Virus record (IMG/VR): IMGVR_UViG_3300037851_000671
Coordinates: 128,001-192,000 of that record
Strand: one strand, 5' to 3'
DNA length: 64,000 bases
Source: a virus
Taxonomy: Duplodnaviria; Caudoviricetes
Shown here: positions 1-64,000 of the stretch, in pieces
Layout of the letters: the number at the start of each line of letters is the position of its first letter
How positions within the stretch are numbered: position 1 is the first letter of the stretch
Program-made: the position numbers and the translations under genes
The notes under the pieces: generated by a model
Databases searched by the model: none
What the model saw: the letters and a program-made list of their open reading frames with translations, nothing else
What the model was told of the DNA's origin: nothing

Positions 1-133
1 AGCCAGACGCTTAGATGTTAGCAGGGCCAAGGAAGTTTTGGATTGGCAGGCTGAGATCGACCTGGATAATGGATTATACAAAACCATACATTGGTTTGAA
101 AAGAATTTGAAGGAACAACGTGTTCACACCTAA
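1..133 (+). CDS. C-terminal end of an NAD-dependent epimerase/GDP-fucose synthase-like gene (partial, runs off window)
   Basis: Frame 2 reads ARRLDVSRAKEVLDWQAEIDLDNGLYKTIHWF...*, the typical extended-SDR C-terminus; stop TAA 131-133. Confidence 0.75.
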   Translation, partial: ARRLDVSRAKEVLDWQAEIDLDNGLYKTIHWFEKNLKEQRVHT

Positions 134-1535
134 ATTGATCAATACATTAAGCAAGATACAAGAGAAGATTACCGATATCCCTCTTGATAAATTTGAAACC
201 ATATCCAAAGAGGTTATGGCTTTGGATGCTCTTTGCGATAAGCTTTCGGAAAAGAAAGAAGAGCAGAGTATTTTCACTGAGAAAGACCTTGAGTCAATAC
301 ACTTCCTTGAAAAATATGTCAGGGAATGTATTGCAAAGAAAGCGCAAAAGAAGGTTGATAAACCAACTGGTATCAGGGCTCGTTTCGATTTTTGGAAAGC
401 AGTAAAACCATACAATGTTACAGTTGAAGAGGTCAACGTCATCAAGGATAAGAAAGAGGTTATCAAGGGCAAAAGGGAAGAAGCTCAGACTTTTGATCTT
501 ACGACAGAAGATTTGCAGAAGTTTGTTGATGGCACTTTGACAATGGCTGATTTGGCTAAGATGATCAAACCCCTTAGCGAGGCTGATAAAGAGCTATTGA
601 AACCAATACCTCCGGTTTGGGAAAAGGAAACGTCAACAGATGAGGTAAAAGAAAACAAACCCGTAAAAACACTTGAGTATTTCCAGAAGAATAAGGGCAA
701 GTGGGTAAGGGCAGATTGGTTTACTAAGCACGAACAAGAGAAAGAGGAAAAGGCAAAGCAAGAGCAAGATGAAAAAGCCAGGGCAGACGAACTCAAAGTA
801 GAGATTGTTAAAAACACCACAAGGGTCAATGACATCAAACACAAACTTGAGGTTTTCTGTCGTAAACTGTTATCTATCACATTAAACAAACCAGTTGCCG
901 AAGAGACTTACAATCCAGATGACAAATATCCTTGGAATGTAAAATCACAAGCAAACTCTCTAATATCTCAATGCAACAAGATATTGGTTCTTATCAAGGG
1001 CATTGATAGAGCCTGTTTTCACAAGCATCATGGTGGTAAAGATGCCATTTCAAACGATGAGCTTTCCAAACAGTTGATGAAAGCTATCGTTGATTTTGGT
1101 GCCATAGATAGCGATGTCCAAACATTCCTTAACAAATACTACGATGAGTCTATTGATATCATCCATCCTGTTAGAAAACTAAGTGATGTAAAGCTTGATT
1201 ACATAGCGGAGCAGCAAAAGAACAAAGAAGAACTCATAAAAGCTGAGCGTGAGTTTGCTTCCACCATTGGGTTTGGACCACGCCAGAAAACAGTTGGTCG
1301 TGGGGCTGGTGGTTGGTTTGTCATGGCCGGTGATAAACTTGGTGATGTTGAAATACTGACAGCCAAGAAAGTTGGTATGACAAAGAAGAGAGACTATGTG
1401 AAAGAGCTTAAGTCTTTGAAGGTGTCTGACATTAAGAAATGGGTTGTCAGCATTTGGAACCACAAAATAATGAAGAAGCCAACAGAAGCTCAGAAAATCA
1501 AAGAGCGTTTTGAGAAGCTTGGTCTGGATGGTTAA
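120..1535 (+). CDS. Lys/Glu-rich hypothetical protein
   Basis: 471-aa ORF, GTG start overlapping upstream stop; no recognisable motif. Confidence 0.75.
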   Translation: MFTPKLINTLSKIQEKITDIPLDKFETISKEVMALDALCDKLSEKKEEQSIFTEKDLESIHFLEKYVRECIAKKAQKKVDKPTGIRARFDFWKAVKPYNVTVEEVNVIKDKKEVIKGKREEAQTFDLTTEDLQKFVDGTLTMADLAKMIKPLSEADKELLKPIPPVWEKETSTDEVKENKPVKTLEYFQKNKGKWVRADWFTKHEQEKEEKAKQEQDEKARADELKVEIVKNTTRVNDIKHKLEVFCRKLLSITLNKPVAEETYNPDDKYPWNVKSQANSLISQCNKILVLIKGIDRACFHKHHGGKDAISNDELSKQLMKAIVDFGAIDSDVQTFLNKYYDESIDIIHPVRKLSDVKLDYIAEQQKNKEELIKAEREFASTIGFGPRQKTVGRGAGGWFVMAGDKLGDVEILTAKKVGMTKKRDYVKELKSLKVSDIKKWVVSIWNHKIMKKPTEAQKIKERFEKLGLDG

Positions 1536-1546
1536 TTGGGTAGGCT

Positions 1547-1612
1547 ATGGGAAAGAAGCAGAAGATACTTGTGACAGGAAGTGGTGGTTTCTGTCAATAT
1601 TGTGATATTTAG
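1547..1612 (+). pseudogene. Orphan 5' stub of an NAD-dependent epimerase gene
   Basis: Translates MGKKQKILVTGSGGFCQYCDI*; first 15 aa mirror MDKKKKLLITGTGGF at 2503. Confidence 0.8.
1597..1602 (+). promoter_or_regulatory. ATATTG, one-mismatch copy of candidate late promoter ATATTC
   Basis: Exactly 12 nt before ATG 1615, same spacing as 30474, 44098, 50030, 58410. Confidence 0.45.
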
Positions 1613-1614
1613 AT

Positions 1615-2530
1615 ATGTTTACATCAAAACGTCACGTTAGAGATAAGAACGGAAAACTCAAATTTGAGTTTCTAATAAAGTGTCAGTGTTGCAATGTTGA
1701 AAAATGGGTCATGTGTTCAATAACACGGGCCAGAAATATGAAATATTGCTCTCGCAAGTGTATCAATATAGGAAAAAAACATACACAAGAGTGGAAAGAC
1801 TCTATTTCAGAACGCAATTTAGGATCTAATAACCATTTCTTTGGAAAAAAGCACACACAACAAACAAAACAAAAAATGTCAGATTCACATGAACACAAAA
1901 ATGTTTACTGGATCATGAAAGAAAAGCTTAAGCCAGATGAGTTTGTAATATATTGGGGAAAATTACTGCAACAAGTTCGTAGGAGATAAAAACCATTTCT
2001 TTGGAAAGCAACATACACAAGAGACGCGTCAACACCTGTCGGAAGTTAGGTCTATAGGTATAGCTAACGGAACAATAGACATTAAACCTAGTCATTATGG
2101 GTTGAAGGGTTATTACACATCAACAAAAACAAATACCAAATTTAGATTTGACTCTTTCGTTGAGCTAATAAGAATGAATTTGCTAGACAATGACGATGAA
2201 GTTGTTTCATGGACAAAAAGACACGGTATTAGAATAAAATACATATTAGACGGCGTAATGAAACGTTACATTCCAGATTTTATGATAGTGAAAAAGGACG
2301 GTAGTACGGTAATAGAAGAAGTTAAAGGATATGAAAATGCAAAAAAGAAAGAATGTAAATTTCAGGCTTTGTGTGAATTCTGTATAGAAAACGGATATAT
2401 TTCGAGCATTGTGACATATGAGCATATCCGGTCTATTTGTCCAAAAGAGTTTGGGAAAAGCTTATGCTCCCTTAGAGGGTATTACAAAAAGGGTGATTTG
2501 TCGTGGATAAAAAGAAAAAATTACTTATAA
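1615..2530 (+). mobile_element. Free-standing homing endonuclease gene (Zn finger, NUMOD3 repeats, TnsA-like PD-(D/E)XK nuclease) split by a frameshift near 1955
   Basis: ORF1 has CxxC motifs and NHFFGKKHT; frame of ORF 2102-2530 is open from 1949 and reads GDKNHFFGKQHTQETR...YIPDF...EEVKG. Confidence 0.75.
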
Positions 2531-3438
2531 CTGGAACAGGCGGCTTCATTTTTGGAAACTTCATCAGACAGGCATTGTTCAACAAGAAGCCATACGTTCT
2601 TTCCAGCATAGATAGGGTCAAGGAGACGCATGTCCTTTACAATATCTATGTGAACCAGGACCATGCTTTCTACATAGCTGATCTTAGAGATAATCACACG
2701 TTGAACATCATAGTGAAAAAGGAGGAGCCGGATATCATAATCCATGGTGCGTCTGAGAACGCACCGTCCTCCTTTGTCAGCTGTAATGTTGTAGGAACGC
2801 AAAACGTAATCGATGTCTGTGCTGATAATGGGTGTAAGTTGATCTACGTTAGCACAGATGAGGTTTTTGGGCCTCAATCATCTGAGAAAGATCCTCGTTG
2901 GACTGAGAATAGCCCACTCAAACCGGTTACTCCTTTTGCCGCATCAAAAGCCGCAGGGGAGTTGTTGGTCAAGGCTGCGAGAGGGTTGAACTACAACATT
3001 GTCAGGCTATCGAACGTATATGGTATGTGGCAGCCACAGAACAAACTCATTCCCAAAATAGTAAAGAGTGTTCTGTCTGAAACTCCGTTTACCATGTACG
3101 GTAAGGGAGATGAGCTAAGGGAGTGGACACATGTCTATGACGTGTGTTCTGCCATTTTCCAACTCGTGGATAACTGGACCGCTAACGAGGTTTACAATGT
3201 TAGCTCAAACCAAGAGTTCATGAATGTTGAAGTATTTCAGATGGTTTGCAATGTTTTGGGCAAAGGGCATAATCTGTTAAAGTTCTCGGAAGCCAAAGAG
3301 AAAATTGCTTCACGATATGCGATGAACGCTGATAAGATCAAATCTCTTGGCTGGAAACCAAACTATGCTAAATTGAAAGAAGGTTTAACTGACACTTGCC
3401 AATGGTATGTAAGTAATCAATTTGTTCTAAGGATGTAA
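2503..3438 (+). CDS. dTDP-glucose 4,6-dehydratase-like extended SDR
   Basis: TGTGGFIF Rossmann motif, YVSTDEVFG, PFAASKAAGE (YxxxK Tyr replaced by Phe). Confidence 0.85.
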   Translation: MDKKKKLLITGTGGFIFGNFIRQALFNKKPYVLSSIDRVKETHVLYNIYVNQDHAFYIADLRDNHTLNIIVKKEEPDIIIHGASENAPSSFVSCNVVGTQNVIDVCADNGCKLIYVSTDEVFGPQSSEKDPRWTENSPLKPVTPFAASKAAGELLVKAARGLNYNIVRLSNVYGMWQPQNKLIPKIVKSVLSETPFTMYGKGDELREWTHVYDVCSAIFQLVDNWTANEVYNVSSNQEFMNVEVFQMVCNVLGKGHNLLKFSEAKEKIASRYAMNADKIKSLGWKPNYAKLKEGLTDTCQWYVSNQFVLRM

Positions 3439-3487
3439 AATAGTCGAGTTTGGCAAACGATCAGAAAAATCAAAAAGAGGTATTGTC

Positions 3488-4873
3488 ATGACAGCTAGAA
3501 CATCTAAGGAAACAATACAGAGACAGGAGATAGAGGATAACATGACTAACGAAGAAAACACAGAGGCAAAGCCGCAAGAAAATGAGAAGAAGGTTTCGGA
3601 TGAGACCGAAGCAAAACTAGCAGCTCTCAAAGCAAAGTTCGCGGCAAAGGAGGAGAAAGTGCCACCACGTATAGTAGCTCAAAAAGAGGTTAGTATCAGG
3701 TTCGGTGTAGTAGGCTCTGGACAGGCTGGCTCACGTTTGGCCGAGGCCCTGTACAAGCTAAGCTATCCCGCTGTTGTTATCAATACCGCTAGACAAGATC
3801 TGGCTGACATTGATGTTCCAGAAACCAACAAACTGCTACTTGAGTACGGTCTTGGTGGTGCTGCAAAAGATCTCAGCATTGGACACGCGGCTGCTGAGGC
3901 TTTCTCTGATGACATCAAGGACACACTCAGGAAGCACTTGAGAGATCAGGAAATCATCCTGTTCTGCACATCGCTTGGTGGTGGTTCTGGTGCCGGTTCT
4001 TCAGAGGTTATAGTAGACATCCTTGTTCAGACACTGGAAGTTCCGGTGGTTGTTCTTACTGTACTTCCACAGGCCAGTGATGACACTCAGGTCAAACACA
4101 ACGCTCTACAGACATTGAGCAAGTTCGCCAAGATGGTTCAGGGCAAGAAAATTGCTAACCTGATTGTTGCTGACAACGCCAAGATTGAGAGCGTGTTCAG
4201 TGACGTTAGCCCGTTCAATTTTTTCAAGGTATCTAACCAGGCTATTGTAAACCCGATAGATGTCTTCAATACTTTGAGCACATACACATCAGCAGTAAAA
4301 CCGCTTGACTCCAATGAGTTTGCCAAGCTGTTCTTGGATGGTCAGGGTCTCACGGTGTACGGAACCATGAAGGTTTCTAACTATGAGGATGAGATGGCTA
4401 TTGCTCAGAGTTTGATTGAGAACCTGGGCGGTAACCTTCTGGCTTCTGGGTTTGATACCAAGCAGGCCAGATATGCTGGATTCATGCTCGTAGCTCCATC
4501 TGCGGTTTGGGAAAAGATCCCATCCTCAAGTTTGCATTATGCCAACAGTTTGATTGATGAGGCTTGTGCCAATCCGCGTGGTATTTTCCGTGGTATCTAT
4601 GCGGTTGAGAATGGTGAGGATTGCATCACTGTGTATAGCATGTTCTCTGGACTTGGTTTGCCAACTGATCGTGTTGAGCAGTTGAAGAATGAAACCAAGG
4701 AGAGAATGGCTGCCGCTGATAAGAAAGACAATGACAGGAACCTTACCCTGAAGCTTGATGTTGGAGAGTCCAGCGTTTCTGCTGCTGAAGACATCAAGAA
4801 AAAGATTGCGGCCAAGAAATCCGCTTTCGGTATGCTTCATGGTAAGGCGATTGATGACAGGAGAAAGAGATGA
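3488..4873 (+). CDS. Tubulin/FtsZ-family GTPase (PhuZ/TubZ-like); start may be ATG 3542
   Basis: GVVGSGQAGSRL, INTARQDL and signature SLGGGSGAG loop. Confidence 0.9.
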   Translation: MTARTSKETIQRQEIEDNMTNEENTEAKPQENEKKVSDETEAKLAALKAKFAAKEEKVPPRIVAQKEVSIRFGVVGSGQAGSRLAEALYKLSYPAVVINTARQDLADIDVPETNKLLLEYGLGGAAKDLSIGHAAAEAFSDDIKDTLRKHLRDQEIILFCTSLGGGSGAGSSEVIVDILVQTLEVPVVVLTVLPQASDDTQVKHNALQTLSKFAKMVQGKKIANLIVADNAKIESVFSDVSPFNFFKVSNQAIVNPIDVFNTLSTYTSAVKPLDSNEFAKLFLDGQGLTVYGTMKVSNYEDEMAIAQSLIENLGGNLLASGFDTKQARYAGFMLVAPSAVWEKIPSSSLHYANSLIDEACANPRGIFRGIYAVENGEDCITVYSMFSGLGLPTDRVEQLKNETKERMAAADKKDNDRNLTLKLDVGESSVSAAEDIKKKIAAKKSAFGMLHGKAIDDRRKR

Positions 4874-5298
4874 AATCGTATTCGTGTATCCTTGGGTGGA
4901 TAGGAGACAAGTAACCAAGACCAGTCAGCAGTGGTTGGCTTCTGGTTCCTTGGATTGATGACAAGGCTCCAGAGCCAGGAACTCCGGTACAACTTACGGT
5001 TGCCAATAACAAAGTTGTACTAAAACCCTGCAATTCAACCGAGGATTGTTGTGGGATTGTAAATCATGTCGTAGAAGATCCTGCACAAGCTGGTATTCAA
5101 ACGATACTTGTCCGTTTCGATAGGTCAATATACACAACAACCATATACGATGTTGAGAAAAGGTATCCGGTAAACGCCAGGATATTTGTCAGGGATGGCA
5201 AGTTTACAACAGAGTCTAATGGAGATGAGTATTCAATTGGGTTTGTGACAATACCACCAACATCCACAGACTCTGTCTTGAAGTTCTTTTGGTTCTAA
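4870..5298 (+). pseudogene. Hypothetical gene interrupted by a single in-frame TAA (4912-4914)
   Basis: ATG overlaps the tubulin stop (ATGA); after the TAA the same frame stays open 128 codons with no early start codon. Confidence 0.55.
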
Positions 5299-5308
5299 CA
5301 GGAGAAAG

Positions 5309-5848
5309 ATGACGATACCAAGTAACGTTGTTCATAAGTACAGCAAATTTGCAAGTGTGTTCGTTGAGACAGGAACTCATATTGGTAAGACGGTGCTTGC
5401 CGCTCACAACGCTGGTTTCAAGCGCATCTATACCATTGAGCTTGCCGATCACTTCTACGCAGATGCTGTCAAGAAATTTGCAGGTTATCCTGGTATCAAG
5501 TGCATCCATGGTGATTCTTCTAAGAAACTGAAAGAGGTGTTGGCTGAGTTAGATGAACGCGCTGTGTTTTGGCTGGATGGTCATTGGAGCATGGGGGACA
5601 CGGCGCGTGGGGATAAGGACGTTCCACTTTGTGAAGAGCTGGAATCAATTGCCAATCATCACATCAAAAATCATATCTTGTTGATTGATGATATACGATT
5701 GTTTGGAGACAAATCAGAAGCAGTTACAGGTTGGCACACCTTATCTGTTGATAAGATAAAAGCCTTGTGTTTGAAGATTAATCCAGAATACAAATTCAGT
5801 TATGAGAATGGACACGTGCCAAATGATATCCTAGTAGCAATGGCATAA
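5309..5848 (+). CDS. Class I SAM-dependent methyltransferase-like protein
   Basis: FVETGT, IYTIEL, HGDS, FWLDGH, LIDD motifs; RBS AGGAG. Confidence 0.7.
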   Translation: MTIPSNVVHKYSKFASVFVETGTHIGKTVLAAHNAGFKRIYTIELADHFYADAVKKFAGYPGIKCIHGDSSKKLKEVLAELDERAVFWLDGHWSMGDTARGDKDVPLCEELESIANHHIKNHILLIDDIRLFGDKSEAVTGWHTLSVDKIKALCLKINPEYKFSYENGHVPNDILVAMA

Positions 5849-5857
5849 GAGGTTTAC

Positions 5858-6382
5858 ATGGGACATATATTTGCTAAAAATCTAGTGATTCATTCTAAAG
5901 GTGACAAATCATCTGACACAATGGTGTACTTGACATCTTGTCAGTCACTAAGAGACATGTCAAGCACAAGAGATGAAAAACGAGAAGATCGTTGGGTTAC
6001 TTTTGGGTTACTTCAGCAGGTGTCATTCTCGGCAAACGCTGACCGTCCTTGTACTCAGGTGAATTTCGGATGTTTGGCTTTCAGTGCTGGTGAACTTCTA
6101 GACCTTCCAGTCAGGGAAGATTTTGAGGGAGGGATTACATTTTTCTTTGAGGACTTCGGCCAGTTCCCGCCAATACCACACAAGATTATCATTCTCGATC
6201 ATACCGTAAACCCGATTGGATTCATAAACAGGGCCGATTTCAGTTGTGATGTAACTACCAACAAGACCAATGTTGAGTTGTTTTACATGATTGAATCGCC
6301 TAGCGTGGACAGGTTCAATCAGCTTCCTTCGTGGATCAAAAGGAACCCGTTGAATTTCCGAGAAACTTTGCACGAGAGATGA
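5858..6382 (+). CDS. Hypothetical protein
   Basis: 174-aa ORF in operon, RBS GAGG. Confidence 0.75.
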   Translation: MGHIFAKNLVIHSKGDKSSDTMVYLTSCQSLRDMSSTRDEKREDRWVTFGLLQQVSFSANADRPCTQVNFGCLAFSAGELLDLPVREDFEGGITFFFEDFGQFPPIPHKIIILDHTVNPIGFINRADFSCDVTTNKTNVELFYMIESPSVDRFNQLPSWIKRNPLNFRETLHER

Positions 6383-6404
6383 AAGCCGTTTACGATACAT
6401 AAAC

Positions 6405-7895
6405 ATGGTTTCGATTATCAGGTTTGAAAATTCATGTCAGATTATTGAAGAAGACGATGTAGACCTATACAAACAGGTTGACCGTTTATTGTCGTACAAG
6501 ATACAGGGCGCAGAGTATTCCAAGGCATACAAGGGGTACACGAACGCACAAGGCGAGGAGGTATCTTGGGACGGGCATCGTCACATCATGTCTTCTACTG
6601 GGCGCTTCCCTCCTGGGTTATTTGAGCGTGTCAAAGAGTTCTATAACCAACACGGCATATTCCCTGAGGTTATAGACAAGCGCCATGTAAGGGAGCTGGC
6701 TCAGGAAATCAGCATCATCTCAAAACTGAGGGAGCTTGATAAAGAGCCAAGACCTTACCAGATTGATGCTGTTGAAAAAGCTGTCCAAACGGATCGTGGC
6801 ATCATTCGTATAGCCACAGGCGGAGGGAAAACACTGGTAGCCGGGCTCATCACAGCCAAACTAGGCAAGCGCACCATTATCTATGTTATTGGTAAGGACT
6901 TGCTTTACCAGCTTCAGAGTTTCTTCTCTGATATCTTCGGTACGGAGATAGGGATCATTGGGGATGGTAAATGTGAGATACGTGACATCAACATCGCTAC
7001 TGTGTGGAGCGTTGGAAAGGTTCTTGGAATAAAGAAAACCAAATTACTTGATGATGAGGGTAATACCAAAGAGAAGGATATTGATCCATCTAAGTTCAAG
7101 TACATCAAGCAAATGCTTCTTGATGCAAAGGTTCATATATTGGATGAGTGTCACCTTGCGGCTTGTGACACTGTTCAGACAATAGCAAAGAACATCAAAG
7201 CCGAGTACGTGTATGGCATGAGCGCATCTCCATGGAGAGATGATGGCGCTGATTTACTTATTGAGGCTTTTCTTGGCAGGAAGATAGTTGATCTGTCTGC
7301 AAAGAAGCTGATCGAGCAAGGCTGGTTGGTTCCGCCTGACATCAGGTTCCTTGCGCCTGCTCCGTACCCTTACAAGAGCGGCGCATACCCAAAGATCTAC
7401 TCCAAATACATTGTGGAGAATGCTCAAAGGAACCAAATGATTCTCAAAGGGGCCACGAAACTGGTCGAGCAGGGCTTCCCGACTTTGGTTCTCTTCCACA
7501 GCATCAAGCATGGCGAGAGCCTTAAACAGCTATTGTCACAGAACCTTTCTGTTGGATTGCTTAGTGGAGAAGATAACCAGAAGCAACGAGACAAGATAAA
7601 GGATCAGCTTGAGGAAGGAAAGATACAGTGCATTATTGCCAGCAAGATATTCGACATCGGAATAGACCTTCCAACTCTATCTGGTCTCATTGTATCTGGT
7701 GGCGGTAAATCATCTGTAAGAGCTTTGCAGCGAATAGGTAGAGTCATCCGAAAGAATCCAGGCAAAAAGAAAGCTGCCGTATTAGACTTTGCCGATCAGG
7801 CGCCACACCTTAATGATCACGCCCATACACGCAAAGAGATATATTCTCAGGAGTTCGATGTAAAATGGCCGGAAGAACAAAAACAACCAAAGTAA
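6405..7895 (+). CDS. Superfamily 2 (UvsW/XPB-like) DNA helicase
   Basis: PRPYQ, ATGGGKT, DECH, SASP, IFDIGIDLP, QRIGRVIR motifs. Confidence 0.9.
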   Translation: MVSIIRFENSCQIIEEDDVDLYKQVDRLLSYKIQGAEYSKAYKGYTNAQGEEVSWDGHRHIMSSTGRFPPGLFERVKEFYNQHGIFPEVIDKRHVRELAQEISIISKLRELDKEPRPYQIDAVEKAVQTDRGIIRIATGGGKTLVAGLITAKLGKRTIIYVIGKDLLYQLQSFFSDIFGTEIGIIGDGKCEIRDINIATVWSVGKVLGIKKTKLLDDEGNTKEKDIDPSKFKYIKQMLLDAKVHILDECHLAACDTVQTIAKNIKAEYVYGMSASPWRDDGADLLIEAFLGRKIVDLSAKKLIEQGWLVPPDIRFLAPAPYPYKSGAYPKIYSKYIVENAQRNQMILKGATKLVEQGFPTLVLFHSIKHGESLKQLLSQNLSVGLLSGEDNQKQRDKIKDQLEEGKIQCIIASKIFDIGIDLPTLSGLIVSGGGKSSVRALQRIGRVIRKNPGKKKAAVLDFADQAPHLNDHAHTRKEIYSQEFDVKWPEEQKQPK

Positions 7896-8488
7896 GTGGT
7901 CTAAAACTTGACGGTGAGCCAAACGCGGCTTGGCGCAAGTTTAAAGAGCGGTTGGAAAAGTATGACTCAAAACCGGTGACAGAATGGAAAGCAGAAGAAC
8001 TGCTCGGACATATATGCAAGCGCTATCGTGAGCTTGGTAGTGAGTTCGAGTATGCCCTTTCCTACAGTGGGCCTCCTTCCAAGTGTAAGGAGATCTACTG
8101 CGTTAGGAGAATGGTTCTGGCTCTTGGAAATGAAGATCCTGTCATTTCCAAGAACTATATCGACTGGTTGTTCGACACCATCATCATCCCTAAGAAGGTT
8201 ACTCTAACGAGCGTTGCCTACTTTTTCACCGATGCTTTCATACGTGATTTCAAGATAGATCGCAAGAAGAGCAAAAAGGTCACGAGGAATACTCAGATAC
8301 CTCATGAGTTTGAGATAGCTGCCGAAGAGTTGCAGCTTTCAATTATGACGTATGGAGACCTGGCTTTTGCCAAGGCTGCCATAGATCAGGATCCTACCAA
8401 TGAGGACTATGCCCCTTACCACACACTGTTTCAGAAGCTTTCTTCCATGGGTTTTGATCCAAATACACTTGGGACAATGGATGTATGA
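7865..8488 (+). CDS. Hypothetical protein (replication module)
   Basis: 207-aa ORF between helicase and loader. Confidence 0.75.
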   Translation: MAGRTKTTKVSGLKLDGEPNAAWRKFKERLEKYDSKPVTEWKAEELLGHICKRYRELGSEFEYALSYSGPPSKCKEIYCVRRMVLALGNEDPVISKNYIDWLFDTIIIPKKVTLTSVAYFFTDAFIRDFKIDRKKSKKVTRNTQIPHEFEIAAEELQLSIMTYGDLAFAKAAIDQDPTNEDYAPYHTLFQKLSSMGFDPNTLGTMDV

Positions 8489-8925
8489 TTGGTAAATGTA
8501 TAAAGGTCACCTGTCATAATGGATTTATTCAAGAGGGAATAGTTGAGCAATTTTCAGATGATAGAATGGATCTGAAATTAATTGACGGCTCTACACTAAT
8601 ACTCTTGAATCCCAAGACGCACATTTTCACGATACACGTATTTGGGGAGGTGCAAGACAAACCCAAGGCTGTTGCAAAAGATACAACAGAGCTGGAAGCA
8701 AAAGAAAAATTTAGCCATGAGTTGAGGTTCAAGAGTTTGGCGGAGCTACATAAGCTCAAGGCACACGAAGAGCAAAGAACAGCAAAAGAGCTTTTAACAT
8801 CTAAATCGATTTCTACAATTGCACCAGAGGTGAAATTTGAATACCCAAACTTCGGAAGTTTACGACAGCCCGGTCAACCCCTTCCAAAACGTCCCAAGAA
8901 AAAAGCTAGATCAGGCGCTAAATGA
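8485..8925 (+). CDS. Hypothetical protein
   Basis: 146-aa ORF, ATGA overlap with upstream stop. Confidence 0.7.
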   Translation: MIGKCIKVTCHNGFIQEGIVEQFSDDRMDLKLIDGSTLILLNPKTHIFTIHVFGEVQDKPKAVAKDTTELEAKEKFSHELRFKSLAELHKLKAHEEQRTAKELLTSKSISTIAPEVKFEYPNFGSLRQPGQPLPKRPKKKARSGAK

Positions 8926-9571
8926 CACACTGAAAGTATTCTCCAAGAGTGGAGTGTTGACAAAAGACGGAGTTCATTTGACTGAAGCATTCCAAAGGTA
9001 CTGGCAATCAAATATACCTGTAGACTACTGGTTCAGAGACATGAACGAATTCAAGGGAGATAAGTCCCTTGTAAAACGATACCAAGAGATCGTAAAGGAC
9101 ATTGAGAAAACATACACAGAAGGGGTTCGTGTGTGTTTTGCAGGTAAACACGGCTCCGGCAAAAGCATGGTGTGTTCATGCATTCTGAAGCGTGTTGTTG
9201 AGCAGGGCAAGTACACGGCTCTGTATGTAAACCTGACAGATATCATCAATGTAATGACATCCCCAAACGGCGATAGGGACGAGTCACGCAGGCTTCTTCT
9301 TGAAACTGATTTTTTGGTAATAGATGAAGTTGATCAGCGTTTCATGGGAACGGAGAACGCTGCTGACTTGTTTGGAAGAATTCTTGAGCCTGTCATTAGA
9401 ACGCGCATACAGAATCGTATGCCTGTTTTCTTTTGCACAAACAGCCCAAATGTAACTGACAGTTTTACCGGCTCTTTGAAAGCTAGTTTTTCTAGTTTAA
9501 TGCATATGGTTCAGTTACATGCCATTATGCCTGGTAAAGATTTCCGCACAGATGAGAAGGGGTCCAAATGA
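8837..9571 (+). CDS. DnaC/IstB-like AAA+ ATPase (helicase loader)
   Basis: Walker A GKHGSGKS, Walker B LVIDEVD, FCTN; TTG start with GAGG RBS. Confidence 0.85.
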   Translation: MNTQTSEVYDSPVNPFQNVPRKKLDQALNDTLKVFSKSGVLTKDGVHLTEAFQRYWQSNIPVDYWFRDMNEFKGDKSLVKRYQEIVKDIEKTYTEGVRVCFAGKHGSGKSMVCSCILKRVVEQGKYTALYVNLTDIINVMTSPNGDRDESRRLLLETDFLVIDEVDQRFMGTENAADLFGRILEPVIRTRIQNRMPVFFCTNSPNVTDSFTGSLKASFSSLMHMVQLHAIMPGKDFRTDEKGSK

Positions 9572-11034
9572 TGATTGAGGAACTTGATCTTAACATACTG
9601 AAAACCATTACTCAGGACAAGGTACAGGCTCTTACTTTCTCATATCGTTATGACCACTCTCTGTTTGCTCCAGAGGCTCAGCGATTTGGCAAATGTGTAC
9701 TTGACTACATCAAGTCATTTAGATCTCCTCCAACCAAACGCACACTGATTGATAGGTACAAGGATAATCAGGACCTTGTAAATCACATTGGGGATGTTTG
9801 GGATCAGCTGGACGCTCTGGAGTATGACCAGAAAGAGTACACCTATGATGTTGGGCGTCTGAAGCGCCGGTTTCAGGAAACAGCTGTTGATGAGATTAGG
9901 GTCAAGGCAGAGAACGAACATCCAGAAAACCCAGAGGAGTTTTTCAAGAGTCTTTCTCTGTCAATTCAGAAGGTTGTTTCTCTTGACCTTGAGAGAACCC
10001 ATATACAGAAGCCTGTTGGCGATCATATAGAGGAGTTCAAGGACCAATATGATGCCCGTCAACAAAGGCCAGATGATGTTCCTGAGATAAAAACCAAGTA
10101 CAGCATGATGGATGCAATCACTGGTGGCCTGGCCCCCGGCGAATTGATTATGCTTGGTGGTGAAACCAACTCTGGAAAGAGCATGTTGCTTAACAACATG
10201 GCTCGCCAGTTGTGGATGCAGGAAAATACTATTGATACTCCTTCCACAGAATTTGTAAAGGGTTTCAATGTTCTTTATTTCTCGTTGGAGATGTCTTACA
10301 ACGAGTGTTTCATAAGGTTCCTGGCTAGCGTTGCCAATGTTCCACAGAGGGGTTTGCAGCGCCCTCATGAGAACCCTCTTTCTCCCGAGGAAGAAGAAAG
10401 AGTTGCTAAGGCATTCAAATTCATAGAAGAATATCAGAATGCCGGCTACTATTTTGACATAGTAGATGTTCCGCGCAACCTTACTATTGAGGAGGTAGAG
10501 CTAAGATATCACGATGCATTGCTAAGATATCATCCAGACATTATTGTAGTAGACTACATGGGCTTGATGCATTCGATTGCATTTTCCAAAGAACCTGATT
10601 GGTTGAAGATGGGAGCCTATGCCGCGTCTCTTCATGAGTTTGCCAGAGCTTATAACTGTGTTGTTATCACAGCGGCTCAGTTGACGGACCTGAAGCGTAA
10701 CAGTAATTCACAGAAGGGTGAGGATTCAAAGAGGGTTGGCACACATAGGTGGGGACGATCCAGTTTGATAATGCATCACGTAAATCTAGGTATCCAGATT
10801 GAAACCAGACCCAATGAACGTGTGTACCCTGATATGCAAATTCACGCAGTGAAGAATAGGAAGGGTCCGTTGGGGCAGGGTAGTCTAGTGAAAAACTTCG
10901 CCAATGCGTTACTGATTGATGTCCCATTCGATGAGACAGAGATACCGGGAGACGTATCAGCGAACATACCTGATTTGATCAAAGCTATACAAGAGGCAAA
11001 GAACAAATTGGAAAATTCGACCAATGACTGTTGA
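9568..11034 (+). CDS. dnaB: Replicative DnaB-like helicase
   Basis: GGETNSGKS, FSLEM, IVVDYM, AAQL, KNRKGP motifs. Confidence 0.85.
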   Translation: MMIEELDLNILKTITQDKVQALTFSYRYDHSLFAPEAQRFGKCVLDYIKSFRSPPTKRTLIDRYKDNQDLVNHIGDVWDQLDALEYDQKEYTYDVGRLKRRFQETAVDEIRVKAENEHPENPEEFFKSLSLSIQKVVSLDLERTHIQKPVGDHIEEFKDQYDARQQRPDDVPEIKTKYSMMDAITGGLAPGELIMLGGETNSGKSMLLNNMARQLWMQENTIDTPSTEFVKGFNVLYFSLEMSYNECFIRFLASVANVPQRGLQRPHENPLSPEEEERVAKAFKFIEEYQNAGYYFDIVDVPRNLTIEEVELRYHDALLRYHPDIIVVDYMGLMHSIAFSKEPDWLKMGAYAASLHEFARAYNCVVITAAQLTDLKRNSNSQKGEDSKRVGTHRWGRSSLIMHHVNLGIQIETRPNERVYPDMQIHAVKNRKGPLGQGSLVKNFANALLIDVPFDETEIPGDVSANIPDLIKAIQEAKNKLENSTNDC

Positions 11035-11230
11035 CGATAAACTTAGCAAACCCCTTGGAGGGTTTGAGACCGTAGCGAGAGCTGTTCGTATTGAAATAGA
11101 TCCTACAACAAATGATATGTATCTTGTGTTTAGGATTATTGACGAGAGATTCAAAAGAAAAGTTCGAGAGAACTGGAACAACGATATACCAGTTGAGGTA
11201 CAGGGTTTAAGCCTTGTTGAAAGAAAATAG
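11024..11230 (+). CDS. Hypothetical protein
   Basis: 68-aa ORF in operon. Confidence 0.65.
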   Translation: MTVDDKLSKPLGGFETVARAVRIEIDPTTNDMYLVFRIIDERFKRKVRENWNNDIPVEVQGLSLVERK

Positions 11231-11237
11231 GATTAAT

Positions 11238-11495
11238 ATGCCAACATACGAACATTTATGTCAAGAATGTAATCACGAATGGGAAGACATCTATAGTATT
11301 AGGGATGCCGTTCCAGAAGAGTGTCCGAAGTGCTCATGCAAAGGCAAGGTTATTCGATTAATTTCGAGGCCAACAGTCAGGGTTGAATTAACAGGTCGAG
11401 AGCTTGTACAGAAACTAAAAGCTGAAGGTAAAGCTTTGGCCAAGGAAGCTCAAAAAAATGAAACCTTGGCAGCCAATCTATATGGATTGGGCTAG
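11238..11495 (+). CDS. FmdB-family zinc-ribbon protein
   Basis: MPTYEHLCQECNHEWE...CPKC...RLIS pattern; ATG 11238 after AGGA. Confidence 0.85.
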   Translation: MPTYEHLCQECNHEWEDIYSIRDAVPEECPKCSCKGKVIRLISRPTVRVELTGRELVQKLKAEGKALAKEAQKNETLAANLYGLG

Positions 11496-11512
11496 CCCTA
11501 GCAGGAGTTATA

Positions 11513-12169
11513 TTGAATAATGAACAACTTGAAGAGATCAAATCTCTATTGAACGAATTCGTTGCAGTACGCAGAAAATGTAAAAAATCAAAGAGCCAAA
11601 AACTTAAGAAGCAGTTTGATGATTTGCTACAGATATGTGCGTCTAAACTTGATTTCTTGGTAGACAGCAGAACCAAGAGATACAAGAAATTTGCTAATTA
11701 TGAGGATCTGAAACAAGACGGAAGGTTAGCTTTGTTTTTAGCCTTGCAGTCTTATGATCCTGAGAAGGGCGATTTCTTTTGGTGGGCCAATAAATACATC
11801 AAGACGAAAATCAGTCGAGAAGCCAATCGCCATTCCACTATCAAGATACCACTAAAGCATACCAAGTACGTTCAACCGTACAAAGTTGCAACGATACCCA
11901 TAATTACAGACACCGCGCCAACACCGGTTGAATCTATCAATGAAGTTGAAACAAGCTCTCTTATTCGACAGGCGATAGACAAATTGCCAGAAGATCAAAA
12001 GAACGCCATTAGACTTCATTTTGAGTTTGATACACATAGAAATGAAACATCTTCTTCTGTTGGTAAGATTTGTGAGAAGCTAAACATATCAAGACCAAGT
12101 TGCTTGAAGCTGTTGAATGACGCAAAGAAAACATTGAAACACGAACTTACATCTCAGTTTAAGGAATGA
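11513..12169 (+). CDS. Sigma-70-family RNA polymerase sigma factor
   Basis: Region 2 EDLKQDGRLALFLALQSYDPEKGDF and region 4 AIDKLPEDQKNAIRLHF. Confidence 0.85.
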   Translation: MNNEQLEEIKSLLNEFVAVRRKCKKSKSQKLKKQFDDLLQICASKLDFLVDSRTKRYKKFANYEDLKQDGRLALFLALQSYDPEKGDFFWWANKYIKTKISREANRHSTIKIPLKHTKYVQPYKVATIPIITDTAPTPVESINEVETSSLIRQAIDKLPEDQKNAIRLHFEFDTHRNETSSSVGKICEKLNISRPSCLKLLNDAKKTLKHELTSQFKE

Positions 12170-12172
12170 CCT

Positions 12173-15100
12173 ATGAGACCCGCAATATCTGACGAAGTAT
12201 GGACACAGAATTATCGTGGACCTGATGAAATAACACTGCAAGATACTTGGGAAAGACAGGCTAGGGCTTGTGCGAGTGTAGAGGACCCAAGTGTAAGGGA
12301 TCAGGTATATCATCAGTTCAAATGGTTGCTTGATGATTTCAAGGGTATTGCGGGTGGTCGTATCACAGCTAATCTTGGTATAGACGGAAGAGCCGCCACT
12401 ACTTTGATGAACTGTTTCCTACCTGGAACAAAGGTTCTCACGAACAAAGGATACATTCCTATAGAGGATATTTCAATAGGAGATGTCGTTCTAACACATC
12501 GTGGTAACTGGAAAACTGTTCACAATATTTTATGCAGAGAATACGCTGGAAATATTGATGTATATCAGTCTTCTTTCTTGAATAACACACTTTCAACAAC
12601 ACCAGAACACAAGTTCTACCAAGGTGATGAACGGTGGAAAGAATCGTCTGAAAACGATACTCTTACCTTTCCCAAAATCTCTTTCGGTAAAGAGTATGTG
12701 ACCGTTGACGTATCAGTTTTTGCAGGTCCAGAGATGCTGCGTGATGAAAATTACGTTTGGTATTTTAAAGAGAGCTTTGGAGGTAATGGATGTATAGTAT
12801 CAAAGCCATGCGAAAAGGTAAATCGGCACATTGTTGTTGATGAAGATTTTGCATATGTGCTAGGAAGGTTTATTGGAGACGGATCTGTTTTCAAGACACT
12901 AAAAACACACTTCACAAATACTGCTATGAATATTGTTTTTTCCTCAAAAGAGGAGGGGGCAATGTACAAATGCCAACAAATACTTACAGATAAATTTGGT
13001 CCAACATTCAATGTAAACAAAGGCGTAACGTATCATTACATAAGAAAACACAATATTGTTGTTGCGGCTTTCCTTACGGCAATGTGTGGTTTTGGCTTTG
13101 ATGGCAAACATGTTCCATCGGTCATATTTGAATCACCAAAATCAGTAGTCAAATCTTTTCTGCTTGGGTTGTTAGATGCTGATGGTATGGTGACTAAAAA
13201 CGGTATAATCAAAATCACCTTATCAAACGAAGGATTGATAGATAGTATCAAATCGTTAATGAATGCCATAGGGCTATTTCCAAGGAAAACAATTGCCCAT
13301 AACAAGCATGTAACAAATGCATCTCCTGCATGGATGTTATCCGTTAGCCTAAGCAACGGCCAAACGTTGTTTGGTCAAATGTTGAAGGTATATGACGATG
13401 ACAGGTTGATGAGAAAGTTCTCTGTAGGAAAACCATTCACAAAAATGGTTGAGGATGGGTCTGTTATCACACATGATTTTGTCAAACATACAGAAGATTA
13501 TAGCGGGCCAGTATACAACATTTCAGTTGATACCGATGAGAGTTATGTTGTAGAGGGTGTTGTAGTTCACAACTGTTATGTCCACAATCCCTCTGACATA
13601 AACTATCAGGATTCAGATAGTATAGAGGGTATCTATGATATGCTGAAGGCCCAAGCTCACACTCTAAAAAGCGAGGGTGGGTATGGAATGAATTTCTCTT
13701 GGATTCGCCCTGCTGGTTCCTACGTAAAAGGGATCGGCGGGCGAACTCCTGGTGTTCTTAAATTCATGGAGCTTTGGGATAAGTCTTCAGAAATAATTAC
13801 CATGGGTTATGAAGACCCAATTGGCAATAAGAAAAAAGAAGAGAAAAAGAAGATTCGTAAGGGTGCTCAGATGGGTGTCCTTAACATTTGGCATCCAGAA
13901 ATAGAAGCATTCATAGATGCCAAGCTGGTGCCAGGCCGTCTGACCAAGTTCAATCTGTCAGTGGGTGTTACTCAGGGTTTCATGCAAGCTGTCAAAAATG
14001 ACGAGACATGGAACCTTGTATTCCCTGACATAGAACATCCAGAATACAAAACAAAGTGGTTTGGTAATCTGCGTGATTGGGAATCTCAAGGATTTCCTGT
14101 CATAATACACAAGACAGTGCGTGCCCGTGATCTTTGGGAGAAGATCATGAAGGCCACTTACACCAGAAATGATCCTGGTGTATTGTTCTTGGACATAGCT
14201 AATAAATACAACCCTCTGTATTATGCAGAGGAAATTATGACTACCAATCCTTGCGGCGAAATCGGTATGTCTACTGGTGTTTGCCTGCTTTTCTCACTGA
14301 ATCTTGTTAAGTACATACAGAAGAAAGAAGGTAAGTATACATTTGACTTCGACACCTTCAAGAAAGCTGTATCTATAGCAACTCGTTTTGCTGACAACAT
14401 CAATGACATATCAAGGGTTCCTCTTGTTGAGTACAAGAAGTCAATGCTGGAGAAGCGCCGCATTGGTCTTGGTGTTCTTGGGCTCGGTTCATTGTTCTAC
14501 ATACTTGGTATCAGGTATGGTTCTGATGAGTCTTTGAAACTCACAGAAGAGATATTCAAGGCCAAGCTTGAAACTGAGTTGCTAACAAGTGCGAAGCTGG
14601 GTCAAGAAAAAGGCAGCTTCACTCTTTTTGATAAAGAAGAGTATTTTTCAAGCTATTGGTGGTTGACACTTCCAATATCAGAAGATGTCAGGCAACAGAT
14701 TGAATCCATGGGATGCATGCGAAACTCACATCGCGCAGCTAATGCTCCAACAGGCAACATGAGCATTTATGCCGGGGTTGTTTCTGGTGGAATCGAACCG
14801 GTATTCCTCAAGTATTACATACGTTGGAGTATCGTGCCTGAGGGAGATAGAGCAGAGCTTCGTAAAGCTGGTTTTGAATTCCCTGATGTAAATAAGGGTG
14901 AGTGGTTTGAAACGGCAAATGTCAAACTGTCCAAAAGAGGAACAGATGAAGTTTTGCTTGGAAGTTTCAATGGTGTAAATTACCAAGTTGACAAGAACCG
15001 TGGCCTTACCAAAGAAACTCTTGTCGAGGATTATGGTTGGGCATTTGTTAAAACGGAGATGTCTGCCGAGGATATAGATGCCCGTGAAAAGGCTGGAGTA

Positions 15101-15865
15101 TTCGCTACTACAGAAGATCTGACAGCCGAAGAGCATGTTAAGGTATTGAAGGTGTTGGCTCGTTATGTTGACATGAACAGCTCTAAGACTGTCAACGTAC
15201 CGGCTGACTATCCATATGACAGTTTCAAGAATCTGTACATGGAGGCTTGGGAAGCTGGAATAAAGGGTATCACAACCTATCGTGCTGGAACGATGACTGC
15301 TGTACTTGAAAAGGTTACAGAAGACAAGTCAGAGGCATCGGGTCGTCCCACCAAGATACAGCATTCTCAGGCTCCAAAGCGTCCCAAGGATTTGGAGTGC
15401 GAGATTCATCAGCCCAAGATCAATGGCAAGAAATGGACCATTTTGGTTGGTCTTTTGCACGGTCAGCCATACGAAGTGTTTGCTGGTCCGGCTGAGAATG
15501 TTTCTATTCCAAAGAATATTACAACCGGCACTTTAAGAAGAAAAGGCAAGGGTAACTACACACTGATTGTTGGGGAAGAGGAAATCAAGGATATAGTTGA
15601 GACCTTCAGCGATCATGACAGTGCGTGGGCCACTAGAATGATTTCAATGCCGCTTCGACATGGCGTGCCGCTTGAGTTCGTATGTGAAGTCCTATCTAAA
15701 GATGGGTTTATCACTGACGTAAACAAGGTGCTTGCCAGAATATTGAAGAAGTACATGACAATTGATATCACCAACAAGACATGTCCGGCATGTGGAAGTA
15801 GCAAGGTTAACCTGGCAGAAAGCTGCTTGGTATGCCTGGAGTGTGGACACGGAAAATGTGGTTGA
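12173..15865 (+). CDS. nrdJ: Class II (B12-dependent) ribonucleotide reductase with intein and C-terminal TSCPD/zinc ribbon
   Basis: GGRITANLG, EGGYGMNFS, TNPCGE radical Cys, KGITTYR, terminal CPAC...CLECG; no ATP cone and no beta subunit adjacent. Confidence 0.85.
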   Translation: MRPAISDEVWTQNYRGPDEITLQDTWERQARACASVEDPSVRDQVYHQFKWLLDDFKGIAGGRITANLGIDGRAATTLMNCFLPGTKVLTNKGYIPIEDISIGDVVLTHRGNWKTVHNILCREYAGNIDVYQSSFLNNTLSTTPEHKFYQGDERWKESSENDTLTFPKISFGKEYVTVDVSVFAGPEMLRDENYVWYFKESFGGNGCIVSKPCEKVNRHIVVDEDFAYVLGRFIGDGSVFKTLKTHFTNTAMNIVFSSKEEGAMYKCQQILTDKFGPTFNVNKGVTYHYIRKHNIVVAAFLTAMCGFGFDGKHVPSVIFESPKSVVKSFLLGLLDADGMVTKNGIIKITLSNEGLIDSIKSLMNAIGLFPRKTIAHNKHVTNASPAWMLSVSLSNGQTLFGQMLKVYDDDRLMRKFSVGKPFTKMVEDGSVITHDFVKHTEDYSGPVYNISVDTDESYVVEGVVVHNCYVHNPSDINYQDSDSIEGIYDMLKAQAHTLKSEGGYGMNFSWIRPAGSYVKGIGGRTPGVLKFMELWDKSSEIITMGYEDPIGNKKKEEKKKIRKGAQMGVLNIWHPEIEAFIDAKLVPGRLTKFNLSVGVTQGFMQAVKNDETWNLVFPDIEHPEYKTKWFGNLRDWESQGFPVIIHKTVRARDLWEKIMKATYTRNDPGVLFLDIANKYNPLYYAEEIMTTNPCGEIGMSTGVCLLFSLNLVKYIQKKEGKYTFDFDTFKKAVSIATRFADNINDISRVPLVEYKKSMLEKRRIGLGVLGLGSLFYILGIRYGSDESLKLTEEIFKAKLETELLTSAKLGQEKGSFTLFDKEEYFSSYWWLTLPISEDVRQQIESMGCMRNSHRAANAPTGNMSIYAGVVSGGIEPVFLKYYIRWSIVPEGDRAELRKAGFEFPDVNKGEWFETANVKLSKRGTDEVLLGSFNGVNYQVDKNRGLTKETLVEDYGWAFVKTEMSAEDIDAREKAGVFATTEDLTAEEHVKVLKVLARYVDMNSSKTVNVPADYPYDSFKNLYMEAWEAGIKGITTYRAGTMTAVLEKVTEDKSEASGRPTKIQHSQAPKRPKDLECEIHQPKINGKKWTILVGLLHGQPYEVFAGPAENVSIPKNITTGTLRRKGKGNYTLIVGEEEIKDIVETFSDHDSAWATRMISMPLRHGVPLEFVCEVLSKDGFITDVNKVLARILKKYMTIDITNKTCPACGSSKVNLAESCLVCLECGHGKCG
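12413..13573 (+). mobile_element. Intein with LAGLIDADG endonuclease (387 aa)
   Basis: Starts CFLPGTKVLT, ends VVVHN before Cys; blocks LGRFIGDGS and LLGLLDADG. Confidence 0.93.
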
Positions 15866-15866
15866 T

Positions 15867-16247
15867 ATGGAGCGCTCAATTCTTGCAAACATAGAAGATG
15901 CTCGGAGTATTGCCGAAGAAGAGTGCCACGCATTTGTAAAAAACACACTTCAGAACATTGGTTTGCCTGTAGAAGAGGTTTGGCCTGATATATCATTGAC
16001 TGTTGAACAGAAAATCGCCCTAAGAAACATGTTGTCAAAATTCGATGTCGAGATTGTTGACGACAGGGATAAAGGGATTAAGATATATCATGAGAGGACT
16101 TTGCTGGCGGAGTGGTTCAAACCTCGGTTTGTTATGAGAGCGGACCCGGCAGCCGTAAACCCCAGTAAAAAAACATACTATGAAATCGTACTGAAAACAT
16201 GGAGTATGTACGAAGACGAAGGAGATACAACAGATGAGCAAGATTGA
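15867..16247 (+). CDS. Hypothetical protein
   Basis: ATG 15867 just after nrdJ stop, in frame with listed ORF 15762-16247. Confidence 0.7.
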   Translation: MERSILANIEDARSIAEEECHAFVKNTLQNIGLPVEEVWPDISLTVEQKIALRNMLSKFDVEIVDDRDKGIKIYHERTLLAEWFKPRFVMRADPAAVNPSKKTYYEIVLKTWSMYEDEGDTTDEQD

Positions 16248-16506
16248 AAAGTTGGACAAAGAACATTTGGATCTTATTCTTGTTGCACGTGATAAAGCAG
16301 CTGCGGCTTCTGCTGAGGCAGAGAAGCTTGTGTCTGCGGCCCGTATCGCAGAGCTTGAGTTCCGCGTCACAGTACAGGAAGTATTCCTTGCTAATGGCTT
16401 GGATCCAAATTGCAGAGTTGATCAGACAACTGGCAATATAACCTGGCCAGCCCCAGCGGAAGTTGTTGAAACAACAGCGGCAGCCATTGAAGAGAAGAAG
16501 GAATAA
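16234..16506 (+). CDS. Hypothetical protein
   Basis: 90-aa ORF with GGAG RBS. Confidence 0.7.
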   Translation: MSKIEKLDKEHLDLILVARDKAAAASAEAEKLVSAARIAELEFRVTVQEVFLANGLDPNCRVDQTTGNITWPAPAEVVETTAAAIEEKKE

Positions 16507-16507
16507 C

Positions 16508-17044
16508 ATGCTTAAAGATTTGGCAGCGTTAGTAGCTGTGCGAAATCATATTCTCAATGTGATGAATGACAAGTCAGTCACAAACAGAGATGAATTTCAG
16601 CCTTTGAATCAGCTACGTATTCGTCTTGATAAAAAATTCGTAGAGCTTGTAACAACAATAGATGTTGAAGCTCTTGGCATGCAGATAGCTCTTGGACGTT
16701 CTGATGAGGAAGAGCCAGCTGAGGACACTTCTTCATATGACAAGGTCTACGAACAGGCTTCTGCTGAGGTTGAAAAGGCTATGAAGTCTTTGTCCAATCA
16801 CGGCGTAACACCAACCCCTGAGGGAGCGGTAGCTGTTGTAGAGAAAGTTCTTGATGTTCCTACAGAGGTTGCAGAAGAGATAGTTAGCAAAAAAGAAGAG
16901 ATCCTTGCTGCTACCACTGCTGATGCCGAAGTGTCAAAGAGAATAGCGGAAGAAAAAGAACGCGTGGCTGCAAAGGTTGCTGCTGAAAAAGAGCTGATTC
17001 GTCAGAAGAGAGCTAGAAAAGCGGCAGAAGAAAAGAAGTCATGA
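16508..17044 (+). CDS. Acidic/coiled-coil hypothetical protein
   Basis: ATG 16508 after AGGA. Confidence 0.7.
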   Translation: MLKDLAALVAVRNHILNVMNDKSVTNRDEFQPLNQLRIRLDKKFVELVTTIDVEALGMQIALGRSDEEEPAEDTSSYDKVYEQASAEVEKAMKSLSNHGVTPTPEGAVAVVEKVLDVPTEVAEEIVSKKEEILAATTADAEVSKRIAEEKERVAAKVAAEKELIRQKRARKAAEEKKS

Positions 17045-17045
17045 T

Positions 17046-17852
17046 ATGGCACAATACGCTCGCGGCGATATTGTCACATTGAAAGATGGTGAATGGCTCC
17101 GGCGGCAGAAAGCCGCCGGAGAGGTCATCTGCCACATTCATCAGACCATTGGAAAAATGGTCAAAGAACATCAGCCAATCAATCTTAAAGAGATTGAGAA
17201 TTTTGCACACGAGTATATCCTATCACATAGATGTACAAATGCATTTTATCAGTACAAAGGTTTTCCTGGTAAAATGTGTTGCTCACTGAATACAGAGTTG
17301 GTTCATGGTGTTGCAAAAGACTATCTGTTGAAAGATGGTGATGTTGTAAAGATAGACTTGGGAGCTAATTTTGAAGGAGCAATTGCCGATTGTGCATTCA
17401 CATATGTATACGGCAAACCCAAGACTGAGCAGATTGGAAAACTTCTAGTTGCATGCCAGAGGGCTCTTAATGAAGCCATAGACGAAGTCGAGGTCGGTAA
17501 AAGAATCGGCAGCATAGGCAAGAAGATATTTTCAGTCTCGAAAGAAACAGGTTTTGGCGTTATAGTGGAATTTGGTGGACACGGAATAGATTACAATAAG
17601 CTTCATTCATCTCCATTTGTACCAAACAAGTCGAGAGACGATGATAGTGTTGTTATTCAGCCAGGTCTGTCAATCGCGATAGAGCCAATGTTCGTGATCG
17701 GCAACAATACGAACACCAAGACGCTAGCTGATAAGTGGACTGTTATTACTAAGGAAATTGGCGCTCATTATGAACACTCCGTGACAATTGATGAGGATGG
17801 TAAAAAACACATCATCACAAATCATGGACTGGATATTAAAGAGTTCCTGTGA
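17046..17852 (+). CDS. map: Methionine aminopeptidase type I
   Basis: LVHG, IDLG, ADCAFT, FGGHGI, AIEPM, AHYEHS metal-site motifs. Confidence 0.95.
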   Translation: MAQYARGDIVTLKDGEWLRRQKAAGEVICHIHQTIGKMVKEHQPINLKEIENFAHEYILSHRCTNAFYQYKGFPGKMCCSLNTELVHGVAKDYLLKDGDVVKIDLGANFEGAIADCAFTYVYGKPKTEQIGKLLVACQRALNEAIDEVEVGKRIGSIGKKIFSVSKETGFGVIVEFGGHGIDYNKLHSSPFVPNKSRDDDSVVIQPGLSIAIEPMFVIGNNTNTKTLADKWTVITKEIGAHYEHSVTIDEDGKKHIITNHGLDIKEFL

Positions 17853-17870
17853 GAAGTAAAAGGTCGAGAG

Positions 17871-18077
17871 ATGAAGATAGCGTTCGCGGATGGAAGTTAC
17901 ATAGAACTAAGCCGGTCAAAAACCAGCAACAAAGTCTGGGTGACGGTAGCTGCTAAACAGCAATCGAACCCATTGGAGTTGGTGGTGAATGCCGCAGAGG
18001 TCGAGGCACTACAATTGTTAGATGCCTTGAAAACAATAATGGGACCTTTAGTGGTCGAAAAGGAAAAACAACAATGA
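17871..18077 (+). CDS. Hypothetical protein
   Basis: 68-aa ORF. Confidence 0.6.
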   Translation: MKIAFADGSYIELSRSKTSNKVWVTVAAKQQSNPLELVVNAAEVEALQLLDALKTIMGPLVVEKEKQQ

Positions 18078-18589
18078 GTATTAAGAGTAAGATCCAGAAT
18101 TTCAAGCGTAGTGCCCTCAACAACAACACCCAGCGTGTTGCCCATACCCTTATCAGTGCCGAAGGCAAGTGGGTATCCCGCAGCAAGCTCGATGCTATTC
18201 CTTCTGTGACGGCGCGTATTCGTGACCTCCGCAAGGATCAGTTCGGTGGCTTTGATGTTGAGTGCAAGAGTTCAACAGAGCTTAAGCCCAAGAGCAAGGA
18301 AGAGAAGACGTTCTACTACCGCATCAATCCCGATACTGTGACTGATGCCAAGGTCCAGGTTTTGTTCCGCAGCGTAAGTGAGGCTAAGGAGCGCGCTGCT
18401 GCAAAAAAGGACAAGGATAAGACCAAGACCAAGACCAAGACCAAGACAAAGACCAAGAAAGCGGTCAAGAAAGCCGTAAAGCCGGCAAAGAAGGTTACCG
18501 CCAAGAAGAGCGCAGGCAAGAAGACAGCCTCTCGCCGTACCCGTGGTTCCCAGATTACCGTAACCACTGACGGAATTACGATTTCCTGA
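18074..18589 (+). CDS. Putative DNA-binding protein with histone-H1-like basic tail
   Basis: HTH-like N-half, then KTKTKTKTKTKKAVKKAVKPAKKVTAKK. Confidence 0.7.
   Translation: MSIKSKIQNFKRSALNNNTQRVAHTLISAEGKWVSRSKLDAIPSVTARIRDLRKDQFGGFDVECKSSTELKPKSKEEKTFYYRINPDTVTDAKVQVLFRSVSEAKERAAAKKDKDKTKTKTKTKTKTKKAVKKAVKPAKKVTAKKSAGKKTASRRTRGSQITVTTDGITIS
18421..18456 (+). repeat. (GACCAA)x6 coding microsatellite (KT repeat)
   Basis: gaccaa x4, gacaaa, gaccaa. Confidence 0.9.
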
Positions 18590-18613
18590 TAGATATCAGG
18601 CGATACTTGCCCC

Positions 18614-18646
18614 AAAGGCTCGGAAGGAAACTTCCGAGCCTTTTTT
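18614..18646 (+). terminator. Rho-independent terminator
   Basis: AAAGGCTCGGAAG-GAAA-CTTCCGAGCCTTT followed by T run. Confidence 0.9.
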
Positions 18647-18691
18647 ATTGGCATAATGAGGGATATAGTTGAAAACTTCCAAAGAGGAAAC

Positions 18692-21600
18692 ATGTCAAAC
18701 AACCCAGCGTTCCCTTATGCCAGGTATCCATTTGATTTGGATGACCACCGTCCCGTTGATACTTTTGGTGTACCAGTGGTTAGTGATGGTACAACCCCTG
18801 TAAAAGCAGAGGTTCCTAATCGTCATAGCGATATAGTTTTGGCTATTGAAGCCGAGCTTGGTCTTTTGCCAAGTGGTACGTTTGATACTGTCAGGGCGCG
18901 TTTGGATGCCATTGAAGCCATGATCCGTAGCGGCGGCGGGACAGGTGCAACAGGGCCCACAGGTGCAACAGGGCCTGTGGGCCCTACAGGAGCTACGGGT
19001 CCAACAGGAGCTACGGGTCCAACAGGATCCACCGGTCCTGCGGGTCCATTGGTTCCATTGTCAACCATTCTTGGTGTTGGAAATAGCACAGGTTCAAATA
19101 ACATTGATGTTCAAGATGGGTACAAGGTTATCCTTGGAAACAATGGTCTAGGAGTTGATTCTTATGTATCTGGTGCTGTTGGTGGAGATTTCTTCCCAGG
19201 AACCATAAACCTGTACGCAAACCAAACTGCTATCAAAATTTTCCCAGTAGTAAATCCTAGTTTACCTGATGCAAGTGGTCAGATTGTACTAATCACATCC
19301 CCATATAGCACAGCGACTGGCGGTGGTAAAGAGGGTCAACTCTATGTACAGCCAGCTTTTTACATACCAGGAATAACCACTGATACTTGGGGAAGCCCTG
19401 GAGGTCTTGGGTACAACGGTATTGGTGGTGGTGTTGGTTGGTATGTAGGAGATGGATATGGAGATTTCTTTGCTGGTGGTGTAGGTTTTGGAGGCGGAGA
19501 TCACTATACCAATGACACATACTCAGTAATAGACGGGTACGGTGCTAGATGGCAAACGGCATCGGCTGGTGGAACAAATGGTGGGGCATATTGGGATGGT
19601 TGGCATGTATTCCAGGGTGCTTTAGAACTAGCGCCACTACACAGAGATCCTACAAGTTTAAATCATGCAACCCTTGGTTTTGGATCTTTGCTGTATGCAA
19701 AAACAGTTTCTGGAAACGCCTACAGCTCTCCAAAAGTGACGCCTGTTATCAATGAACTTTTCTGGAAACGTCAGGATGATACTGTTGAGCAAATAACCGG
19801 AATGAACTACGCAACCCAAACGTGGGTTGATGGGTATTTCGCTTCTTGGGGGTTACCACAAGTTCTAGGAATCAATCCTAACACCTCTGGTCATGACATA
19901 ATAATGACTACAACTGACAAGTTTCAGTTCAGTCATGGTTACATCCAGAACACAACATCATTCAACGTAAATGTTGATACCGGAATTGACTACATACTGA
20001 CGGTTGACAATAACATTATTGCTGGAAACTCACACTCTGTAACGGGCGTTGTAGTTGGAGCTGTAATTGCTGGTGGTAGCAACAACACCATAACAGACAC
20101 AAATAACTCTGTTATTGGTGGTGGTACACAGAATACCATAATTGATGCTACCGGATCATCAATACTATCTGGAATCGATGGGTACATAGCATATTCCAAA
20201 GGCTCAATAATATCAGGAGGAATACAAAACACAATCACTGTACTTGATTCTTCTTGGGATGGCTACAACGTAATTAGCGGTGGCGCCAGAAACAGCATCA
20301 TTAATAGCTCTGAATCTGCTATTTTTTCTGGTTACAACAACAAAATAACAGCCCTTGATGGTCTGGTAGTTAGTGGTGACTCTAATATAATTTCAGGAGG
20401 AAGAAACAATGAGATTATGCTTGGTTTTGGAAGTACGATTGCTGGTGGCCAAGGCAACAAATCTATTGGTTTCAATGTTTGGTCAATATGGCCTAGCCAA
20501 ACATTTATTGGAGGCGGTACAGACAATTTGGTTATTGGAAATTTCAATGCACCAATCATCGTTGGTGGAGAACGTAATGTTATAGCTGCAGTTAATAGTA
20601 GCGTGGGTGATGTGGTCGTAGGTGGTGAGGACAACATCATTGGAGCCACTGTACTTGGAACAGCCACAACATCAGTGTCTGGATCTACAGTGACATTGGT
20701 TATTGGACACGGTGTAACAGCATCAATAATCGGAGAGTACATACTAATCTCCGATTCAGAAAATATCGGAAACAACGGAAGATTTGCAATAACAGCGGTT
20801 CCAACAACCGGTACAATTGAGTATACAAATGCTAGTGCAGTTACTGGTACAACTGTATATTTCTTGCTAGACATCTTCAACCTGTCATTAAACAACTTTA
20901 TAGGATCTGGAGACTCAAACAAGATTCTGTCTAATATCAAAAATAGCGCAAGTGATCAGAATGTAATTACAGGCGGTTCACACAACACAATCAGTGCTAT
21001 AGCTACACACAGTGCAATCACGAACGTAATTGGTGGTGGACAAACAAACTCCATATACGGCGGCCTTGCTCATTTTATTGGTGCTGGTCAAGATAACACA
21101 ATAAGCTCTAGTTCTGTTGGTAATTCTGTTGCGTGTTCAATTGTTTCGGGTATAGATAACTCTATTGGTGCAACCAATGACACCTATGAATCATCAATAC
21201 TTGGCGGTCAACAAAATACAATTGACGCTTTTGATGGAAGTTCTGGAACATATCAGTCAATTATACTTGGTGGTCAAAATAACTATATAGGACGCACTCC
21301 AAATTCTCTAAGCGTTCAATCTATGATTGGTGTTGGTGGGTACAACACGGTTTCATCTATCTGGGGAACTTTGGGTAGCGGATACTACAACGCTTTATCT
21401 AATGATACAGCAACACCAAATGCCCAATCCAGAGTCCAAGGTGGATCTTCACTTGTAAATGGTTCTCATAACTTCATCCTGAATGAGCAAGAAGCATTCA
21501 TTGGAACCGGTTACAAGAATACTATTGTTGTTGGACAGGGGGATACAATTGTTGGCGGAGAGTCCAACACAATAGGTGGTATTGGAAGTTTCCAAGCAAC

Positions 21601-24600
21601 AACAACAATTGTATCACAAGCTGCTCCAATACCAATTCCAACAGATTCTGATACCAGCCTGCATTTCAGATTTGCAGAAAGTGCAGCGCCTTTCCTTAGC
21701 TCCGGTGTTAGTGCTCTATCACTTTCTGTTTTGGGCAACGCTCCAACTGTAACCACAAGTGTAAATGAGGTGTTTGGAAGCGCTGTTCAATTCAATGCAG
21801 ATGGATTGTTAACATCAAATGACACCACGGTTGGAGAGGTTAGCGGAACGGCATGTACCATCACTATGTGGGTTAAGATTCCGTCAGTAATTGCTAGCGG
21901 AGTTTTCCTTGCGAAAAAGTATGATTCATCTGTCAACGTTTGGGGATATCCGTTTATTTCTGTATACATGGCCCTTGAAGCGGCTTTGGACGGATCTTGG
22001 AACGTCTCACTAACAACAGGGGGAACGCTTACAGGAATAACAGTACCAACCGTTATCCCAATAGATACATGGACATTGATTGGTTTCACTTATGATGGTA
22101 GCGTTGTAAAAACATACCACAATGGTAGCTTGGTAAATGTAACCCCATTGGTTGGATCGATAGATTGGGGAGCACATGGACCGTGGTGTGTTGGTGGTGG
22201 TATCAGTAGTAGCACTGGTATTCAGCTTAATAACGCCACAGTTGACGACATAAGAATTGAAGGTGTTGTAAGAGATGCAACGTACATGTCAAACATGTAC
22301 AATGCTACTGGTCTGAAATTCAATGTTGGAACTACACTTCCACCATATGATGTTTGGGGAGATAACGTTGTCATAAACCATGCAGCAACTCCCGCAAACA
22401 ATAGCGTTGCAACTCCTTTCAAGGCTGTTGGATACATATCAACGAGCGAGGAGATTGTGTATTACAATCCTGCCGGAAGCGCGCCAGATTATGGAATAGC
22501 CGGCCCACGAGGTATTTCGTTTCCGGGCGTTACCTGGGAGTTGTATGGACCGAACGGAGCAAATGGTTCTGATAACTTCATTGGCAATGGTAGTCTTAAC
22601 CGTATTGATTCTCTTGGTAAATATCAATCTAACTACAGCTCCGTTGTTGGTGGTTATTCTAACGTAATCTCATCTTGTGCAGGTGCATTTGTTGGTGGTG
22701 GTAATGGTAACTCTATCACAAACGCATCCAACTATAGCGCTATTGTTGGTGGACAGAATGGAAAGATTTCAAATTCTACGAAATCTTTTATCGGAAGCGG
22801 AGACGGTGCAACTATAAACAACTCTTCAGCGGTTGGTGTTATAATTGGATGTGGAATCAATGGTAACATAAATGGTAGTCAGTCTTCTGTTGTTGGTGTT
22901 TTAGGTAGCGGGCCAAACACAATTGGTGGCGCTGGTATCAGGTATAGCCACCTTGGTGTTATGATGGGTAATGAAACCATCACTGATAGCGCCCTTCAAT
23001 ACTCAAACATTGGTGTCATGCTTAATGGAGCCACCATTAACAATGGAGGGTTGAATTACAGCAATATTGGTTATATGAATTACTCTGTAACCATCAGTAA
23101 TACTGGTGTTCAAAACTCAACCATTGGATATATAAGCGCCGGTGCTGTTGTTAACAATGTCTCAAGCTCATCTATTGGGTACCTACAGTCCGTAACTATA
23201 AACTCATCAGGTATATCTGGTTCATCTGTTGGTTATCTTGGAAGTGGAACAACAGTAACAAGTGCTGGTATTAGCTCGTCAAATATCGGAAGGATGAGTG
23301 GTGGTATAACCATAGACCAAAACGGAATACTATCTTCCAACGTTGGTTTTGTTGGTAGCGGTGGAGCGATAAGTCAGATACTTGACGCTGATATAGGTCT
23401 AATAAACGGAAACATATCACTAACACAAAACGGAATTCAGCACTCATCTGTTGGATATATTGGTGCTTCGACAACAATTGCTGATGGTGGTGTCACGTAC
23501 TCTGCTATTGGGTATATGTCAGGAAATACCTTAAACGATGGTGGTATAACCCACTCTTCAGTTGGAATAATGGATGGAGCATCTACCATTACCAATAACG
23601 GTATACAAAGATCTGCCATTGGTTATATTTCAGCAAGCTCCACAATAAACAATGTTCAATATTCACACATAGGAACGTTATCTGGCGGTGCAACGATTGG
23701 CACAGATGGCGTTACATACTCTACCATTGGATACATTAGTGGTGGAGCTAATATCTCTGCAATCTCTTACTCTGGTATTGTGGCAATAACCGGAGGTGCA
23801 AGCATCAACGCAAGTGCCAACGGAACGGTTGTTTCACAATCGTTCATTGGTTTGATGCAAGGTGGAACATCGGTTAGTTGCAATACAGGAAAGGGTATTG
23901 TAAACTCTTGTGTCGGGTATTTTGATGGTGGTGTTACAGTTGCTGGTGACGGTATCACAGGATCATATGTAGGACGTATTGGTGGCGGAACCAACATCAA
24001 CGGATCTGGAATACTTGGAGCTTCGTTCATTGGTCTTGTTGATGGTGGTTGCACTGTCAATAACGTAAGCGGCTCATCTCTGGTTAGGGTTGGTGGTGGT
24101 ATATCAGCAACCAACATTTCTAACTCTTTTGTTGGAAATGCTTTTGCTGGACCAACGATCTCCGGTCTAACAACTACATTTATTGGTATAATCCAAAGTG
24201 GTAGTACGGCATCAACCGTTGGATACAGCTTCCTTGGAACGCTAAACAACGGCGGAAGCGTTACAAATAGCAACTATGCTTTCTTTGGTGTTTGCGGAAA
24301 TAGCAGCTCTATTGCTGATAGTAACAACGCGTTCATTGGTGCCGGTGTATCAAATACAATATCAAACGCAGACTACTCAACAATTGTCAATGGTAACAAT
24401 TGCCATGTTGAAGCTGACTACGGAGAGGCTTCTGGTAAAAACAGCTCAGCAAGGTTGGTTGGACAGGTTGTCAGATCTTTGGGTCAGTTTGCTACACAGG
24501 CTGATAACCAGGTTTCAAATCTCATAGTAAATGGAACCGCCCCAGGAGGCCTTGCTTTTGCTCTTGAAATTCCTGGTGATGGATATGTAACTCTTGAGAA

Positions 24601-24886
24601 TGACAAGGTTTACGACATCTCTATCAGGGTTGTTGTAACGACCACATCTGGTTCTTTGCTAAGGGCAAGGTTCAATCTTGATGTTTTGGCATACAAGCAA
24701 TCTGGTGTGGTTTACATTGATGATGTAACTACGGTAAGTTCAGTGATTGCTGGAACAGACTGGAACGTTACAGTTGACTCTGGCCCAGGCACGGATGTTC
24801 TAAACATTGTGATAGATTCTTCTACTTACATACAAGACAGAAGAGCAATGGCAACGGTAGAGTGGAGAGAAATTGGAGTAGTATGA
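18692..24886 (+). CDS. Large tail-fibre/spike-like structural protein (collagen repeat, GGxxN repeats, LamG domain, beta-solenoid)
   Basis: 2064 aa from ATG 18692 (GAGG RBS); G-X-T triplets, many IGGGxxN units, LamG-type WTLIGFTYDG...DDIRI segment. Confidence 0.75.
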   Translation: MSNNPAFPYARYPFDLDDHRPVDTFGVPVVSDGTTPVKAEVPNRHSDIVLAIEAELGLLPSGTFDTVRARLDAIEAMIRSGGGTGATGPTGATGPVGPTGATGPTGATGPTGSTGPAGPLVPLSTILGVGNSTGSNNIDVQDGYKVILGNNGLGVDSYVSGAVGGDFFPGTINLYANQTAIKIFPVVNPSLPDASGQIVLITSPYSTATGGGKEGQLYVQPAFYIPGITTDTWGSPGGLGYNGIGGGVGWYVGDGYGDFFAGGVGFGGGDHYTNDTYSVIDGYGARWQTASAGGTNGGAYWDGWHVFQGALELAPLHRDPTSLNHATLGFGSLLYAKTVSGNAYSSPKVTPVINELFWKRQDDTVEQITGMNYATQTWVDGYFASWGLPQVLGINPNTSGHDIIMTTTDKFQFSHGYIQNTTSFNVNVDTGIDYILTVDNNIIAGNSHSVTGVVVGAVIAGGSNNTITDTNNSVIGGGTQNTIIDATGSSILSGIDGYIAYSKGSIISGGIQNTITVLDSSWDGYNVISGGARNSIINSSESAIFSGYNNKITALDGLVVSGDSNIISGGRNNEIMLGFGSTIAGGQGNKSIGFNVWSIWPSQTFIGGGTDNLVIGNFNAPIIVGGERNVIAAVNSSVGDVVVGGEDNIIGATVLGTATTSVSGSTVTLVIGHGVTASIIGEYILISDSENIGNNGRFAITAVPTTGTIEYTNASAVTGTTVYFLLDIFNLSLNNFIGSGDSNKILSNIKNSASDQNVITGGSHNTISAIATHSAITNVIGGGQTNSIYGGLAHFIGAGQDNTISSSSVGNSVACSIVSGIDNSIGATNDTYESSILGGQQNTIDAFDGSSGTYQSIILGGQNNYIGRTPNSLSVQSMIGVGGYNTVSSIWGTLGSGYYNALSNDTATPNAQSRVQGGSSLVNGSHNFILNEQEAFIGTGYKNTIVVGQGDTIVGGESNTIGGIGSFQATTTIVSQAAPIPIPTDSDTSLHFRFAESAAPFLSSGVSALSLSVLGNAPTVTTSVNEVFGSAVQFNADGLLTSNDTTVGEVSGTACTITMWVKIPSVIASGVFLAKKYDSSVNVWGYPFISVYMALEAALDGSWNVSLTTGGTLTGITVPTVIPIDTWTLIGFTYDGSVVKTYHNGSLVNVTPLVGSIDWGAHGPWCVGGGISSSTGIQLNNATVDDIRIEGVVRDATYMSNMYNATGLKFNVGTTLPPYDVWGDNVVINHAATPANNSVATPFKAVGYISTSEEIVYYNPAGSAPDYGIAGPRGISFPGVTWELYGPNGANGSDNFIGNGSLNRIDSLGKYQSNYSSVVGGYSNVISSCAGAFVGGGNGNSITNASNYSAIVGGQNGKISNSTKSFIGSGDGATINNSSAVGVIIGCGINGNINGSQSSVVGVLGSGPNTIGGAGIRYSHLGVMMGNETITDSALQYSNIGVMLNGATINNGGLNYSNIGYMNYSVTISNTGVQNSTIGYISAGAVVNNVSSSSIGYLQSVTINSSGISGSSVGYLGSGTTVTSAGISSSNIGRMSGGITIDQNGILSSNVGFVGSGGAISQILDADIGLINGNISLTQNGIQHSSVGYIGASTTIADGGVTYSAIGYMSGNTLNDGGITHSSVGIMDGASTITNNGIQRSAIGYISASSTINNVQYSHIGTLSGGATIGTDGVTYSTIGYISGGANISAISYSGIVAITGGASINASANGTVVSQSFIGLMQGGTSVSCNTGKGIVNSCVGYFDGGVTVAGDGITGSYVGRIGGGTNINGSGILGASFIGLVDGGCTVNNVSGSSLVRVGGGISATNISNSFVGNAFAGPTISGLTTTFIGIIQSGSTASTVGYSFLGTLNNGGSVTNSNYAFFGVCGNSSSIADSNNAFIGAGVSNTISNADYSTIVNGNNCHVEADYGEASGKNSSARLVGQVVRSLGQFATQADNQVSNLIVNGTAPGGLAFALEIPGDGYVTLENDKVYDISIRVVVTTTSGSLLRARFNLDVLAYKQSGVVYIDDVTTVSSVIAGTDWNVTVDSGPGTDVLNIVIDSSTYIQDRRAMATVEWREIGVV
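18938..19048 (+). repeat. Collagen-like (G-X-T/P) repeat
   Basis: GTGATGPTGATGPVGPTGATGPTGATGPTGSTGPAGP. Confidence 0.9.
22934..24340 (+). repeat. Degenerate ~16-20 aa protein repeat G-I-x-x-S-x-I-G-Y-h-x-G-x-x-T-I
   Basis: e.g. GLNYSNIGYMNYSVTISNT, GIQHSSVGYIGASTTIADG, GVTYSTIGYISGGANISA. Confidence 0.8.
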
Positions 24887-25308
24887 CAAATACAAGGCAA
24901 ACAGTTATCGTTGATGCCACCGTACACTATGATGGATATGTGGTAACGTATGATGCCGGATTAGATGCATACATACCAAAACCAAATTCTGCTACAGTTT
25001 CAACAAGTGTGGAAGATGTGTCGGGCACTGGGGCAACCATTGCAGACCCATCATCAATGTCAAAACGGGTGAGGATGTTGGGCGCGGCGGCATGTACAGT
25101 GACGTTACCAGCTGATTCATCAATCAGTGACGGGGCAGTATGGAGCTTCAAGGATGTGCAAGGTAATGCAGGATCCTACACTTACACAGTGGCTGTAAAT
25201 AGTCCTATGACAATTGACGGTTCATCTTCATTTGTATTACCATCAGCCGCTCATAGCTCAGTGACAATTGCTTACCACAAAGCAACCAAGAACTGGGAAG
25301 TGCAATGA
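24883..25308 (+). CDS. Small beta-rich structural protein
   Basis: ATG 24883 overlapping fibre stop; VTLPA...WSFKD...YTV pattern. Confidence 0.6.
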   Translation: MTNTRQTVIVDATVHYDGYVVTYDAGLDAYIPKPNSATVSTSVEDVSGTGATIADPSSMSKRVRMLGAAACTVTLPADSSISDGAVWSFKDVQGNAGSYTYTVAVNSPMTIDGSSSFVLPSAAHSSVTIAYHKATKNWEVQ

Positions 25309-26807
25309 CATACATACCACTAATGGCCAACTCCATAAAAGTGGATGATATGGTGAGCTATAGTAGCTTCATCAAAATGTTGCTGCATTGTGAAGGGGCG
25401 GAAGGTTCCACGTCAATCATAGAATCCAGTTCAGCGGCTTTGCCAGTAACCGCCTCTGGAAATGCCAAAATTACACTGGCGCGTAGTAAGCTTGGCACAG
25501 GATCTATATCGCTTGATGGAAACACGTCAAGCAAAGTAACTGTTAACAATTCTTCAGGTGCCTTGGCACTTGGCACTTCTGACTTTACACTAGAAGGGTA
25601 TTTCTATTTCACAACGATAAGTGCAGGGTACCAACCACTTATTTGTGCCTCTAACAGCGGAGATGGTCAGGGTCCGGTCCTGATAATGGAGACTAACAAT
25701 CGTCCAACATTTATAGTGTCTACAACTGGAAGTGGTTGGGCGGCATGGGTACAAGCAGACTATCCACCAACGTTGGGGTGGAACCATATAGCTGTTGTCA
25801 GGTATGGACCTCGTTTGATGTTGTTTCTTAATGGAGTAAGGCAAGCTACCGGATCATACATGGTCAACACTGGCTCTATATTTTCAAGCGCTACATGGCA
25901 CATTGGACACTACCCATATTTCCCAGGTGGAGCAAGAACTTTAAATGGAAATGTTGATGAGGTGTGTCTGACGGTTGGTAAGGCGAAATACCTAGATTCT
26001 TTCGTTCCGCCGACCATACCTTTTTTGGATCCGTCACCGCCAGCGTTTCCAAAATTTGGAGAAATGCGTCGTAACAATGATGGAACGGTGTATCTATGTA
26101 CAAATAAAAACACTAACACATGGATACCAAAAAGCTCTGCGAAAGTTTACAAAGCAGATAATGGTAGAGTAGAGTTTCTTTGTAATTTGAATGGCCCAAA
26201 CGGATCTACAACATTTACCGATGTTGGACCAAACCAAATGCCAATTTTGGTTGGAGCCGGAAGTCCTGTAATCAGTACCACAAGATCAAAATTCGGAAAC
26301 GGCTCTTTATACCTAAATGGCTCGTCATACCTTAGGGTTGATAACTTGGCGCAAGTTATGAACTTAGCGTCAAAGAATTTTACAATAGAGTATTTTCTGT
26401 ACCAGGAAACACGTGGGTCCAGCGTAAGCGTTGGTGGTTTTCAAAATAACTCAGATCAAGAGGGGCCTCTTTTAACCTTGAGTAGTGGATATCCTCAGGT
26501 ATGGTATAATTTACCAACTTCAAGTACATGGACCAATTTCCAAGGAACTTCCACAATTCCAACAGGACAATGGAATCATTATGCTCTAACAAGATCTCAG
26601 AACATATTTACACACTGGTTGAACGGAACTGCGATAGGTACAATGGACCTTGGTGATAGGATATCAACGAGTAACAACTTTTACATTGGAGGTTATCCTG
26701 GGTACATAAATTGGACTGGTTATATGGAGCAGGTTCGTGTGACTATTGGTAGGGCCATGTATCAGAAAGCTTTCACACCGCCAGCCGGTCCCTTCACATA
26801 TCCATGA
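25305..26807 (+). CDS. Double LamG/ConA-like domain protein
   Basis: Two copies of KFGxGS..DFT.E..WNH.A...G..DEV.(L/T)T.G. Confidence 0.85.
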   Translation: MTYIPLMANSIKVDDMVSYSSFIKMLLHCEGAEGSTSIIESSSAALPVTASGNAKITLARSKLGTGSISLDGNTSSKVTVNNSSGALALGTSDFTLEGYFYFTTISAGYQPLICASNSGDGQGPVLIMETNNRPTFIVSTTGSGWAAWVQADYPPTLGWNHIAVVRYGPRLMLFLNGVRQATGSYMVNTGSIFSSATWHIGHYPYFPGGARTLNGNVDEVCLTVGKAKYLDSFVPPTIPFLDPSPPAFPKFGEMRRNNDGTVYLCTNKNTNTWIPKSSAKVYKADNGRVEFLCNLNGPNGSTTFTDVGPNQMPILVGAGSPVISTTRSKFGNGSLYLNGSSYLRVDNLAQVMNLASKNFTIEYFLYQETRGSSVSVGGFQNNSDQEGPLLTLSSGYPQVWYNLPTSSTWTNFQGTSTIPTGQWNHYALTRSQNIFTHWLNGTAIGTMDLGDRISTSNNFYIGGYPGYINWTGYMEQVRVTIGRAMYQKAFTPPAGPFTYP

Positions 26808-26813
26808 GGGTTC

Positions 26814-27680
26814 ATGACTTATTCAACCTTGACAACAAAAGATGCTACAGTGGATGATGGATTGAAATTCTATGACACTCTTTTCCATTGTCGTGGCAAT
26901 GGCACTAACGGATCCACTACATTTACAGATATAAGCCCAAATGAAATATCATTGGTAGCATCTGGTCACGCACAAGTATCAACTGCCGTTACAAAATTTG
27001 GCAACGGATCTTTATATGTAGATGGTTATACGGTTGCTGACGGATATTCTTGTGTAGAAGGTGACAACGGAGCTGCTCAAATATACGTGGGTAATTCTGA
27101 TTATTGTATGGAAACGTGGTTCTATCTAAACTCATGGGGGGCATTTCTTATGGGGGCTGGTTTGGATAGGGATGGCCAAGGCACCGTATTACACGTTGAT
27201 GCTGGTGGAACTCATCAGCTTTGCACCACATACCACATAGGAACAACCGGATCTGGTTACAGTTTGTTCGAGTGGAGTATTGCCAGTTCTATTGGTGTTA
27301 CTTTAAATACCTGGCATCACGCAGCTGTTGTAAGAGATGGTGAAATGGGTGTTATGAGAGTGTTCTTGGATGGTGTTCCTGGTAGTTACTATTCAATTGG
27401 AACAAATGAAATACATATGTTTGGTGGTAGACTTTGGTTGGGTGCTTGTCCATTTGGTAGAATCAGTACCACCATGAATGGTTATCTAGAGGAGATGAGA
27501 ATCACAGTGGGTAGCCCAATGTATCGCGGTCCATTCACACCTCCAGCGGCCCCATTTTCTGGTAAACAAGCATATCCGGCTGATGGTGTTACAGGGGAGG
27601 TTAGAGATGGTACTATTGGAATGTACGTATGCGATTCCCCTTCGTACAAAAGATGGACACGATTGAATGTGATAAGGTGA
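26814..27680 (+). CDS. LamG/ConA-like domain protein
   Basis: KFGNGSLY, WHHAAVVR, GYLEEMRITVG. Confidence 0.85.
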   Translation: MTYSTLTTKDATVDDGLKFYDTLFHCRGNGTNGSTTFTDISPNEISLVASGHAQVSTAVTKFGNGSLYVDGYTVADGYSCVEGDNGAAQIYVGNSDYCMETWFYLNSWGAFLMGAGLDRDGQGTVLHVDAGGTHQLCTTYHIGTTGSGYSLFEWSIASSIGVTLNTWHHAAVVRDGEMGVMRVFLDGVPGSYYSIGTNEIHMFGGRLWLGACPFGRISTTMNGYLEEMRITVGSPMYRGPFTPPAAPFSGKQAYPADGVTGEVRDGTIGMYVCDSPSYKRWTRLNVIR

Positions 27681-27683
27681 AAT

Positions 27684-28499
27684 ATGACGTATCTTCCTAT
27701 TGGTAAAAAAGACGCTGAAACGGAACCTCTATTAGACCATCTTTACACTAAGTTTCAACTAAGTGGTGATAGTTTTACAGATGTTAGTTTAAGTGCATTA
27801 CCAATAAGCAATACAAGTGTAACCATTGATACTAACATAAAACAATACGGAAATAGCTCTTTGTATTTTAATGGTGCGTCAAAACTGTTGATACAAAACT
27901 ATGCAAAGAAGATTGTGTTTTCAACATATCCATGGACTATTGAGATGTGGTTACGTTGGGGGCAGCCTGGGCAATATGGGCCAATGATATTTACAGGGAC
28001 TGGCCAACGTATGACTCCCAATGTGCTTGGTCAAGGAACTGTATTTAATTTCGCCTACACAGCTGCCAACGGCAATGTAACTTCATTTCTACAAACAACA
28101 GAATCTCAGAATGTTTGGTATCATTACGCAATACAGAGAGAAGAAAACAGAATTTACATGTATCTTAATGGAAATAGAGATTTGAGTAGTAACGCCACAA
28201 AGACGGTTGATCAGATTTGGCCGATACTTACAGAGGATGATTTTAGTATGGGTTGGGCACCATCATGGGGAGGTTTGAGCTGGGCGCATGCAGAGTTCAC
28301 CGGATGGATTCAAGATTTCAGAATTACCATAGGAAAAAACAGATACACAGGACCCACATTCACCCCTCCAACACAACCATTGCCAATTCCAGTAGCTCCT
28401 CCATCAGATCAGATTGGTAAAGTAAAAACAGATCTTGATGGAAAGTTCTGGATCTATGGGCATCTAAACAATACGCAACAAGGATGGCGTTTACTTTGA
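27684..28499 (+). CDS. LamG/ConA-like domain protein
   Basis: QYGNSSLYF, WYHYAIQR, GWIQDFRITIG. Confidence 0.85.
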   Translation: MTYLPIGKKDAETEPLLDHLYTKFQLSGDSFTDVSLSALPISNTSVTIDTNIKQYGNSSLYFNGASKLLIQNYAKKIVFSTYPWTIEMWLRWGQPGQYGPMIFTGTGQRMTPNVLGQGTVFNFAYTAANGNVTSFLQTTESQNVWYHYAIQREENRIYMYLNGNRDLSSNATKTVDQIWPILTEDDFSMGWAPSWGGLSWAHAEFTGWIQDFRITIGKNRYTGPTFTPPTQPLPIPVAPPSDQIGKVKTDLDGKFWIYGHLNNTQQGWRLL

Positions 28500-28772
28500 G
28501 AAGTCAACGTGTATGACTTTGCCATCGGCTGGTGTAACGCTCTCTACAACTTTCAGTATTGTTTGATAAGGCTTCTCAAAATTAATGCTAGCGGCAATCT
28601 GAGATGATGGTATTTTCAGATCGGTATCACAGGTTTTACACCACAAGTGCAAGGCAAACCCTGACTTGTGACCAATGATGTTCCATTGTACTGCTTGTGC
28701 CTTGCAAGAGCATATTGGTTCTGAACATGTGATTGTGAAATCTGTAAGCATACCCAGATCTATATCCACCAC
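28491..28772 (-). CDS. Small Cys-rich hypothetical protein
   Basis: C...CSC...WCKTC; convergent with LamG gene. Confidence 0.6.
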   Translation of the reverse strand: MVDIDLGMLTDFTITCSEPICSCKAQAVQWNIIGHKSGFALHLWCKTCDTDLKIPSSQIAASINFEKPYQTILKVVESVTPADGKVIHVDFSK

Positions 28773-28804
28773 AAAACAAAAGAGCCCCCATGAGGAGGCT
28801 CTTT
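28773..28804 (-). terminator. Rho-independent terminator
   Basis: Minus strand AAAGAGCC-loop-GGCTCTTT then TGTTTTG. Confidence 0.7.
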
Positions 28805-28821
28805 CGGAGGAGGCTCTTTCG
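28792..28821. repeat. Perfect tandem duplication of 15 bp GAGGAGGCTCTTTCG
   Basis: 28792-28806 identical to 28807-28821; duplicates one terminator arm. Confidence 0.9.
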
Positions 28822-28838
28822 CTTGTTTGTTGGTTGCT

Positions 28839-29003
28839 TTACTTGGTATTAGCGCCGCCAACCTGGACAGAACCAGCTACGCCGCCAGCTCCACCAAAAG
28901 ACGCACCAGCTACAGAGGTAGCTGGAGCAACTGGGGCAGGAACGGTTTCCTGACATGCCGCAAACACAAACAAAGAAAGAACTAGAATCGCTATACTTTT
29001 CAT
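28839..29003 (-). CDS. Small lipoprotein (possible spanin component)
   Basis: MKSIAILVLSLFVFAA-C lipobox, Pro/Ala/Gly-rich tail, AAGGAG RBS, follows two lysins. Confidence 0.6.
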   Translation of the reverse strand: MKSIAILVLSLFVFAACQETVPAPVAPATSVAGASFGGAGGVAGSVQVGGANTK

Positions 29004-29016
29004 TTGAACAAACTCC

Positions 29017-29742
29017 TTAGTATGGTATTGCATTGGCATCGCTAATCGCTTGCTCAATGTCAACGTAATTTAATCCGGCCGTGTCTATTTTGTTTCTTGT
29101 TAGATTGTAGTGGTTTACTATTCCACTATAACTTTCAGCGTCTGGTAACACTGTAGTAATCACATTGTCATCGGAATCGCGAGGGAATTTTGCAGGTACA
29201 TTTGGGAACAGTTGAGTATACCCTGCAATCAATCGTACAAGAGAATTGATCTGTGCTTCTGTTGGAGTGAAAACAAGCATCTGTTGACCATGTACTGTAG
29301 CCATTGCTGTTTCGTGTGGCTGTACATTGTACTTCTGTTGATTGGCTTCACTGTAGAGGTTTTTATTCTCCCATGCTTGTGGCATGTAAGCAATCTCTAC
29401 GCCTGATCCAAGGTTGTTGAAAACACCTCCCTGTGACCAGGCTCCATGTGTTATATCCAAACATTGATACACTGTAGCATAATTGTTCACACTATCGTCA
29501 TCTATGATGAAATTTACAGACAGGCCACGAGCCAACAGGCCTTGGAAGCAGCTTTTGGCAGTGTAAGTGACTGACCAATGAACAGCAAACTGCTTTATGG
29601 TATTCTGCAAATCTTCAAAGCTAAGGCTTCTTACATTGTATTTCTTTTTGGGAGTGAAGTCAAAACCACCATCTTCATCCCACTTAATTACTGGACAACC
29701 TATATCTACAGATTGTTCTCCAGCGTATATGCTTGTTCCCAT
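29017..29742 (-). CDS. N-acetylmuramoyl-L-alanine amidase (Amidase_2-like)
   Basis: AVHWS, LSVNFIID, GVEI, VNHYNLTRNKID. Confidence 0.75.
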   Translation of the reverse strand: MGTSIYAGEQSVDIGCPVIKWDEDGGFDFTPKKKYNVRSLSFEDLQNTIKQFAVHWSVTYTAKSCFQGLLARGLSVNFIIDDDSVNNYATVYQCLDITHGAWSQGGVFNNLGSGVEIAYMPQAWENKNLYSEANQQKYNVQPHETAMATVHGQQMLVFTPTEAQINSLVRLIAGYTQLFPNVPAKFPRDSDDNVITTVLPDAESYSGIVNHYNLTRNKIDTAGLNYVDIEQAISDANAIPY

Positions 29743-29745
29743 GCT

Positions 29746-30474
29746 TTATCCTTTTTTCTCTGGTTTGAAATTCCCTTTCACTATATCAGCCATAGTTATT
29801 GGGTATTGAAAATGATCTCTGTCCTTGAATCCGAAGCTACCGTCACCACCCCACTTCAATCCAAGATCCTGTCCAAATTTCCCAAGACTATCCCACCAGC
29901 TCTCTGGTTTTTTCCACGCCATCTGTTCTTTCTCTATCGGAACAACGTCAACGGCTAGACCAAAGTTGTGCAGTGAGCTTCCTGGTTTGGCGTTGGTAAC
30001 TATAGTAAGAGCTTTGCCGTTTTTGTCTTCTTTTACGGTACGACCCTGGTCATACAACTCTTGCTGTCTGGCATTGCTTCTATACCCTTCAACAATACGA
30101 AGCCTGACTCCAACTTGAGCCGCACTCTCCAACAGTTTCTTTACCATTGGTTGGAATCTTGAATCCAACTCTGACAGCCGTGACATAGACATGGAATCCA
30201 CCTCAACTGGCGTTCCTGATCCGATGCCCTGGTGTTGAGGTTCTTCCGTTGCTGCCGGTGTCTTGGTGGCTGAAGAAACCTCTGGCTGCTGTTGTTGAGC
30301 AGGCGCTACCTCTGATTGATCGTTTATCGGAGGCGCACCTTGCCAAAACTGTTTCATCAGTGTTGAGACCTGTTTCTCAACATCAGACATACCTGTATCG
30401 GCGGTAGTAGTATTGCTGTCTAATGCGGCTTTATAGAAAGCTGTTGAGTATTGGTATAGGCGCTTAAAATCCAT
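29746..30474 (-). CDS. M15-family L-Ala-D-Glu peptidase
   Basis: EGYRS..RQQELY, NAKPGSSLHNFGLAVD, WGGD, DRDHFQ. Confidence 0.9.
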   Translation of the reverse strand: MDFKRLYQYSTAFYKAALDSNTTTADTGMSDVEKQVSTLMKQFWQGAPPINDQSEVAPAQQQQPEVSSATKTPAATEEPQHQGIGSGTPVEVDSMSMSRLSELDSRFQPMVKKLLESAAQVGVRLRIVEGYRSNARQQELYDQGRTVKEDKNGKALTIVTNAKPGSSLHNFGLAVDVVPIEKEQMAWKKPESWWDSLGKFGQDLGLKWGGDGSFGFKDRDHFQYPITMADIVKGNFKPEKKG

Positions 30475-30486
30475 GACAAGATGCTA

Positions 30487-30492
30487 GAATAT
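30487..30492 (-). promoter_or_regulatory. ATATTC candidate late promoter
   Basis: 12 nt before ATG 30474, no SD in spacer. Confidence 0.55.
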
Positions 30493-30497
30493 ACGCA

Positions 30498-30821
30498 TCA
30501 ACTTAGGGTTGAGGTTTTGTTTTTGCGCTTCTTCACCTTATTGCGCACCAAGCCTTTTTCCAGCCCTCGTTTGATGTGGTTCAACAGGTTATCAGGTATA
30601 GGTGATTTATCAATTGACTCGAAAGAAAAAGGGTACACACAGACAACATAGTCATCTGAATTGTACCCTGCTTCTTTAATCAGATCGTTGACCTCATTTG
30701 TCAGAGCTGTAAACATTGAGACCAGAGAGTGCCTAAGTTCTGTTTTGAACTCAAGCAATTCATCTGGCTTTAGAACGTCTTTGGTTTTGGCCACACACTC
30801 TTCCACAAGTTTATCAGCCAT
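30498..30821 (-). CDS. Hypothetical protein
   Basis: 107-aa ORF. Confidence 0.7.
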   Translation of the reverse strand: MADKLVEECVAKTKDVLKPDELLEFKTELRHSLVSMFTALTNEVNDLIKEAGYNSDDYVVCVYPFSFESIDKSPIPDNLLNHIKRGLEKGLVRNKVKKRKNKTSTLS

Positions 30822-30827
30822 ACTTTC

Positions 30828-31334
30828 TCATTCTGGAAGATCGTAGACCACAACATTGATATTGCGCTTGATCAGTTCGTCATCAATTATTTGCTGAACC
30901 TTAGCCCAATCACCTCCAGCCAAACCGCAACCGATACGTGGCATGTGGGCAGTGCCGTTGTACTCGCTGATTTCATCACCGGCTTTGGACAGACACTTTT
31001 TCAGAGCCTCATAACGGATTGGTGGCTCGCCTTTTTCATCTTCACCAATGCCATGCTGTGCAATCATGTTGATAATTGCAAGGTCACTGAGAACCTGAAT
31101 AACCTGAATCTCTCCTAGCGGAATCTTTCCAAACTTCAGGCGCCAGAGGTTACGATACTCTGATTCGGCCTTTGGCCAGCGTTTTGCCAAAGCTCCTGAA
31201 AATCCGGCGCCATATCCGCCTACGTCATTACATACCTGAAGGATGTATCGCATGTTACTGCCCTGAGGCTGTGTTGCATCACCCTTGATGAACTTGAATG
31301 TACCCTGTGGGCCAAACTTGCTTGGTTTTCTCAT
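30828..31334 (-). CDS. Macrodomain (Poa1p/TARG1/DarG-like) ADP-ribose hydrolase
   Basis: KGDAT, VCNDVGGYGAGF, NMIAQ, MPRIGCGLAGGDW. Confidence 0.9.
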   Translation of the reverse strand: MRKPSKFGPQGTFKFIKGDATQPQGSNMRYILQVCNDVGGYGAGFSGALAKRWPKAESEYRNLWRLKFGKIPLGEIQVIQVLSDLAIINMIAQHGIGEDEKGEPPIRYEALKKCLSKAGDEISEYNGTAHMPRIGCGLAGGDWAKVQQIIDDELIKRNINVVVYDLPE

Positions 31335-31335
31335 T

Positions 31336-31563
31336 TTACTTTTTCCTGTATATTATACGACCCCTAGTCATATTGTATGGATCTAATTCCACTTCTACAA
31401 TATCACCGTCCACTATCTTTATGTTATGAGTTCTAATCTTACCTGACAATTGACATAGAACTATTGTCGGACCTTTTTCTGTTTGAATTGAAACAGTAAA
31501 GAACCCATTACCTTTAGCGGCTTCTACTCGGCCGTCGAATCTTGGTTTATCATCTGAAGACAC
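31336..31563 (-). CDS. infA: Translation initiation factor IF-1
   Basis: GRVEAAKGNGFFTV...LSGKIR.HNIKIVDGDIVEVELDPYNMTRGRIIYR. Confidence 0.92.
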   Translation of the reverse strand: MSSDDKPRFDGRVEAAKGNGFFTVSIQTEKGPTIVLCQLSGKIRTHNIKIVDGDIVEVELDPYNMTRGRIIYRKK

Positions 31564-32102
31564 TTCAATTTCCTTTTTAAATAATCATCCTCAACGGGAA
31601 CACCACTCACAAATACTTCGTTGAATATATCTTGTTCCAAAATCGGAATATGTTTCAATGACAGAGAGTTGAGTTCTCTTGCTTCGTTTTCAAGGTAGGA
31701 TACAGTTACCATGTTGAGAATAACGTATCCCAACAGCAATGGACTGAAGTTGTATAGCCAACTCGACCCGAAAAGTGATGACCTGAGTAGACCATCATTT
31801 CCCAAAAACACCAATACAGATTTAGAAGAAGAGAAAAAACCAGCCATCCAATAACTATGTTTCATTATCTGGCCTGGTTTTGATTTCCTTAGGATATCAC
31901 CCGTTTGATATAACACTGTTTTGGCAGGACAAACCACACCCATGCGATTTTTTGTCAATCGCAAACGGTTCCCCTCGGCATCCCTCCACTCCATCCACGA
32001 ATCGTTCGGATGGAGCAAACACATATCAACGATCAAATCAAATGATTCGTTGCCTAAGTAAGCTTTTGCACTCGCTTTTTCTTTCGTGTATCTATCGCTC
32101 AT
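31524..32102 (-). CDS. Hypothetical protein
   Basis: 192-aa ORF. Confidence 0.65.
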   Translation of the reverse strand: MSDRYTKEKASAKAYLGNESFDLIVDMCLLHPNDSWMEWRDAEGNRLRLTKNRMGVVCPAKTVLYQTGDILRKSKPGQIMKHSYWMAGFFSSSKSVLVFLGNDGLLRSSLFGSSWLYNFSPLLLGYVILNMVTVSYLENEARELNSLSLKHIPILEQDIFNEVFVSGVPVEDDYLKRKLKCLQMINQDSTAE

Positions 32103-32776
32103 CCTACCAACGATGTGTTATCACGTATAGGACAAAATGGTTTTGTCAGTGTCTTGTGCCTGGTTGCTTTCTCCCTGGCGTGCATCATAGCAATCTCTTC
32201 TTTCTGTATCTTGTTAAATGTGAACCAGTTTTGAGAAAGATGAGGCAATTGCTCAGATACAATCATACCAGACTGAAACTCAATACACCAGTCTTGTGTG
32301 TATATTCTTTCATTGAATTTGTCTGTCCAAAGACCAGGCCACAGTTTCTCTGACAGATCTCTAATCTCTGAATAATACAGCTCGTATATCGGAAGTATGT
32401 CAGTTAGTAAAGCTGATGTTTTTCTATAGCTCCTTGAATACAAACCCTGTGTTCTATCAATTAAACCAAGAACAACACCTTGGTTTGCCTCTGCTATATT
32501 GCTAAGTTCAATAACTGTGAAATTGTCTTTTGCAATAATGTTGTTGCCAGAAGGGTATGTGTGTTTAAGTATGTGTTCTGATTGAGTGTTAAAAACAGGC
32601 ATCACCCCGATCTTGCCGCCAATCAGTTCTGTTGTTTTACAGGCGCAGTGCAATACAATAGCTGAGTTTCTACTGCCATCAAAACCAACCACTAGTTTTT
32701 TGAGACCATATTTAGAGGTATAGTCTCCAATCCACTTGGCGATATGAAGGACCAATTGATCAGCGTCGTGAATCAT
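32099..32776 (-). CDS. Degenerate NAD synthetase (NadE)-like PP-loop protein
   Basis: LVVGFDGSRNSA in place of SGGxDS; DILPIYELYYSEI matches NadE D..P...L.K..V spacing. Confidence 0.6.
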   Translation of the reverse strand: MIHDADQLVLHIAKWIGDYTSKYGLKKLVVGFDGSRNSAIVLHCACKTTELIGGKIGVMPVFNTQSEHILKHTYPSGNNIIAKDNFTVIELSNIAEANQGVVLGLIDRTQGLYSRSYRKTSALLTDILPIYELYYSEIRDLSEKLWPGLWTDKFNERIYTQDWCIEFQSGMIVSEQLPHLSQNWFTFNKIQKEEIAMMHAREKATRHKTLTKPFCPIRDNTSLVG

Positions 32777-32997
32777 CGCTTTACATTCTTTAGCGCATTC
32801 TCAAGAATGCTTTTCAAATCGAGGCCCTTCATATCTGGAACCTCTGGTTTCTCAACTGTCTTGTATACCTTTACGGCTTCCAAGGCTATAGTGGAAGCGT
32901 CAATTAACAGTTCATCTCTATTGGGGATGATAGCTCCACGTGCTTGAATGGCTGTGGTAAAAACATGGTACCAAACCTGAAACTCTTCGTATTTCAT
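32773..32997 (-). CDS. Hypothetical protein
   Basis: ATG 32997 after GAAGG. Confidence 0.6.
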   Translation of the reverse strand: MKYEEFQVWYHVFTTAIQARGAIIPNRDELLIDASTIALEAVKVYKTVEKPEVPDMKGLDLKSILENALKNVKR

Positions 32998-33004
32998 ATT
33001 ACCT

Positions 33005-33925
33005 TCATTTGAATGAAAGAAGCCTTTGGATTTCTCGACCAAAACGGCTCAAGCCTTCTCCGCCGTGATTGAGCATAGGAGGCCACCACTTGTCGTCGAA
33101 CACCCACGCAAACCAACTGTTCAATCCCATGGTGTAATCAAGCTCACGCTCGTACTTTGGATTGATACTCATCATCTCTGGAGTCCATCCCGTTTCTGTA
33201 ATCACAACAGGATGCTCCATACGGCATGTGCCAATCTGCTGAAATGTACGGAACTTGAAATCCGCTACTTCACGCAGAAACACAGATTCTGAATTGGTAG
33301 GGTGCTCTGGTGGATAAAGGTGAGCTGTATATGCTATGTTTTCACCTTTGACAGGAATCATTATAGATGGAGACAAATCATTGCACATAAGCGGTGTGCC
33401 AACTAACAACAACTTATCTGTCAGCTGTCTAATATCATATACCAATTCATTCATGAAAGGTATGTATTGGTTCCAGCTTTTTATCAGAGATGCTTTGACA
33501 ATTGGCAGACAGTCAGCATTTATAGGCTCATTGAAAACCTCAAAAACTATATTTGGGTCTGTAAACTTTGGTGCAGCTTCGCGCCAGAACTGTTTAGCCA
33601 CACCCAGGGTTTGGGCGTTCATATCGTGGATGATATGAAGGTCAATAACAACTTTCAAACCCAAACCAAGAGCCTCGGATACTATTGGTTCAAGCACCTT
33701 TTCAAGGTAGTTTGAATTTGGTTTCCAGGGGTTTGCTGATATGTCTTTGGTATCTTTTGATACCTGTGTGTATACAGGCAGCCTAATAGAATTAGCTCCC
33801 ATTAGGCGTATCTGTTTGATTTTGTCAACGGCATTTGTTTCCTGACCAATGTCCTTTAGGGACACGCCACGGAACAAGAACAAATCACCATCAAACAGTA
33901 TGTCATTCTTTACTGTCCGAAACAT
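33005..33925 (-). CDS. Glycoside hydrolase family 5 (cellulase-like)
   Basis: GANSIRLP, VVIDLH, FEVFNEP (acid/base), AHLY, VITETG (nucleophile). Confidence 0.85.
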   Translation of the reverse strand: MFRTVKNDILFDGDLFLFRGVSLKDIGQETNAVDKIKQIRLMGANSIRLPVYTQVSKDTKDISANPWKPNSNYLEKVLEPIVSEALGLGLKVVIDLHIIHDMNAQTLGVAKQFWREAAPKFTDPNIVFEVFNEPINADCLPIVKASLIKSWNQYIPFMNELVYDIRQLTDKLLLVGTPLMCNDLSPSIMIPVKGENIAYTAHLYPPEHPTNSESVFLREVADFKFRTFQQIGTCRMEHPVVITETGWTPEMMSINPKYERELDYTMGLNSWFAWVFDDKWWPPMLNHGGEGLSRFGREIQRLLSFK

Positions 33926-34913
33926 TTTTCGCCCTCACATATCTTCTCAGGTTGCCGAGGCGAACCTTTGGGTTCTGAAGAACAGGATCCTCTAGAACGT
34001 CTTGAAGTTTAGAGTGTTCTTTGTGGGCGGGCAGATGAACCTGGAACAGCTCTGTGTACTCGCAGCCAAAAGCAGCCCAATCCTCAGCCCTGTTGAAAAA
34101 GATATCATCAGCATTTAGATCAAGACACATTCTGACGAAATCGGGCATCTCATGATAGTTTGGCCTATAGACTACGAAAGAAAACTTCAGGTATTCAAGC
34201 TGGCCACTTGACCTTAGACTAGATATAAACCTCAGGTTCTCTTGAAGAATCTCCCAAGAGAAACCGCGTCTTACATCCTCGTATGTCTTTTTGGAAGCGG
34301 CATCTATTGACACCTCTATCTTCTTGGTTTTCTTTCTAATATCTTCTGGTAAAGAGTCCCAGCGTTCTTTGGTAAGCAGCGTTCCATTTGTATGGAACAT
34401 GATTTTCTTCGCCGCTACATCCTCTGATTTCAACCAAGCTCTGACATGCGGGCTGGAGAAAGGATCCCCAGACCCTATCATGATTATCTCTCCAATATCT
34501 CCCATGTCCTGTATTCGTTTCTTCAAGACATCGTGACGTTGGAAATTCATATCAACTATGATGTCTTTCCTACAAGACACGCAGTAGAGATTGCATGTCA
34601 TATCGTATGCAGCATTGACAATCTCTGGTTTGTTACGAACCGTTGGTGGTTCGTCTTCCATTGGAGATCCATGTTCATCAGGTGAGTTGAGCCATGGACA
34701 CTTCTGCTCACAACAGAATTTGTATGAACCATCAAGAATGCTATCACGGAATTCTTTGGCTTTTTCTCCGTGCCAAATTTCCAGACCGTCTTTAATCTGG
34801 AGGTTACCAACATAGGCTGTGTTCTCGTCTTTCAACCAGCCTTTTACACATAGGAATACATTGCCGTTGGTAGACACATCCATACGGCGGAAAGGCATGC
34901 TACAGTATTTCAT
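33903..34913 (-). CDS. Radical SAM protein with N-terminal SPASM/twitch-like Cys cluster
   Basis: CNLYCVSC (CxxxCxxC), GSGDPF, TNG, VSIDA. Confidence 0.85.
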   Translation of the reverse strand: MKYCSMPFRRMDVSTNGNVFLCVKGWLKDENTAYVGNLQIKDGLEIWHGEKAKEFRDSILDGSYKFCCEQKCPWLNSPDEHGSPMEDEPPTVRNKPEIVNAAYDMTCNLYCVSCRKDIIVDMNFQRHDVLKKRIQDMGDIGEIIMIGSGDPFSSPHVRAWLKSEDVAAKKIMFHTNGTLLTKERWDSLPEDIRKKTKKIEVSIDAASKKTYEDVRRGFSWEILQENLRFISSLRSSGQLEYLKFSFVVYRPNYHEMPDFVRMCLDLNADDIFFNRAEDWAAFGCEYTELFQVHLPAHKEHSKLQDVLEDPVLQNPKVRLGNLRRYVRAKNVSDSKE

Positions 34914-35811
34914 AATGTCCTGTTATACCAAGCTGTTTGGCTATTGACTCATCATCTATCGGCGCCCACTTGTCACGGTCAGGCCATTTTTTCATGATCT
35001 GGGCCGCACGCCATATAGCGGTGTTTACCATATCACCAGTCTCTCTTTTGATTTGGCCGATGACAGGTGACTCTTCCATATTAGACAGGTCAACCTTGAC
35101 TGGCTCCATCAAACCATCACACGTACCATTTACAATATCAGGCTCAAACATACCTGACATAAAGAACATGTGACCGCTGTTTCCAATCATGATTTCATTA
35201 TCTGAAATCAACCATGTGTGCTTTGTATTTGGGTATCTGAAATAGCACCAATGATACCTTGATGTTCTGTATATCTTGGCACCATACCCGGCCATCTCAC
35301 GCACCCATACAAGGTCTTCTCCCCAATCCATGTATGTAAACAGGATTGACTCTTTGACCCTTCCGGTAACGGTAGGGCCGTGTATGAATGGAAGTTCTGC
35401 TTCTGCGTTCTCTGGCCATTTGGTAAGACAATACAACCTACCATCTGTCAAACGCATGAAAGAAGATGTCTTACCAACAATATCACCCTTATGTATGTTA
35501 GAGGCAATTTCTTCTAGATACACTGGGCCGTAGTAGTCATCATCATCCCAGGTGGTCCATATGTCATCACCAAAACCGTTGTCTTTCAGATAGAGCAAGG
35601 CTTCGTTTTTAGCATATGACTGATGTGGCCTGGATGTTAGAATGACATCAGGTTCAATTCCTGCTTTTTTGCAGGCGCCTACAGCCTGTCCATTCTCAAC
35701 TATCAGAAGTTTTTTGTTATGATAGGTTTGAGATTTGAACAGGTCTACGACCCATTGAAGTTGATGTGGTCTTGAAAAAGGTACCACACACCAAATTGTA
35801 GGATTTTTCAT
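34900..35811 (-). CDS. GT-A (family 2-like) glycosyltransferase
   Basis: VVPFSRP, LLIVENG, WDDDDYY, GEDL. Confidence 0.75.
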   Translation of the reverse strand: MKNPTIWCVVPFSRPHQLQWVVDLFKSQTYHNKKLLIVENGQAVGACKKAGIEPDVILTSRPHQSYAKNEALLYLKDNGFGDDIWTTWDDDDYYGPVYLEEIASNIHKGDIVGKTSSFMRLTDGRLYCLTKWPENAEAELPFIHGPTVTGRVKESILFTYMDWGEDLVWVREMAGYGAKIYRTSRYHWCYFRYPNTKHTWLISDNEIMIGNSGHMFFMSGMFEPDIVNGTCDGLMEPVKVDLSNMEESPVIGQIKRETGDMVNTAIWRAAQIMKKWPDRDKWAPIDDESIAKQLGITGHYEIL

Positions 35812-36431
35812 GGAGGAGGTGGCTCGTATAGGAATACTTCTACTGTTGTAAAGAAATCTTGATGACCGTCAGCTTGTAATGCTCCGCGTTGGATGGCAAA
35901 GCAAATCCTATCAGCGTTGAAAACCTCTTCATCAACACCTGGCATAATTGGTTTAACGCTAGCGCCGGTCGCAGGATCAGCAGTTGGGTCCTTGGAATTT
36001 TGATACCAAAATACGTATTCGCTCATACCCCATCCAAAACAATTTGGAATAGAACATGAACAACTAGGCCAGTATACACAGTTTTGTTCTACAAGCCTGA
36101 TACTTGGCGTCAAAAACCCAGGATCAACTGTGGTGGGTTCTCTACCCGAATGATCACCAGGAGCATCCTGATCAAGGTTTCTTCCAGTAAAAACAGCTGT
36201 ACAACGAATGGAACCGCTTGATGACAGTCCAGCTTGATTGTACCAAATTGTAGTAAAATCAATTATGAATGTGCCAGCTGATATCCTTGTGCTCTCGAAC
36301 GGTTTCGAGAAATCAAGAATGGTGTTCAGGTGTATCCCAGAGGTAGGTCCGTTGCCAAAAAGAAAAGGCAACGGAGGGTATTGAATCCTGTCCTCGTAGG
36401 ACTTCTTTAACATTAGCTTGTGCTTGATCAT
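35808..36431 (-). CDS. Hypothetical protein
   Basis: 207-aa ORF. Confidence 0.65.
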   Translation of the reverse strand: MIKHKLMLKKSYEDRIQYPPLPFLFGNGPTSGIHLNTILDFSKPFESTRISAGTFIIDFTTIWYNQAGLSSSGSIRCTAVFTGRNLDQDAPGDHSGREPTTVDPGFLTPSIRLVEQNCVYWPSCSCSIPNCFGWGMSEYVFWYQNSKDPTADPATGASVKPIMPGVDEEVFNADRICFAIQRGALQADGHQDFFTTVEVFLYEPPPP

Positions 36432-36473
36432 ATTCTCTCACATGAAGAATGCTTTCCTCCATATATCGGAATA

Positions 36474-37226
36474 TCAACCAAGCAGCTTCTTTATCCAGTT
36501 CTTGGTGTCATCTATACTTGATACTCTGACGTTATCAAGCCCAATTTCAACAGAAGCATAATCGCACCCTCCTTCAAATAATGAATCACCAACATAGACA
36601 ATATCATCTTTTGATATGCGAAGCTGCTGCATCAGCTCGTCAATACCGAACTTCCGGCCACAGGAACGCGGCGTGAAATCGATGGAGGTCAGGCCAGCTA
36701 CCTTTACCTCAAAGGTTGGCAATTCCTGCGCAAGGCGAGGCAACACAGCAAGGCGCTTCTTGGCTTCGGGATCCCACTTGGCCTTCTCTTCCAGCGGGGC
36801 CTTCTGTCCAAGTGCGGAGAAGGTTACCTGTGTTTCGCGGTCTTCTACCTGCTTACCCCAAAGCTTCTCTGGAGTGAGTTCGGGAACCGCTTTCAACACT
36901 GACTCAATAACACGGTGAGCTTTTTCTATCTCCGTCTTTGTTGGGTTGGAATGATATTTAGCTATCCAACCATATTTGGACCAAGTTTGATACAGGGCGC
37001 CACCAGATGACGCAAGTATGTAAAGGTTATTCAATAGCTTCGTATCTTCGGTACCTATACTTCCAAGGAACTGTTTCTGGATTGTCTTCCAAGAAAGGCC
37101 AGATATAACCGCAACGTTATATTTACCTGTCTCAAGTATTTTCCTTAGCAGTGATGCCATCTCCTTATCGAGGGGCTGCTTGGACTCAGTAAGCGTACCA
37201 TTCAAATCAAATACGATTGTTTTCAT
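36474..37226 (-). CDS. HAD-IIB phosphomannomutase-like protein
   Basis: FDLNGTL, VISG, EDRETQVTFSALGQ, SIDF, YVGDSLFEGGCDY. Confidence 0.85.
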   Translation of the reverse strand: MKTIVFDLNGTLTESKQPLDKEMASLLRKILETGKYNVAVISGLSWKTIQKQFLGSIGTEDTKLLNNLYILASSGGALYQTWSKYGWIAKYHSNPTKTEIEKAHRVIESVLKAVPELTPEKLWGKQVEDRETQVTFSALGQKAPLEEKAKWDPEAKKRLAVLPRLAQELPTFEVKVAGLTSIDFTPRSCGRKFGIDELMQQLRISKDDIVYVGDSLFEGGCDYASVEIGLDNVRVSSIDDTKNWIKKLLG

Positions 37227-37355
37227 ACTTTGTGCATTTAATTGTGCATGATGTTATTGTTGTTTGAACGGCCTGTTATCTATCAGGCAGATCAATATCA
37301 TATGCGTGCCGGGTAGGTTTCTCGACCGGAAAGTTTCTAGCAAGGCCTTAAAAGC

Positions 37356-37391
37356 AAAAGGCCCGTCCGACCGAAGTCGAGACGAGCCTTT
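37356..37391 (-). terminator. Terminator closing the ncRNA/tRNA cluster
   Basis: AAAGGCTCGTCTCGAC-TTCG-GTCGGACGGGCCTTTT on minus strand. Confidence 0.85.
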
Positions 37392-37413
37392 GTTGGTAGC
37401 GTGTGTAGTAAAT

Positions 37414-37484
37414 GACAGCGAAAAAAAAGATCCGACCTTTTATTTGGTTTTGAATTCGAGATGAAAGATCGGTTGCGCGCTGTC
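37414..37484 (-). ncRNA. Structured RNA E1 (shared terminal motif, no T-arm)
   Basis: GACAGCG/CGCTGTC stem, CGCAA opposite AUC-U8, inner CCGATCTTT/AAAGGTCGG. Confidence 0.65.
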
Positions 37485-37487
37485 TAG

Positions 37488-37560
37488 TCGGGCGGGAGGG
37501 ATTCGAACCCCCAACTATTCGCTTATGAGGCGACTTTTCTAACCGTTGAAATACCACCCG
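37488..37560 (-). tRNA. tRNA-Met or tRNA-Ile2 (anticodon CAU)
   Basis: CGGGTGG/CCGCCCG acceptor, CT-CAT-AA loop, GGGGG-TTCGAAT-CCCTC; lacks initiator features. Confidence 0.88.
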
Positions 37561-37564
37561 AAAC

Positions 37565-37681
37565 GGCAACGAAATTATGTAGACAATAGGCCGGCTTTTT
37601 ACACCGTTTCCAAAGCCTCCGATGGATTCGAACCACCTAGCGCCAATTGATGATAGATGAAATGTCTACGAGCGCGTTGCC
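37565..37681 (-). ncRNA. Y RNA-like element E2
   Basis: GGCAACG/CGTTGCC and GTAGACA/TGTCTAC stems enclosing a T-arm GGTGG-TTCGAAT-CCATC. Confidence 0.75.
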
Positions 37682-37691
37682 AGAAATTAAA

Positions 37692-37826
37692 GAGTAACGA
37701 AAATTGCAGGACCACTGTTTTTTGTGCTACAATTACAACACATCCAGCCTTTCGACCGGAGCTGGGATTCGAACCCAGACCTCTTAATTCTCAATTTAGG
37801 ATGAATGATCCCACTGCGCGTTACTC
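37692..37826 (-). ncRNA. YrlA-like Y RNA E3 (circularly permuted tRNA mimic)
   Basis: GAGTAACG/CGTTACTC stem; then T-arm CTGGG-TTCGAAT-CCCAG, closed acceptor-like hairpin TCCGG/CTGGA, D-arm-like GTGTT-GTAATTGT-AGCAC. Confidence 0.8.
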
Positions 37827-37879
37827 GGTGCTTCGTTCTATGTTTCCACAGAATGAAACGAGAGCGTAAAGTAAACCGA

Positions 37880-37885
37880 GAATAT
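37880..37885 (-). promoter_or_regulatory. ATATTC candidate promoter for the ncRNA cluster
   Basis: ATATTCTCGG upstream of E3; divergent twin at 37942. Confidence 0.45.
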
Positions 37886-37941
37886 TGATAGATTCTCGAT
37901 TGGGGTTTCTGCACGATGCCTGCTTTTTTGGAGGCAAACGC

Positions 37942-37947
37942 ATATTC
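37942..37947 (+). promoter_or_regulatory. ATATTC candidate promoter for the + strand island
   Basis: ATATTCTCGG upstream of ORFs 37994 and 38160. Confidence 0.45.
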
Positions 37948-37993
37948 TCGGATTGTCTTTGAGACAGTTGAAAGGTGTTAGAGGGTGAGAGCT

Positions 37994-38185
37994 ATGTTTC
38001 AGCAATGTACAGCAGTTTCAGATTGTTCTTCTGAAAAAGAGTTAGCCGATTTAGATTCCCACATTCAACAGCTTAACTTTCGCCTCAGACGTGTTTTGAA
38101 GAATGTCAAGACAGTCAGAGAATCTTGCAAAACCACTGCCCAAGTTATTGGTGAGATAAATGGCCACTTCGAAAACCACAAATGA
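37994..38185 (+). CDS. Small coiled-coil hypothetical protein
   Basis: ATG 37994 after GAGGG. Confidence 0.55.
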   Translation: MFQQCTAVSDCSSEKELADLDSHIQQLNFRLRRVLKNVKTVRESCKTTAQVIGEINGHFENHK

Positions 38186-38894
38186 TCTTTTCTTAGAGAG
38201 ACTTGCAGAGGGCTTGGATTCAACATCAAAGCTTACTCATGCTTTATTGTCTGAGATCAGAGATTCTGAAGCGGATTTTGCCTCCATCAAAACCGAGCTG
38301 TCAATACTAAGAGAGAACGTTAAAGGACTGTCAGAGATTGTCAGGGAAGGTAATGGAGCCACATCTATTCTCACACGTATTGCGCTTATTGAGGCGCGAA
38401 TACAGAACATTGAGAAGTGGATGGAAACCCACATCGATCTTCATCAGGAGGAAAACGCTGACGTGAGCAAGGCTCAGGAACAGCTGAAAGACCTCGATAA
38501 GAAGATCGCCGCGTTAACTTCAGTTGTCAATGAACTAAAATCTCACGCCGATGATATTGAGAAGAAGAGGCGCGAGAGTATAGACCGCGAGCTAGAGCTT
38601 CAGCACGAGGACAAGAAGAGCAAGATAGGGGTAGCTGCCGAAAGACAGCAGACCATTATCAAAGTCCTTGGTGCCCTGTTGTTGGCCGTGCTTGGCGCTG
38701 CTGGTGGCTATTTAGCGAATTCTTGTCATGGGACCGCCGGAGCGGCGCAGCCAAGGAGCGTTATTGTTGCCCCCTCGGCTGCCCCTATCCTAGCTCAACC
38801 GGCCGAGCCGATCAAGGAGAATCTGACTCCTCAACCGCCGTCACAGCCGCTTCTTCAGCCTTCGGTTTCTGCTGTTGCAAAACGAACTCGTTGA
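38160..38894 (+). CDS. Coiled-coil protein with C-terminal transmembrane helix and Pro-rich tail
   Basis: IIKVLGALLLAVLGAAGGYL hydrophobic segment. Confidence 0.75.
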   Translation: MATSKTTNDLFLERLAEGLDSTSKLTHALLSEIRDSEADFASIKTELSILRENVKGLSEIVREGNGATSILTRIALIEARIQNIEKWMETHIDLHQEENADVSKAQEQLKDLDKKIAALTSVVNELKSHADDIEKKRRESIDRELELQHEDKKSKIGVAAERQQTIIKVLGALLLAVLGAAGGYLANSCHGTAGAAQPRSVIVAPSAAPILAQPAEPIKENLTPQPPSQPLLQPSVSAVAKRTR

Positions 38895-40458
38895 GATCAA
38901 AATCCCTGATCGCCTTGACAATGTTGATACCAACATACTCAAGGTTCTTGAACAGTGCCGGTGTCATAGTCTGATACACGGTGACACTACGATCACCGAA
39001 ATCAGCGCTGTGCCACTGGTAGTTGCTGGCATTGATAACCCAAAGCTCTGCCTCTGGGTTGACCTTCTTGCGATACTCAGCCCAAGCCCTTGTCAAAGGA
39101 GTGCCAGCGTTCTGCTGCTCATCAGTGATCAAAACCATCAAATCAAGCTTACGCTTGCTGTTGGTTGCGTTCTCGATTGCCAGAGAAACCGTAGTTCCAC
39201 CGGCAACCCTGAGAGCCAACAGATTCTTAACCTGATTCTTGCGATTCAGGCCAGTGATCCTTGGGCACATACCGCTAGCGTAGCCGTAACGACCTCCGTG
39301 ACCCTCCTCATACAAGGCGTTATCAAAAGTTGTGAACCAAAGGTTTGTAGCCTTTAGGAATGGCACTGCCAACAGACCAGCAGTCTGAAGAGGCTCCCCG
39401 TTCATAGAACCAGAGATATCAACAGACACACCAACTCTCTTACCTTCAATGGTAGGCATTGGTACGTCCAATGTTGCAACCATTGCATCGATAAGAATGT
39501 CCTTGACCTTTTCGTGCTTGGCGAAAATGTATGGCTTTGCAAAGTCAAGCGGAAGAGAGCGGCCATTCTGAACCTCTCCCATCTTTAGCTTGAGCGCGGT
39601 CAGTCCATCCGTGGTGTCGAAGACATTGCGCTCTTCGAGAGAACGGATGTTGAGCAACAGAGCTGTCAAACCCATCTGAGTCATCGAGGCCATTGCAAGA
39701 GGACCCTTGAGTCCCGCAAAACCCTTAACAACATCCCATGGGATTTCATTTTCCAGCATCATATCAGCGATCTTCTTTGGATCACTGAGCTTCTTCATCA
39801 TCTCAACAGCAACCTGCTTGGAACCGGTTGCCTCGGCCTTACGACCGTCCAAGACATACAGAATGACGTTTGCACGACCGTCTGTATAACGTGGGTGAAC
39901 CAAACGAACGAGCTGATTCAAAGCAGTTGGATACTTGAGCGTGAAGTTTTCAAGCTTCTTATATCCCCACTTCTCCATTGCCGCGCGCACCCACTTCTGA
40001 GCACGCGAACCAAAACCACGACCCAACTGCTTGCTCTTGCACAGCTCCACGAACTGGATCAATTGACCAGGGTGGAATGTGCTAAGCAATGCAATAGCTG
40101 CCTGCTTATTTACAGGAGAATCCAAGAACTGCTCGTTTGCAGATCCGGCAATGGCAGCAAGAGCTACCTTAACCATACCTTTCATATGGCTATTGCGGGC
40201 AAAGCAAGCCGCCTTGAGCAGGTACTCAGGGTCCAGCTTCGCGCGGTCAATGAGCAACGGCAGAGCTTCTTTTGCCGCGTCATCAACAGAGCGATAAAAC
40301 TGGTTCTTAAGAATACCAGTCAAAAGAACACGAGCAACCGAATCTTCAGGAAGCTCATTCTTGGACAGATATTCCGTCTTGGTCACAACCTTCTCAGGCT
40401 GACCCAACAGAGCCTTAACAAAAGAAGTGGACTTAACCTTGTTTGTTGTCTTATTCAT
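38812..40458 (-). CDS. TROVE + vWA protein (Ro60/Rsr orthologue)
   Basis: NQFY...DPEYLLKAACFAR HEAT-like TROVE region; MIDAS VDISGSM and LITDEQ. Confidence 0.88.
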   Translation of the reverse strand: MNKTTNKVKSTSFVKALLGQPEKVVTKTEYLSKNELPEDSVARVLLTGILKNQFYRSVDDAAKEALPLLIDRAKLDPEYLLKAACFARNSHMKGMVKVALAAIAGSANEQFLDSPVNKQAAIALLSTFHPGQLIQFVELCKSKQLGRGFGSRAQKWVRAAMEKWGYKKLENFTLKYPTALNQLVRLVHPRYTDGRANVILYVLDGRKAEATGSKQVAVEMMKKLSDPKKIADMMLENEIPWDVVKGFAGLKGPLAMASMTQMGLTALLLNIRSLEERNVFDTTDGLTALKLKMGEVQNGRSLPLDFAKPYIFAKHEKVKDILIDAMVATLDVPMPTIEGKRVGVSVDISGSMNGEPLQTAGLLAVPFLKATNLWFTTFDNALYEEGHGGRYGYASGMCPRITGLNRKNQVKNLLALRVAGGTTVSLAIENATNSKRKLDLMVLITDEQQNAGTPLTRAWAEYRKKVNPEAELWVINASNYQWHSADFGDRSVTVYQTMTPALFKNLEYVGINIVKAIRDFDLNEFVLQQQKPKAEEAAVTAVEESDSP

Positions 40459-40478
40459 GGTGAATTTCTCCTATAAAC

Positions 40479-40637
40479 GCGCCCTGATAAACAGAGCGAA
40501 ATGAGCCGTTTGCAATCGCCCAACGGCGACGGATTGCTCGCAAACTCTGAAATGGTCACAGCCACTGGAATCAAACCAGTGTCGGTAAACCCTAGCCATT
40601 AACAATAGGTAAATCTATTGTTAAATCAGGCACTGTG
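40479..40637 (-). ncRNA. Structured TROVE leader containing a CCA-ending tRNA-like element (40553-40637)
   Basis: CACAG../..GGCTGTG-ACCA, T-arm ACTGG-TTTGATT-CCAGT, 10-bp hairpin TTAACAATAG/CTATTGTTAA; ends GTGCCTGAT/ATCAGGGCGC can pair. Confidence 0.7.
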
Positions 40638-40645
40638 TGTATATC

Positions 40646-40651
40646 GAATAT
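40646..40651 (-). promoter_or_regulatory. ATATTC candidate promoter for TROVE leader
   Basis: 8 nt before the first base of the tRNA-like element. Confidence 0.5.
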
Positions 40652-40659
40652 GCAGTCGA

Positions 40660-40968
40660 TTACTTGCGTTTTTGACTCTTTGACTTGGACTGTTTAGCCC
40701 TTGCCTTCATTGAAGAGTCTTTATCTTTGGCCACATTTCCCTTCGGGGTAGCTCCCTTGGGAGGAGTGGGGCGCTGCATTTCTAATCTTGGAGTGTTATC
40801 CCCACCGAGCCCGAGCATAGCTGGAACCACGGACGGAGGCAAGCCATTTTCCTTCGCCTTGCGCCTTGCGGCCTTGCGCTTGTTTCTGGCTTGGCGGCGC
40901 TTGGTTTGCTGCGCCTCCAATTCAGCAGAAGCTTCACGTATCAACTGATCTACAAGTACGTTGCTCAT
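40660..40968 (-). CDS. Basic hypothetical protein
   Basis: 102 aa, Arg/Lys-rich, GAGG RBS. Confidence 0.7.
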   Translation of the reverse strand: MSNVLVDQLIREASAELEAQQTKRRQARNKRKAARRKAKENGLPPSVVPAMLGLGGDNTPRLEMQRPTPPKGATPKGNVAKDKDSSMKARAKQSKSKSQKRK

Positions 40969-41008
40969 CTTACCTCAACATTCAATTCTGTAGTATGCCC
41001 ATAACGAT

Positions 41009-41671
41009 TCAAAAATCGTCCATCTGATCTGCGAATTTCGTAATTAGGTTTGACAGGGTATGAGGCTCACGTTTAATGAGTGCTACATATTCTGTTTTAG
41101 AGTTCACAAGCCAGTTCACAAGATCTACTGTGTTTATCGCATCAATCTCAGCAGAGTGCGCCCCAATCTTTGGAGTTATTCCAATACCAATCAGGAAGTT
41201 ATTGAGACCAAACTTTACCTTTGGCTCTCCTTGAGCTGCTGCAATTTTTTCAGCAAGTCCATGTTTCTTGACAGCTAATTGTGCGTACTGTTTTGTACAC
41301 AACCAAAGGTCTGCCGGAAATTCTTTGTCACATGACTTCCAGGCCGCGTGACAGAACTTCCTATCAAAAGGTGCGTTGTGAGCGTAGATACATCTATGCG
41401 CTCTGGTTTTGCCATCCTCTTCAAAAAAGGCATCGATTATGTCAATGGCCTCTTTCAATGGGATGCCAACATCAAGGTCATCGACAATTTTACCCTGTAT
41501 TTCGAGGGCTTGTGGACTTGCCCGCTCAGGATTATCAACCTTTATGTCTACTGATAGCTGCTTTCCTGTAGAAAGTCTTATGACAGAGAATTGGTTAATT
41601 TGATGCCATTCACATTTTAGACCAGTTGTTTCAGTGTCTATAATGTAGTATTCTATATCATTCGCGGCCAT
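41009..41671 (-). CDS. DEDDh 3'-5' exonuclease (DnaQ-like)
   Basis: DTETTG, AHNAPFD, AHSAEID. Confidence 0.9.
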   Translation of the reverse strand: MAANDIEYYIIDTETTGLKCEWHQINQFSVIRLSTGKQLSVDIKVDNPERASPQALEIQGKIVDDLDVGIPLKEAIDIIDAFFEEDGKTRAHRCIYAHNAPFDRKFCHAAWKSCDKEFPADLWLCTKQYAQLAVKKHGLAEKIAAAQGEPKVKFGLNNFLIGIGITPKIGAHSAEIDAINTVDLVNWLVNSKTEYVALIKREPHTLSNLITKFADQMDDF

Positions 41672-41722
41672 TGACTATCAACTTTCTAACTTTGAATTGG
41701 TTGTCAGACACAACCTCTCGAC

Positions 41723-41986
41723 TCAAAAATTCTTTACGAGCTTGATTAATGAAGATGGGAATTCTTTTACAGTTGTTTTTATCTTTCTCAACTTTGGCAT
41801 TGAGAATTCTGGAGGCTGTCTAAGTTTGGCACTTCCTTGCTCTGATATCTTGAGGGCTTCTTTCTCATCCTCTGCAATAACATCCAAGGTAAGTCTAACA
41901 GGAACAATCCCCTCAACAACAACCGTGTATTGCTTTTTCTCTTTGGGTTTATCTTTTGGTTTCTCTTCTTTTTTCTTTGCGGCCAT
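41723..41986 (-). CDS. Hypothetical protein
   Basis: 87-aa ORF. Confidence 0.65.
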   Translation of the reverse strand: MAAKKKEEKPKDKPKEKKQYTVVVEGIVPVRLTLDVIAEDEKEALKISEQGSAKLRQPPEFSMPKLRKIKTTVKEFPSSLIKLVKNF

Positions 41987-41992
41987 GCAAGA

Positions 41993-42379
41993 TCATATAC
42001 CCCTGGTTATCAGAAAGTTGTCTATTAGATTGGTGAATTCTGAATTGCCGGTGGCTATTGACCTATCTCTGAGCTGTTGAAGCAGACCAAGATAATGCTT
42101 ATTCTTTTGCCACTTGTCAGAAAGAAGGCGAAGCTCTTCCTTGAGCTTTCGATTCTCTCTATGCATTTCAACAACTGTTTCAAGAGCATCCATCTCTAGT
42201 ATGTTTAGTTCATAGCAGATGCTTTTTAGTATTGGACCAGCAGCTTTATCATAGTTAGATAACTCATAGTCAATAGCCTTAAGCTCTTCTGAGATGGCGT
42301 TGTAGACATCATCTCTGACATTTTTCAGAGATTGCTTTGTTACCCTTCTTATTCTTTCCAGTATATCTTCACTGATCAT
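41993..42379 (-). CDS. Hypothetical protein
   Basis: 128-aa ORF. Confidence 0.65.
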   Translation of the reverse strand: MISEDILERIRRVTKQSLKNVRDDVYNAISEELKAIDYELSNYDKAAGPILKSICYELNILEMDALETVVEMHRENRKLKEELRLLSDKWQKNKHYLGLLQQLRDRSIATGNSEFTNLIDNFLITRGI

Positions 42380-43338
42380 TTTGCACCGTCCACCGAAGGA
42401 ATAAACTGTTGGGCAAGGTCAGCAAAATACTCTGGTGTCTTGGCTGTGCTCATGTCCAACTTGAACTTTGGTTTTTCTATACTGTTGTAAATCTTTTCTC
42501 TGAACTCGTCTTGTTCACGTTTACCAAGAACAGGCAAATCAACATTACTAGGCCTATTTTGCTCAAGCTCAAATATCATAGTTTGAAGAATTCTCATTTC
42601 TTGATAAGAGAATGTACGGGCACAGTAAGCCTGATCCAGCCATCCTTCAAACGCCATTGGAAAACAAATCTTAACCATGGCCGCCATCACATTGGCAAAC
42701 TCACGTATCTCCCATTGCGCATGAGAATCGGCACGCAAACCCAACATGTGCAAAAGGTTATGAAGGTCCATCTTCCAATACCACTCAGTATAGGTCGAAA
42801 GAGGAAGATCAATCCTGGCAAGTTCCCTAGCTACTCCACCCTCTATAGCTAAAGAGTACATATCGGAAACTTCCTTGCGGACGTAAATTGAATCTTCATA
42901 GAAATCGTTTATGACATCGTTGCCCAACTCACCATCACGCCCTTGTTTATTACTCTTGCTTTGAGCTTTCAGATTCTCTACCTGGGGTGTATAGAACTGA
43001 AGTGGCATTACAGAATAACGCCCAGAGTATTCATTCAAGCTTGCTGTTCTATGACGCACAAGCTGTCTTGCAACAAAGATAGGAAGCCTCATGTGGAATT
43101 TCATTTCCACTTGCTCAAGAGGAGATGTGTGACGGTGTCTAATCAAGTATCTGATGAGTTTTTCATCATCACTTGTTGTTTTGGTTCCGGCTCCGTAACT
43201 GCAACGAGCCGCCTGAGCAATGGCAGCATCATTGCCGCAATAATCCAGAAGAGCGCAAAAACCGTAATCTAATACTGGAAAGTATTTGTTTAGTAAACTT
43301 TCTGCTCCTGGGGAGATTGGGCGCAAAGATTCACACAT
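42376..43338 (-). CDS. thyX: Flavin-dependent thymidylate synthase
   Basis: RHRHTSPLE, RQLVRHRTASLNEYSGRY, ARELAR, HAQWEIR. Confidence 0.95.
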   Translation of the reverse strand: MCESLRPISPGAESLLNKYFPVLDYGFCALLDYCGNDAAIAQAARCSYGAGTKTTSDDEKLIRYLIRHRHTSPLEQVEMKFHMRLPIFVARQLVRHRTASLNEYSGRYSVMPLQFYTPQVENLKAQSKSNKQGRDGELGNDVINDFYEDSIYVRKEVSDMYSLAIEGGVARELARIDLPLSTYTEWYWKMDLHNLLHMLGLRADSHAQWEIREFANVMAAMVKICFPMAFEGWLDQAYCARTFSYQEMRILQTMIFELEQNRPSNVDLPVLGKREQDEFREKIYNSIEKPKFKLDMSTAKTPEYFADLAQQFIPSVDGAK

Positions 43339-44098
43339 GATTCCACGTCCTTCCATATTTGATATCAGAAATTGTACTTGGTGATACGTTGTATTTTTTA
43401 GCTAGCATAGGGACCTTGTTTTGTATATCTTGTTTTATAGACAAGACAATGTCTTCGTTTAGTTTTGCGTTGTGGTGTTTTGAGCCATTTCGCGAGAATG
43501 GTTTTATGTGTAGCGTATCAGTGATATGAGTCCAAGAAACTCTTCCAATAATTGAGTGTACTACGGAAATGGTACACCCAATTTTTTTTGATATGTTTTT
43601 TGCGTTTTGCTCACAGTTCCACATATTAACAATTTCTACCACATCATCATCTTTAACAGAAGCGCAATGATGCTTTTCTCCAGTTTGTGATAGTCCAATT
43701 TTGTTTTTTGTAGCCTGTGATAATTTTCTACCAAGATATCGTTTAGATTGCAGATCTCTTCTTTTTTGTGTCCATGGTATACAATTTGGTGTGTTGGCTT
43801 TTTTGCTTGAGTTGAATCCGATTTTGTTATCGTATACTTTAAGGTGGTCTATCCAATACTGCTCCCTATCAATTAGGTATTTTGGATCGTTTACCACCTC
43901 TACTTTCTCAAAAGTGAAAGAAGCCTCACCATATTTATTCCATGCTCTTTGAAGCCGTATGCAATGATGTTTGTTTTGTCGTAAACACCTTCTATGCTCA
44001 TACCATCGTTTATACATGTTTTTAGAAGAGCCAATGTATATTTTACCATTGGATGAACATGTGATCCTGTACACCGCTACAACTCTTGAATTTGCCAT
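43331..44098 (-). mobile_element. GIY-YIG homing endonuclease with NUMOD3 and HTH-like domains
   Basis: AVYRIT...KIYIGSS...RW..H; true start MANSR at 44098. Confidence 0.88.
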
Positions 44099-44110
44099 AT
44101 ACCTATGGCA

Positions 44111-44116
44111 AAATAT
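44111..44116 (-). promoter_or_regulatory. ATATTT, one-mismatch copy of candidate late promoter
   Basis: Exactly 12 nt before ATG 44098. Confidence 0.45.
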
Positions 44117-44120
44117 TACA

Positions 44121-44243
44121 TCAATCAACAAGGCTTACAAATCCATAATCCAATACAGGGAAGTACAGACCAAACAAAGGCTCTGCAAGTTCGTTCTTAC
44201 GGAATGTTTTAGCTCTAACATTTGCTATTTCTAACTCAGTCAT
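44121..44243 (-). pseudogene. Orphan 5' stub of thyX
   Basis: MTELE...LYFPVLDYGFVSLVD* mirrors KYFPVLDYGFCALLDY of intact ThyX; own GGAG RBS. Confidence 0.85.
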
Positions 44244-44245
44244 AT

Positions 44246-45274
44246 TCAAACTCCAATCGTTACAACGTCATGAGGCTTGCTCTCAACAAAACCTGAGTTA
44301 CTAATCTCAATGAACTCAGGGTTTAGTTTCAAATCTTTCAGATTGTCAACACCTTGATATGACATACCAGATGTGATTCCGTCCAAAAGTTTCTCAATCA
44401 CTTTTTCAGCACTTCCGCGATATGGAACAAGACCAGCAACACCTTCAACGTGTGATGTCTTGTGGGTAGAACTCCCTGCGTATTTCTTGTATGATTTGCC
44501 ATTCAATGTAATGATGTCACCTGGAGCTTCATCAGTCCCGGCTAACAAATTACCAATCATACACAAATCAGCAAAACACATGGCCTTGACACAATCTCCG
44601 CCATTACGAATGCCACCGTCAGCAATAAACATTGGCTGTTCAACATCATCTCGTAAAGCATACCCAATTGAATTAGCAACATCATCAAGCGCCGAGAGCT
44701 GTGGAACGCCATTGCCAGTTTCAATACGAGTTGTGCAAAGGCTACCGGGCCCAATGCCAACCTTTATTATGTCAGCTCCAGCTTTCCAAAGGAAATTGGC
44801 CCCCTCTGCTGTTGCAACATTACCAGCAATGATTAGAATGTCTTTATGGTTGTCTCTTAGTTTTGAGACAAACTTTCCAACACGTTCATGATGACCATGA
44901 GCCACATCAACACAGATGATACGACAACCTTTTTCTATGAGCTTGTCTGCAAGCAACTCATCATTTTGCTGTATACCAACGGAACATCCTATGTTATTGG
45001 TATGGACACCACCATTAGATGCAACAAGCCAGTTTTGAATTATTTCCTGTTGTGTATCAAACCTGTGAAGAAGCGCTAACCCACCAAGACAAGCGATGGT
45101 TTTAGCCATAGAAACCCCAGTAACAGTCTTCATATTGGCAGATATGATTGGTATCCTCAGACCAAAACCTCTCGGAAGTTTTACTGAAAGATCAACATTT
45201 GATCGTGATGGTACACTGCTCTTCTTTGGCTTCAGAAGAACATCATCGAACGAATAGCTTTTAGTAACTTTCAT
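44246..45274 (-). CDS. IMP dehydrogenase/GMP reductase family (no CBS domains)
   Basis: SFDDVLL, DVAHGH, KVGIGPGSLCTTR, IADGGI, EGV. Confidence 0.9.
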   Translation of the reverse strand: MKVTKSYSFDDVLLKPKKSSVPSRSNVDLSVKLPRGFGLRIPIISANMKTVTGVSMAKTIACLGGLALLHRFDTQQEIIQNWLVASNGGVHTNNIGCSVGIQQNDELLADKLIEKGCRIICVDVAHGHHERVGKFVSKLRDNHKDILIIAGNVATAEGANFLWKAGADIIKVGIGPGSLCTTRIETGNGVPQLSALDDVANSIGYALRDDVEQPMFIADGGIRNGGDCVKAMCFADLCMIGNLLAGTDEAPGDIITLNGKSYKKYAGSSTHKTSHVEGVAGLVPYRGSAEKVIEKLLDGITSGMSYQGVDNLKDLKLNPEFIEISNSGFVESKPHDVVTIGV

Positions 45275-45287
45275 GGCGCTCCAAATG

Positions 45288-45325
45288 AAACGAGGTCGTA
45301 ACCAATGAAGGCCACGACCTCGTTT
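45288..45325 (-). promoter_or_regulatory. 16-bp hairpin in the IMPDH/GMPR leader
   Basis: AAACGAGGTCGT-GGCC-TTCATT-GGTT-ACGACCTCGTTT, ending 13 nt before ATG. Confidence 0.6.
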
Positions 45326-45341
45326 GCTCGACGGGAAACTG

Positions 45342-46625
45342 TTACATCTGCCTACCAGAACCCTTCTTCCTTAAACTTTCAGCCTCTGGCATCAACTCTC
45401 CATCGGCCATTTCTTTAACAAATATCTTTGGAAAATCCCATCTACCATGGTGTTTCTTTCCCTTTTGTTCCCATACAATATCAACATCTGATAGTTTTCG
45501 TGATTCAATCTTGTCACCACGTACATATTCAGTGACCTCGGCTTTATCAACAATGCCAACATCACCATCAACATGATGAACTCTCATTCCTTTGGTAAAG
45601 TTTTCCAAAGGGTAATTGCTAAGTGGCACAGCAGAATCTCTAACAGACCAAGCAAAGGCAGCCCTTACAGATGCATCTTCTTCGTGTCTGACACCAACCA
45701 CTCCGCCATTGAAACTCATTGGATACATTTTGCCGTAGTAGTTCCAAACGAACGGAGCCTCACTCATGCCCTTTGGAAAATTACCACCAGTAATCCAGTG
45801 AGATGAAAAGTCCATTTTCTTGTCATCTGTTAGGTATGGATAGAAAGCAAGTATATGACCATTGATGAACGGCCCTCCGCTTCCACCACCATCATTATAG
45901 AAACCTTTCCAGAAATCAGTATGATCTTTTCCTTGAGCAGCGGAAACAAACTCATCAAGAACAGGCTTTAGTTTATCTGTCCACCAAGACAGGCCAAGCT
46001 CATCAAAAACATTCACTCTATTGCGTATGTTTTTCCAGTCTTCTACAGAGCCTTCAAGGGTTACTCTTGGAATACCACAACGGGTTGACATGCCATAGTC
46101 AAAATAACTCTTCATTGCGTCCATCAGAGTTATCTCGCTAGCAAGCTTGGCTAGAGGTGTAGTTGTTGAGAAATCAGATACTATAAGGTCACGTTTCTTT
46201 CCAATGTATTTTCCAATCCTCTCAGAGAATTCAGGGAAAGTATCCTCCCATGGGTTTTGACCACCTTTTACAAAGTTATCTCTAGATATCTCAATGAATA
46301 CTTTGCCATCAAAATCAACAAAATGCTTTCTAAGCTCCTCGGCATTTAGATTGATATGTGTGGCAAGTCCTTTGGTTATGGTCAGCCAAATAGCGTCAGG
46401 ATCTAGTATTAGCGGGTAGTGACAATCAAATGAAGATTGCACAACGCTATACAGGCCCTGCGTGGACCAGCGGCGCACCAGCTGATCGGGAGTTGAACAG
46501 GCCTCAAGCGCAAACCTGTAATTTTCCTTTAGAGACTCTTTGACGGTACAAAGACTTGTCTTTTCTATTTGTGTATTGGTTTTGAATGAGCTGTTCTTTT
46601 CACAGACTTTGAATGTTACGGTCAT
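45342..46625 (-). CDS. DUF4419-like protein
   Basis: HYPLILDPDAIWLTI, DFSTTT, MKSYFDY...CGIP.VTLEGS.EDW. Confidence 0.75.
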   Translation of the reverse strand: MTVTFKVCEKNSSFKTNTQIEKTSLCTVKESLKENYRFALEACSTPDQLVRRWSTQGLYSVVQSSFDCHYPLILDPDAIWLTITKGLATHINLNAEELRKHFVDFDGKVFIEISRDNFVKGGQNPWEDTFPEFSERIGKYIGKKRDLIVSDFSTTTPLAKLASEITLMDAMKSYFDYGMSTRCGIPRVTLEGSVEDWKNIRNRVNVFDELGLSWWTDKLKPVLDEFVSAAQGKDHTDFWKGFYNDGGGSGGPFINGHILAFYPYLTDDKKMDFSSHWITGGNFPKGMSEAPFVWNYYGKMYPMSFNGGVVGVRHEEDASVRAAFAWSVRDSAVPLSNYPLENFTKGMRVHHVDGDVGIVDKAEVTEYVRGDKIESRKLSDVDIVWEQKGKKHHGRWDFPKIFVKEMADGELMPEAESLRKKGSGRQM

Positions 46626-46664
46626 GATGACAAATCATGACCAGCCTTGTGTTCTCGACCTATT

Positions 46665-46856
46665 TCAACCAGTTTTACCAATTAAAGCGCTAAGCCAAAG
46701 ATCGTACAGAGCTTGTTTTCGTTTCTTGAGCTTTTTCTTTCGCCTTACTTTTTCAGGCAACGCTTTGAAGTCTTTTGTTTTAGATGCCCACTCTTTCGCC
46801 ATCTCAGGATCGTTAGCGAACATCCACCTCACTTGTTTTTTACTTTGAAATGGCAT
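46665..46856 (-). CDS. Small basic phage protein
   Basis: MPFQSKKQVRWMFANDPEMAKEW. Confidence 0.7.
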   Translation of the reverse strand: MPFQSKKQVRWMFANDPEMAKEWASKTKDFKALPEKVRRKKKLKKRKQALYDLWLSALIGKTG

Positions 46857-47382
46857 CTTTCTCCAATACTGCTACAAAATCATCATACCATTTATTTACC
46901 TGACTACGGAAAGGCCACATCCAACCATATTGACCAGTAGTAAAATGATCCAACATGTTCTCTTTGAAAGATGGATTTCTCAACATTTCAACACCGTATT
47001 CTTCTGCAATACAGCGCATGGTTTCCTGGTATGCCTCCCACTCCAGTTGCGCACGGTACCAGGCCAAACCAAATGGTAATGGTATCAGTAAATATAACAA
47101 AGAATACAGAAGCATACCGTAACGTTTTTGCTGGAGGAGGTGGACCCGTTCATGTCTAAGAACCTCACTCTTCAGATTATCATGCCAAGTATACCAGGCA
47201 TCTGGCACATACATTGTACTACCAATGGTGGTGATGAAGTTAGTCATGAAATCACGATTGAAAAAAAGCAGGTATGATATGACAATCATTAACCAGCTCT
47301 TGGTTTTCTGCTCTACCTTAAATCCAGGGAACTCTTTCTGAACATCACCCAGCAAATCGTCATATGTCATAATTTCTCCCAC
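46840..47382 (-). CDS. HExxH metallopeptidase-like protein
   Basis: ITTIG, LRHERVHLLQQ, LEWEAY. Confidence 0.7.
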   Translation of the reverse strand: MGEIMTYDDLLGDVQKEFPGFKVEQKTKSWLMIVISYLLFFNRDFMTNFITTIGSTMYVPDAWYTWHDNLKSEVLRHERVHLLQQKRYGMLLYSLLYLLIPLPFGLAWYRAQLEWEAYQETMRCIAEEYGVEMLRNPSFKENMLDHFTTGQYGWMWPFRSQVNKWYDDFVAVLEKDAISK

Positions 47383-47400
47383 CTATATTTACCTAATTAT

Positions 47401-48201
47401 TCACTTCCATTTATAAATCATACTATCTACTGGGCATTTCCCAATTACATCAAAAAAGTGTTGAGATTTGGATTGTGAAATGCCTATGACATATCCAGTA
47501 CCACTGTTTGTTTTCTTCAATGACATACCAAGCTCGAAAGACTCGTTGAACAGTGAGCAAAGCATTTCTTGTTCTGTTTTAGTAAACGATTGTGACGACA
47601 TGGTTATTGTAATCTGTTTTGTTTTTGACTCCTTTCTCCTGTGAGATGACGATCCGTCATCAAGAAACCAATGAAGAAGTGTGGTGGTTGTAACACACAC
47701 GTTATTTGGAACAACCTTCTTACCAGCCGGATACCAATCTTTGTATAGAGCGTCAAGATTTTCATTGGCAAAAGATGATAGTTTGTGATATGTAAAAGAC
47801 TTGCCATTGATGATGTTTGTGTCATCAACAATCCTGTCAGAAACATTGCAATCAAATAATTGATTAGCTACGAACTCAACATGATCGTAGTTTTTGTTTT
47901 TCTTGTAGAAATATGGCATGCTTAGCTGACTGCGCGGGTTAGACTTTTTCAACCCACCATCACCAAGCAAACAGCCATGCAACACCTCAAGGTTCAGACG
48001 AAACCCATCTGAACGTTTGTGTGTCTGCGCTTTACTTCTATTTCTAATCGGTATGCTGAATCGGGCAAGCGCTTGACGAACGGAGTTACCAGTCGGAGCA
48101 CCTATAGACCTTGCGATGTCTAGTGTGCTCCGACCATTGTCTAGGTACTCACGGACAAGCCAGTCCCGATCATTTAAGCAAGCGTATTTTCTTGACTCCA
48201 T
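47401..48201 (-). mobile_element. Free-standing LAGLIDADG homing endonuclease
   Basis: LHGCLLGDGG and LLHWFLDDGS helices, SQSFT..E. Confidence 0.85.
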
Positions 48202-48230
48202 GCCTAAATGGCATGGTATTAGTATACGGA

Positions 48231-49757
48231 CTATACAATCTCAAGAAGGTAACGTATTCCAGACTGGTTGTTTGAATCATTGAAATCATATGTAATCATT
48301 TCATCATTCCTCAATGTCCCACCATTCATATCGGAGCCGGCTTTTCCGTACACTGAATGGTATCCGTTTGGAGGACATTTGAAAAACTGAGATCTGTTAG
48401 ATTTGTGTTGCTTACCCATAGACACATCAAGCAGAAACATGAAACGAGATGAAATTGAACGGTTTCCACCTGTCCAATAACCTCCGTCGCAATAGTTTAG
48501 AGATTTTGTTGACTGCCAAGCAAAATATTTTCCATCACCAAACAAAGATCCAGTGTATACAGCTCCAGTGGGACGAATCATCAGACCGCGCCTGGTGATA
48601 CCAACCAGATTGGCGCTCCTGGTACCGTGCCAGCAAAGCCAGACATTGGCATCGTTGTAGAGCTTGACCAGTGGCTTATCCAAATCTGGACGCTTCTCAG
48701 GAACCCAAAGCTTGCTCTTGTCATGAGAAAGACTCTCGGTTTCGCTGGCAAACGTATGCCTCCCGTTTTCCTTACCAATACGCTCTGTGGTTTTGATGAA
48801 GGCGGCTTCTTTGGCATCCTTGCGCTTCATTGACCAGATGCGAGCTACTTTATTGGCGTCGTATCCATGGCCACGAACCTTGGTGTCATTGAAATAGCCA
48901 GACAAGAACTTGAACAGGTCGGAAGTGGGATCGACAGTATCAAAGTCACAGTTGAGACTGAGATACTTGTCATCAGAGCTGGAGTCCGCCTTGAGCACAG
49001 CGTTGACTTGCTTGGCGTCAAGTAGGGTATCCAGGTCCCCTTCTTTGGCAACGATCTTGTCCAGAGTATCCAGCAACAAATGACTCATCTGACCACGCGC
49101 GCCGGCCCCTAGATTGTGGGGAATGGTAGCGTAGAAAGTATTGGTCAGTGCAAGGATCTCTTTTGTATCGTCAGAAGACAACCTTTTGTTGCCATTGACA
49201 ATTACCTTGGCTTTATCCAGGGCTTCACGTCCCTTATCAATCTGCTCGTTTGAGAGCTGACCCAAAGGGCATTTTAGAGTCTGTGCAACGAAATTGGCCT
49301 GAGCACCGAAGAAGATATCTACAATGCGGCGCTGACCTTCGTTGAGTGAGCTTTTGGGTGCTGCATCCAAGTGTTCGGCATTCTTGAATACCACTGGCTT
49401 GGTAATCTGCTTTGCACCATCGCTACCAATAGCACGCTGGGCAACATCAATTCTCGTGTACCCTTTCTTTTCCTTGCTCTTGATGATCTTGTCCATTTCT
49501 TTCTTGGCTTCATCAAAACTGGAAAAACAGCGATACTCACGAGCTTGGACCTTACCAGTGGGGCCATACATCGTGAAGAGCTGAGCACGCCCACCGTTCT
49601 TTTCTACCTGCAACTCGGCATGATAGAACTTATTACTAGTACCTTTGGTGTTTGCCTTCTCGCCGGTCATGTCGAAGAAATTGAGTTCAACAACCTCTTT
49701 GACATCATATGAACCCTCATGAAGGATTGGGGTGTTCTGGCACTTTGCGGCAGCCAT
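48231..49757 (-). CDS. PARP1-like poly(ADP-ribose) polymerase (WGR, regulatory and catalytic domains)
   Basis: SNKFYHAEL..YGPTG; PLGQLSNEQI..NTFYATIPH; WHGT, FGDGKYFA, KSLNY, NDEMITYD (H-Y-E triad). Confidence 0.9.
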   Translation of the reverse strand: MAAAKCQNTPILHEGSYDVKEVVELNFFDMTGEKANTKGTSNKFYHAELQVEKNGGRAQLFTMYGPTGKVQAREYRCFSSFDEAKKEMDKIIKSKEKKGYTRIDVAQRAIGSDGAKQITKPVVFKNAEHLDAAPKSSLNEGQRRIVDIFFGAQANFVAQTLKCPLGQLSNEQIDKGREALDKAKVIVNGNKRLSSDDTKEILALTNTFYATIPHNLGAGARGQMSHLLLDTLDKIVAKEGDLDTLLDAKQVNAVLKADSSSDDKYLSLNCDFDTVDPTSDLFKFLSGYFNDTKVRGHGYDANKVARIWSMKRKDAKEAAFIKTTERIGKENGRHTFASETESLSHDKSKLWVPEKRPDLDKPLVKLYNDANVWLCWHGTRSANLVGITRRGLMIRPTGAVYTGSLFGDGKYFAWQSTKSLNYCDGGYWTGGNRSISSRFMFLLDVSMGKQHKSNRSQFFKCPPNGYHSVYGKAGSDMNGGTLRNDEMITYDFNDSNNQSGIRYLLEIV

Positions 49758-49773
49758 TGGTTAGTTGACCTTT

Positions 49774-50001
49774 CTATGCTTTGGCAAACACTTGCCTATT
49801 GATCCAGAGGATCTGATCAAATTTCATCTGGTAAGAACAAGTATCGCACTTGTAAGATTTAATCTTGCTCGGTATGAATGGCATTTTACAGGCCGGACAG
49901 GCGGCGAGCATAGAACCCTCTTTAGACATCCTAACAAGCTCTATCCCAACCTTTTGTAATTGATCTGCGTTATCTGTCATCAACAATGGATATACCATCA
50001 T
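49774..50001 (-). CDS. Small zinc-finger protein
   Basis: CPAC...CDTC. Confidence 0.6.
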   Translation of the reverse strand: MMVYPLLMTDNADQLQKVGIELVRMSKEGSMLAACPACKMPFIPSKIKSYKCDTCSYQMKFDQILWINRQVFAKA

Positions 50002-50011
50002 ATAGAACCGA

Positions 50012-50017
50012 ATATTC
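50012..50017 (+). promoter_or_regulatory. ATATTC candidate late promoter
   Basis: 12 nt before ATG 50030. Confidence 0.55.
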
Positions 50018-50029
50018 CGGAATTAGCGT

Positions 50030-50998
50030 ATGGACAGAGAATTCAGAATAGCTGCCTTTAACCAACTGCGAAAGAATGCCGCAGATCCTATACCTTCATC
50101 CAACTCATTCGCGGAGACGGACTGGTCTGCTGTCGATTGGTCGAAAGCCGGAATCCTCGGAGATAAGATCCGTCAACAATTCGCAGACAACAAGTTCAAG
50201 TACAGTGGGGCTGGAATCGGGCTGAGTGTACCGAACACGCAAGTAATCTGGCCAGGACCACAGTGTATCCATCCTGACGGCTCTGTCAATATCCTTTTCT
50301 TCTTTCGTGGAGGAGGAGCGGACGTAATGAGCAAATCTTCGACCAATGCAATAGTAGTGATGGCAGATGCTGGAGGTATTGGTGGAGGAGCTAGTGCTAA
50401 TCAATTCGGAAATGCTTCATTCGTAAATAGTTCAGTGCAATCAATCATAGCTCAACTAAAGAACAAATTTCCAGACAAGAATATTCATCTCGGTCATCTT
50501 GGTTTCACTGGCTGGTCTGGAGGCTACGCGCCCATTGGAAGAATACTATCCTCTGGAGGTCTAGTGAAACAACCAGATCACGTCAGTGTTCTTGACGGCA
50601 TTCATGAAGGGGATCTTCACAAACCAAATGGGGCATCACTAGACAAGCAATGGAAAGGTATCATTGACGCAGCAAAAGACGGCAAAACAGAATTCACGTT
50701 TGTACACACAGCGGTGAACCCTGGATCTTATGCAAGCACAACTGATGCGGCCAATTACTTCCTGGCACACAACAATATGTCACGCCAACCAGTTGAACAA
50801 TGGGATGGCAAAGGTAAAAAACCGGATTCAATAGCTTCGGCTGGTAACTTCAAAGTGGTGCAACTGTACTCTGAAGAACAGCCTTATATGGTCAAAGACC
50901 CTTCGGGGCAAAACAAACCTAACATACCTGGAACTGCCGGTTATCAGCACATACAGGCTAGAAACTCTGCCCCGGACTATCTTCCTAACTGGGCTTAA
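50030..50998 (+). CDS. Alpha/beta-hydrolase-fold protein
   Basis: Nucleophile elbow GWSGG, VLDGIH, late His (GYQH). Confidence 0.7.
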   Translation: MDREFRIAAFNQLRKNAADPIPSSNSFAETDWSAVDWSKAGILGDKIRQQFADNKFKYSGAGIGLSVPNTQVIWPGPQCIHPDGSVNILFFFRGGGADVMSKSSTNAIVVMADAGGIGGGASANQFGNASFVNSSVQSIIAQLKNKFPDKNIHLGHLGFTGWSGGYAPIGRILSSGGLVKQPDHVSVLDGIHEGDLHKPNGASLDKQWKGIIDAAKDGKTEFTFVHTAVNPGSYASTTDAANYFLAHNNMSRQPVEQWDGKGKKPDSIASAGNFKVVQLYSEEQPYMVKDPSGQNKPNIPGTAGYQHIQARNSAPDYLPNWA

Positions 50999-51204
50999 TT
51001 AGGTAGGTCATCGTTATCTGGGATGTGTTCGCTTGAGACTGCATGAATCTCAACATCCAAATCATCGTTGATAAATTCACAAGTAATCTCTCCCTCAAAG
51101 TCTTCGGGTAGATCCCTGACCATTATTGCCCATGCGATAGTAGCTAAAGCCTCATCCCTAGTAAGGGTCTTTTTAAGTATTGACATCTCATAGGGATATA
51201 TCAA
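50995..51204 (-). CDS. Hypothetical protein
   Basis: 69-aa ORF. Confidence 0.6.
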   Translation of the reverse strand: MIYPYEMSILKKTLTRDEALATIAWAIMVRDLPEDFEGEITCEFINDDLDVEIHAVSSEHIPDNDDLPN

Positions 51205-51836
51205 CCTCGTTTTAGCGATTCTATAATTGCTTGCGCTGCCATTTCACCATTTTCGTAGTCATTCAAGTTGAAAAGTGTTGGCCGCATGAAGCCGCTCATT
51301 CTGGCAGCTTCCACGTTCTCTGGCCTGTCATCAAAGAACGGAACGTCAGTCCAGCCGTGAGACAGGAAGAAACTCTGAAAATACAACGCCTGAGGTTTCC
51401 TAGCTCCAACCTCACATGAAAAATGACGTATGCAATCCGAGAATTCAGGAATCATATGCATCAGCAAACTAGCATGATCTGTTCCAACGTTGGACAACAA
51501 ACAGACCACAGTACCGTCTGATATCAAAGATTCAACCATGTTTATCATTGGTTGACATGGCTTTACTGTGTTCAACCAAGCCTGTTGAATAGTGAGTATG
51601 TCAGATTCAGATGCATGTGGTATGGCAGTCAAAATGCACTGCTTCATATTCACAAGTCCCATATCCTGGCTGGCTTGTATGGAGGAAAGCCAATCGTAGG
51701 CGTGCAATATAGTAGGCCACCTGCTCGGATACTGTTTTACAATGGTAACCAAGAACGAATCAATGTCAACATAACACAGTACATTACCAATATCAAAGGC
51801 AACAACTTTAGCTGAGAATTTCTTCGAGGTATTCAT
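51201..51836 (-). CDS. HAD-family hydrolase (YihX-like)
   Basis: FDIGNV, LSN, FSCEVGARKP, FFDDRPENV. Confidence 0.85.
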   Translation of the reverse strand: MNTSKKFSAKVVAFDIGNVLCYVDIDSFLVTIVKQYPSRWPTILHAYDWLSSIQASQDMGLVNMKQCILTAIPHASESDILTIQQAWLNTVKPCQPMINMVESLISDGTVVCLLSNVGTDHASLLMHMIPEFSDCIRHFSCEVGARKPQALYFQSFFLSHGWTDVPFFDDRPENVEAARMSGFMRPTLFNLNDYENGEMAAQAIIESLKRG

Positions 51837-52629
51837 GTAACAATTTTCCTTTTTCAACAACCAATGGCTTGGTGGTTGTTTCTTCCGATTTATCTCTTAT
51901 CCATTTTATTGATTTTGAACTTCCAAAATCAACACCAATTTTAAATCTCTCAACCAATAGACCATTAAGCATTGTCTCGATATCTGGTGATGATCTGGTT
52001 ATCATAGGCACCATGCCACTTGAAACAATATCAGCAACGAAACTAGTTTCACCAGTTGTCAATCTCTCGTTGCTTTTCAGGACAAGGTCATCGAAAACAG
52101 GATCGGGAGAAGAGTAACATAGCTGTGTATTGTTTGTCTCTGTGTATGGTGTAACCAGATCGTATCCATCTTCCAATCCAATGAATGAATAGACAAAATA
52201 CCTATCAGCTTTAGGAAGTTTGCTAAGTAGTGTTTTTTGAGAGCGAAAGATTGGCTGGCTAACGCTTTTCAACAGAAACAATGGACTACAGTATATCAAA
52301 GGCTTGCCAAGTATAGCCGCCATATTTGCTGAGAAGAACTCAACATCACTGATGACAATGTCTGGATCCCAATCTATGATGTCGTCAATTATGAACTTTG
52401 ACAGTTTCTCTGATACGGATGGTGAAAAGAGTCCAAAGTTTTTTCTGAAAAACCCACCAGTCTTAACGTCAAAGACAGGATCTAGCGCCCAATCTATCCA
52501 CTGGATATATTTGGAGCGCCTATAGAAAGCCAGTATCTTGACATCGTGTTGGTGTTTGATGTGTGGAAGAAATCTCCCACCAAAGATATCAGACCCAGGT
52601 CTATCATTGATCCCTAGAAGTATCTTCAT
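51808..52629 (-). CDS. Divergent GT-B glycosyltransferase-like protein
   Basis: MKILLGI, WDPDIVISDVEF, GKPLI pattern. Confidence 0.55.
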   Translation of the reverse strand: MKILLGINDRPGSDIFGGRFLPHIKHQHDVKILAFYRRSKYIQWIDWALDPVFDVKTGGFFRKNFGLFSPSVSEKLSKFIIDDIIDWDPDIVISDVEFFSANMAAILGKPLIYCSPLFLLKSVSQPIFRSQKTLLSKLPKADRYFVYSFIGLEDGYDLVTPYTETNNTQLCYSSPDPVFDDLVLKSNERLTTGETSFVADIVSSGMVPMITRSSPDIETMLNGLLVERFKIGVDFGSSKSIKWIRDKSEETTTKPLVVEKGKLLHEYLEEILS

Positions 52630-52633
52630 GTCA

Positions 52634-53278
52634 TCAATAACAATCAGAGAACTTTTCTTGAATCAAAGGCTTGAAAACCTCAATGATTTTCTCGAACAGG
52701 TCTTTGGTCATTTTCACGTCACCATCAGCTCTGTGTGCTTGAGCTTTTGTGATTCCAAATGACTTCACCAGAGAACCAAGGTTGTATCGTCCGCGATGTT
52801 TACCAGTGCATACATCTATGATTCTTACAAGGTCTATCGTATCCAATATCATAGATACGTTTCTCTTGGTTCCATCCTGATTATCTATCCAATAGCCAAA
52901 TGGGAAATTGTCTATATCGCCAGAACGTTCCCAGAGTTTCAATAGGAATGAATGATCGAATTCTGGATTTTGTCCGATGAATATTCTATCTTCGGCGGCG
53001 GCACCATCGGCCATGAGCCACATCTCTATGTCTGGAAGAACCTGAGATGGATGGAGATATTTCTCTTTGCCTGCGGCTGTTTTGTGTAGGATGTCTTCTT
53101 TCTTGTGTCCGTTGATTTGAAGGGCTTTATCTTCAATGTTAGCGGCACTTAGTGGTGATAGACACCATGTCTTGCTTTCTGGATCGCCTATACGCCAGAA
53201 GCAGACCTCAATTATGTCATGCTTGTTAGGGTCAGTGCCTGTAGTTTCTGTGTCAATGACGTACTCTACATAGCTCAT
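52634..53278 (-). CDS. DEDDh 3'-5' exonuclease (second paralogue)
   Basis: DTETTG, GQNPEFD, AHRADGD. Confidence 0.9.
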   Translation of the reverse strand: MSYVEYVIDTETTGTDPNKHDIIEVCFWRIGDPESKTWCLSPLSAANIEDKALQINGHKKEDILHKTAAGKEKYLHPSQVLPDIEMWLMADGAAAEDRIFIGQNPEFDHSFLLKLWERSGDIDNFPFGYWIDNQDGTKRNVSMILDTIDLVRIIDVCTGKHRGRYNLGSLVKSFGITKAQAHRADGDVKMTKDLFEKIIEVFKPLIQEKFSDCY

Positions 53279-53293
53279 GTGTTTAGGCTCCTG

Positions 53294-53482
53294 TTAATCG
53301 GTGGAGCCCTCCCACCCTGATGTCTCGACTGCTTTTTCCTGCGGGGATAGCCTATCAAAATACAGAAGGAACATGGCACATGTATTGCTCTCTACAGGAA
53401 TCTCTACAACTGATTTGTACTCATTCTCAAAAATCAAGAAAGATTTTCCGCTTACTATCTTTGTGCCTTTGAATAATATCAT
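53294..53482 (-). CDS. Hypothetical protein
   Basis: ATG 53482 after GGAG. Confidence 0.6.
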   Translation of the reverse strand: MILFKGTKIVSGKSFLIFENEYKSVVEIPVESNTCAMFLLYFDRLSPQEKAVETSGWEGSTD

Positions 53483-53484
53483 TT

Positions 53485-53859
53485 TTACTCCTTTGTTATC
53501 TTGTCTGCGATATTCCTTTTGAATTCTGCTATCGAGCGCCATCCAACTCTAAATCCTTCAAGCAAAAAAGACATACCTACAGATGTTTTCATGAAGTCTT
53601 TTTCTTTTGATGTAAACCTTGAGCCCTTTATATTGAGTAGTATTTTGTTATCGTTATCAAGAACATTCCAATCTTCAAGAGCGCCGCCTTTTTCTACTGG
53701 AACGCGTTTGATTCTTAGGACTTTTCCTGGCTTGTTATCATCGTCGTTGAACAGTTCGGTATCATGCTTTGATAATGAGTTACCAACCTTACCAGCAGAG
53801 CTTCCCTCGTCATATACAAACTCATCATTTTCAACAATGTATTTCTCGTAATTCTTCAT
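53485..53859 (-). CDS. Hypothetical protein
   Basis: 124-aa ORF. Confidence 0.65.
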   Translation of the reverse strand: MKNYEKYIVENDEFVYDEGSSAGKVGNSLSKHDTELFNDDDNKPGKVLRIKRVPVEKGGALEDWNVLDNDNKILLNIKGSRFTSKEKDFMKTSVGMSFLLEGFRVGWRSIAEFKRNIADKITKE

Positions 53860-55109
53860 TTCAAGGCTCCATCTACAGCTAACACTCCCATAATACCGGC
53901 AGCAGCAATACCCTTTATACCGGCGCTTTCACCAGCTACGAACAAACCTTCAACTTCAGTTTCCAAATTAGATGCTATGTTTATCTTGGTGGTGTTCGTA
54001 TCCACATCAGGTACATGGAAATAACCACGGGCAGATAGATTTGGAATGAATGTGTTGATTATCTCAACAGCCTCTGGCAGCCAAGCGTACTCTGGAAGAA
54101 GAGATATCTGATCTGTTTTCTTCAAGAAGCTTTTCAATTTTTCTCTGCCAACCCTATCTCCAGACAGCAGATATGACAGTTTAGCTATTCTATCTGTTTG
54201 CTGCCATCCCTCCCCATCTTGTTTGATTTTCTTTTTGATAGAGAAGAACGCCTTATCTGTTTTCCATCTATCTTCATTTGACCTGAATGATGCGATTGTA
54301 ACATCAGCATGGTCCTCTTGAATTATAGAACCAAACCAATTTATAGGCCCAACAGATAGACCATCAGAGACAAACGAACAATGTGACTTGTTGAACTCTT
54401 TGAGAGTAGAGGCTGGTAATTCTGCTCTGATTCCGTATGAGGTATAATCGTTCTCAAGCAGTATTCCAAAACTTGAGTACAGTTTGTTGACCCATCTCCA
54501 TCCACTTCTTCCAACACAAAGAATGAGTTTCTTGCAGGAAAAATCACCTTGTGACGTGACAACCTTGAATGATTTGCCAGTCTTCAAAATAGTGAAAACA
54601 TCGGTATCAAACGACAACACGATGTTTCCGGCTTCCTCAATCTTGTCAGCAGAAATCTTTGACAACTGGTGAATCATCTCAGGAGACCACTGTTGATATG
54701 TGTGGTGTATGAAAGAGAAACCCTCTTCTTCGGCTTTTTTCTTGACTGTCTGGTTTGGCAGCTTTGTCTTGATCAGTTTGTCTGTATTGATCTCCTCTAT
54801 CTGTGACGAGAAGAACTTGGTTGCCATCTTGACCTTGCGACCATCAGCAACCTCAAGAACCTTGTTGGCATCTTCCTCAACATAAACCTTTCCATCTCCG
54901 GTAGGAAAACAGCCAAACCAACCTTCAAGTTGGCGGCGTCTACGTTTGATGTGAATCGGATCTTGACGTAAGCAGTTTGGAGGAGGTGGACCAAACTCGA
55001 ATACAATGCTTTTTAAGTTTTTGTGTTTCTCTGCCAGTCTCAGAGCAGCAAAAACACCAGATACCCCCGCGCCGATTATACCAATATCATAAGTTGAAGC
55101 TGTTGTCAT
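53856..55109 (-). CDS. FAD-dependent oxidoreductase (uncharacterised flavoprotein family)
   Basis: IIGAGVSG, GDGK, LCVGRSG, LFVAGESAG..GI..A. Confidence 0.8.
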   Translation of the reverse strand: MTTASTYDIGIIGAGVSGVFAALRLAEKHKNLKSIVFEFGPPPPNCLRQDPIHIKRRRRQLEGWFGCFPTGDGKVYVEEDANKVLEVADGRKVKMATKFFSSQIEEINTDKLIKTKLPNQTVKKKAEEEGFSFIHHTYQQWSPEMIHQLSKISADKIEEAGNIVLSFDTDVFTILKTGKSFKVVTSQGDFSCKKLILCVGRSGWRWVNKLYSSFGILLENDYTSYGIRAELPASTLKEFNKSHCSFVSDGLSVGPINWFGSIIQEDHADVTIASFRSNEDRWKTDKAFFSIKKKIKQDGEGWQQTDRIAKLSYLLSGDRVGREKLKSFLKKTDQISLLPEYAWLPEAVEIINTFIPNLSARGYFHVPDVDTNTTKINIASNLETEVEGLFVAGESAGIKGIAAAGIMGVLAVDGALK

Positions 55110-55161
55110 ATTGTCCTGTGTAAGATTTAACAGCTTTGATATAACGAACATTGGACGGCTT

Positions 55162-55193
55162 AAAAGAAAAAAGCCAAGAGGTTATCTTGGCTT
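55162..55193 (-). terminator. Terminator after tRNA-Ser trio
   Basis: AAGCCAAG/CTTGGCTT stem, T-rich tail on minus strand. Confidence 0.8.
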
Positions 55194-55197
55194 AGGG

Positions 55198-55286
55198 CGG
55201 AAGTGGCAGGATTTGAACCTGCGGTGGGCTGTTAACCACACGACTGTTTAGCAAACAGTTACAATAAGCCGCTCTGACACACTTCC
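55198..55286 (-). tRNA. tRNA-Ser(GCU)
   Basis: GGAAGTG/CACTTCC, ACTGT-TTGCTAA-ACAGT, long variable arm, GCAGG-TTCAAAT-CCTGC. Confidence 0.92.
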
Positions 55287-55299
55287 ATATGAAAATTTG

Positions 55300-55385
55300 C
55301 GGAAGAAGAAGGAGTCAAACCTTCAAGACCTTTTGGGTTCGCCGGAGTTCGAAGCCGGTGCCATCATCTATTGGCTTGTTCTTCC
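55300..55385 (-). tRNA. tRNA-Ser(CGA), non-canonical
   Basis: GGAAGAA/TTCTTCC, CCGG(C)-TTCGAAC-(T)CCGG, T-loop TTTGACT, C8, no D-loop GG. Confidence 0.75.
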
Positions 55386-55391
55386 AATCAG

Positions 55392-55479
55392 CGGAAGGTT
55401 GCGATCCCGCCTCGCAGTCCATTTATTTGGACCCTTCAAGTTTCCAACTTGAGCTGGTGCCTTGCCCAGTTAACCTTCC
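55392..55479 (-). tRNA. tRNA-Ser(GGA) with atypical T-loop
   Basis: GGAAGGT/ACCTTCC, TCAAG-TTGGAAA-CTTGA, TGCGA-GGCGGGA-TCGCA. Confidence 0.75.
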
Positions 55480-55494
55480 ATTCTATATGCTGCA

Positions 55495-55920
55495 TTATTC
55501 CAACATCCAGTGAATTGTCATCTCTGCCAATTCTTCTACTGTTCTTGCTGGGTATAGCTGATGCTCATGAAACATCAACCATTCTAGATACTCATTATCT
55601 TTAGACTCCTCTATACCTAGAAATATTCTCTCTGTTGTAAGCCAACGTCCAAAATCAACATAATCATGACGATTTGTGTAGTTTTTTGGGAACCAGAAAA
55701 CAATACAGGTACTGAGGGCCATAGCCTCTCGTTCCCAAAGATAATGCTCTGGTTTTCTATCGGAGATAAAAAGTGTCAGTGTTACTTTTCTTTTGGAACA
55801 GTAGGAGCGGAATTTATTTACCCATCCTGTATTAGGTCCGGCTAAAAATATACTTCCAAGTCCATTACTGTAAATTGACTCAGAAATCTCACTGCCTGCA
55901 ATACAATCTCTGATGGTCAT
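55495..55920 (-). CDS. Nucleoside 2-deoxyribosyltransferase-like protein
   Basis: IFLAG, WEREAM..STCIVFWFP, VDFGRW, IFLG. Confidence 0.7.
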   Translation of the reverse strand: MTIRDCIAGSEISESIYSNGLGSIFLAGPNTGWVNKFRSYCSKRKVTLTLFISDRKPEHYLWEREAMALSTCIVFWFPKNYTNRHDYVDFGRWLTTERIFLGIEESKDNEYLEWLMFHEHQLYPARTVEELAEMTIHWMLE

Positions 55921-55938
55921 TGAGAAACCCAAATTGGT

Positions 55939-55969
55939 AAAGGGAGCTAGATTGTAATCCGGCTCCCTT
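55939..55969 (-). terminator. Probable terminator
   Basis: AAGGGAGC/GCTCCCTT stem downstream of coiled-coil gene. Confidence 0.6.
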
Positions 55970-56013
55970 CGGTTTCTCGACTTGTTGCTTCGGTTGAGAA
56001 GCTATTTGAAAGC

Positions 56014-57021
56014 TTACTTCTTCGAGTTGCCTTGATTTGTGATTGCTTGCTGAACTGCATCGAGGGCCGTCTTTCCAGACTGAGCCTGCATCGATACCAC
56101 AGCAATCTCACGAACCTCTTCTTGTAATCTCTTCACATTTGCTCGGAGATCTGTGTTCTCTGCTTCCTTTGCGATCAATGCACGCTTCAGTGACTCCAGC
56201 TCACTTTGGGCAAGCTTGAGTTCCGATTCGCTTTGCATCTTGGCAAACTTCAACTCGTTATCATGTGACGACTTCATGTTAGCCGTCACTATCTTGAGAA
56301 CCTTATCAGCCTCAGCCTTTACGGTTGCGTCAAAGGAATCCAGTTTGGCCTTCCCTTCAGCAACAATTGCTTCGGCTTTCTTGAGCGCCTCTTCACGAAT
56401 CTGCCACGTCTTCTCCAAATCCTCTTCGGTCTGCTTACGCTCGCGATCTCTCTGAGCCACCTTCTGACGATAGGCTTCCTCATCATTCCTGCGAGCAACC
56501 TGCTTCTGGAAAACATAGTCATCATCTTCCCGCTGACGGGTTTTGAGGACTAGATCATTGCGCTCACGAACTGCCGTGAGATGATCCTGCTCTTCCTTCT
56601 GCCAGGCTTTGCGAGCTTCTTCCTGGGCTACAGCAAAAGCAGCTTTCTTTTCCTCGTACTCACGCACAAGGTCAGCCACTGCCTGGGCCGCAATCTCTTT
56701 TCCATGAAGCTCTTCTAGCTCAGTGGTCTTGAGATCAATGGCGTCTTTCAACGTCTGAAGCTCAGCTATCTTTGCTTCGAAGATCTCTCTGACACTGTTG
56801 ATTGATCTGGAGATGTCAAGATTCAATCGGGTGAGACCTGTTGCAACCTTCTCAACCGTCAACTCTGTTGCATCTTGTTCGATCTTTGCATCCCGTGCCG
56901 CTTTCAACGCTTTCGCATTGGCATCGGACTTGTCTTGGCCAGCCGCTGCTACTGCTGCGGTCACTTCGCCAATGTTGGATGGGGTTTTTGAACTCGTTGT
57001 TGTCTTCTTTTTTGCTACCAT
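56014..57021 (-). CDS. Long coiled-coil protein
   Basis: 335 aa, E/K/A/R-rich heptads. Confidence 0.8.
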   Translation of the reverse strand: MVAKKKTTTSSKTPSNIGEVTAAVAAAGQDKSDANAKALKAARDAKIEQDATELTVEKVATGLTRLNLDISRSINSVREIFEAKIAELQTLKDAIDLKTTELEELHGKEIAAQAVADLVREYEEKKAAFAVAQEEARKAWQKEEQDHLTAVRERNDLVLKTRQREDDDYVFQKQVARRNDEEAYRQKVAQRDRERKQTEEDLEKTWQIREEALKKAEAIVAEGKAKLDSFDATVKAEADKVLKIVTANMKSSHDNELKFAKMQSESELKLAQSELESLKRALIAKEAENTDLRANVKRLQEEVREIAVVSMQAQSGKTALDAVQQAITNQGNSKK

Positions 57022-57081
57022 TTGTTACACTCCTATTGTCCTAACGGCCGCTCTTTTTCTCAGAGCATTATGGACATTTTG

Positions 57082-57145
57082 TTACACGAAACTATTGCTC
57101 AAAAGCGGCAAATACCGTTGTTTTGGTTTGGCCGCTCGCGTACAA
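57082..57145 (-). ncRNA. Leader element E4 carrying the E1-E3 terminal motif
   Basis: TTGTACG/CGTGTAA stem, C-GAGCGGC/GCCGCTT inner stem, AGTTT before CG. Confidence 0.5.
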
Positions 57146-57147
57146 GA

Positions 57148-57695
57148 TCATATATCAAGCTGGCTCGGTTTGACAAGAAAATCAATCACTCTTTGGGTGA
57201 TTTTTCTATCAAGACCAGAGCTGTCATCTGTCAAAAACAACCACGATGGACTGGTTGGAAAGTTGTATGGTTCGTCATCAATGGCACAGAATTTATTGAT
57301 TCTATGCTCTTCCATGAATGACAAAATTTCGGTTTGACGTGACGAATCTTCTCTTGGCAGGCACTCATCTTTTGGTAGGTACAACCACCCACTCATTCCA
57401 AAAAAAAATCTGGCGTTCTACCTATAATCCTACCCATCAGAAAGTCAAGTCTTTCCGGCGCATTATCGAGCATGCATGCCAATCTGAGATGCGTCCAGAA
57501 ATCGCTACCCGCGCCAATACCACTGATACGCCAAGAACTACTGACTACAATTTTGGCATCAGTTTGTTCACAGATATAGGCCAAGTTCCTGACTAACTCA
57601 GGGGCCATATCATGTCTTTTCTTTCTGCTTTCCGCAGTGTTTAGAACGCCATCAACATCAAGTGCTATGACTGGAAAATCATTGCTCATGACCAA
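57148..57695 (-). pseudogene. Swiss-Army-knife-type HAD phosphatase split at a T9 run
   Basis: N-half LDVDGVLN..IVVSSSWR..GRTP; C-half R..EI..F....FCAIDD..TD...GL; junction CCA GAT TTT TTT TTG GAA TGA. Confidence 0.75.
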
Positions 57696-58410
57696 GTTCT
57701 TTCAAAGCCTGCTGCAATAGGTATATGTGGCTTTCGCTGTCACTTGCTTGTGACATGATCAGATCATCAAGCCCAAGTGTAAGAGCATCCTTTTCTTTCA
57801 AGGCATCATACACTTTGCTTGCTACTGTCTGGAAAAGCTGCTCTGCGGCCAACGATGACTGAAGGTGTTTTGCAGGGTTACCCTTGTGCTCTTCAACAAT
57901 GAACTGTGAGGCAATGTCACCAACCAACTCTTGATTGACTAGCTCACCACAAAGCCCCACCACTCTCTCGGCGGCATCATCAGCCATTTCTTGAACACCC
58001 TCGTATAGGCGCTGAAGAAGAAGGTGATGTTCATAACCAGCAGTTTCAAGATGGTTTTGATGATGTATCAAATACATCGCACGAAGAACAGCAGCGTATA
58101 CTGAAAGCATCTCACAATCATCATTGTCAAGTTTGCTTTCACCACGCTCGGTGCCAATGAAACCGTCAAGGATACCTTCTGCAACTACAACAAGCGCACG
58201 TCTCTCTGAAGCTTCGCAACGGCATTTCCAACGCCTGAGCGCTTTGTTAATACAACTGTCAGGGTCCTTCTTAGTCTTGGACTTTGTGTTCTTCTTTTTA
58301 TGGCCGCACATCCTATCGCAAAATGATTTCTGCTTAGGAGAACCTACAGGGGCTTTCTTTGTCCCTTCACATTTTTCAGCGGCTTTGACTAGTTGTTCTA
58401 AGATATCCAT
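57679..58410 (-). CDS. Fusion of small basic phage domain and ferritin/Dps-like domain
   Basis: KSFCDRM...DPDSCINKALRRWKC then H..H....GYEHHLLLQRLYE..DDAAER..LGLDDLIM..HIYLLQQ. Confidence 0.7.
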   Translation of the reverse strand: MDILEQLVKAAEKCEGTKKAPVGSPKQKSFCDRMCGHKKKNTKSKTKKDPDSCINKALRRWKCRCEASERRALVVVAEGILDGFIGTERGESKLDNDDCEMLSVYAAVLRAMYLIHHQNHLETAGYEHHLLLQRLYEGVQEMADDAAERVVGLCGELVNQELVGDIASQFIVEEHKGNPAKHLQSSLAAEQLFQTVASKVYDALKEKDALTLGLDDLIMSQASDSESHIYLLQQALKELGHEQ

Positions 58411-58422
58411 ACAAGGATCTCA

Positions 58423-58428
58423 GAATAT
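58423..58428 (-). promoter_or_regulatory. ATATTC candidate late promoter
   Basis: 12 nt before ATG 58410. Confidence 0.55.
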
Positions 58429-58445
58429 GCAGTGTATGTATGTTG

Positions 58446-58517
58446 AGTCGAGAGCCCGAATCGAACGGGCGATCTTCTAGTTTGCAGCTAGAGGCCTTAC
58501 CACTTGGCTACCTCGAC
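58446..58517 (-). tRNA. tRNA-Cys(GCA)
   Basis: TCTAG-CTGCAAA-CTAGA, GCCCG-TTCGATT-CGGGC, U73. Confidence 0.93.
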
Positions 58518-58519
58518 GT

Positions 58520-58594
58520 TGGAGCGGATAGCGGGGCTCGAACCCGCAACATTCTCGTTGGCAACGAGGCATTCTACCATTGAATTACATCCGC
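58520..58594 (-). tRNA. tRNA-Gly(GCC)
   Basis: GCGGATG/TATCCGC-TCCA, TT-GCC-AA loop. Confidence 0.95.
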
Positions 58595-58600
58595 ATGTTT

Positions 58601-58740
58601 TCAGGCAAGATTGGGAATCGACCCACAGTTTGTTGCAAAACTTTTGTGTGGCTGGCCGTGTCACAGCCCTTTGGACTCACTCCGGTTTTGTTACTCAACA
58701 AACCCATTCACGAGATGTTTGGGCATCTCTTGCTTCCTGA
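58601..58740 (-). ncRNA. Unassigned multi-branched 140-nt RNA between tRNA-Gly genes
   Basis: Ends pair (TCAG..GCAAGA/TCTTGC-CTGA); five to six internal hairpins; 3' TGGG-TCGATT-CCCA T-arm-like. Confidence 0.65.
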
Positions 58741-58741
58741 G

Positions 58742-58813
58742 AGCGGGGTACCGGATTTGAACCGGTGACATCAAACTTGGAAGGATTGCGTTCTACCGCT
58801 GAACTAACCCCGC
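58742..58813 (-). tRNA. tRNA-Gly(UCC)
   Basis: GCGGGGT/ACCCCGC, CT-TCC-AA loop, ACCGG-TTCAAAT-CCGGT. Confidence 0.93.
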
Positions 58814-58822
58814 GTGTATTTG

Positions 58823-59716
58823 TTATGCTACGATATTACCATCTCTCGACATGTATTTTTCCTTGAGATAGTTTAGATAGTAGTTCCTATCTTCGTTATT
58901 TGCTTCTATATCACCAGATTCAATCATCTGCTCAAGAAATTCTTTCATCTTGCCGATTTCTCTACCATCGGAAACACCAAGCTGTTCCATGATATCATGG
59001 CCAAAACCCTTTGGAAGTTTTGACTTTGATTTCTCATCTTCTTCAGCAATGGTTTTGATTCTGTTTCTTAGGTTTTCAATACGAGCAAGGATAGCGTTTT
59101 TCTTTGAGAGATGCTTAGTGGTTATGTCAGCAGCAGAAAGCAGAAGAATATCATCAAGGTATTCTCCCATTTCTTTTGCGAACCTACGAACCGCAGAGTC
59201 AGTCCAAGAAGGTTCGTATCCTTCAATGTACCCAAGATTGTACACAAGAAATTGGATACGCTTGTACAGACCAGGAGAAAACAACTTGGTTCTAAGAGAG
59301 AACTCTTTGAATATCCTAGCGCTGATGTGTTCATGCTGGTGAAACGTTACCTTTCCATCTTTGATTGAAAAGGCTTTGGCTTTGCCCATGTCATGAAACA
59401 AAGCAGCCCAACGAACCGCTAAAGATTGCGGAGCTTGTGACATAACCTGCAACGTGTGAGGCCAAATTTCCTTGAACTGTTTCTCAGCGCGAAACTCTAC
59501 AACTTCTTTCAGCTCAGGAAGAAGAGGATATAGGAACCCGCTTCTTTGCAGAGCAGAAAAAACCAGATATACGTGAGGTGACAGGATTATCTTGTGGAGT
59601 ATTGTAAGCTTTTCATGGTCCAAAGACAAAACGTCTTCAGCAGAAGATACAGATTCCAAAACCCCATCAAACTTGCCACGCTGAGCAAGTTGGAGTGCCT
59701 GTTGAAGAATCTTCAT
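58823..59716 (-). CDS. Stand-alone HD-domain protein resembling the C-terminal half of CCA-adding enzyme
   Basis: LLPEL, HTLQV, AALFHDMGK, TFHQHE, WTDSAVRR, LSAADIT; no GGxVRD/DxD transferase head. Confidence 0.85.
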   Translation of the reverse strand: MKILQQALQLAQRGKFDGVLESVSSAEDVLSLDHEKLTILHKIILSPHVYLVFSALQRSGFLYPLLPELKEVVEFRAEKQFKEIWPHTLQVMSQAPQSLAVRWAALFHDMGKAKAFSIKDGKVTFHQHEHISARIFKEFSLRTKLFSPGLYKRIQFLVYNLGYIEGYEPSWTDSAVRRFAKEMGEYLDDILLLSAADITTKHLSKKNAILARIENLRNRIKTIAEEDEKSKSKLPKGFGHDIMEQLGVSDGREIGKMKEFLEQMIESGDIEANNEDRNYYLNYLKEKYMSRDGNIVA

Positions 59717-59788
59717 ATAACTTTGATTACTTTTGCTGTTTTGTTTGCTATGTCTTCAATCTTAGTATCCATCCCAACATAAAACACC

Positions 59789-60463
59789 TTAAGGAAGCAT
59801 AGATGATATTCTCTTCTGACCAGCTGTTGTCTCGAAAAAACAACCTATCCAGTTGTTAGCGCTTACGAAATCTTCGGCAAAATCGAGACATTTTTCTGCC
59901 ATACAAATATCAAAGGCAAACCCGTCCTTTGGTTTGAATCCTTGCAAACATACCCAAGGACTGTCTTTCTCTTTGGTGAAGTTTTCTTCACTCCAATCAA
60001 CTATTTTAAACGCACCCTTTTCTGATGGATCCAAAGAAAGTATATCGACTCTTAGATGCTGGTCTTTGATGAACTTTGCTATTGGACTATCAGAACTTGG
60101 CACAGCTAACACAACATCTTTGTTGATTAGCCTAAGCGCTTTGAGAAGCGTGCCTTTCTCAATTGCTTTATCGGAAATCAGATCTATTCGTAGCCGGCGA
60201 AGGTGGTTCCATAGGTCCGGCCACTCGGAACGCAGGCTGAGAGAGCCACGCCCAAATATGTCAGATTTCCAGCTGCCGTGCAAGTTTCCTAGCAGCCTTA
60301 GTTGCTCCGCATGGCGCAACAGCCCCTCCACCCACGCCAGCGAGCGGTCATCCGGATTTAGATCAATACACCATTCAACAAATGGAAATCGTACTGATAG
60401 ATCTACCAAATCTTCCGGTGATACACTTGCGTCAGCTCCGCATATTGTTACTGTAGAAACCAT
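59789..60463 (-). CDS. TIM-barrel-like hypothetical protein
   Basis: VTICGAD..PEDLV.LS.RFPFVEW; ATG 60463 (listed start overlaps tRNA). Confidence 0.6.
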   Translation of the reverse strand: MVSTVTICGADASVSPEDLVDLSVRFPFVEWCIDLNPDDRSLAWVEGLLRHAEQLRLLGNLHGSWKSDIFGRGSLSLRSEWPDLWNHLRRLRIDLISDKAIEKGTLLKALRLINKDVVLAVPSSDSPIAKFIKDQHLRVDILSLDPSEKGAFKIVDWSEENFTKEKDSPWVCLQGFKPKDGFAFDICMAEKCLDFAEDFVSANNWIGCFFETTAGQKRISSMLP

Positions 60464-60495
60464 CTCATTGCAATACTTCAATATGCGTGTTGTAA

Positions 60496-60566
60496 TGCCC
60501 ACAAAGGGAATCGAACCCCTATCTCTTCCTTACCAAGGAAGCCTTCTACCATTAAAATATGTGGGC
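60496..60566 (-). tRNA. tRNA-Thr(GGU)
   Basis: GCCCACA/TGTGGGC, CTTCC-TTGGTAA-GGAAG, AGGGG-TTCGATT-CCCTT. Confidence 0.93.
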
Positions 60567-60770
60567 TTATATGTCTAGCATGTCATCAGCAATCTTGATC
60601 CATACGTGTTTATCTGGTGCGTGATCAAAATCACCACCATCAAATGGTTCAAGAACGCTCGGCATAATCCCAGTATCATCTTCTATACGGGCATCACGTA
60701 TACCATGCAAATAGTATTCGCGCAGTTTTTCTGCCACAATATTTGTAATTGCCTGTTTTACAGTGATCAT
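60567..60770 (-). CDS. Hypothetical protein
   Basis: 67-aa ORF with AGG RBS. Confidence 0.6.
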   Translation of the reverse strand: MITVKQAITNIVAEKLREYYLHGIRDARIEDDTGIMPSVLEPFDGGDFDHAPDKHVWIKIADDMLDI

Positions 60771-60796
60771 ACCTATATGCCGGCATATGCGCGAGT

Positions 60797-61063
60797 TTAG
60801 CTTTGGTAACGTTCGATCTTCTCTTCTATTTTGCGCCGAAGCATTTCAATTTTGGATTGAAGCACCGTATCTATAATAATTCCTGCACTCTCTGATCCTT
60901 TTGACTTCAAATCAAGATATGCTCTTGCAGCAAATGTTGTAAGGTGTTCATCTGTATCATTGAGAATATTACCAATGAATTCATCAGCTAGGTCTTCGTC
61001 TCGTTTTTGAAGCCTGCCACTTATCTCTATGATTTTGCAGGGGTTAGGTATATTTGCGCTCAT
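60797..61063 (-). CDS. Hypothetical protein
   Basis: ATG 61063 overlapping upstream gene end. Confidence 0.6.
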   Translation of the reverse strand: MSANIPNPCKIIEISGRLQKRDEDLADEFIGNILNDTDEHLTTFAARAYLDLKSKGSESAGIIIDTVLQSKIEMLRRKIEEKIERYQS

Positions 61064-61367
61064 ATCTTTTTCCGATACATTCAATAAGCTTCTTTGGATC
61101 ATACTCTTTACCATTTTCTTTCAACCAATCTAACCATTCATGATCTGGCGATTTTAGAATGTATGTGCTTCCAGAAGCGGTCTTCACAATAAAACCGTCA
61201 ACGGCTACGATTCTCGACGTAATAACGTGAGAGACTTCACCAGGGTGTGTTGGCCGGTTAAATACATCGCCGGCCAAACACAACTCTCCGCGCTCAGGTG
61301 CTTCGTATTCATTCTTGTACCTGAGTACCGTTGACCAATTGTCTATCTCGAAAACCTCTCCTTTCAT
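61044..61367 (-). CDS. Hypothetical protein
   Basis: 107 aa, TSRIV...VKTASGSTYIL. Confidence 0.65.
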   Translation of the reverse strand: MKGEVFEIDNWSTVLRYKNEYEAPERGELCLAGDVFNRPTHPGEVSHVITSRIVAVDGFIVKTASGSTYILKSPDHEWLDWLKENGKEYDPKKLIECIGKRYERKYT

Positions 61368-62596
61368 ACCTTTGCCATAATTGCTTTTATTTCTTCTTTA
61401 CTATGTGACAATATCATCTTATGCAATTTTCCCTGGTCAACATGTCTAAGAACACGAAATACACAAATCTTTTTCTTTTTGTCAGATATTTTCTCTGAGA
61501 ACATAAGATCAAGAACCTGCGCTGGCTCTAGCTGCTCTACAACAGATTGGAAAACAGAAACAGATCTATCATTGATGAATTCCTTGATTTTCTCTGACGG
61601 AAGGAAACGCATCATAGATTTACGCACATGAGCTTTAGCACCTTTTATCAGGTACATCATATCATCTGTGTTTCGCAACACTGCCGCAATATCCAGCCGA
61701 AGCTGATGATACATTCTATCGTCTTTGGCTGCTGTAATGAACTTTGCCAGTTCAACAACCTTTTCCCTCGGAACATTTGAAATGTACCTACGATAGGAAT
61801 AGTTGCAGAAGAATTTGGCAAGCTCCCCAATAGGCTTGTCAAGACAAAGCAAATCAGGACGCCTCTGCTCAACGAAATTCTTGGTTGTCTTAGGCTGAGC
61901 TTCCAACCATTCTTTGATTTTTTCAGGCGCAATTTGCTCAAGATTATGACAAATTATCCTGAGCATGTTCTTCGGAGGTTTGTCAGCAACAATGGCTTGA
62001 ACAACGCGCCTTAGAGCATCACCCTCTTCTTCCGAGAACTCTCTGGCATAAGAATCTTTGTCATCATAAACCTCAAATGACAAAAGACCACGCCTTACAA
62101 CTGCATACTTCTTAGTACGCATCTTTGCATTCGGGGTCTTTCCAACAACTATGTAGAACTCATTGCCATTAGCAACATAATCCTCATAGTATGTGGCATC
62201 TTCCATGGTTGTACACCAACGAGTTCCAGAGCCATAAATGATCATGGCTTGCTTGGTGTCCACACGCATCACAAGGAAATCATCATCCTCGAATATTTTT
62301 TCAGCGCCATCTTTTTTCTCTTCTTTCTCTTGGCGCTTTGATTTACCCATCTCTTTGATTATGTCTTCAAGCTCGGTAACAGTCTTGTACTTGAAGATGT
62401 CTTTCACAGAGAAACGATCAATGTTCTCGTGAAAGAACTTAAGAGTGGGTGCGATATTTTCTGGTGTCTGACCTTCTTTCAACTGTGAGGCAATCCATAG
62501 CAGATACTTATTCTTGCCACAGCTAAAGTCTTCAATGGCTAAAGCCTGATCGGCAACCTCGGGGAATTTCTTGAGCAGGATTTCTTTGCGATTCAT
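61364..62596 (-). CDS. Hypothetical phage protein
   Basis: 410 aa, IFEDD..VMRVDT..A..YGSGTRWCTT. Confidence 0.75.
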   Translation of the reverse strand: MNRKEILLKKFPEVADQALAIEDFSCGKNKYLLWIASQLKEGQTPENIAPTLKFFHENIDRFSVKDIFKYKTVTELEDIIKEMGKSKRQEKEEKKDGAEKIFEDDDFLVMRVDTKQAMIIYGSGTRWCTTMEDATYYEDYVANGNEFYIVVGKTPNAKMRTKKYAVVRRGLLSFEVYDDKDSYAREFSEEEGDALRRVVQAIVADKPPKNMLRIICHNLEQIAPEKIKEWLEAQPKTTKNFVEQRRPDLLCLDKPIGELAKFFCNYSYRRYISNVPREKVVELAKFITAAKDDRMYHQLRLDIAAVLRNTDDMMYLIKGAKAHVRKSMMRFLPSEKIKEFINDRSVSVFQSVVEQLEPAQVLDLMFSEKISDKKKKICVFRVLRHVDQGKLHKMILSHSKEEIKAIMAKV

Positions 62597-62600
62597 GGAA

Positions 62601-62627
62601 CGTCCTCGTTGGATTTGAACGAGAACG
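62601..62627 (-). promoter_or_regulatory. Hairpin burying the Shine-Dalgarno of gene 62596
   Basis: CGTTCTCGTT-CAAATCC-AACGAGGACG, 4 nt before ATG. Confidence 0.65.
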
Positions 62628-62644
62628 CTACCGGTTGCTCGACC

Positions 62645-62908
62645 TCAACTTGCGTGGACCATCTTCAAATTTACCCTCACCCGACGCATCGCTGCTTCCT
62701 CGGTTATCCCGCTGCTGATGATATTGTGATCGTCTCTCCAATACACACCAACAAATACTATCCCAGGCTCGTCCGCAATCAGTTCACACTTGGCCCAGCT
62801 AGATAGAACATCATTGGATTGACAAGCTATTTCGTCTGGAACATTCAAAGACGAAATATACCAGGCCCCACCCTCTTCACAAACAATGAAATCTATCTTA
62901 CCTACCAT
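62645..62908 (-). CDS. Hypothetical protein
   Basis: 87-aa ORF. Confidence 0.6.
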   Translation of the reverse strand: MVGKIDFIVCEEGGAWYISSLNVPDEIACQSNDVLSSWAKCELIADEPGIVFVGVYWRDDHNIISSGITEEAAMRRVRVNLKMVHAS

Positions 62909-62910
62909 GC

Positions 62911-63309
62911 TTACCTTAAGTCAAATGTGCATATGATGTTATTGCTGAACCTTGTTTCATCAAAACGATACTGTATACCAATTCCCCAGCTGACGTTGTT
63001 GGCCATGTTTATCTGTATGTTTCCAAATACAAATAAACGCGTATCTATATCATATATAATTGGCTGAAAATAGACCAGACGAGAAAGTAGTATAGGACCG
63101 TTTACAATGGTGAAAGCCTGATTCCATTGGTTATTACTATACTGAAGATCAATGTATGATGATCCAAGAAACAGTGACCAGTATCGATTCTTGACCGGCT
63201 CTATTCTCCAAGCTTTACCACCAATTGTATTCTTCTGACCATACGCATGAATACATAACGTAAGCAGAAAAACAATCGTCAGAATAATGTATCGTATTTT
63301 TGAAATCAT
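62911..63309 (-). CDS. Exported/membrane beta-rich hypothetical protein
   Basis: N-terminal hydrophobic signal-like segment YIILTIVFLLTLCIHAYG. Confidence 0.6.
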   Translation of the reverse strand: MISKIRYIILTIVFLLTLCIHAYGQKNTIGGKAWRIEPVKNRYWSLFLGSSYIDLQYSNNQWNQAFTIVNGPILLSRLVYFQPIIYDIDTRLFVFGNIQINMANNVSWGIGIQYRFDETRFSNNIICTFDLR

Positions 63310-63312
63310 TGG

Positions 63313-63388
63313 TGGTACGCCTGGTAGGGCTCGAACCTACAACCTCAGCTTTAGGAAAGCTGCACTCTATCCATTGAGTTACAGGCGC
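63313..63388 (-). tRNA. tRNA-Arg(CCU)
   Basis: GCGCCTG/CAGGCGT-ACCA, CAGCT-TTCCTAA-AGCTG. Confidence 0.95.
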
Positions 63389-63393
63389 AAAGT

Positions 63394-64000
63394 TTACTTT
63401 CTTGATGCTCTCTTTACTGTCTCTGACCGTTTCAAGAGAACAGGATCAACTACCGAATCTGGAGGGAAAGCCATAAGCTGGGCAATCTCTTTTCTATCGC
63501 TCATCTTTCCAAACTCAGCCAAATCCTCTCTCCTGTAAATGCCAAAAGAATGCCTCATTCTCTTGAAATTATCAACATTACTTTGTCTGATATCTTTCAT
63601 TGGGTAGAATTCTGTACGAAGACCATCACCATGAGGTATGCTGTGAATGTTGGCAGCATCTATACAAACAAACTTGAACTTGTGCTTTCCGTATAGCCGC
63701 AAACGATACTCAAGATCCTCAGCTCCCCAATTTACAAACTTCTCATCAAATCCACCAGATTCAACATACATATCTTTTGATAAGACAAGAAATCCAACCA
63801 GATCTTTTTTCTCTTCACATGGCGAAACTATTATGAAATGCTCTTTAGAAATGTGTTCTGATATCGAATCCCAGAAGCCTTTTGAAACGAGAGTATCAGC
63901 ATCGAAATACAAAAGATAATCAGCGCCAAGATCAATGGCTTTTTTGGCACCAGCATTCAACGCTACTGTTTTTCTGAACACATCATCATAAGGTGTCATC
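63394..64000 (-). CDS. GT-A glycosyltransferase (GT2/GT7-like; 5' end probably outside window)
   Basis: NAGA, YFDAD, GGFDEKFVNWGAEDLE. Confidence 0.85.
   Translation of the reverse strand, partial: MTPYDDVFRKTVALNAGAKKAIDLGADYLLYFDADTLVSKGFWDSISEHISKEHFIIVSPCEEKKDLVGFLVLSKDMYVESGGFDEKFVNWGAEDLEYRLRLYGKHKFKFVCIDAANIHSIPHGDGLRTEFYPMKDIRQSNVDNFKRMRHSFGIYRREDLAEFGKMSDRKEIAQLMAFPPDSVVDPVLLKRSETVKRASRK

What the first reader, a model, noticed from the sequence alone, without database searches (positions are those of the whole stretch)
37356..40651. Candidate phage Ro60 system with an array of Y-like RNAs
Seen: within ~3.3 kb and co-oriented lie a TROVE/vWA gene, its tRNA-like leader, and a promoter-to-terminator unit E3-E2-tRNA(CAU)-E1. 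Established: bacterial Ro60 (Rsr) binds Y RNAs, YrlA mimics tRNA and tethers Rsr to effectors, and rsr loci are tied to RtcB-type RNA repair; some phages carry Ro60 with a Y RNA. What looks new: several diverged RNAs with a shared end motif but different payloads (full tRNA mimic, T-arm only, none), a motif copy in an unrelated mRNA leader, and RNA-end enzymes (HAD-SAK, CCA-type HD) nearby. Inference: one Ro60 ring with interchangeable RNA adaptors, plausibly countering host anticodon nucleases or RNA decay.
Basis: partly seen in the sequence, partly recalled or inferred. Interest (0 to 1): 0.9.

Follow-up and report, generated by a model that had tools for sequence, protein, structure and literature searches.

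The report
Phage Ro60 with Y-like RNA family
A huge freshwater phage encodes a distant relative of the RNA-binding ring protein Ro60 and at least 12 small structured RNAs that share one conserved "handle" but carry different, often tRNA-like, bodies, which looks like a much enlarged and so far undescribed version of the known Ro60/Y-RNA partnership.

Summary
The 548-aa ORF (38812-40458, minus) is a true but very divergent Ro60/Rsr: its predicted fold matches only Ro60 structures over its full length, and the vWA MIDAS site is intact. E3, E2 and E1 are three members of one RNA family. A covariance model finds exactly 12 copies in this 219-kb record, all on the minus strand, and 59 copies in related huge phages (97.6% paired, 11 of 13 pairs with compensatory changes). 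The family has invariant ACG|CG, UUCAUC and UUU|CG elements. Bodies range from none, to a T-arm only, to YrlA-type permuted tRNA mimics.

About half of the copies sit within 0-4 nt of an upstream tRNA or 2-11 nt of a downstream one, so tRNA processing probably releases them. A motif scan that ignored TROVE recovered true copies. 8 of 20 such metagenome loci carry the TROVE gene just upstream on the same strand, against 0 of 33 chance hits.

Not supported: E4 as a family member, the sigma-70 promoter, and the HAD, CCA and RtcB links. New here: a conserved hairpin in the Ro60 mRNA leader mimics the handle junction. No expression or binding data exist. The scan has noted similar phage Ro60/handle-RNA pairs on other DNA.

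The parts
38812..40458 (-). Divergent Ro60/Rsr homologue (TROVE-like HEAT ring plus vWA with MIDAS), 548 aa
   Evidence: MIDAS residues D347-x-S349-x-S351, T422 and D446 are invariant in 28 homologues. Pfam TROVE PF05731 itself gave no hit at E<=0.01.
40478..40501 (-). Conserved hairpin in the Ro60 mRNA leader, UUUCG-stem-loop-stem-CGCG, 6 nt upstream of GGAG (40471-40468). It is a circularly permuted mimic of the handle's helix-1/internal-loop junction.
   Evidence: Present in 10 of 15 distinct homologous loci with seven different stem sequences. 89.8% paired, 4 of 6 pairs with compensatory changes. Folds at -10 kcal/mol. That Ro60 binds it is inference.
40545..40600 (-). Not supported as a family member.
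   Evidence: No tRNA, Rfam or model hit. Fold z-score only -1.3. Relatives have no equivalent sequence.
37692..37826 (-). E3: handle RNA with T-arm, hairpin and D-arm-like hairpin (YrlA-type order), 135 nt
   Evidence: R2 60.8 bits, E 5.7e-11. Fold -45.1 kcal/mol, z -4.4. T-loop UUCGAAU.
37565..37681 (-). E2: handle RNA with T-arm plus one hairpin, 117 nt. It ends 4 nt before the tRNA.
   Evidence: R2 52.1 bits, E 5.3e-9..
37487..37560 (-). tRNA with anticodon CAU, no encoded CCA
   Evidence: ARAGORN. Rfam tRNA 60.8 bits.
37414..37484 (-). E1: minimal handle RNA without cargo, 71 nt. It starts 2 nt after the tRNA.
   Evidence: R2 58.5 bits, E 1.8e-10..
37350..37391 (-). Intrinsic terminator (15-bp GC-rich hairpin with a UUCG loop, then UUUUGCUUUU)
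   Evidence: -24.3 kcal/mol, z -4.47, 0 of 200 shuffles as stable.
37985..38894 (+). Two conserved genes on the opposite strand (about 66 aa and a 244-aa coiled-coil protein). The second overlaps the 3' end of the Ro60 gene by 83 nt.
   Evidence: The same pair is called in relatives L010, L011, L012 and L014. Absent in L013, L015 and L087.
41009..41671 (-). DEDDh (RNase_T-type) 3'-5' exonuclease upstream of the Ro60 gene, syntenic in all relatives examined
   Evidence: Pfam RNase_T 4.6e-9. Catalytic D12, E14, D103, H172 and D177 are invariant. Present upstream of TROVE in 7 of 7 relatives' loci. RNA or DNA substrate unknown (PHROG calls it a DNA polymerase exonuclease).
40660..40968 (-). Small, very basic protein directly upstream of the Ro60 gene (conserved RNKRKA-RRKA motif)
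   Evidence: motif shared with the small ORFs in the same position in L010, L012, L013 and L015.

Best explanation
SHOWN. This huge phage and its relatives encode a very divergent Ro60/Rsr ring protein and a family of small structured RNAs. Each RNA has the same 'handle'. A 7-9 bp closing helix ends in AACG/CGUU. An asymmetric internal loop follows (5' CGC.., 3' ..AUUUU). A second 6-10 bp helix ends in GAUC/GGUC with a conserved U-G pair, followed by an invariant single-stranded UUCAUC box. Beyond that lies a variable body: nothing, a T-arm, or a YrlA-type permuted tRNA mimic (T-arm, acceptor-like hairpin, D-arm). Copies sit either 0.05-2.5 kb downstream of the Ro60 gene on the same strand, or interleaved with tRNA genes.

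INFERRED. The RNAs are transcribed with the tRNAs. RNase P (at the next tRNA's 5' end) and tRNA 3'-end processing cut them out, leaving a helix-closed RNA with a short 3' tail. The phage Ro60 binds the handle, as Ro60 binds the stem of Y RNAs. The different bodies act as adaptors, as YrlA tethers Rsr to PNPase and as phage phiLo's Yrl RNAs bind host PNPase. The phage thereby redirects host or phage RNA-processing enzymes or tRNA-binding factors.

ALSO INFERRED. A conserved hairpin next to the ribosome-binding site of the Ro60 mRNA presents the same U-run / C-G, G-C / CG junction as the handle. Ro60 could therefore repress its own translation when free of RNA.
For: Protein: the fold matches only Ro60 structures over its full length (2nvo E 2.2e-13, TM 0.68/0.74; also phage phiLo Ro60 9l5y), and the MIDAS site is invariant. 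RNA family: a regex-plus-stem script found 12 copies. Model R2 finds the same 12, at E 2.6e-12 to 7.4e-6, and nothing else up to E=1 in 219 kb. In 59 copies from relatives, 97.6% of cells pair, against 20-57% when partners are slid, and 11 of 13 pairs show compensatory changes. RNAalifold independently predicts the same two helices. Invariant positions are listed. Link to YrlA: the two sub-threshold Rfam YrlA hits in the genome (42.5 and 37.8 bits) lie inside two handle copies and show the T-arm, acceptor, D-arm order. Link to Ro60: in a 459-kb record rated complete, all 3 copies lie within 2.2 kb downstream of the TROVE gene. A TROVE-blind motif scan of metagenomes gave 20 model-positive loci, 8 with TROVE just upstream on the same strand, against 0 of 33 model-negative loci. 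In L087 and L071 the first copy starts 47 nt after the stop codon. tRNA punctuation: 29 of 59 copies start 0-4 nt after a tRNA and 27 of 59 end 2-11 nt before one. Leader mimic. Precedent: Rsr binds YrlA/YrlB encoded within 4 kb on the same strand, and M. smegmatis YrlA is cut by RNase P (PMC4201824). Phage phiLo Ro60 binds two phage Yrl RNAs and host PNPase (PMC12135203).
Against: There are no expression data, because no RNA run holds this sequence, and no binding data. The handle lacks the GNCGAAN0-1G / CGAA motif thought to mark the Ro60 site in known bacterial and phage Y RNAs. No copy reaches the Rfam YrlA threshold, and E1-E3 give no YrlA hit even at E<=10. One TROVE-positive record (G007, 209 kb) has no copies. 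One record with 11 copies (G001, 169 kb, rated complete by its terminal repeats) has no TROVE. I explain these two as complementary pieces of one genome (same sample, complementary homology to this genome), but that is not proven. Locus L010 has no copy within 6 kb of its TROVE gene. The tight tRNA linkage would also fit a role in tRNA-array processing.
Confidence: 0.7

Rival explanations
1. The handle RNAs are structured spacers of tRNA operons. They guide or insulate precursor processing (RNase P, RNase Z, RNase E/III or a phage nuclease). Their closeness to the Ro60 gene reflects only that this gene lies in the RNA-metabolism region of the genome.
For: About half of the copies abut tRNAs within a few nucleotides on one or both sides. 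The genome carries dozens of tRNAs. Invariant single-stranded boxes could be nuclease sites.
Against: Copies next to the TROVE gene often have no tRNA beside them (L011, L014, L031, L035). A complete 459-kb genome keeps only the three copies next to TROVE. Several copies embed YrlA-type permuted tRNA mimics, which serve no purpose in a spacer. Most tRNA junctions in the same arrays lack the element.
Confidence: 0.12
2. The RNAs act on their own as tRNA-like decoys or sponges, for example for host tRNA-cleaving defence nucleases, tRNA-modifying enzymes or exoribonucleases. The handle only stabilises them, and Ro60 is not the partner.
For: 7 of the 12 copies here carry a T-arm and about 4 carry a fuller tRNA mimic. 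The neighbourhood holds conflict-type genes such as PARP and Macro.
Against: Five copies here, and many in relatives, have no tRNA-like part yet keep every invariant handle position. Invariant unpaired nucleotides across 59 copies point to a specific common ligand. Co-occurrence with TROVE is documented.
Confidence: 0.08
3. The element is a new small self-cleaving ribozyme or a selfish repeat that spreads within tRNA arrays.
For: Conserved nucleotides in loops flanked by covarying helices, multiple copies, and a phage and tRNA context are typical of small ribozymes.
Against: No Rfam ribozyme family matches at E<=10. Copies share no DNA identity beyond the core and no target-site duplications were seen. 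The variable insertion point and the embedded tRNA mimic fit the Y RNA design. No cleavage-site logic is evident.
Confidence: 0.04

Closest known systems
Bacterial Rsr (Ro60) with YrlA/YrlB/Yrn Y RNAs, including the Rsr-Y RNA-PNPase (RYPER) machine (Chen et al. 2014, PMC4201824; Rfam RF02553)
   Same: The protein has the Ro60 fold with vWA/MIDAS. The RNAs lie on the same strand within a few kb. The design is a long 5'/3' stem, an asymmetric loop, a second stem, then an effector module. Some modules are T-arm, acceptor-like hairpin, D-arm tRNA mimics, and others lack them (YrlB-like). There is a processing link to RNase P.
   Different: The handle sequence differs: AACG|CGC ... UUCAUC ... UUUU|CGUU instead of GNCGAAN0-1G. 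No copy reaches the Rfam threshold. There are 11-13 copies per genome instead of 2-4. Most are embedded between tRNA genes far from the Ro60 gene. No RtcB/RtcA operon is present. The protein is so divergent that Pfam TROVE does not detect it.
Phage Ro60 with Y-like RNAs: Thermus phage phiLo Yrl1/Yrl2 (PMC12135203); mycobacteriophages, CcrColossus and Bacillus phage G (cited there and in PMC4201824)
   Same: A phage-encoded Ro60 ring with phage-encoded stem-bulge-stem RNAs next to the gene. Hijacking of host PNPase is the proposed role.
   Different: Those phages have one or two RNAs with the CGAA motif, upstream of the gene. Here the handle is different, the RNAs lie downstream and in tRNA arrays, the family is large and modular, and the protein clade has no member in cultured phages (best 25% identity).
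Animal Ro60 with Y RNAs (Xenopus and human structures 1yvp, 9nen)
   Same: Ring fold (TM 0.57-0.63). Several Y RNA paralogues share a conserved protein-binding stem and have variable loops.
   Different: No tRNA mimicry or tRNA-linked genes in animals. The conserved site there is a bulged GGUCCGA helix.
Small RNAs released from tRNA precursors by tRNA processing (mitochondrial 'tRNA punctuation'; bacterial tRNA-spacer sRNAs). Cited from my own knowledge, not tested.
   Same: Functional RNAs whose ends are set by RNase P and 3' processing of flanking tRNAs.
   Different: Here the released RNAs form one conserved structured family tied to a specific protein gene.

Membership tests
Ro60/Rsr protein family (TROVE ring + vWA) | Ring of HEAT-like helical repeats (TROVE domain) | tested here: met
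   By structure: the AF2 model's 13 best PDB matches are all Ro60/Rsr over about 530 columns. By sequence it is weak: Pfam PF05731 gave no hit, and NCBIfam Rsr scored 32.8 bits against a cut-off of 900.
Ro60/Rsr protein family (TROVE ring + vWA) | C-terminal vWA domain with a MIDAS motif | tested here: met
   Pfam vWA_Ro60 scored 30.1 bits, above its 27.7 cut-off. DxSxS, T and D are invariant in 28 homologues.
Ro60/Rsr protein family (TROVE ring + vWA) | Binds Y RNA on the outer surface and misfolded RNA ends in the cavity | not testable with these tools
   No RNA-protein modelling or experiment was available.
YrlA (Rfam RF02553) | Scores at or above the curated gathering threshold (69 bits) | tested here: not met
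   E1-E3 gave no hit at E<=10. The best copies elsewhere in the genome scored 42.5 and 37.8 bits.
YrlA (Rfam RF02553) | tRNA-like domain in the order T-arm, acceptor-like hairpin, D-arm, closed by the 5'/3' stem | tested here: met
   Met for 2 copies by the Rfam alignment and, by folding, for E3 and one more. Not met for E2 (T-arm only) or E1 (no body).
YrlA (Rfam RF02553) | GNCGAAN0-1G motif near the 5' end (PMC4201824) | tested here: not met
   The consensus of 59 copies at that position is (A/G)N(U/C)AACGCG(C); there is no CGAA.
YrlA (Rfam RF02553) | Encoded within about 4 kb of the Ro60 gene on the same strand | tested here: met
   E3 starts 985 nt downstream of the TROVE stop codon on the same strand. 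The same holds in 8 metagenome loci and 5 viral records. 9 of the 12 copies here lie 42-51 kb away in tRNA arrays.
Y RNAs in general | An RNA of 80-130 nt whose ends pair into a long stem with an internal loop or bulge carrying the Ro60 site, plus a variable loop | tested here: inconclusive
   The architecture is met and sizes run from 58 to 204 nt. That the stem is the Ro60 site is not tested.
tRNA (the CAU gene) | Cloverleaf recognised by tRNA models | tested here: met
   ARAGORN and Rfam tRNA at 60.8 bits.

The most novel reading that the evidence does not exclude
Huge phages run a programmable Ro60 adaptor system. A dozen or more handle RNAs are released from tRNA operons by the host's own tRNA-processing enzymes, and each loads the same phage Ro60 ring with a different body. 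Those bodies (tRNA mimics and others) recruit or trap different host RNA enzymes or tRNA-directed defence nucleases. Ro60 meanwhile measures the supply of free handle through a handle mimic in its own mRNA leader. On this reading the handle is a new, portable Ro60-binding module unrelated in sequence to the canonical site.
Probability: 0.2. Interest if true: 0.85.

Novelty: new variant of a known kind. Interest (0 to 1): 0.62.

Why it matters
Ro60/Y RNA particles are known from animals, bacteria and a few phages, but their biological purpose in phages is open, and known prokaryotic systems have only two to four Y RNAs. This work defines a new RNA family that is absent from Rfam 15 and from the papers I could search. 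It has strong covariation, 11-13 copies per genome, modular bodies and precise tRNA-linked ends. It is tied to an uncharacterised Ro60 clade found only in metagenomic huge phages.

The family gives a minimal 58-71 nt handle that can be tested directly for Ro60 binding. It also offers a natural series of bodies for finding the recruited effectors, and a candidate autoregulatory mimic. If confirmed, it would show how phages expand a host-like RNA surveillance device, and it would provide a portable protein-binding RNA scaffold.

Tried and rejected
- blastn of the locus against GenBank phages gave no match. tblastn of the protein found only 22-25% identical 'Ro-like' proteins of actinophages and one uncultured 635-kb phage.
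- Rfam at E<=10 over 36800-41200 returned only the tRNA plus noise.
- The sigma-70 promoter scan showed no excess over shuffles and no site upstream of E3. Good TTGACA-17-TAnnnT promoters do sit right before the first copy in relatives L035, L092 and L032.
- Model R1 with filters off lost E2 and E3, probably because of their long inserts. The default search and R2 find them.
- Sequencing runs: only two freshwater DNA metagenomes hold the locus and no RNA run does.
- RtcB is absent from the 219-kb record, which is rated about 51% complete. PolyA_pol is found only at genome 900-1283.
- TROVE searches in G001 with the protein, PHROG 850, NCBIfam Rsr and Pfam vWA_Ro60 were all negative.
- Complex prediction of the Ro60 protein with the neighbouring DEDDh exonuclease returned 'no answer'. 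It is not evidence either way.
- E4 as a tRNA-like family member is rejected.
- The HAD gene as an RNA-end phosphatase is rejected in favour of a IIB sugar-phosphatase type. Relatives place it next to dTDP-sugar genes.
- Two reviews on bacterial Y RNAs were not held in the library.


Full report
SETTING. The window is bases 128001-192000 of a 218,772-bp linear virus record, rated about 51% complete. It comes from a freshwater metagenome. The record carries dozens of tRNA genes. It is collinear over more than 150 kb, including the large ORFs of the first 150 kb, with another 209-kb viral record. All features discussed here lie on the minus strand unless stated otherwise.

THE PROTEIN. ORF 38812-40458 (548 aa) hits Pfam vWA_Ro60 (5.4e-7, above threshold) but not Pfam TROVE. 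It aligns end to end with the NCBIfam Rsr model at a very low score (32.8 bits), and it matches PHROG 850 'RNA-binding protein' (8.7e-15).

- Ninety-two close homologues (41-73% identity) exist, all metagenomic. Several lie on contigs of 230-459 kb.
- An AlphaFold2 model built on 28 of them has mean pLDDT 79. Its 13 best Foldseek matches in the PDB are all Ro60/Rsr structures over about 530 aligned columns. They include D. radiodurans Rsr (2nvo, E 2.2e-13, TM 0.68/0.74), human and Xenopus Ro60, and Ro60 of Thermus phage phiLo. Everything below them is an isolated vWA domain.
- The MIDAS residues (D347, S349, S351, T422, D446) are invariant.
- No cultured phage has this clade; the best GenBank phage match is 25% identical.

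So this is a genuine but very divergent Ro60.

THE RNAS IN THE FINDING. E3 (37826-37692), E2 (37681-37565) and E1 (37484-37414) each fold into three parts: a 7-8 bp closing helix, an asymmetric internal loop (5' CGC.., 3' ..AUUUU), and a second helix.

- E3 adds a canonical T-arm, a hairpin and a D-arm-like hairpin. E2 adds a T-arm and one hairpin. E1 adds nothing.
- The tRNA(CAU) lies between E2 and E1, 4 nt after E2 and 2 nt before E1.
- A strong terminator follows E1.
- No sigma-70 promoter is seen upstream of E3.
- Between the Ro60 gene and E3 lie two genes on the opposite strand that are conserved in relatives. The RNA unit is therefore transcribed separately from Ro60 in this genome.

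THE FAMILY. A script looked for CGCG...UUUCG flanked by at least 6 complementary bases. It found 12 elements in the record, all on the minus strand: the three above and nine at genome 209852-218766, inside tRNA arrays outside the window.

I built a covariance model from four short copies (R1) and rebuilt it from 17 matches (R2).
- R2 finds exactly those 12 (E 2.6e-12 to 7.4e-6) and nothing else up to E=1 in 219 kb.
- It finds none in a related 209-kb record.
- Over related phage loci it finds 59 copies.

On these 59 copies, 97.6% of cells form standard pairs, against 28-57% when partners are slid. 11 of 13 pairs show compensatory changes, and 0 of 500 shuffles reach the observed values. RNAalifold predicts the same two helices on its own.

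The invariant or near-invariant positions are:
- ACG closing helix 1, then CG on the 5' side.
- UUU, then CG on the 3' side.
- The helix-2 top GAUC/GGUC, with a U-G pair in 41 of 59 copies.
- UUCAUC directly after helix 2 (58-59 of 59).

This alignment was fitted to the model, which favours the structure. The slid controls, the variety of outer-stem pairs and the independent regex result argue that the signal is real.

RELATION TO YrlA. Rfam's YrlA model gives no hit on E1-E3. It does give two sub-threshold hits elsewhere in the genome (42.5 and 37.8 bits; threshold 69). Both lie inside handle copies. Both show the hallmark order T-arm, acceptor-like hairpin, D-arm.

The overall layout is closing helix, asymmetric loop, second helix, loop, tRNA-like domain. 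That equals the YrlA consensus layout printed. The sequence of the presumed protein-binding part differs: known bacterial and phage Y RNAs carry GNCGAAN0-1G or CGAA (PMC4201824, PMC12135203), whereas here the equivalent position reads AACGCG(C). I therefore do not file these RNAs as YrlA members. I regard them as a new handle on the same design.

LINK TO THE Ro60 GENE.

1. Relatives fetched through the protein. Copies lie downstream of the gene on the same strand in L011, L012, L013, L014 and L015. The same holds in viral records G004 (12 copies, 3 next to the gene), G008 (13 copies, 2 next to it), G009 (2, both next to it) and G005. G005 is 459 kb and rated complete, and all 3 of its copies lie within 2.2 kb of the gene.
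2. TROVE-blind pattern scans of IMG/VR. True copies turned up only in G004, G005, G008 (all TROVE-positive) and G001. Three further pattern hits had no stems and no model hit.
3. The same pattern over metagenome contigs. It gave 53 loci, 20 of them model-positive. 8 of those 20 short loci contain a TROVE homologue just upstream on the same strand, and a ninth locus is G005. None of the 33 model-negative loci contains TROVE. In L087 and L071 the first copy begins 47 nt after the stop codon.

There are two exceptions. G007 has TROVE but 0 copies. G001 has 11 copies but no TROVE by four searches.
- Both come from one sample.
- G007 covers the homologue of this genome's 1-183 kb.
- G001 starts at the homologue of 183.5 kb and lacks homologues of nearly all ORFs in this genome's first 183 kb (1 weak hit).

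They are best read as two pieces of one genome type, although G001 is rated complete because of its terminal repeats. L010 has no copy within 6 kb of its gene.

tRNA PUNCTUATION. Of the 59 copies, 29 start 0-4 nt after the 3' end of an upstream tRNA, and 27 end 2-11 nt before the 5' end of the next tRNA. In this genome, runs of the form module-tRNA-module-tRNA occur at 218-219 kb. The tRNAs lack encoded CCA.

The simplest reading is that RNase P and tRNA 3'-end processing release the handle RNAs with a flush 5' end and a short 3' tail. M. smegmatis YrlA is known to be an RNase P substrate (PMC4201824). In some relatives the first copy next to the gene is instead preceded by a near-consensus sigma-70 promoter placed to start at the handle.

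THE LEADER. Its 3' end is a hairpin (40501-40478) that does recur in front of the Ro60 gene, in 10 of 15 distinct loci. It reads U-run, CG, 3-5 bp variable stem, loop, stem, CG, CG, then 3-9 nt and GGAG.
- Seven different stem sequences keep the pairing: 89.8% paired, 4 of 6 pairs compensatory.
- Read around the loop, this is the handle's helix-1 junction (UUUU|CG...CG|CGC) with the open end capped.

I propose, as inference only, that Ro60 recognises this junction and represses its own translation.

NEIGHBOURS.
- A DEDDh exonuclease with an intact active site, and a small basic protein, precede the Ro60 gene in every relative examined.
- A full CCA-adding enzyme lies nearby in several relatives but not here.
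- The HAD gene is of the IIB sugar-phosphatase type and sits next to sugar-nucleotide genes in relatives.
- No RtcB is present.

The 'RNA-end enzymes nearby' part of the reading is therefore not supported for this genome.

KNOWN AND NEW. The following are already known:
- Phage Ro60 genes with one or two Y-like RNAs (PMC4201824, which reports 22 phages; PMC12135203).
- Sporadic TROVE genes in jumbo phages (PMC7824862).
- Bacteria with two or more Y RNAs, one of them tRNA-like.

I found no description of this handle, of its copy number, of its interleaving with tRNAs, or of the leader mimic. Rfam 15 has no model for it.

Earlier notes of this scan describe the same 12-member family on an overlapping window, which I had found independently. 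They also describe comparable Ro60-like/handle-RNA pairs in other phages. I did not test whether those handles are the same.

VERDICT. The RNAs are real, conserved and structured (about 0.97). That they are partners of the phage Ro60 is well supported by genomic association and by analogy (about 0.7), but no experiment shows it. What the particle does during infection is open.

Noticed in passing
genome 209852-218766 (outside the window; loci L016:10853-19767): Nine further handle RNAs are interleaved with tRNA genes. One run reads module-tRNA-module-tRNA-module-tRNA-module-tRNA, and its last copy ends 6 nt from the contig end, so more copies may lie beyond.
   Followed up: yes
window 57082-57145 (-): A 64-nt element sits in the leader of ORF 56014-57021 (no Pfam hit). 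It keeps only the outer junction (UACG|CG ... UUU|CGUG) and lacks UUCAUC and GAUC/GGUC. It is not a model hit and its fold z-score is -1.8.
   Followed up: partly
window 48231-49757 (-) and 30828-31334 (-): There is a eukaryote-like PARP with WGR, PARP regulatory and catalytic domains, and a separate Macro-domain protein. The PARP recurs near the Ro60 gene in relatives (L012, L015).
   Followed up: no
window 38812-38894: The Ro60 gene and the opposite-strand 244-aa coiled-coil gene overlap convergently by 83 nt. Relatives keep an overlap of 23-74 nt in L010, L011 and L012.
   Followed up: no
window 40660-40968 (-): A small, highly basic protein with a conserved RNKRKA-RRKA motif always sits between the DEDDh exonuclease and the Ro60 gene. 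In some relatives the leader hairpin overlaps its 3' end.
   Followed up: partly
window 43331-44131 (-) and 47401-48201 (-); L014:207-920 and 3554-4309: Homing endonuclease genes (GIY-YIG, LAGLIDADG, HNH) are scattered through the nucleotide-metabolism block. In relative L014 the thyX gene is split by one of them.
   Followed up: no
L012:11215-11330 (relative): A handle-like 12-bp closing stem (…GGAACG|CG … UUU|CGUUCC…) wraps a tRNA-like sequence in normal, not permuted, order. ARAGORN calls it a tRNA with a two-base anticodon.
   Followed up: no
window 55300-55385 (-): Rfam tRNA gives a weak hit (31.3 bits) directly upstream of tRNA-Ser that ARAGORN does not call. It may be a degenerate or unusual tRNA.
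   Followed up: no
window 37930-37950 (-) and relatives L009, L010, L011, L031, L060: A conserved GAATATGCA-like motif lies about 45 nt upstream of the start of the small opposite-strand ORF, between it and the RNA unit. It may be a phage promoter element.
   Followed up: no
records G007 and G001 (same sample): Relative to this genome, the block homologous to 157-183 kb (which includes the Ro60 locus) is inverted in G007. G001, flagged complete by its inverted terminal repeats, looks like the missing tRNA-rich part of a G007-like genome.
   Followed up: partly

What the first reader, a model, noticed from the sequence alone, without database searches (positions are those of the whole stretch)
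37414..37826. Covarying terminal motif stem-CG-CGC ... (A)UUU-CG-stem in three tandem RNAs
Seen on the minus strand: GACAG-CG-CGC...TTTT-CG-CTGTC (E1), GGCAA-CG-CGC...AATTT-CG-TTGCC (E2), GAGTAA-CG-CGC...AATTTT-CG-TTACTC (E3). Outer stem sequences differ yet remain fully paired, while the CG pairs and the asymmetric loop are invariant. A second stem follows in each. This is the pattern expected of a protein-binding RNA element, not simple duplication, and it differs from the metazoan Y RNA bulged-C helix.
Basis: seen in the sequence. Interest (0 to 1): 0.8.

Follow-up and report, generated by a model that had tools for sequence, protein, structure and literature searches.

The report
Phage Ro60 partner RNAs, new handle
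A huge freshwater phage encodes a Ro60 RNA-binding protein and, just downstream and scattered through its tRNA gene arrays, a family of small Y-RNA-like RNAs that share one conserved, covarying "handle"; a copy of that handle also sits in front of the Ro60 gene's own ribosome-binding site.

Summary
E3, E2 and E1 (minus strand, 37826-37414) each form a covarying closing stem ending in invariant C-G/G-C pairs. An asymmetric internal loop follows (5' CG+C/U/A, 3' U-tract), then a second covarying stem and an invariant UUCAUC.

The window comes from a 219-kb fragment of a huge phage. This genome has 12 such elements, and two related contigs have 11 and 13. 29 of these 36 abut a same-strand tRNA gene within 12 nt. 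Further copies lie downstream of the Ro60 gene in 11 more related loci.

The 548-aa ORF 985 nt upstream folds as full-length Ro60/Rsr. Long elements such as E3 have the YrlA layout (T arm, acceptor-like hairpin, D arm). E1 is a minimal, YrlB-like copy.

The elements lack the published GNCGAA motif and fall below Rfam's YrlA threshold. I therefore read them as a new sequence variant of phage Y RNAs: probable Ro60 ligands released by tRNA processing.

One new finding: the Ro60 mRNA leader carries a capped copy of the handle (UUUCG-stem-loop-stem-CGCG) just 5' of the Shine-Dalgarno, which suggests autoregulation.

This scan has noted analogous Ro60-plus-handle-RNA systems on other phage DNA, with different handles. 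There is no expression or binding data.

The parts
37692..37826 (-). E3, a YrlA-like Y RNA (135 nt). Stem 1: 37819-37826 with 37692-37699. Loop: 5' CGCA 37815-37818, 3' AAUUUU 37700-37705. Stem 2: 37806-37814 with 37706-37714. UUCAUC 37800-37805. T arm 37762-37778. Acceptor-like hairpin 37743-37760. Degenerate D arm 37724-37741.
   Evidence: The covariance model, which was not trained on E3, hits it at E=4e-8.
37565..37681 (-). E2, a Y-like RNA (117 nt). Stem 1: 37675-37681 with 37565-37571. Loop: 5' CGCUC 37670-37674, 3' AUAAUUU 37572-37578. Stem 2: 37663-37669 with 37579-37585. UUCAUC 37656-37661. T arm 37621-37637. Branched stem 37593-37617. No D arm. Orthologous subtype in G001 and G002.
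   Evidence: The covariance model, not trained on E2, hits it at E=7.5e-7.
37487..37560 (-). tRNA with anticodon CAU (Met or Ile2; no encoded CCA). It lies 3-4 nt after E2 and 2 nt before E1.
   Evidence: ARAGORN and Rfam tRNA at 60.8 bits; spacers.
37414..37484 (-). E1, a minimal (YrlB-like) Y RNA of 71 nt. Stem 1: 37478-37484 with 37414-37420. Loop: 5' CGCAA 37473-37477, 3' AUCUUUUUUUU 37421-37431. Stem 2: 37466-37472 with 37432-37438. UUCAUC 37460-37465. A-rich 21-nt apical loop.
   Evidence: covariance model E=1.2e-13 (E1 was in the training set).
37350..37391 (-). Intrinsic terminator that closes the E3-E2-tRNA-E1 unit.
   Evidence: Fold of -25.1 kcal/mol, z=-4.45, followed by a U-run.
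38812..40458 (-). Ro60/Rsr orthologue (548 aa): HEAT-repeat ring plus vWA domain with an intact MIDAS site (D347 x S349 x S351, T422, D446).
   Evidence: Pfam vWA_Ro60; PHROG 850; 94 homologues; invariant MIDAS residues; AlphaFold2 pLDDT 79.5; the top 13 Foldseek hits are all Ro60/Rsr, with 2nvo at TM 0.70/0.76.
40478..40501 (-). Ro60 mRNA leader hairpin that copies the Y handle: UUU (40499-40501), CG-CUCUG-UUUAU-CAGGG-CG (40480-40498), CG (40478-40479). It sits 5 nt upstream of the SD AGGAG (40468-40472) and the ATG (40456-40458).
   Evidence: The same layout, with 8 different complementary stems, is found in 10 of 12 leaders of Ro homologues at >=58% identity.
41009..41671 (-). RNase T-like DEDD exonuclease gene, a conserved upstream neighbour of Ro60 in this phage clade and a possible effector.
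   Evidence: Pfam RNase_T. The same neighbour is present in 8 related loci.

Best explanation
E3, E2 and E1 are small non-coding Y-RNA-like RNAs. They are the RNA partners of the phage's own Ro60 protein.

**Structure (shown).** Each RNA pairs its 5' and 3' ends into a 7-bp stem that ends in C-G and G-C pairs. The junction formed by that helix end, the unpaired 5' CG(C/U/A) and the opposite U-tract is the conserved handle. A second stem and an invariant UUCAUC follow.

**Ro60 docking (inferred).** I infer that Ro60 docks on this handle.

**Body (shape shown, function inferred).** The body beyond the second stem is exchangeable. In E3 it is a tRNA look-alike (T arm, closed acceptor-like hairpin, D arm). 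In E2 it is a T arm plus a branched stem. In E1 it is only an A-rich loop. By analogy with the Y RNAs of Deinococcus and Salmonella, the bodies probably tether Ro60 to different partners or gate its cavity, and probably act in RNA trimming or quality control during infection.

**Release from precursors (layout shown, cleavage inferred).** The RNAs are made inside polycistronic tRNA-type transcripts. RNase P cutting at the 5' end of the next tRNA, and 3'-end processing of the preceding tRNA, would free them with almost no flank.

**Autoregulation (sequence shown, function inferred).** A capped copy of the handle lies just upstream of the Ro60 Shine-Dalgarno sequence. Free Ro60 would bind it and repress its own translation, and the Y RNAs would titrate Ro60 away.
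For: - **Structure and covariation:**
- **Family size and specificity:** 12, 11 and 13 copies in three related contigs, all but two on the tRNA strand. The unbiased descriptor finds no member without UUCAUC. The covariance model gives E-values down to 5e-16 and no hits elsewhere.
- **Link to Ro60:** the ORF is a Ro60 by fold. 2-4 elements lie 0.3-3 kb downstream on the same strand in 14 loci whose Ro60 is 51-100% identical.
- **YrlA layout in long copies:** for example T arm, 7-8-bp hairpin, then UAGCUCAGUUGGUAGAGC. Rfam YrlA gives full-length but sub-threshold matches to several paralogues.
- **tRNA punctuation:** 29 of 36 elements lie within 12 nt of a same-strand tRNA, and 12 on both sides.
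- **Leader mimic:**
- **Published precedent:** Ro60 binds Y RNAs encoded within 4 kb on the same strand, including in phages (PMC4201824). Thermus phage phiLo Ro60 binds two phage Yrl RNAs (PMC12135203).
Against: - No RNA-seq run holds this DNA, so neither expression nor RNA ends are shown.
- Binding to Ro60 is untested.
- The published Ro-contact motif GNCGAAN0-1G is absent, and Rfam YrlA is not reached (<=42.5 bits against a threshold of 69; none of E1-E3 is hit).
- One Ro60-bearing contig (G003) has lost the local cluster and has no tRNAs. The contig with 11 elements (G001) has no Ro60 gene. They may be two halves of one genome, but that is unproven.
- The leader hairpin motif is no more frequent genome-wide than in shuffles. 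It is missing from Ro60 leaders below about 58% identity although their Y RNAs keep the handle. A MAFFT-based RNAalifold of the leaders is weak.
Confidence: 0.75

Rival explanations
1. The elements are structured spacers or processing signals of the tRNA arrays, or decayed permuted tRNA pseudogenes. They would guide nucleases or stabilise precursors and would have no specific partnership with Ro60.
For: 29 of 36 elements abut tRNA genes. Many lie 45-50 kb from the Ro60 gene. G001 carries 11 copies and no detectable Ro60. Long copies contain tRNA-derived arms.
Against: Short copies with no tRNA-like part keep the full handle, so selection acts on the handle itself. A cluster follows Ro60 on the same strand in 14 loci, including loci with no adjacent tRNA (L176, L184, L185, L194, L202). 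The handle is copied in the Ro60 leader. The layout is that of YrlA, a proven Ro60 ligand (PMC4201824).
Confidence: 0.1
2. The handle is bound by a different phage or host protein that also regulates Ro60 synthesis, for example the conserved RNase T-like exonuclease, a kinase, or a translational repressor. Ro60 itself would bind elsewhere or bind other RNAs.
For: The published Ro-contact motif is absent (PMC4201824). An RNase T-like gene, and often an AAA_33 kinase gene, sit next to Ro60 across the clade.
Against: Autoregulation by the encoded protein is the simplest reading of a ligand mimic in its own leader. All characterised Y RNAs carry the Ro60 site in the stem formed by their 5' and 3' ends (bioRxiv 10.1101/312249). 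There is no evidence for another RNA-binding protein.
Confidence: 0.1
3. The copies are a mobile or recombinogenic DNA repeat (MITE-like, with terminal inverted repeats) that spreads within tRNA arrays and has no RNA function.
For: Multiple copies per genome with terminal inverted complementarity. There is one partial tandem duplication of the 5' end at G001:51381-51406.
Against: The terminal stems differ between copies yet stay complementary, including G-U pairs that work only in RNA. All copies share the transcription strand of the tRNAs or of Ro60. No target-site duplications or transposase genes were seen. Orthologous copies keep their positions across phages.
Confidence: 0.03

Closest known systems
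Bacterial and phage YrlA / YrlB Y RNAs bound by Rsr (Ro60): Chen et al. 2014, PMC4201824; Wang et al. 2018, bioRxiv 10.1101/312249; Rfam RF02553
   Same: They are encoded within 4 kb of a Ro60 orthologue on the same strand. The 5' and 3' ends pair into a stem that is interrupted by an internal loop. The body follows the order variable region, T arm, closed acceptor-like hairpin, D arm (E3 and many paralogues). Short partner RNAs without the tRNA-like body also exist (E1, like YrlB). Several Y RNAs can occur per locus.
   Different: The handle sequence differs: AACG-CG(C/U/A) ... UUUUCGUU plus GAUC-N-UUCAUC, in place of GNCGAAN0-1G. Both strands of the handle are conserved, not only the 5' strand. 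There are 11-13 paralogues per genome, and most are interleaved with tRNA genes far from Ro60. The Rfam YrlA model is matched only below threshold.
Thermus phage phiLo Ro60 with Yrl1 and Yrl2 (PMC12135203; PDB 9KOP, 9L5Y)
   Same: A phage-encoded Ro60 with phage-encoded stem/internal-loop/stem RNAs next to the gene. The predicted Ro60 here superposes on 9KOP and 9L5Y.
   Different: The phiLo RNAs carry the CGAA motif, lie upstream of the gene and number two. No tRNA-array embedding and no leader mimic are reported for phiLo.
Metazoan Y RNAs with Ro60 (PDB 1YVP)
   Same: A closing stem formed by the RNA ends serves as the protein handle, and the variable loop or body serves as the effector module.
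   Different: There is no bulged-C helix (GGUCCGA/UUGACU). Metazoan Y RNAs are made from Pol III genes rather than from tRNA-type operons.
Autoregulatory ligand mimics in mRNA leaders (ribosomal protein operators such as S8, L1 and L10; T4 RegA and gp32; MS2 coat operator). Established knowledge, cited from memory.
   Same: A hairpin that copies the protein's primary RNA site overlaps or abuts the ribosome-binding site of the protein's own gene.
   Different: This has not been described for Ro60, and here it is only inferred from sequence.
Handle-RNA arrays beside Ro60-like genes of Felix O1-type phages
   Same: A Ro-like gene is followed by small RNAs between tRNA genes that share one closing handle and carry partly tRNA-like bodies.
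   Different: The Felix O1 handle is different (CAGAAGACC..UUACAGCAA ... GGUCUGG), and my covariance model does not hit it.

Membership tests
YrlA/YrlB-type bacterial Y RNA (Chen et al. 2014) | Encoded within 4 kb of a Ro60 orthologue on the same DNA strand | tested here: met
   E3 starts 985 nt after the Ro60 stop codon, on the same strand. The Ro60 identity rests on fold. The same arrangement occurs in 14 loci.
YrlA/YrlB-type bacterial Y RNA (Chen et al. 2014) | The 5' and 3' ends pair into a long stem that contains the Ro60 site | tested here: met
   Two covarying helices separated by a conserved internal loop. Whether Ro60 binds there could not be tested.
YrlA/YrlB-type bacterial Y RNA (Chen et al. 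2014) | GNCGAAN0-1G motif near the 5' end | tested here: not met
   The motif here is AACGCG(C/U/A). Only one paralogue (G002:122002-122089) reads CGCGAAUG. By contrast, Streptomyces phage Daubenski shows the canonical GUCGAAAG next to its Ro gene.
YrlA/YrlB-type bacterial Y RNA (Chen et al. 2014) | tRNA-like effector domain in the order T arm, acceptor-like hairpin, D arm | tested here: met
   Met for E3, whose D loop is degenerate, and for about 15 paralogues with canonical D arms. Partial for E2 (T arm only). Absent in E1, which is YrlB-like.
YrlA/YrlB-type bacterial Y RNA (Chen et al. 2014) | Match to Rfam YrlA (RF02553) at the gathering score of 69 bits | tested here: not met
   No hit in the window even at E<=10. 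The best paralogues reach 42.5, 42.3 and 37.8 bits, some over the full model length.
YrlA/YrlB-type bacterial Y RNA (Chen et al. 2014) | Physically bound by Ro60 / stabilised by it | not testable with these tools
   No RNA or RIP data; no RNA run holds the sequence.
Ro60 / Rsr protein family | HEAT-repeat (TROVE) ring followed by a vWA domain with a MIDAS site | tested here: met
   The top 13 Foldseek PDB hits are all Ro60/Rsr over about 520 columns. DxSxS...T...D is invariant in 23 homologues. Pfam vWA_Ro60 passes its cut-off. Pfam TROVE itself is not hit by sequence.

The most novel reading that the evidence does not exclude
Huge phages of this clade run a modular Ro60 system. A dozen adaptor RNAs share one handle and carry different bodies (tRNA mimics, T-arm-only bodies, empty loops). 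They are produced by tRNA punctuation and direct one Ro60 ring to different RNA-processing partners or substrates. Ro60 senses the pool of free handles through a handle mimic in its own mRNA leader and sets its translation accordingly. This would be the first autoregulatory circuit described for any Ro60.
Probability: 0.3. Interest if true: 0.75.

Novelty: new variant of a known kind. Interest (0 to 1): 0.6.

Why it matters
Ro60 and Y RNAs are conserved from bacteria to humans, and Ro60 is a major autoantigen. What defines a Y RNA handle, and what the variable bodies do, is still unclear, especially for the tRNA-like YrlA class, whose effector is unknown.

This phage clade offers a natural series for that question. 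It has more than 60 sequenced handles with clear covariation, three body types on the same handle, minimal copies of about 60-70 nt, and a handle copy in the Ro60 leader. Together these delimit the recognition element to a helix end plus two short single strands. That makes Ro60 recognition and a possible feedback loop directly testable with a few gel shifts and reporter fusions.

It also shows that the intergenic gaps in phage tRNA arrays can hide whole families of non-tRNA RNAs that current annotation and Rfam miss.

Tried and rejected
- **Rfam.** A scan of the window at gathering score, and of 37000-38300 at E<=10, gave only the tRNA and noise.
- **GenBank phages.** blastn of the locus found no match. 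tblastn found only Ro-like proteins of actinophages and one 635-kb uncultured phage at 22-25% identity; the latter has no such elements near its gene.
- **RtcB.** Searched for because of the Rsr-RtcB link; absent from all four contigs.
- **RNA evidence.** Only DNA metagenome runs (freshwater) hold the sequence.
- **Promoter of the E3-E2-tRNA-E1 unit.** Not identified; the consensus scan gave nothing convincing. A conserved 17-nt motif at 37940-37956 is unique in the genome but may belong to the divergent antisense gene.
The T-arm-like hairpin near 40560-40580 is not conserved in relatives, where that stretch is coding.
- **Loci L174 and L177 (Ro60 at 42-47% identity).** No elements were found, but only about 1.3 kb of downstream flank is held.
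- **Matching changes between leader and Y handles.** I expected the leader hairpin and the Y handles to change together in phages whose leader lacks the CG pairs. L195 keeps CG in its Y RNAs, so there is no such support.
- **RNAalifold on a MAFFT alignment of the ten leaders.** It recovers only 5 pairs with weak energy, because the stems and loops differ in length.
- **Complex prediction.** Not used: tethering in known Ro60 particles is through RNA, and gene adjacency alone is not reason enough.

Full report
**What is in the window**

On the minus strand, 37826-37414 holds three elements with one tRNA between them. E3 is 135 nt, E2 is 117 nt and E1 is 71 nt. The tRNA (anticodon CAU, 37560-37487) lies between E2 and E1. 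The spacers are 10, 4 and 2 nt, and a strong intrinsic terminator follows at 37391-37350.

There is a closing stem of 5 variable pairs plus invariant C-G and G-C pairs. An asymmetric internal loop follows (5' CGC+N1-2, 3' N2-7 + UUU/UUUU), then a second stem of 7-9 pairs. I also found an invariant UUCAUC directly after the 5' strand of the second stem.

**More than chance, and a family**

The window is positions 128001-192000 of a 218,772-bp virus record judged about half complete.

- A descriptor for stem + CGCGC ... TTCG + complementary stem gives 0-3 hits in shuffled genomes. In the real genome it gives 7 minus-strand hits that all carry UUCAUC.
- Relaxing the third loop base brings the count to 12 in this genome. 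That confirms an earlier first-reader count. Two related contigs, G001 and G002, hold 11 and 13.
- Across these 36 copies, stem-1 positions 1-5 pair in 33-36 of 36, with up to five pair types per position. Stem-2 positions -2 to -7 pair in 35-36 of 36.
- Exchanging 3' strands between copies never reaches the observed pairing (0/10000 for each stem).
- A covariance model built from 13 short copies finds 41 matches in the held loci. These include E3 (E=4e-8) and E2 (E=7.5e-7), which were not in the training set.
- On that 41-member alignment, 94.7% of cells pair (78% in shuffles) and 10 of 12 pairs carry double-sided changes. The covariation score is 0.482 against 0.160 (0/500), and the slid controls score 0.03-0.10.

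The loop triplet is CG followed by C (24), U (7) or A (4), with one CUU. A more distant phage has CAU. So 'invariant CGC' is true only locally.

**The protein**

The ORF at 38812-40458 (minus strand, 548 aa) ends 985 nt upstream of E3.

- It hits Pfam vWA_Ro60 and PHROG 850, 'RNA-binding protein'.
- It is 22-25% identical to annotated Ro-like proteins of actinophages over about 85% of its length.
- It has 94 homologues, some on contigs of 390-459 kb, and some named 60 kDa SS-A/Ro by JGI.
- The MIDAS residues are invariant.
- An AlphaFold2 model (pLDDT 79.5) has Ro60/Rsr structures as its best 13 PDB matches: D. radiodurans Rsr 2nvo at TM 0.70/0.76, then Xenopus, human and phage phiLo Ro60.

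It is a full-length Ro60.

**Linkage of RNA and protein**

Wherever enough downstream flank is held, 2-4 family members follow the Ro60 gene on the same strand. This holds in G000, G002, L173, L175, L176, L181, L183, L184, L185, L189, L192, L194, L195 and L202, whose Ro60 is 51-100% identical.

The exceptions are G003, which has only a decayed remnant, and two loci with 1.3-kb flanks.

G003 has no tRNA genes at all. G001 comes from the same sample, has 40 tRNAs and 11 elements, and has no Ro60. The two share a 103-nt stretch at 96% identity. They may be two parts of one genome, but I could not prove it.

**Anatomy of the bodies**

Long members have, after UUCAUC, the following parts in order:

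1. a 12-38-nt variable stretch;
2. a 5-bp T arm with a UUCGAAU-type loop;
3. directly afterwards, a hairpin with a 7-8-bp stem;
4. U plus a purine;
5. a D arm such as GCUC-AGUUGGUA-GAGC;
6. an A-rich linker and the 3' strand of stem 2.

This is exactly the YrlA topology, in which the acceptor stem is closed and the anticodon stem is continued into the Ro60 stem (PMC4201824; bioRxiv 10.1101/312249).

- E3 has this layout with a degenerate D loop.
- E2 belongs to a subtype with a T arm and a branched stem, conserved in all three contigs.
- E1 is a minimal copy.

Rfam's YrlA model gives full-length but sub-threshold matches to several paralogues (up to 42.5 bits; the threshold is 69). It gives none to E1-E3. 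The published contact motif GNCGAAN0-1G is absent, whereas an actinophage examined for comparison shows it beside its Ro gene. I therefore do not file these RNAs in the Rfam family. I call them a new sequence variant of the same kind.

**Biogenesis**

29 of the 36 elements lie within 12 nt of a same-strand tRNA gene, and 12 have one on both sides. Typical gaps are 0-6 nt. In the window, the tRNA stands between E2 and E1.

The tRNA-processing enzymes would therefore cut almost exactly at the base of stem 1. This step is inferred. No RNA data exist for this phage.

**A handle copy in the Ro60 leader**

The Ro60 5' leader reads UUU-CG-CUCUG-UUUAU-CAGGG-CG-CG, followed 5 nt later by AGGAG and the ATG (40501-40456). 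Connecting the two strands of a Y handle through a loop gives exactly this: UUUU-CG-stem'-loop-stem-CG-CG.

The same arrangement occurs in 10 of 12 leaders of Ro60 homologues at >=58% identity. It occurs with eight different, always complementary, stems: CUCUG, CACC, CCUUA, CUCA, CAC, CCAU, UCCAA/UCC and GCUA. It always lies 1-7 nt before the Shine-Dalgarno sequence.

Three caveats apply:
- the motif is not rarer genome-wide than in shuffles;
- an automatic alignment gives weak RNAalifold support;
- more distant leaders lack it although their Y RNAs keep the handle.

I read it as a probable translational operator bound by Ro60, at roughly 45% confidence. It is also an independent hint that the handle is Ro60's site.

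**Context**

An RNase T-like exonuclease gene precedes Ro60 here (41009-41671) and in eight related loci. It is often accompanied by an AAA_33 kinase. CCA-adding enzyme, metallo-beta-lactamase, RNA ligase and PARP genes lie nearby in some relatives. RtcB is absent.

This fits a role in RNA end-processing or quality control. By analogy with the Ro60-Y RNA-PNPase particle, the exonuclease is a candidate effector, but this is pure inference.

**Relation to earlier notes of this scan**

First-reader notes on this genome counted 12 elements and pointed to the minimal copies; I confirm both. Follow-up reports on other phages (Felix O1 type and others) describe Ro-like genes followed by handle RNAs in tRNA arrays. 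I looked at Felix O1: the theme is the same, but its handle is a different sequence and my model does not match it.

**Verdict**

The feature is a new handle variant of phage Y RNAs, expanded into a tRNA-punctuated multigene family, with a candidate autoregulatory mimic in the Ro60 leader. Binding, expression and function remain to be shown.

Noticed in passing
window 40478-40501 (-): The Ro60 mRNA leader carries a capped copy of the Y handle immediately 5' of the Shine-Dalgarno sequence. The layout is conserved, with different complementary stems, in 10 of 12 related leaders. It may be a Ro60 autoregulatory operator.
   Followed up: partly
window 37940-37956 (-): The 17-nt motif ACAATCCGAGAATATGC is conserved upstream of the first element in G000, G002 and G003 and is unique in each genome. 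It lies between the Y cluster and a divergent antisense gene pair, so it could be the promoter or operator of either.
   Followed up: partly
window 38160-38894 (+): A 244-aa coiled-coil ORF lies antisense between Ro60 and the Y cluster and overlaps the Ro60 3' end by 83 nt. It is conserved in the same position in relatives (L002, L175). Its function is unknown.
   Followed up: no
window ~40560-40580 (-): A T-arm-like hairpin (CACUGG-UUUGAUU-CCAGUG) lies about 100 nt upstream of the Ro60 start. It is not conserved in relatives, where this stretch is coding.
   Followed up: yes
window ~39975-40011 (-), genome 168007: A 7-bp hairpin with the same UUCG ... CGCG flanks lies inside the Ro60 coding sequence. 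It was not found in the G002 orthologue and is probably chance.
   Followed up: partly
G001:31840-31934 and G002:163347-163423: ARAGORN calls a tRNA with anticodon UUA ('Stop') in G001 and one with anticodon CUA ('Pyl') in G002. These are possible suppressor tRNAs and hint at stop-codon recoding in this phage clade.
   Followed up: no
G001:51381-51406 (-): A partial tandem duplication of the 5' handle (UGUAACGCGCUUGAAGAUCAUAUAAC) lies directly in front of a complete 67-nt element.
   Followed up: no
G001 and G003 (same sample, 3300035208): G003 has Ro60 but no tRNAs or Y elements. G001 has 40 tRNAs and 11 elements but no Ro60, and IMG/VR calls it 100% complete with inverted terminal repeats. 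The two share 103 nt at 96% identity. They may be parts of one genome, which would make the completeness call doubtful.
   Followed up: partly
L172:2987-3110 (Streptomyces phage Daubenski, MN444876.1 ~81040-81165): An unannotated YrlA-like RNA with the canonical GUCGAAAG motif and a T arm lies directly after tRNA-Asp, about 0.8 kb upstream of the annotated Ro-like gene. Known-type phage Y RNAs can therefore also abut tRNAs.
   Followed up: partly
L210:23860-24720 (Salmonella phage Felix O1, NC_005282): The gaps between tRNA genes after ORF42 ('RNA-binding protein') hold repeated RNAs with a different handle (CAGAAGACC..UUACAGCAA ... GGUCUGG). One has a T arm and a D arm. They are unannotated.
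   Followed up: partly
relatives L173, L176, L177 and loci: The gene order RNase T-like exonuclease, AAA_33 P-loop kinase, Ro60 is conserved. CCA-adding enzyme, metallo-beta-lactamase, RNA ligase (PF09414), PARP and ADP-ribosylglycohydrolase genes lie nearby. This looks like an RNA-repair or modification neighbourhood.
   Followed up: no

What the first reader, a model, noticed from the sequence alone, without database searches (positions are those of the whole stretch)
37692..37826. E3 is a circularly permuted tRNA mimic
Seen: the order is AGGT variable-like segment, perfect T-arm, acceptor-like hairpin closed by a TCGAAAGG loop, D-arm-like GTGTT/AGCAC, then return to the terminal stem. There is no anticodon loop and no free CCA. 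Established: this is the YrlA architecture. tRNA scanners would miss it or call it a pseudo-tRNA.
Basis: partly seen in the sequence, partly recalled or inferred. Interest (0 to 1): 0.7.

Follow-up and report, generated by a model that had tools for sequence, protein, structure and literature searches.

The report
Giant-phage Y RNA with tRNA-like core
This 135-base stretch most likely encodes a small RNA built like a tRNA opened at the anticodon end and sealed at the acceptor end. It lies 1 kb behind a giant phage's Ro60 gene, so it is a divergent relative of the known bacterial Y RNA "YrlA", not a new kind of molecule.

Summary
On the minus strand, 37826..37692 folds (z = -4.4) into an 8-bp terminal stem, an internal loop and a 10-bp inner stem. 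These enclose a canonical T arm, a 7-bp acceptor-like hairpin capped by GAAA, and a D-like hairpin. There is no anticodon loop and no CCA.

A Ro60/Rsr protein, confirmed by fold, is encoded 985 nt upstream on the same strand.

E3 is one of 12 RNAs in this phage that share one closing "frame". Two sister copies score against Rfam YrlA as well as control actinophage YrlAs do. The frame recurs downstream of Ro60 in at least 13 related phage contigs, always on the Ro60 strand.

Models built without E3 find it: E = 3e-9 for a full-length relative and E = 9e-14 for the core alone.

E3 fails strict YrlA membership:
- no RF02553 hit;
- no GNCGAA motif at the 5' end;
- non-consensus T and D stems;
- UG in place of the D-loop GG.

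Its core belongs to a subtype also found beside Ro60 in other phages and in bacteria. RF02553 misses that subtype every time.

Verdict: a new variant of a known kind. Expression and Ro60 binding are untested. This scan has reported similar phage Y-like RNAs beside Ro60-like genes on other DNA.

The parts
37819..37826 (-). 5' strand of the 8-bp terminal stem (GAGUAACG). It ends in the family-wide ACG.
   Evidence: MFE fold. Helix 1 of alignment A6 has compensatory changes in all 7 modelled pairs.
37815..37818 (-). 5' side of the conserved internal loop (CGCA; family consensus CGY). Presumed part of the Ro60 docking site.
   Evidence: CGC is invariant or nearly so in the 14 minimal family members and in all 12 copies in this genome.
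37805..37814 (-). 5' strand of the inner stem (contains GAUC).
   Evidence: Helix 2 of A6: all 8 pairs show changes on both sides.
37800..37805 (-). Conserved UUCAUC motif directly after the inner stem.
   Evidence: Invariant in alignment A3 and present in all genome copies.
37779..37799 (-). Variable-arm-like single-stranded segment ending in AGGU.
   Evidence: The AAGAGG(G)GU segment before the T stem is shared with L096 and L098.
37762..37778 (-). T arm: 5-bp stem CUGGG/CCCAG with the canonical loop UUCGAAU.
   Evidence: (match to the tmRNA T arm). All 5 pairs are kept.
37743..37760 (-). Acceptor-stem-like hairpin: 7 bp closed by a GAAA tetraloop, with no free ends.
   Evidence: In relatives the stem sequence differs completely but still pairs.
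37723..37742 (-). D-arm homologue: stem of 4-7 bp depending on register (GUGU/GCAC core). The loop carries UG where relatives have GG.
   Evidence: It differs from the D arm of L098 by one base.
37706..37715 (-). 3' strand of the inner stem (contains GGUC).
37700..37705 (-). 3' side of the conserved internal loop (AAUUUU; family consensus A/U-rich, then UUUU).
37692..37699 (-). 3' strand of the terminal stem (CGUUACUC).
38812..40458 (-). Ro60/Rsr orthologue (548 aa), the presumed protein partner. Its stop codon lies 985 nt upstream of E3.
   Evidence: Pfam vWA_Ro60 at 5e-7. NCBIfam Rsr at 2.5e-8, collinear over residues 42-488. AF2 model with pLDDT 81. The top 13 PDB fold hits are all Ro60/Rsr; 2nvo scores E = 1.5e-15, TM 0.69/0.76.
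37565..37681 (-). E2: sister RNA with the same frame, a T arm and a capped hairpin but no D arm. It starts 10 nt after E3.
   Evidence: R1 38.6 bits. R2 28.3 bits. Orthologue at L088:7612-7724.
37488..37560 (-). tRNA-Met (CAU), packed between E2 and E1 with spacers of about 3-4 nt.
37414..37484 (-). E1: minimal sister RNA (frame plus an A-rich loop).
   Evidence: R1 59 bits.

Best explanation
E3 is a gene for a phage Y RNA of the YrlA architecture. It is transcribed from the minus strand as the first element of the unit E3-E2-tRNA-Met-E1, about 1 kb downstream of the phage's Ro60 gene.

The two-part closing stem, its conserved internal loop (CGY opposite A/U-rich UUUU) and the adjacent UUCAUC motif make up a family-wide frame. 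The frame most likely docks the RNA on the phage Ro60 ring (inferred). It holds a tRNA-like module in the position of the anticodon stem. The module has a canonical T arm, a 7-bp acceptor stem sealed by GAAA, and a D arm.

By analogy with Rsr-YrlA, Rsr-Yrn1-PNPase and phiLo Ro60-Yrl-PNPase, the module would do one of two things (inferred):
- present a tRNA-shaped surface that recruits a tRNA-binding host or phage factor to Ro60; or
- gate and stabilise the particle.

RNA ends are probably made by the tRNA-processing machinery, because family members abut tRNA genes within 0-5 nt (inferred).

The E3 core belongs to a distinct subtype of such modules. E3 is a slightly eroded copy: one of the two elbow guanines in the D loop is replaced (GG to UG) and the outer D-stem pair is lost.
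For: Shown here:
1. The fold and its elements (z = -4.39).
2. A Ro60 orthologue 985 nt upstream on the same strand.
3. The same frame occurs 12 times on this strand of the genome. Two copies carry canonical D arms (GCUC...GGUAGAGC) and hit Rfam YrlA RF02553 at 42.5 and 37.8 bits. Control Gordonia-phage YrlAs score 44.1 and 42.2 bits.
4. Model R1, built from minimal members, finds 43 frame copies. All lie on the Ro60 strand. In the related phage contigs (Ro60 51-73% identical) they lie downstream of Ro60. None occurs in loci with only distant Ro60.
5. Model R2 was built from one full member of another phage. It finds E3 full-length at 47.9 bits, E = 2.7e-9, and also finds YrlA-like RNAs beside distant Ro60 genes.
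6. In the 53-row alignment, 95.8% of cells pair, against 64% when shuffled and about 42% when the partner is slid. All 6 helices carry compensatory changes.
7. Model R3 was built from 8 cores of the E3 subtype, E3 excluded. It finds E3 at 58.8 bits, E = 9e-14, the second best hit in 348 kb. All T and acceptor pairs are kept.
8. Subtype relatives lie next to Ro60-like genes in viral contigs L096 and L098 and in bacterial contigs L166, L177 and L180.

From the literature:
- YrlA has this layout and binds Rsr (PMC4201824; 10.1101/312249).
- Phage Ro60 binds phage Y-like RNAs and PNPase (PMC12135203).
Against: - There is no evidence of transcription, of RNA ends, or of Ro60 binding.
- E3 gives no RF02553 hit, even at E <= 10 on 801 nt or at E <= 1 genome-wide.
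- The literal GNCGAAN0-1G motif is not at the 5' end. Its only match, GUCGAAAG, is the acceptor-hairpin loop, and that match is not conserved in relatives.
- The D loop has UG where all 8 modelled subtype relatives have GG. The D/T elbow that defines the L shape may therefore be weakened.
- The D-stem register is ambiguous: three alternatives are possible.
- No E3-type core was found in the sampled loci of close relatives.
- Nine of the 12 frame copies lie 44-53 kb from Ro60, so their linkage to Ro60 is indirect.
- A-series alignments made by cmalign are biased toward the model structure.
Confidence: 0.78

Rival explanations
1. E3 is a decaying paralogue: a former YrlA-type Y RNA whose tRNA-like elbow is no longer functional. 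It may persist only as a frame that still occupies Ro60, as the minimal copies would, or it may have no function at all.
For: - The D loop has UG instead of the GG found in all 8 modelled subtype relatives, and the outer D-stem pair is U.C.
- No orthologue with this core appears in loci of close relatives.
- The genome has 11 other copies, two of them with intact canonical modules, so there is redundancy.
Against: - The frame, T arm and 7-bp acceptor hairpin are all perfectly paired.
- The fold is much more stable than shuffles (z = -4.39).
- L098 shares the same outer D-stem change and an otherwise near-identical D arm, so that change is not private decay.
- One guanine that could pair with C56 remains.
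Confidence: 0.14
2. E3 is a tRNA-derived processing or punctuation element, or a rearranged tRNA pseudogene of the phage tRNA arrays. RNase P or other tRNA enzymes would recognise it to cut polycistronic transcripts, with no role for Ro60.
For: - Family members abut tRNA genes with 0-5 nt spacers, and most copies sit in the tRNA cluster at genome 209.8-218.8 kb.
- A 7-bp acceptor stem is the main RNase P determinant (PMC4201824).
Against: - The frame is conserved with covariation even in copies that carry no tRNA-like part at all. A tRNA remnant does not explain that.
- In related phage contigs the frame follows the Ro60 gene on the same strand.
- RNAs of the same architecture sit beside very distant Ro60 genes in bacteria and phages.
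Confidence: 0.06
3. The region is protein-coding (ORFs 37687-37914 minus strand or 37657-37869 plus strand), or the fold is a chance resemblance.
For: Two ORFs of 70-75 codons overlap E3.
Against: - Neither ORF has a Pfam match.
- Relatives keep the base pairs, not the reading frames: acceptor stems differ completely yet still pair.
- E-values are 1e-9 to 1e-13 from models that exclude E3.
Confidence: 0.02

Closest known systems
YrlA (Y RNA-like A; Rfam RF02553) of S. Typhimurium, M. smegmatis and mycobacteriophages (Chen et al. 2014, PMC4201824; Wang et al. 2018, 10.1101/312249)
   Same: - The same module order: closing stem in place of the anticodon arm, variable segment, T arm, closed acceptor stem, D arm.
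- Encoded within 4 kb of Ro60/Rsr on the same strand.
- Occurs in arrays with shorter Y RNAs and next to tRNA genes.
- Has a 7-bp acceptor stem, like M. smegmatis YrlA.
   Different: - No RF02553 match.
- The 5' motif is ACG-CGC(A), not GNCGAAN0-1G.
- A conserved UUCAUC motif is present.
- T stem is CUGGG/CCCAG and D stem GUGU/GCAC, instead of the near-invariant GCGGG and GCUC/GAGC.
- The D loop has a single G.
- The RNA lies downstream rather than upstream of Ro60.
- It is one of 12 frame-sharing copies in one genome.
Yrl1 and Yrl2 of Thermus phage phiLo, with phiRo60 (PMC12135203)
   Same: Phage-encoded Y-like RNAs next to a phage Ro60. They have a stem, bulge, stem architecture. Binding to phage Ro60 and to host PNPase has been shown for them.
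   Different: Per that paper they lie upstream of Ro60 and were picked by a CGAA motif. That paper does not mention YrlA, and I did not compare their sequences here.
Yrn1 of Deinococcus radiodurans (the RYPER complex with Rsr and PNPase)
   Same: A Ro60-bound RNA with a T-arm-like hairpin that tethers Ro60 to an effector.
   Different: Yrn1 has the opposite orientation of T and D elements and no clear D arm. Both strands of the animal-type Ro-binding helix are retained (PMC4201824).
Circularly permuted tRNA genes of red algae and one archaeon (cited in 10.1101/312249)
   Same: The primary transcript has a closed acceptor end and its termini at the anticodon stem.
   Different: Those genes are processed into real tRNAs with anticodon loops. 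E3 has no anticodon loop, and a 31-nt-per-side closing frame instead.
Phage Y-like RNAs beside Ro60-like genes reported earlier in this scan (for example e1-272486, e1-213476, e1-2848230; other genomes)
   Same: A family with a conserved handle inside tRNA clusters, next to a Ro60-like gene. Some copies carry a permuted tRNA-like core.
   Different: They are on different phages (Felix O1 type). I did not compare their handle with this frame.

Membership tests
YrlA (Rfam RF02553) | Significant match to the RF02553 covariance model (gathering score 69 bits) | tested here: not met
   No hit at E <= 10 on window 37200-38000, and none at E <= 1 genome-wide. Controls score 37.8-59.7 bits: actinophage YrlAs, two sister copies in this genome and bacterial rsr loci. 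None of these reaches the gathering score either.
YrlA (Chen et al. 2014 criteria) | Encoded within 4 kb of a Ro60/Rsr orthologue, on the same strand | tested here: met
   The E3 5' end is at 37826 and the Ro60 stop at 38812, both on the minus strand. Ro60 identity rests.
YrlA (Chen et al. 2014 criteria) | Module order: 5' stem, V, T arm, closed acceptor stem-loop, D arm, 3' stem | tested here: met
   MFE fold. Full-length alignment to R2 and to R3.
YrlA (Chen et al. 2014 criteria) | GNCGAAN0-1G motif near the 5' end (presumed Rsr contact) | tested here: not met
   The 5' end reads GAGUAACGCGCAG. Only the stem-closing CG is shared. The literal match GUCGAAAG lies in the acceptor-hairpin loop and is not conserved in relatives.
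YrlA (Chen et al. 2014 criteria) | Near-invariant T stem-loop | tested here: inconclusive
   The loop UUCGAAU is canonical, and the three inner stem pairs match the RF02553 consensus. The outer pairs differ: CUGGG/CCCAG against GCGGG/CCCGC.
YrlA (Chen 2014; Wang 2018) | Near-invariant D stem-loop (GCUC...GAGC) with two guanines that form the elbow with the T loop | tested here: not met
   The E3 stem is GUGU/GCAC (or a shifted register) and its loop is UGUAAUUGUA, with one G.
YrlA | Bound by Rsr/Ro60; carries Psi55 and dihydrouridine; some members are cut by RNase P | not testable with these tools
   No RNA data were found for this uncultured freshwater phage.
Frame family of this phage clade (model R1; unnamed) | 7-8 bp terminal stem ending ACG/CGU, CGY loop, inner stem, UUCAUC, and a 3' A/U-rich UUUU loop | tested here: met
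   All elements are present in E3. R1 itself does not report E3, because the model has no room for the 90-nt core. R2, which carries the frame plus a core, aligns E3 end to end.
E3-type tRNA-like core (model R3; unnamed subtype beside Ro60 in phages and bacteria) | T arm, capped acceptor hairpin, UG linker and a D arm of the type UGUGGUGUARYGG..AGCAC | tested here: met
   58.8 bits, E = 9e-14, model positions 1-60 of 60, from a model built without E3. The one departure is YGG to UUG in the D loop.
tRNA (RF00005; ARAGORN) | Cloverleaf with an anticodon arm and free acceptor ends | tested here: not met
   No call by ARAGORN or RF00005. No anticodon loop and no CCA.

The most novel reading that the evidence does not exclude
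E3 may represent a second, conserved class of tRNA-like Y-RNA modules. Its T stem is YYGGG, its acceptor stem is capped by a tetraloop, and its D arm is of the type UGUGGUGUARYGG-AGCAC, like the D arm of a different tRNA class from the one canonical YrlA imitates.

This class sits in arrays with canonical YrlA beside Ro60 in actinobacteria, in an Alcaligenaceae-labelled MAG and in several unrelated large phages. The Rfam YrlA model does not see it.

If different modules recruit different tRNA-binding effectors, this giant phage would use its 12 frame-sharing RNAs as an interchangeable adaptor set for one Ro60 ring.
Probability: 0.3. Interest if true: 0.65.

Novelty: new variant of a known kind. 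Interest (0 to 1): 0.45.

Why it matters
Y RNAs that imitate tRNA are known, but the partner of the tRNA-like part is still unknown (PMC4201824; 10.1101/312249).

This phage clade offers a natural series on one conserved frame. The series runs from bare frames, through partial cores such as E2 and E3, to full canonical cores. E3 points to a second core subtype that recurs beside Ro60 from actinobacteria to giant phages and that the current Rfam model misses.

That gives concrete constructs for two questions: which part binds Ro60, and which part recruits an effector. It also shows that annotation pipelines undercount Y RNAs in phage tRNA clusters.

For E3 alone the result is modest. It is a divergent, possibly slightly eroded member of a known type.

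Tried and rejected
- **Rfam on E3.** Gathering threshold and E <= 10 give only a T-arm fragment match to tmRNA.
- **blastn of 37300-40500 against GenBank phages.** No match.
- **DNA and frame-pattern searches of G001.** This is the 209-kb relative that holds L001. Nothing was found, and its Ro60-downstream spacer lacks the array.
- **Expression.** No RNA holder is listed among the sequencing runs. Only freshwater metagenome DNA runs hold the stretch.
- **RtcB (PF01139).** Not found in this record, which is only 51% complete.
- **Sigma-70 promoter and terminator scan.** Uninformative. The only terminator-like call on the E3 strand is the E3 acceptor hairpin itself.
- **R1 with filters off.** It misaligns E3 by pairing the frame to GGUC...UUCG at the T arm. 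A model of minimal members cannot span a 90-nt core.
- **MAFFT alignment A4.** It misplaced the E3 acceptor hairpin against D arms and was not used.
- **Pattern scan of bacterial genomes.** Most of the 80 listed loci (of 104 matching stretches) are tandem tRNA genes (T arm of one, D arm of the next), the false positive that Chen et al. warn of. Only loci with a Ro60-like ORF or an R2 hit were kept.
- **Weak RF02553 hits at window 58464-58579 and elsewhere.** These are the same tandem-tRNA artefact.
- **GUCGAAAG in the acceptor loop.** I considered it as a displaced Ro60 motif. I rejected it because relatives have other loops: UUCG, CUCG, or GAAA with other flanks.
- **Supplementary covariance models of Chen et al.** Not held, so they could not be run.

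Full report
**Observation.** Read on the minus strand, window 37826..37692 is a 135-nt sequence whose ends form a perfect 8-bp stem (GAGUAACG with CGUUACUC). RNAfold gives -45.1 kcal/mol against -30.6 +/- 3.3 for 200 dinucleotide shuffles (z = -4.39; none as stable).

The fold has these parts:
- a terminal stem;
- an asymmetric internal loop (CGCA opposite AAUUUU);
- a 10-bp inner stem;
- a multiloop holding three hairpins.

The three hairpins are:
- a T arm, CUGGG / UUCGAAU / CCCAG, at RNA positions 49-65;
- a 7-bp hairpin closed by GAAA, at 67-84;

AGGU precedes the T stem. There is no anticodon loop and no CCA. ARAGORN and the Rfam tRNA model do not call it.

**Context.** The 548-aa ORF at 38812-40458, on the same strand and ending 985 nt upstream of E3, is a Ro60/Rsr orthologue. 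The evidence:
- Pfam vWA_Ro60, E = 5e-7;
- NCBIfam Rsr, E = 2.5e-8, collinear over residues 42-488;
- full-length tblastn matches of 22-25% identity to actinophage "Ro-like RNA binding protein" genes;
- an AlphaFold model (pLDDT 81) whose 13 best PDB matches are all Ro60/Rsr structures. D. radiodurans Rsr 2nvo scores E = 1.5e-15 with TM 0.69/0.76. The Thermus phage phiLo Ro60 is among the 13.

The window is part of a 218.8-kb viral record from a freshwater metagenome, estimated 51% complete. E3 is followed after 10 nt by a second framed RNA (E2), then tRNA-Met (CAU), then a minimal framed RNA (E1), with spacers of about 3-4 nt.

**A family with a common frame.** Twelve elements on the minus strand of this genome share one frame. 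The frame is a 7-8 bp stem ending in ACG, then CGY, an inner stem (often GAUC paired with GGUC), UUCAUC, a variable cargo, the inner-stem return, an A/U-rich UUUU stretch, and CGU plus the stem return.

Three copies are E3, E2 and E1. Nine lie in the tRNA cluster at genome 209.8-218.8 kb, often directly abutting tRNA genes.

The cargo ranges from about 20 nt of A-rich loop to complete tRNA-like modules. Two copies, at genome 209852-209976 and 211243-211394, carry canonical D arms (GCUC, a loop with GG, GAGC). They hit Rfam YrlA (RF02553) at 42.5 and 37.8 bits. YrlAs immediately upstream of the Ro genes of Gordonia phages Neville and Cashline score the same, 44.1 and 42.2 bits. I used those as positive controls, which also showed that Rfam holds the family.

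**Comparative evidence.** The Ro60 protein has 93 homologues at 42-73% identity in metagenomes, several on contigs of 230-460 kb. I fetched 89 Ro60 loci.

A model of 14 minimal family members (R1; 10 of its 14 pairs show compensatory changes) finds 43 copies. All are on the Ro60 strand. In at least 13 contigs of the close clade they lie downstream of Ro60. No copy occurs in loci with only distant Ro60.

A model made from a single full-length member of another phage (R2, from L027:1773-1909) gives two results:
- it finds E3 end to end at 47.9 bits, E = 2.7e-9, the same score as the RF02553-positive sister copy;
- it finds YrlA-like RNAs next to Ro60 genes only 23-29% identical to ours, including the two Gordonia-phage controls.

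The distant YrlA-like RNAs have a recognisably related frame (GAGG-CGYUAG ... UUACUUC ... UUUUCCUC).

In the resulting 53-row alignment, 95.8% of cells pair. The figure is 64% after shuffling and about 42% when partners are slid. All six helices carry double changes. That alignment is fitted to the model, which inflates such numbers somewhat. In it E3 forms every pair of the terminal, inner, T, acceptor and D helices. It lacks only the short three-pair helix that closes the multiloop in some members.

**The E3 core is a distinct subtype.** E3 itself never hits RF02553. Pattern searches found its closest relatives elsewhere. Viral contigs L096/L092, L097, L098 and L099 carry cores with four shared features:
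- the same or a similar T arm;
- a tetraloop-capped acceptor hairpin whose stem sequence differs completely but still pairs;
- a UG linker;
- a D arm of the type UGUG(G/U)UGUARYGG..AGCAC.

The D arm of L098 differs from that of E3 by one base. These cores sit on four different closing frames. One frame has the literal GNCGAAG motif (L097) and one has the Rfam-type AUGC loop (L098).

The same core lies directly upstream of Ro60-like ORFs in a Streptosporangium plasmid, two Nonomuraea genomes and an Alcaligenaceae MAG, each time inside an array with canonical YrlAs. In six arrays where RF02553 scored neighbouring elements, it never scored the E3-type element.

A model of eight such cores that excludes E3 (R3) finds E3 at 58.8 bits, E = 9e-14. 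That is the second best hit in 348 kb and far above the canonical cores, which score 22-48 bits. Its alignment shows only two departures in E3: the outer D-stem pair is U.C (also so in L098), and the D-loop GG is UG.

**Interpretation.** The published YrlA layout is exactly this one, described as a circularly permuted tRNA with a closed acceptor stem (PMC4201824; 10.1101/312249). Phage Y RNAs are also known, from mycobacteriophages, CcrColossus, Bacillus phage G and phiLo (PMC4201824; PMC12135203).

E3 is therefore best read as a Y RNA of the YrlA architecture that serves the phage's own Ro60. Three steps are inferred and not shown:
- the frame binds Ro60;
- the tRNA-like module recruits a tRNA-binding factor or protects the RNA;
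- tRNA-processing enzymes make the RNA ends.

Because its acceptor stem has 7 bp, as in M. smegmatis YrlA, cleavage by RNase P in the GAAA loop is plausible. Cleavage would not argue against the reading.

Strict membership in YrlA fails on four tested features: the RF02553 score, the 5' motif, the D arm and (in part) the T stem. I therefore class E3 as a variant.

The single guanine in the D loop, and the absence of an E3-type core in the sampled loci of close relatives, leave room for E3 being an eroding copy (about 14%).

A pure tRNA-remnant or punctuation role is unlikely, because the frame is conserved with covariation even where no tRNA-like part exists.

Coding potential is not supported.

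**Novelty.** No paper in the held library describes multi-copy Y-RNA families in giant-phage tRNA clusters or the E3-type core. I could not check whether the 355 candidates of Chen et al. include it, because their supplement is not held. Earlier reports of this scan describe comparable Y-like RNA families beside Ro60-like genes in other phages. I did not test those.

Noticed in passing
G000:C1:209852-218766 (outside the window; locus L005): Nine more RNAs with the same frame are interleaved with 15 tRNA genes, often with 0-5 nt spacers. Cargo lengths run from about 20 to about 130 nt. Two copies (209852-209976 and 211243-211394) have canonical YrlA-type cores and hit RF02553 at 42.5 and 37.8 bits.
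   Followed up: partly
window 37565-37681 (-), and L088:7612-7724: E2 has a T arm and a capped hairpin but no D arm. It has a clear orthologue downstream of Ro60 in a 336-kb viral contig (Ro60 69% identical). E2 is therefore conserved where E3 is not.
   Followed up: partly
L166:4935-5066, L177:2208-2337, L180:1396-1523, L098:6766-6895, L096:2698-2833: Arrays of 2-4 YrlA-like RNAs beside Ro60 in bacteria and phages each contain one element with the E3-type D arm. RF02553 does not score that element, although it scores the neighbours. This looks like a blind spot in the Rfam family.
   Followed up: partly
window 56704-56771: The first stage called this 'E7', a minimal copy of the frame. It lacks the CGY...UUCAUC motif on either strand, and model R1 does not report it at E <= 1.
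   Followed up: partly
window 58464-58579 (-): A weak RF02553 hit (23.9 bits) spans the junction of the tandem tRNA-Gly and tRNA-Cys genes. This is the dimeric-tRNA false positive described by Chen et al., not a Y RNA.
   Followed up: yes
window 38160-38894 (+), and L001:7562-8212 (-): A coiled-coil-like ORF of about 220-245 aa lies on the opposite strand between Ro60 and the RNA array, overlapping the Ro60 3' end. An ORF of similar size occupies the same position in a relative. Its function is unknown.
   Followed up: no
L115 and L159 (Planctomycetota MAG contigs): Very dense arrays of 30 or more tRNA-like genes, including several tRNA-Sec-model hits, run into 2-4 YrlA hits and a Ro60-like ORF. 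This could be a prophage or an unusual tRNA island.
   Followed up: no
window 37743-37760 (-): The acceptor-hairpin loop region reads GUCGAAAG, a literal match to the YrlA Rsr motif GNCGAAN0-1G. It is not conserved in relatives, so it is probably just a GNRA tetraloop with its closing pair.
   Followed up: yes
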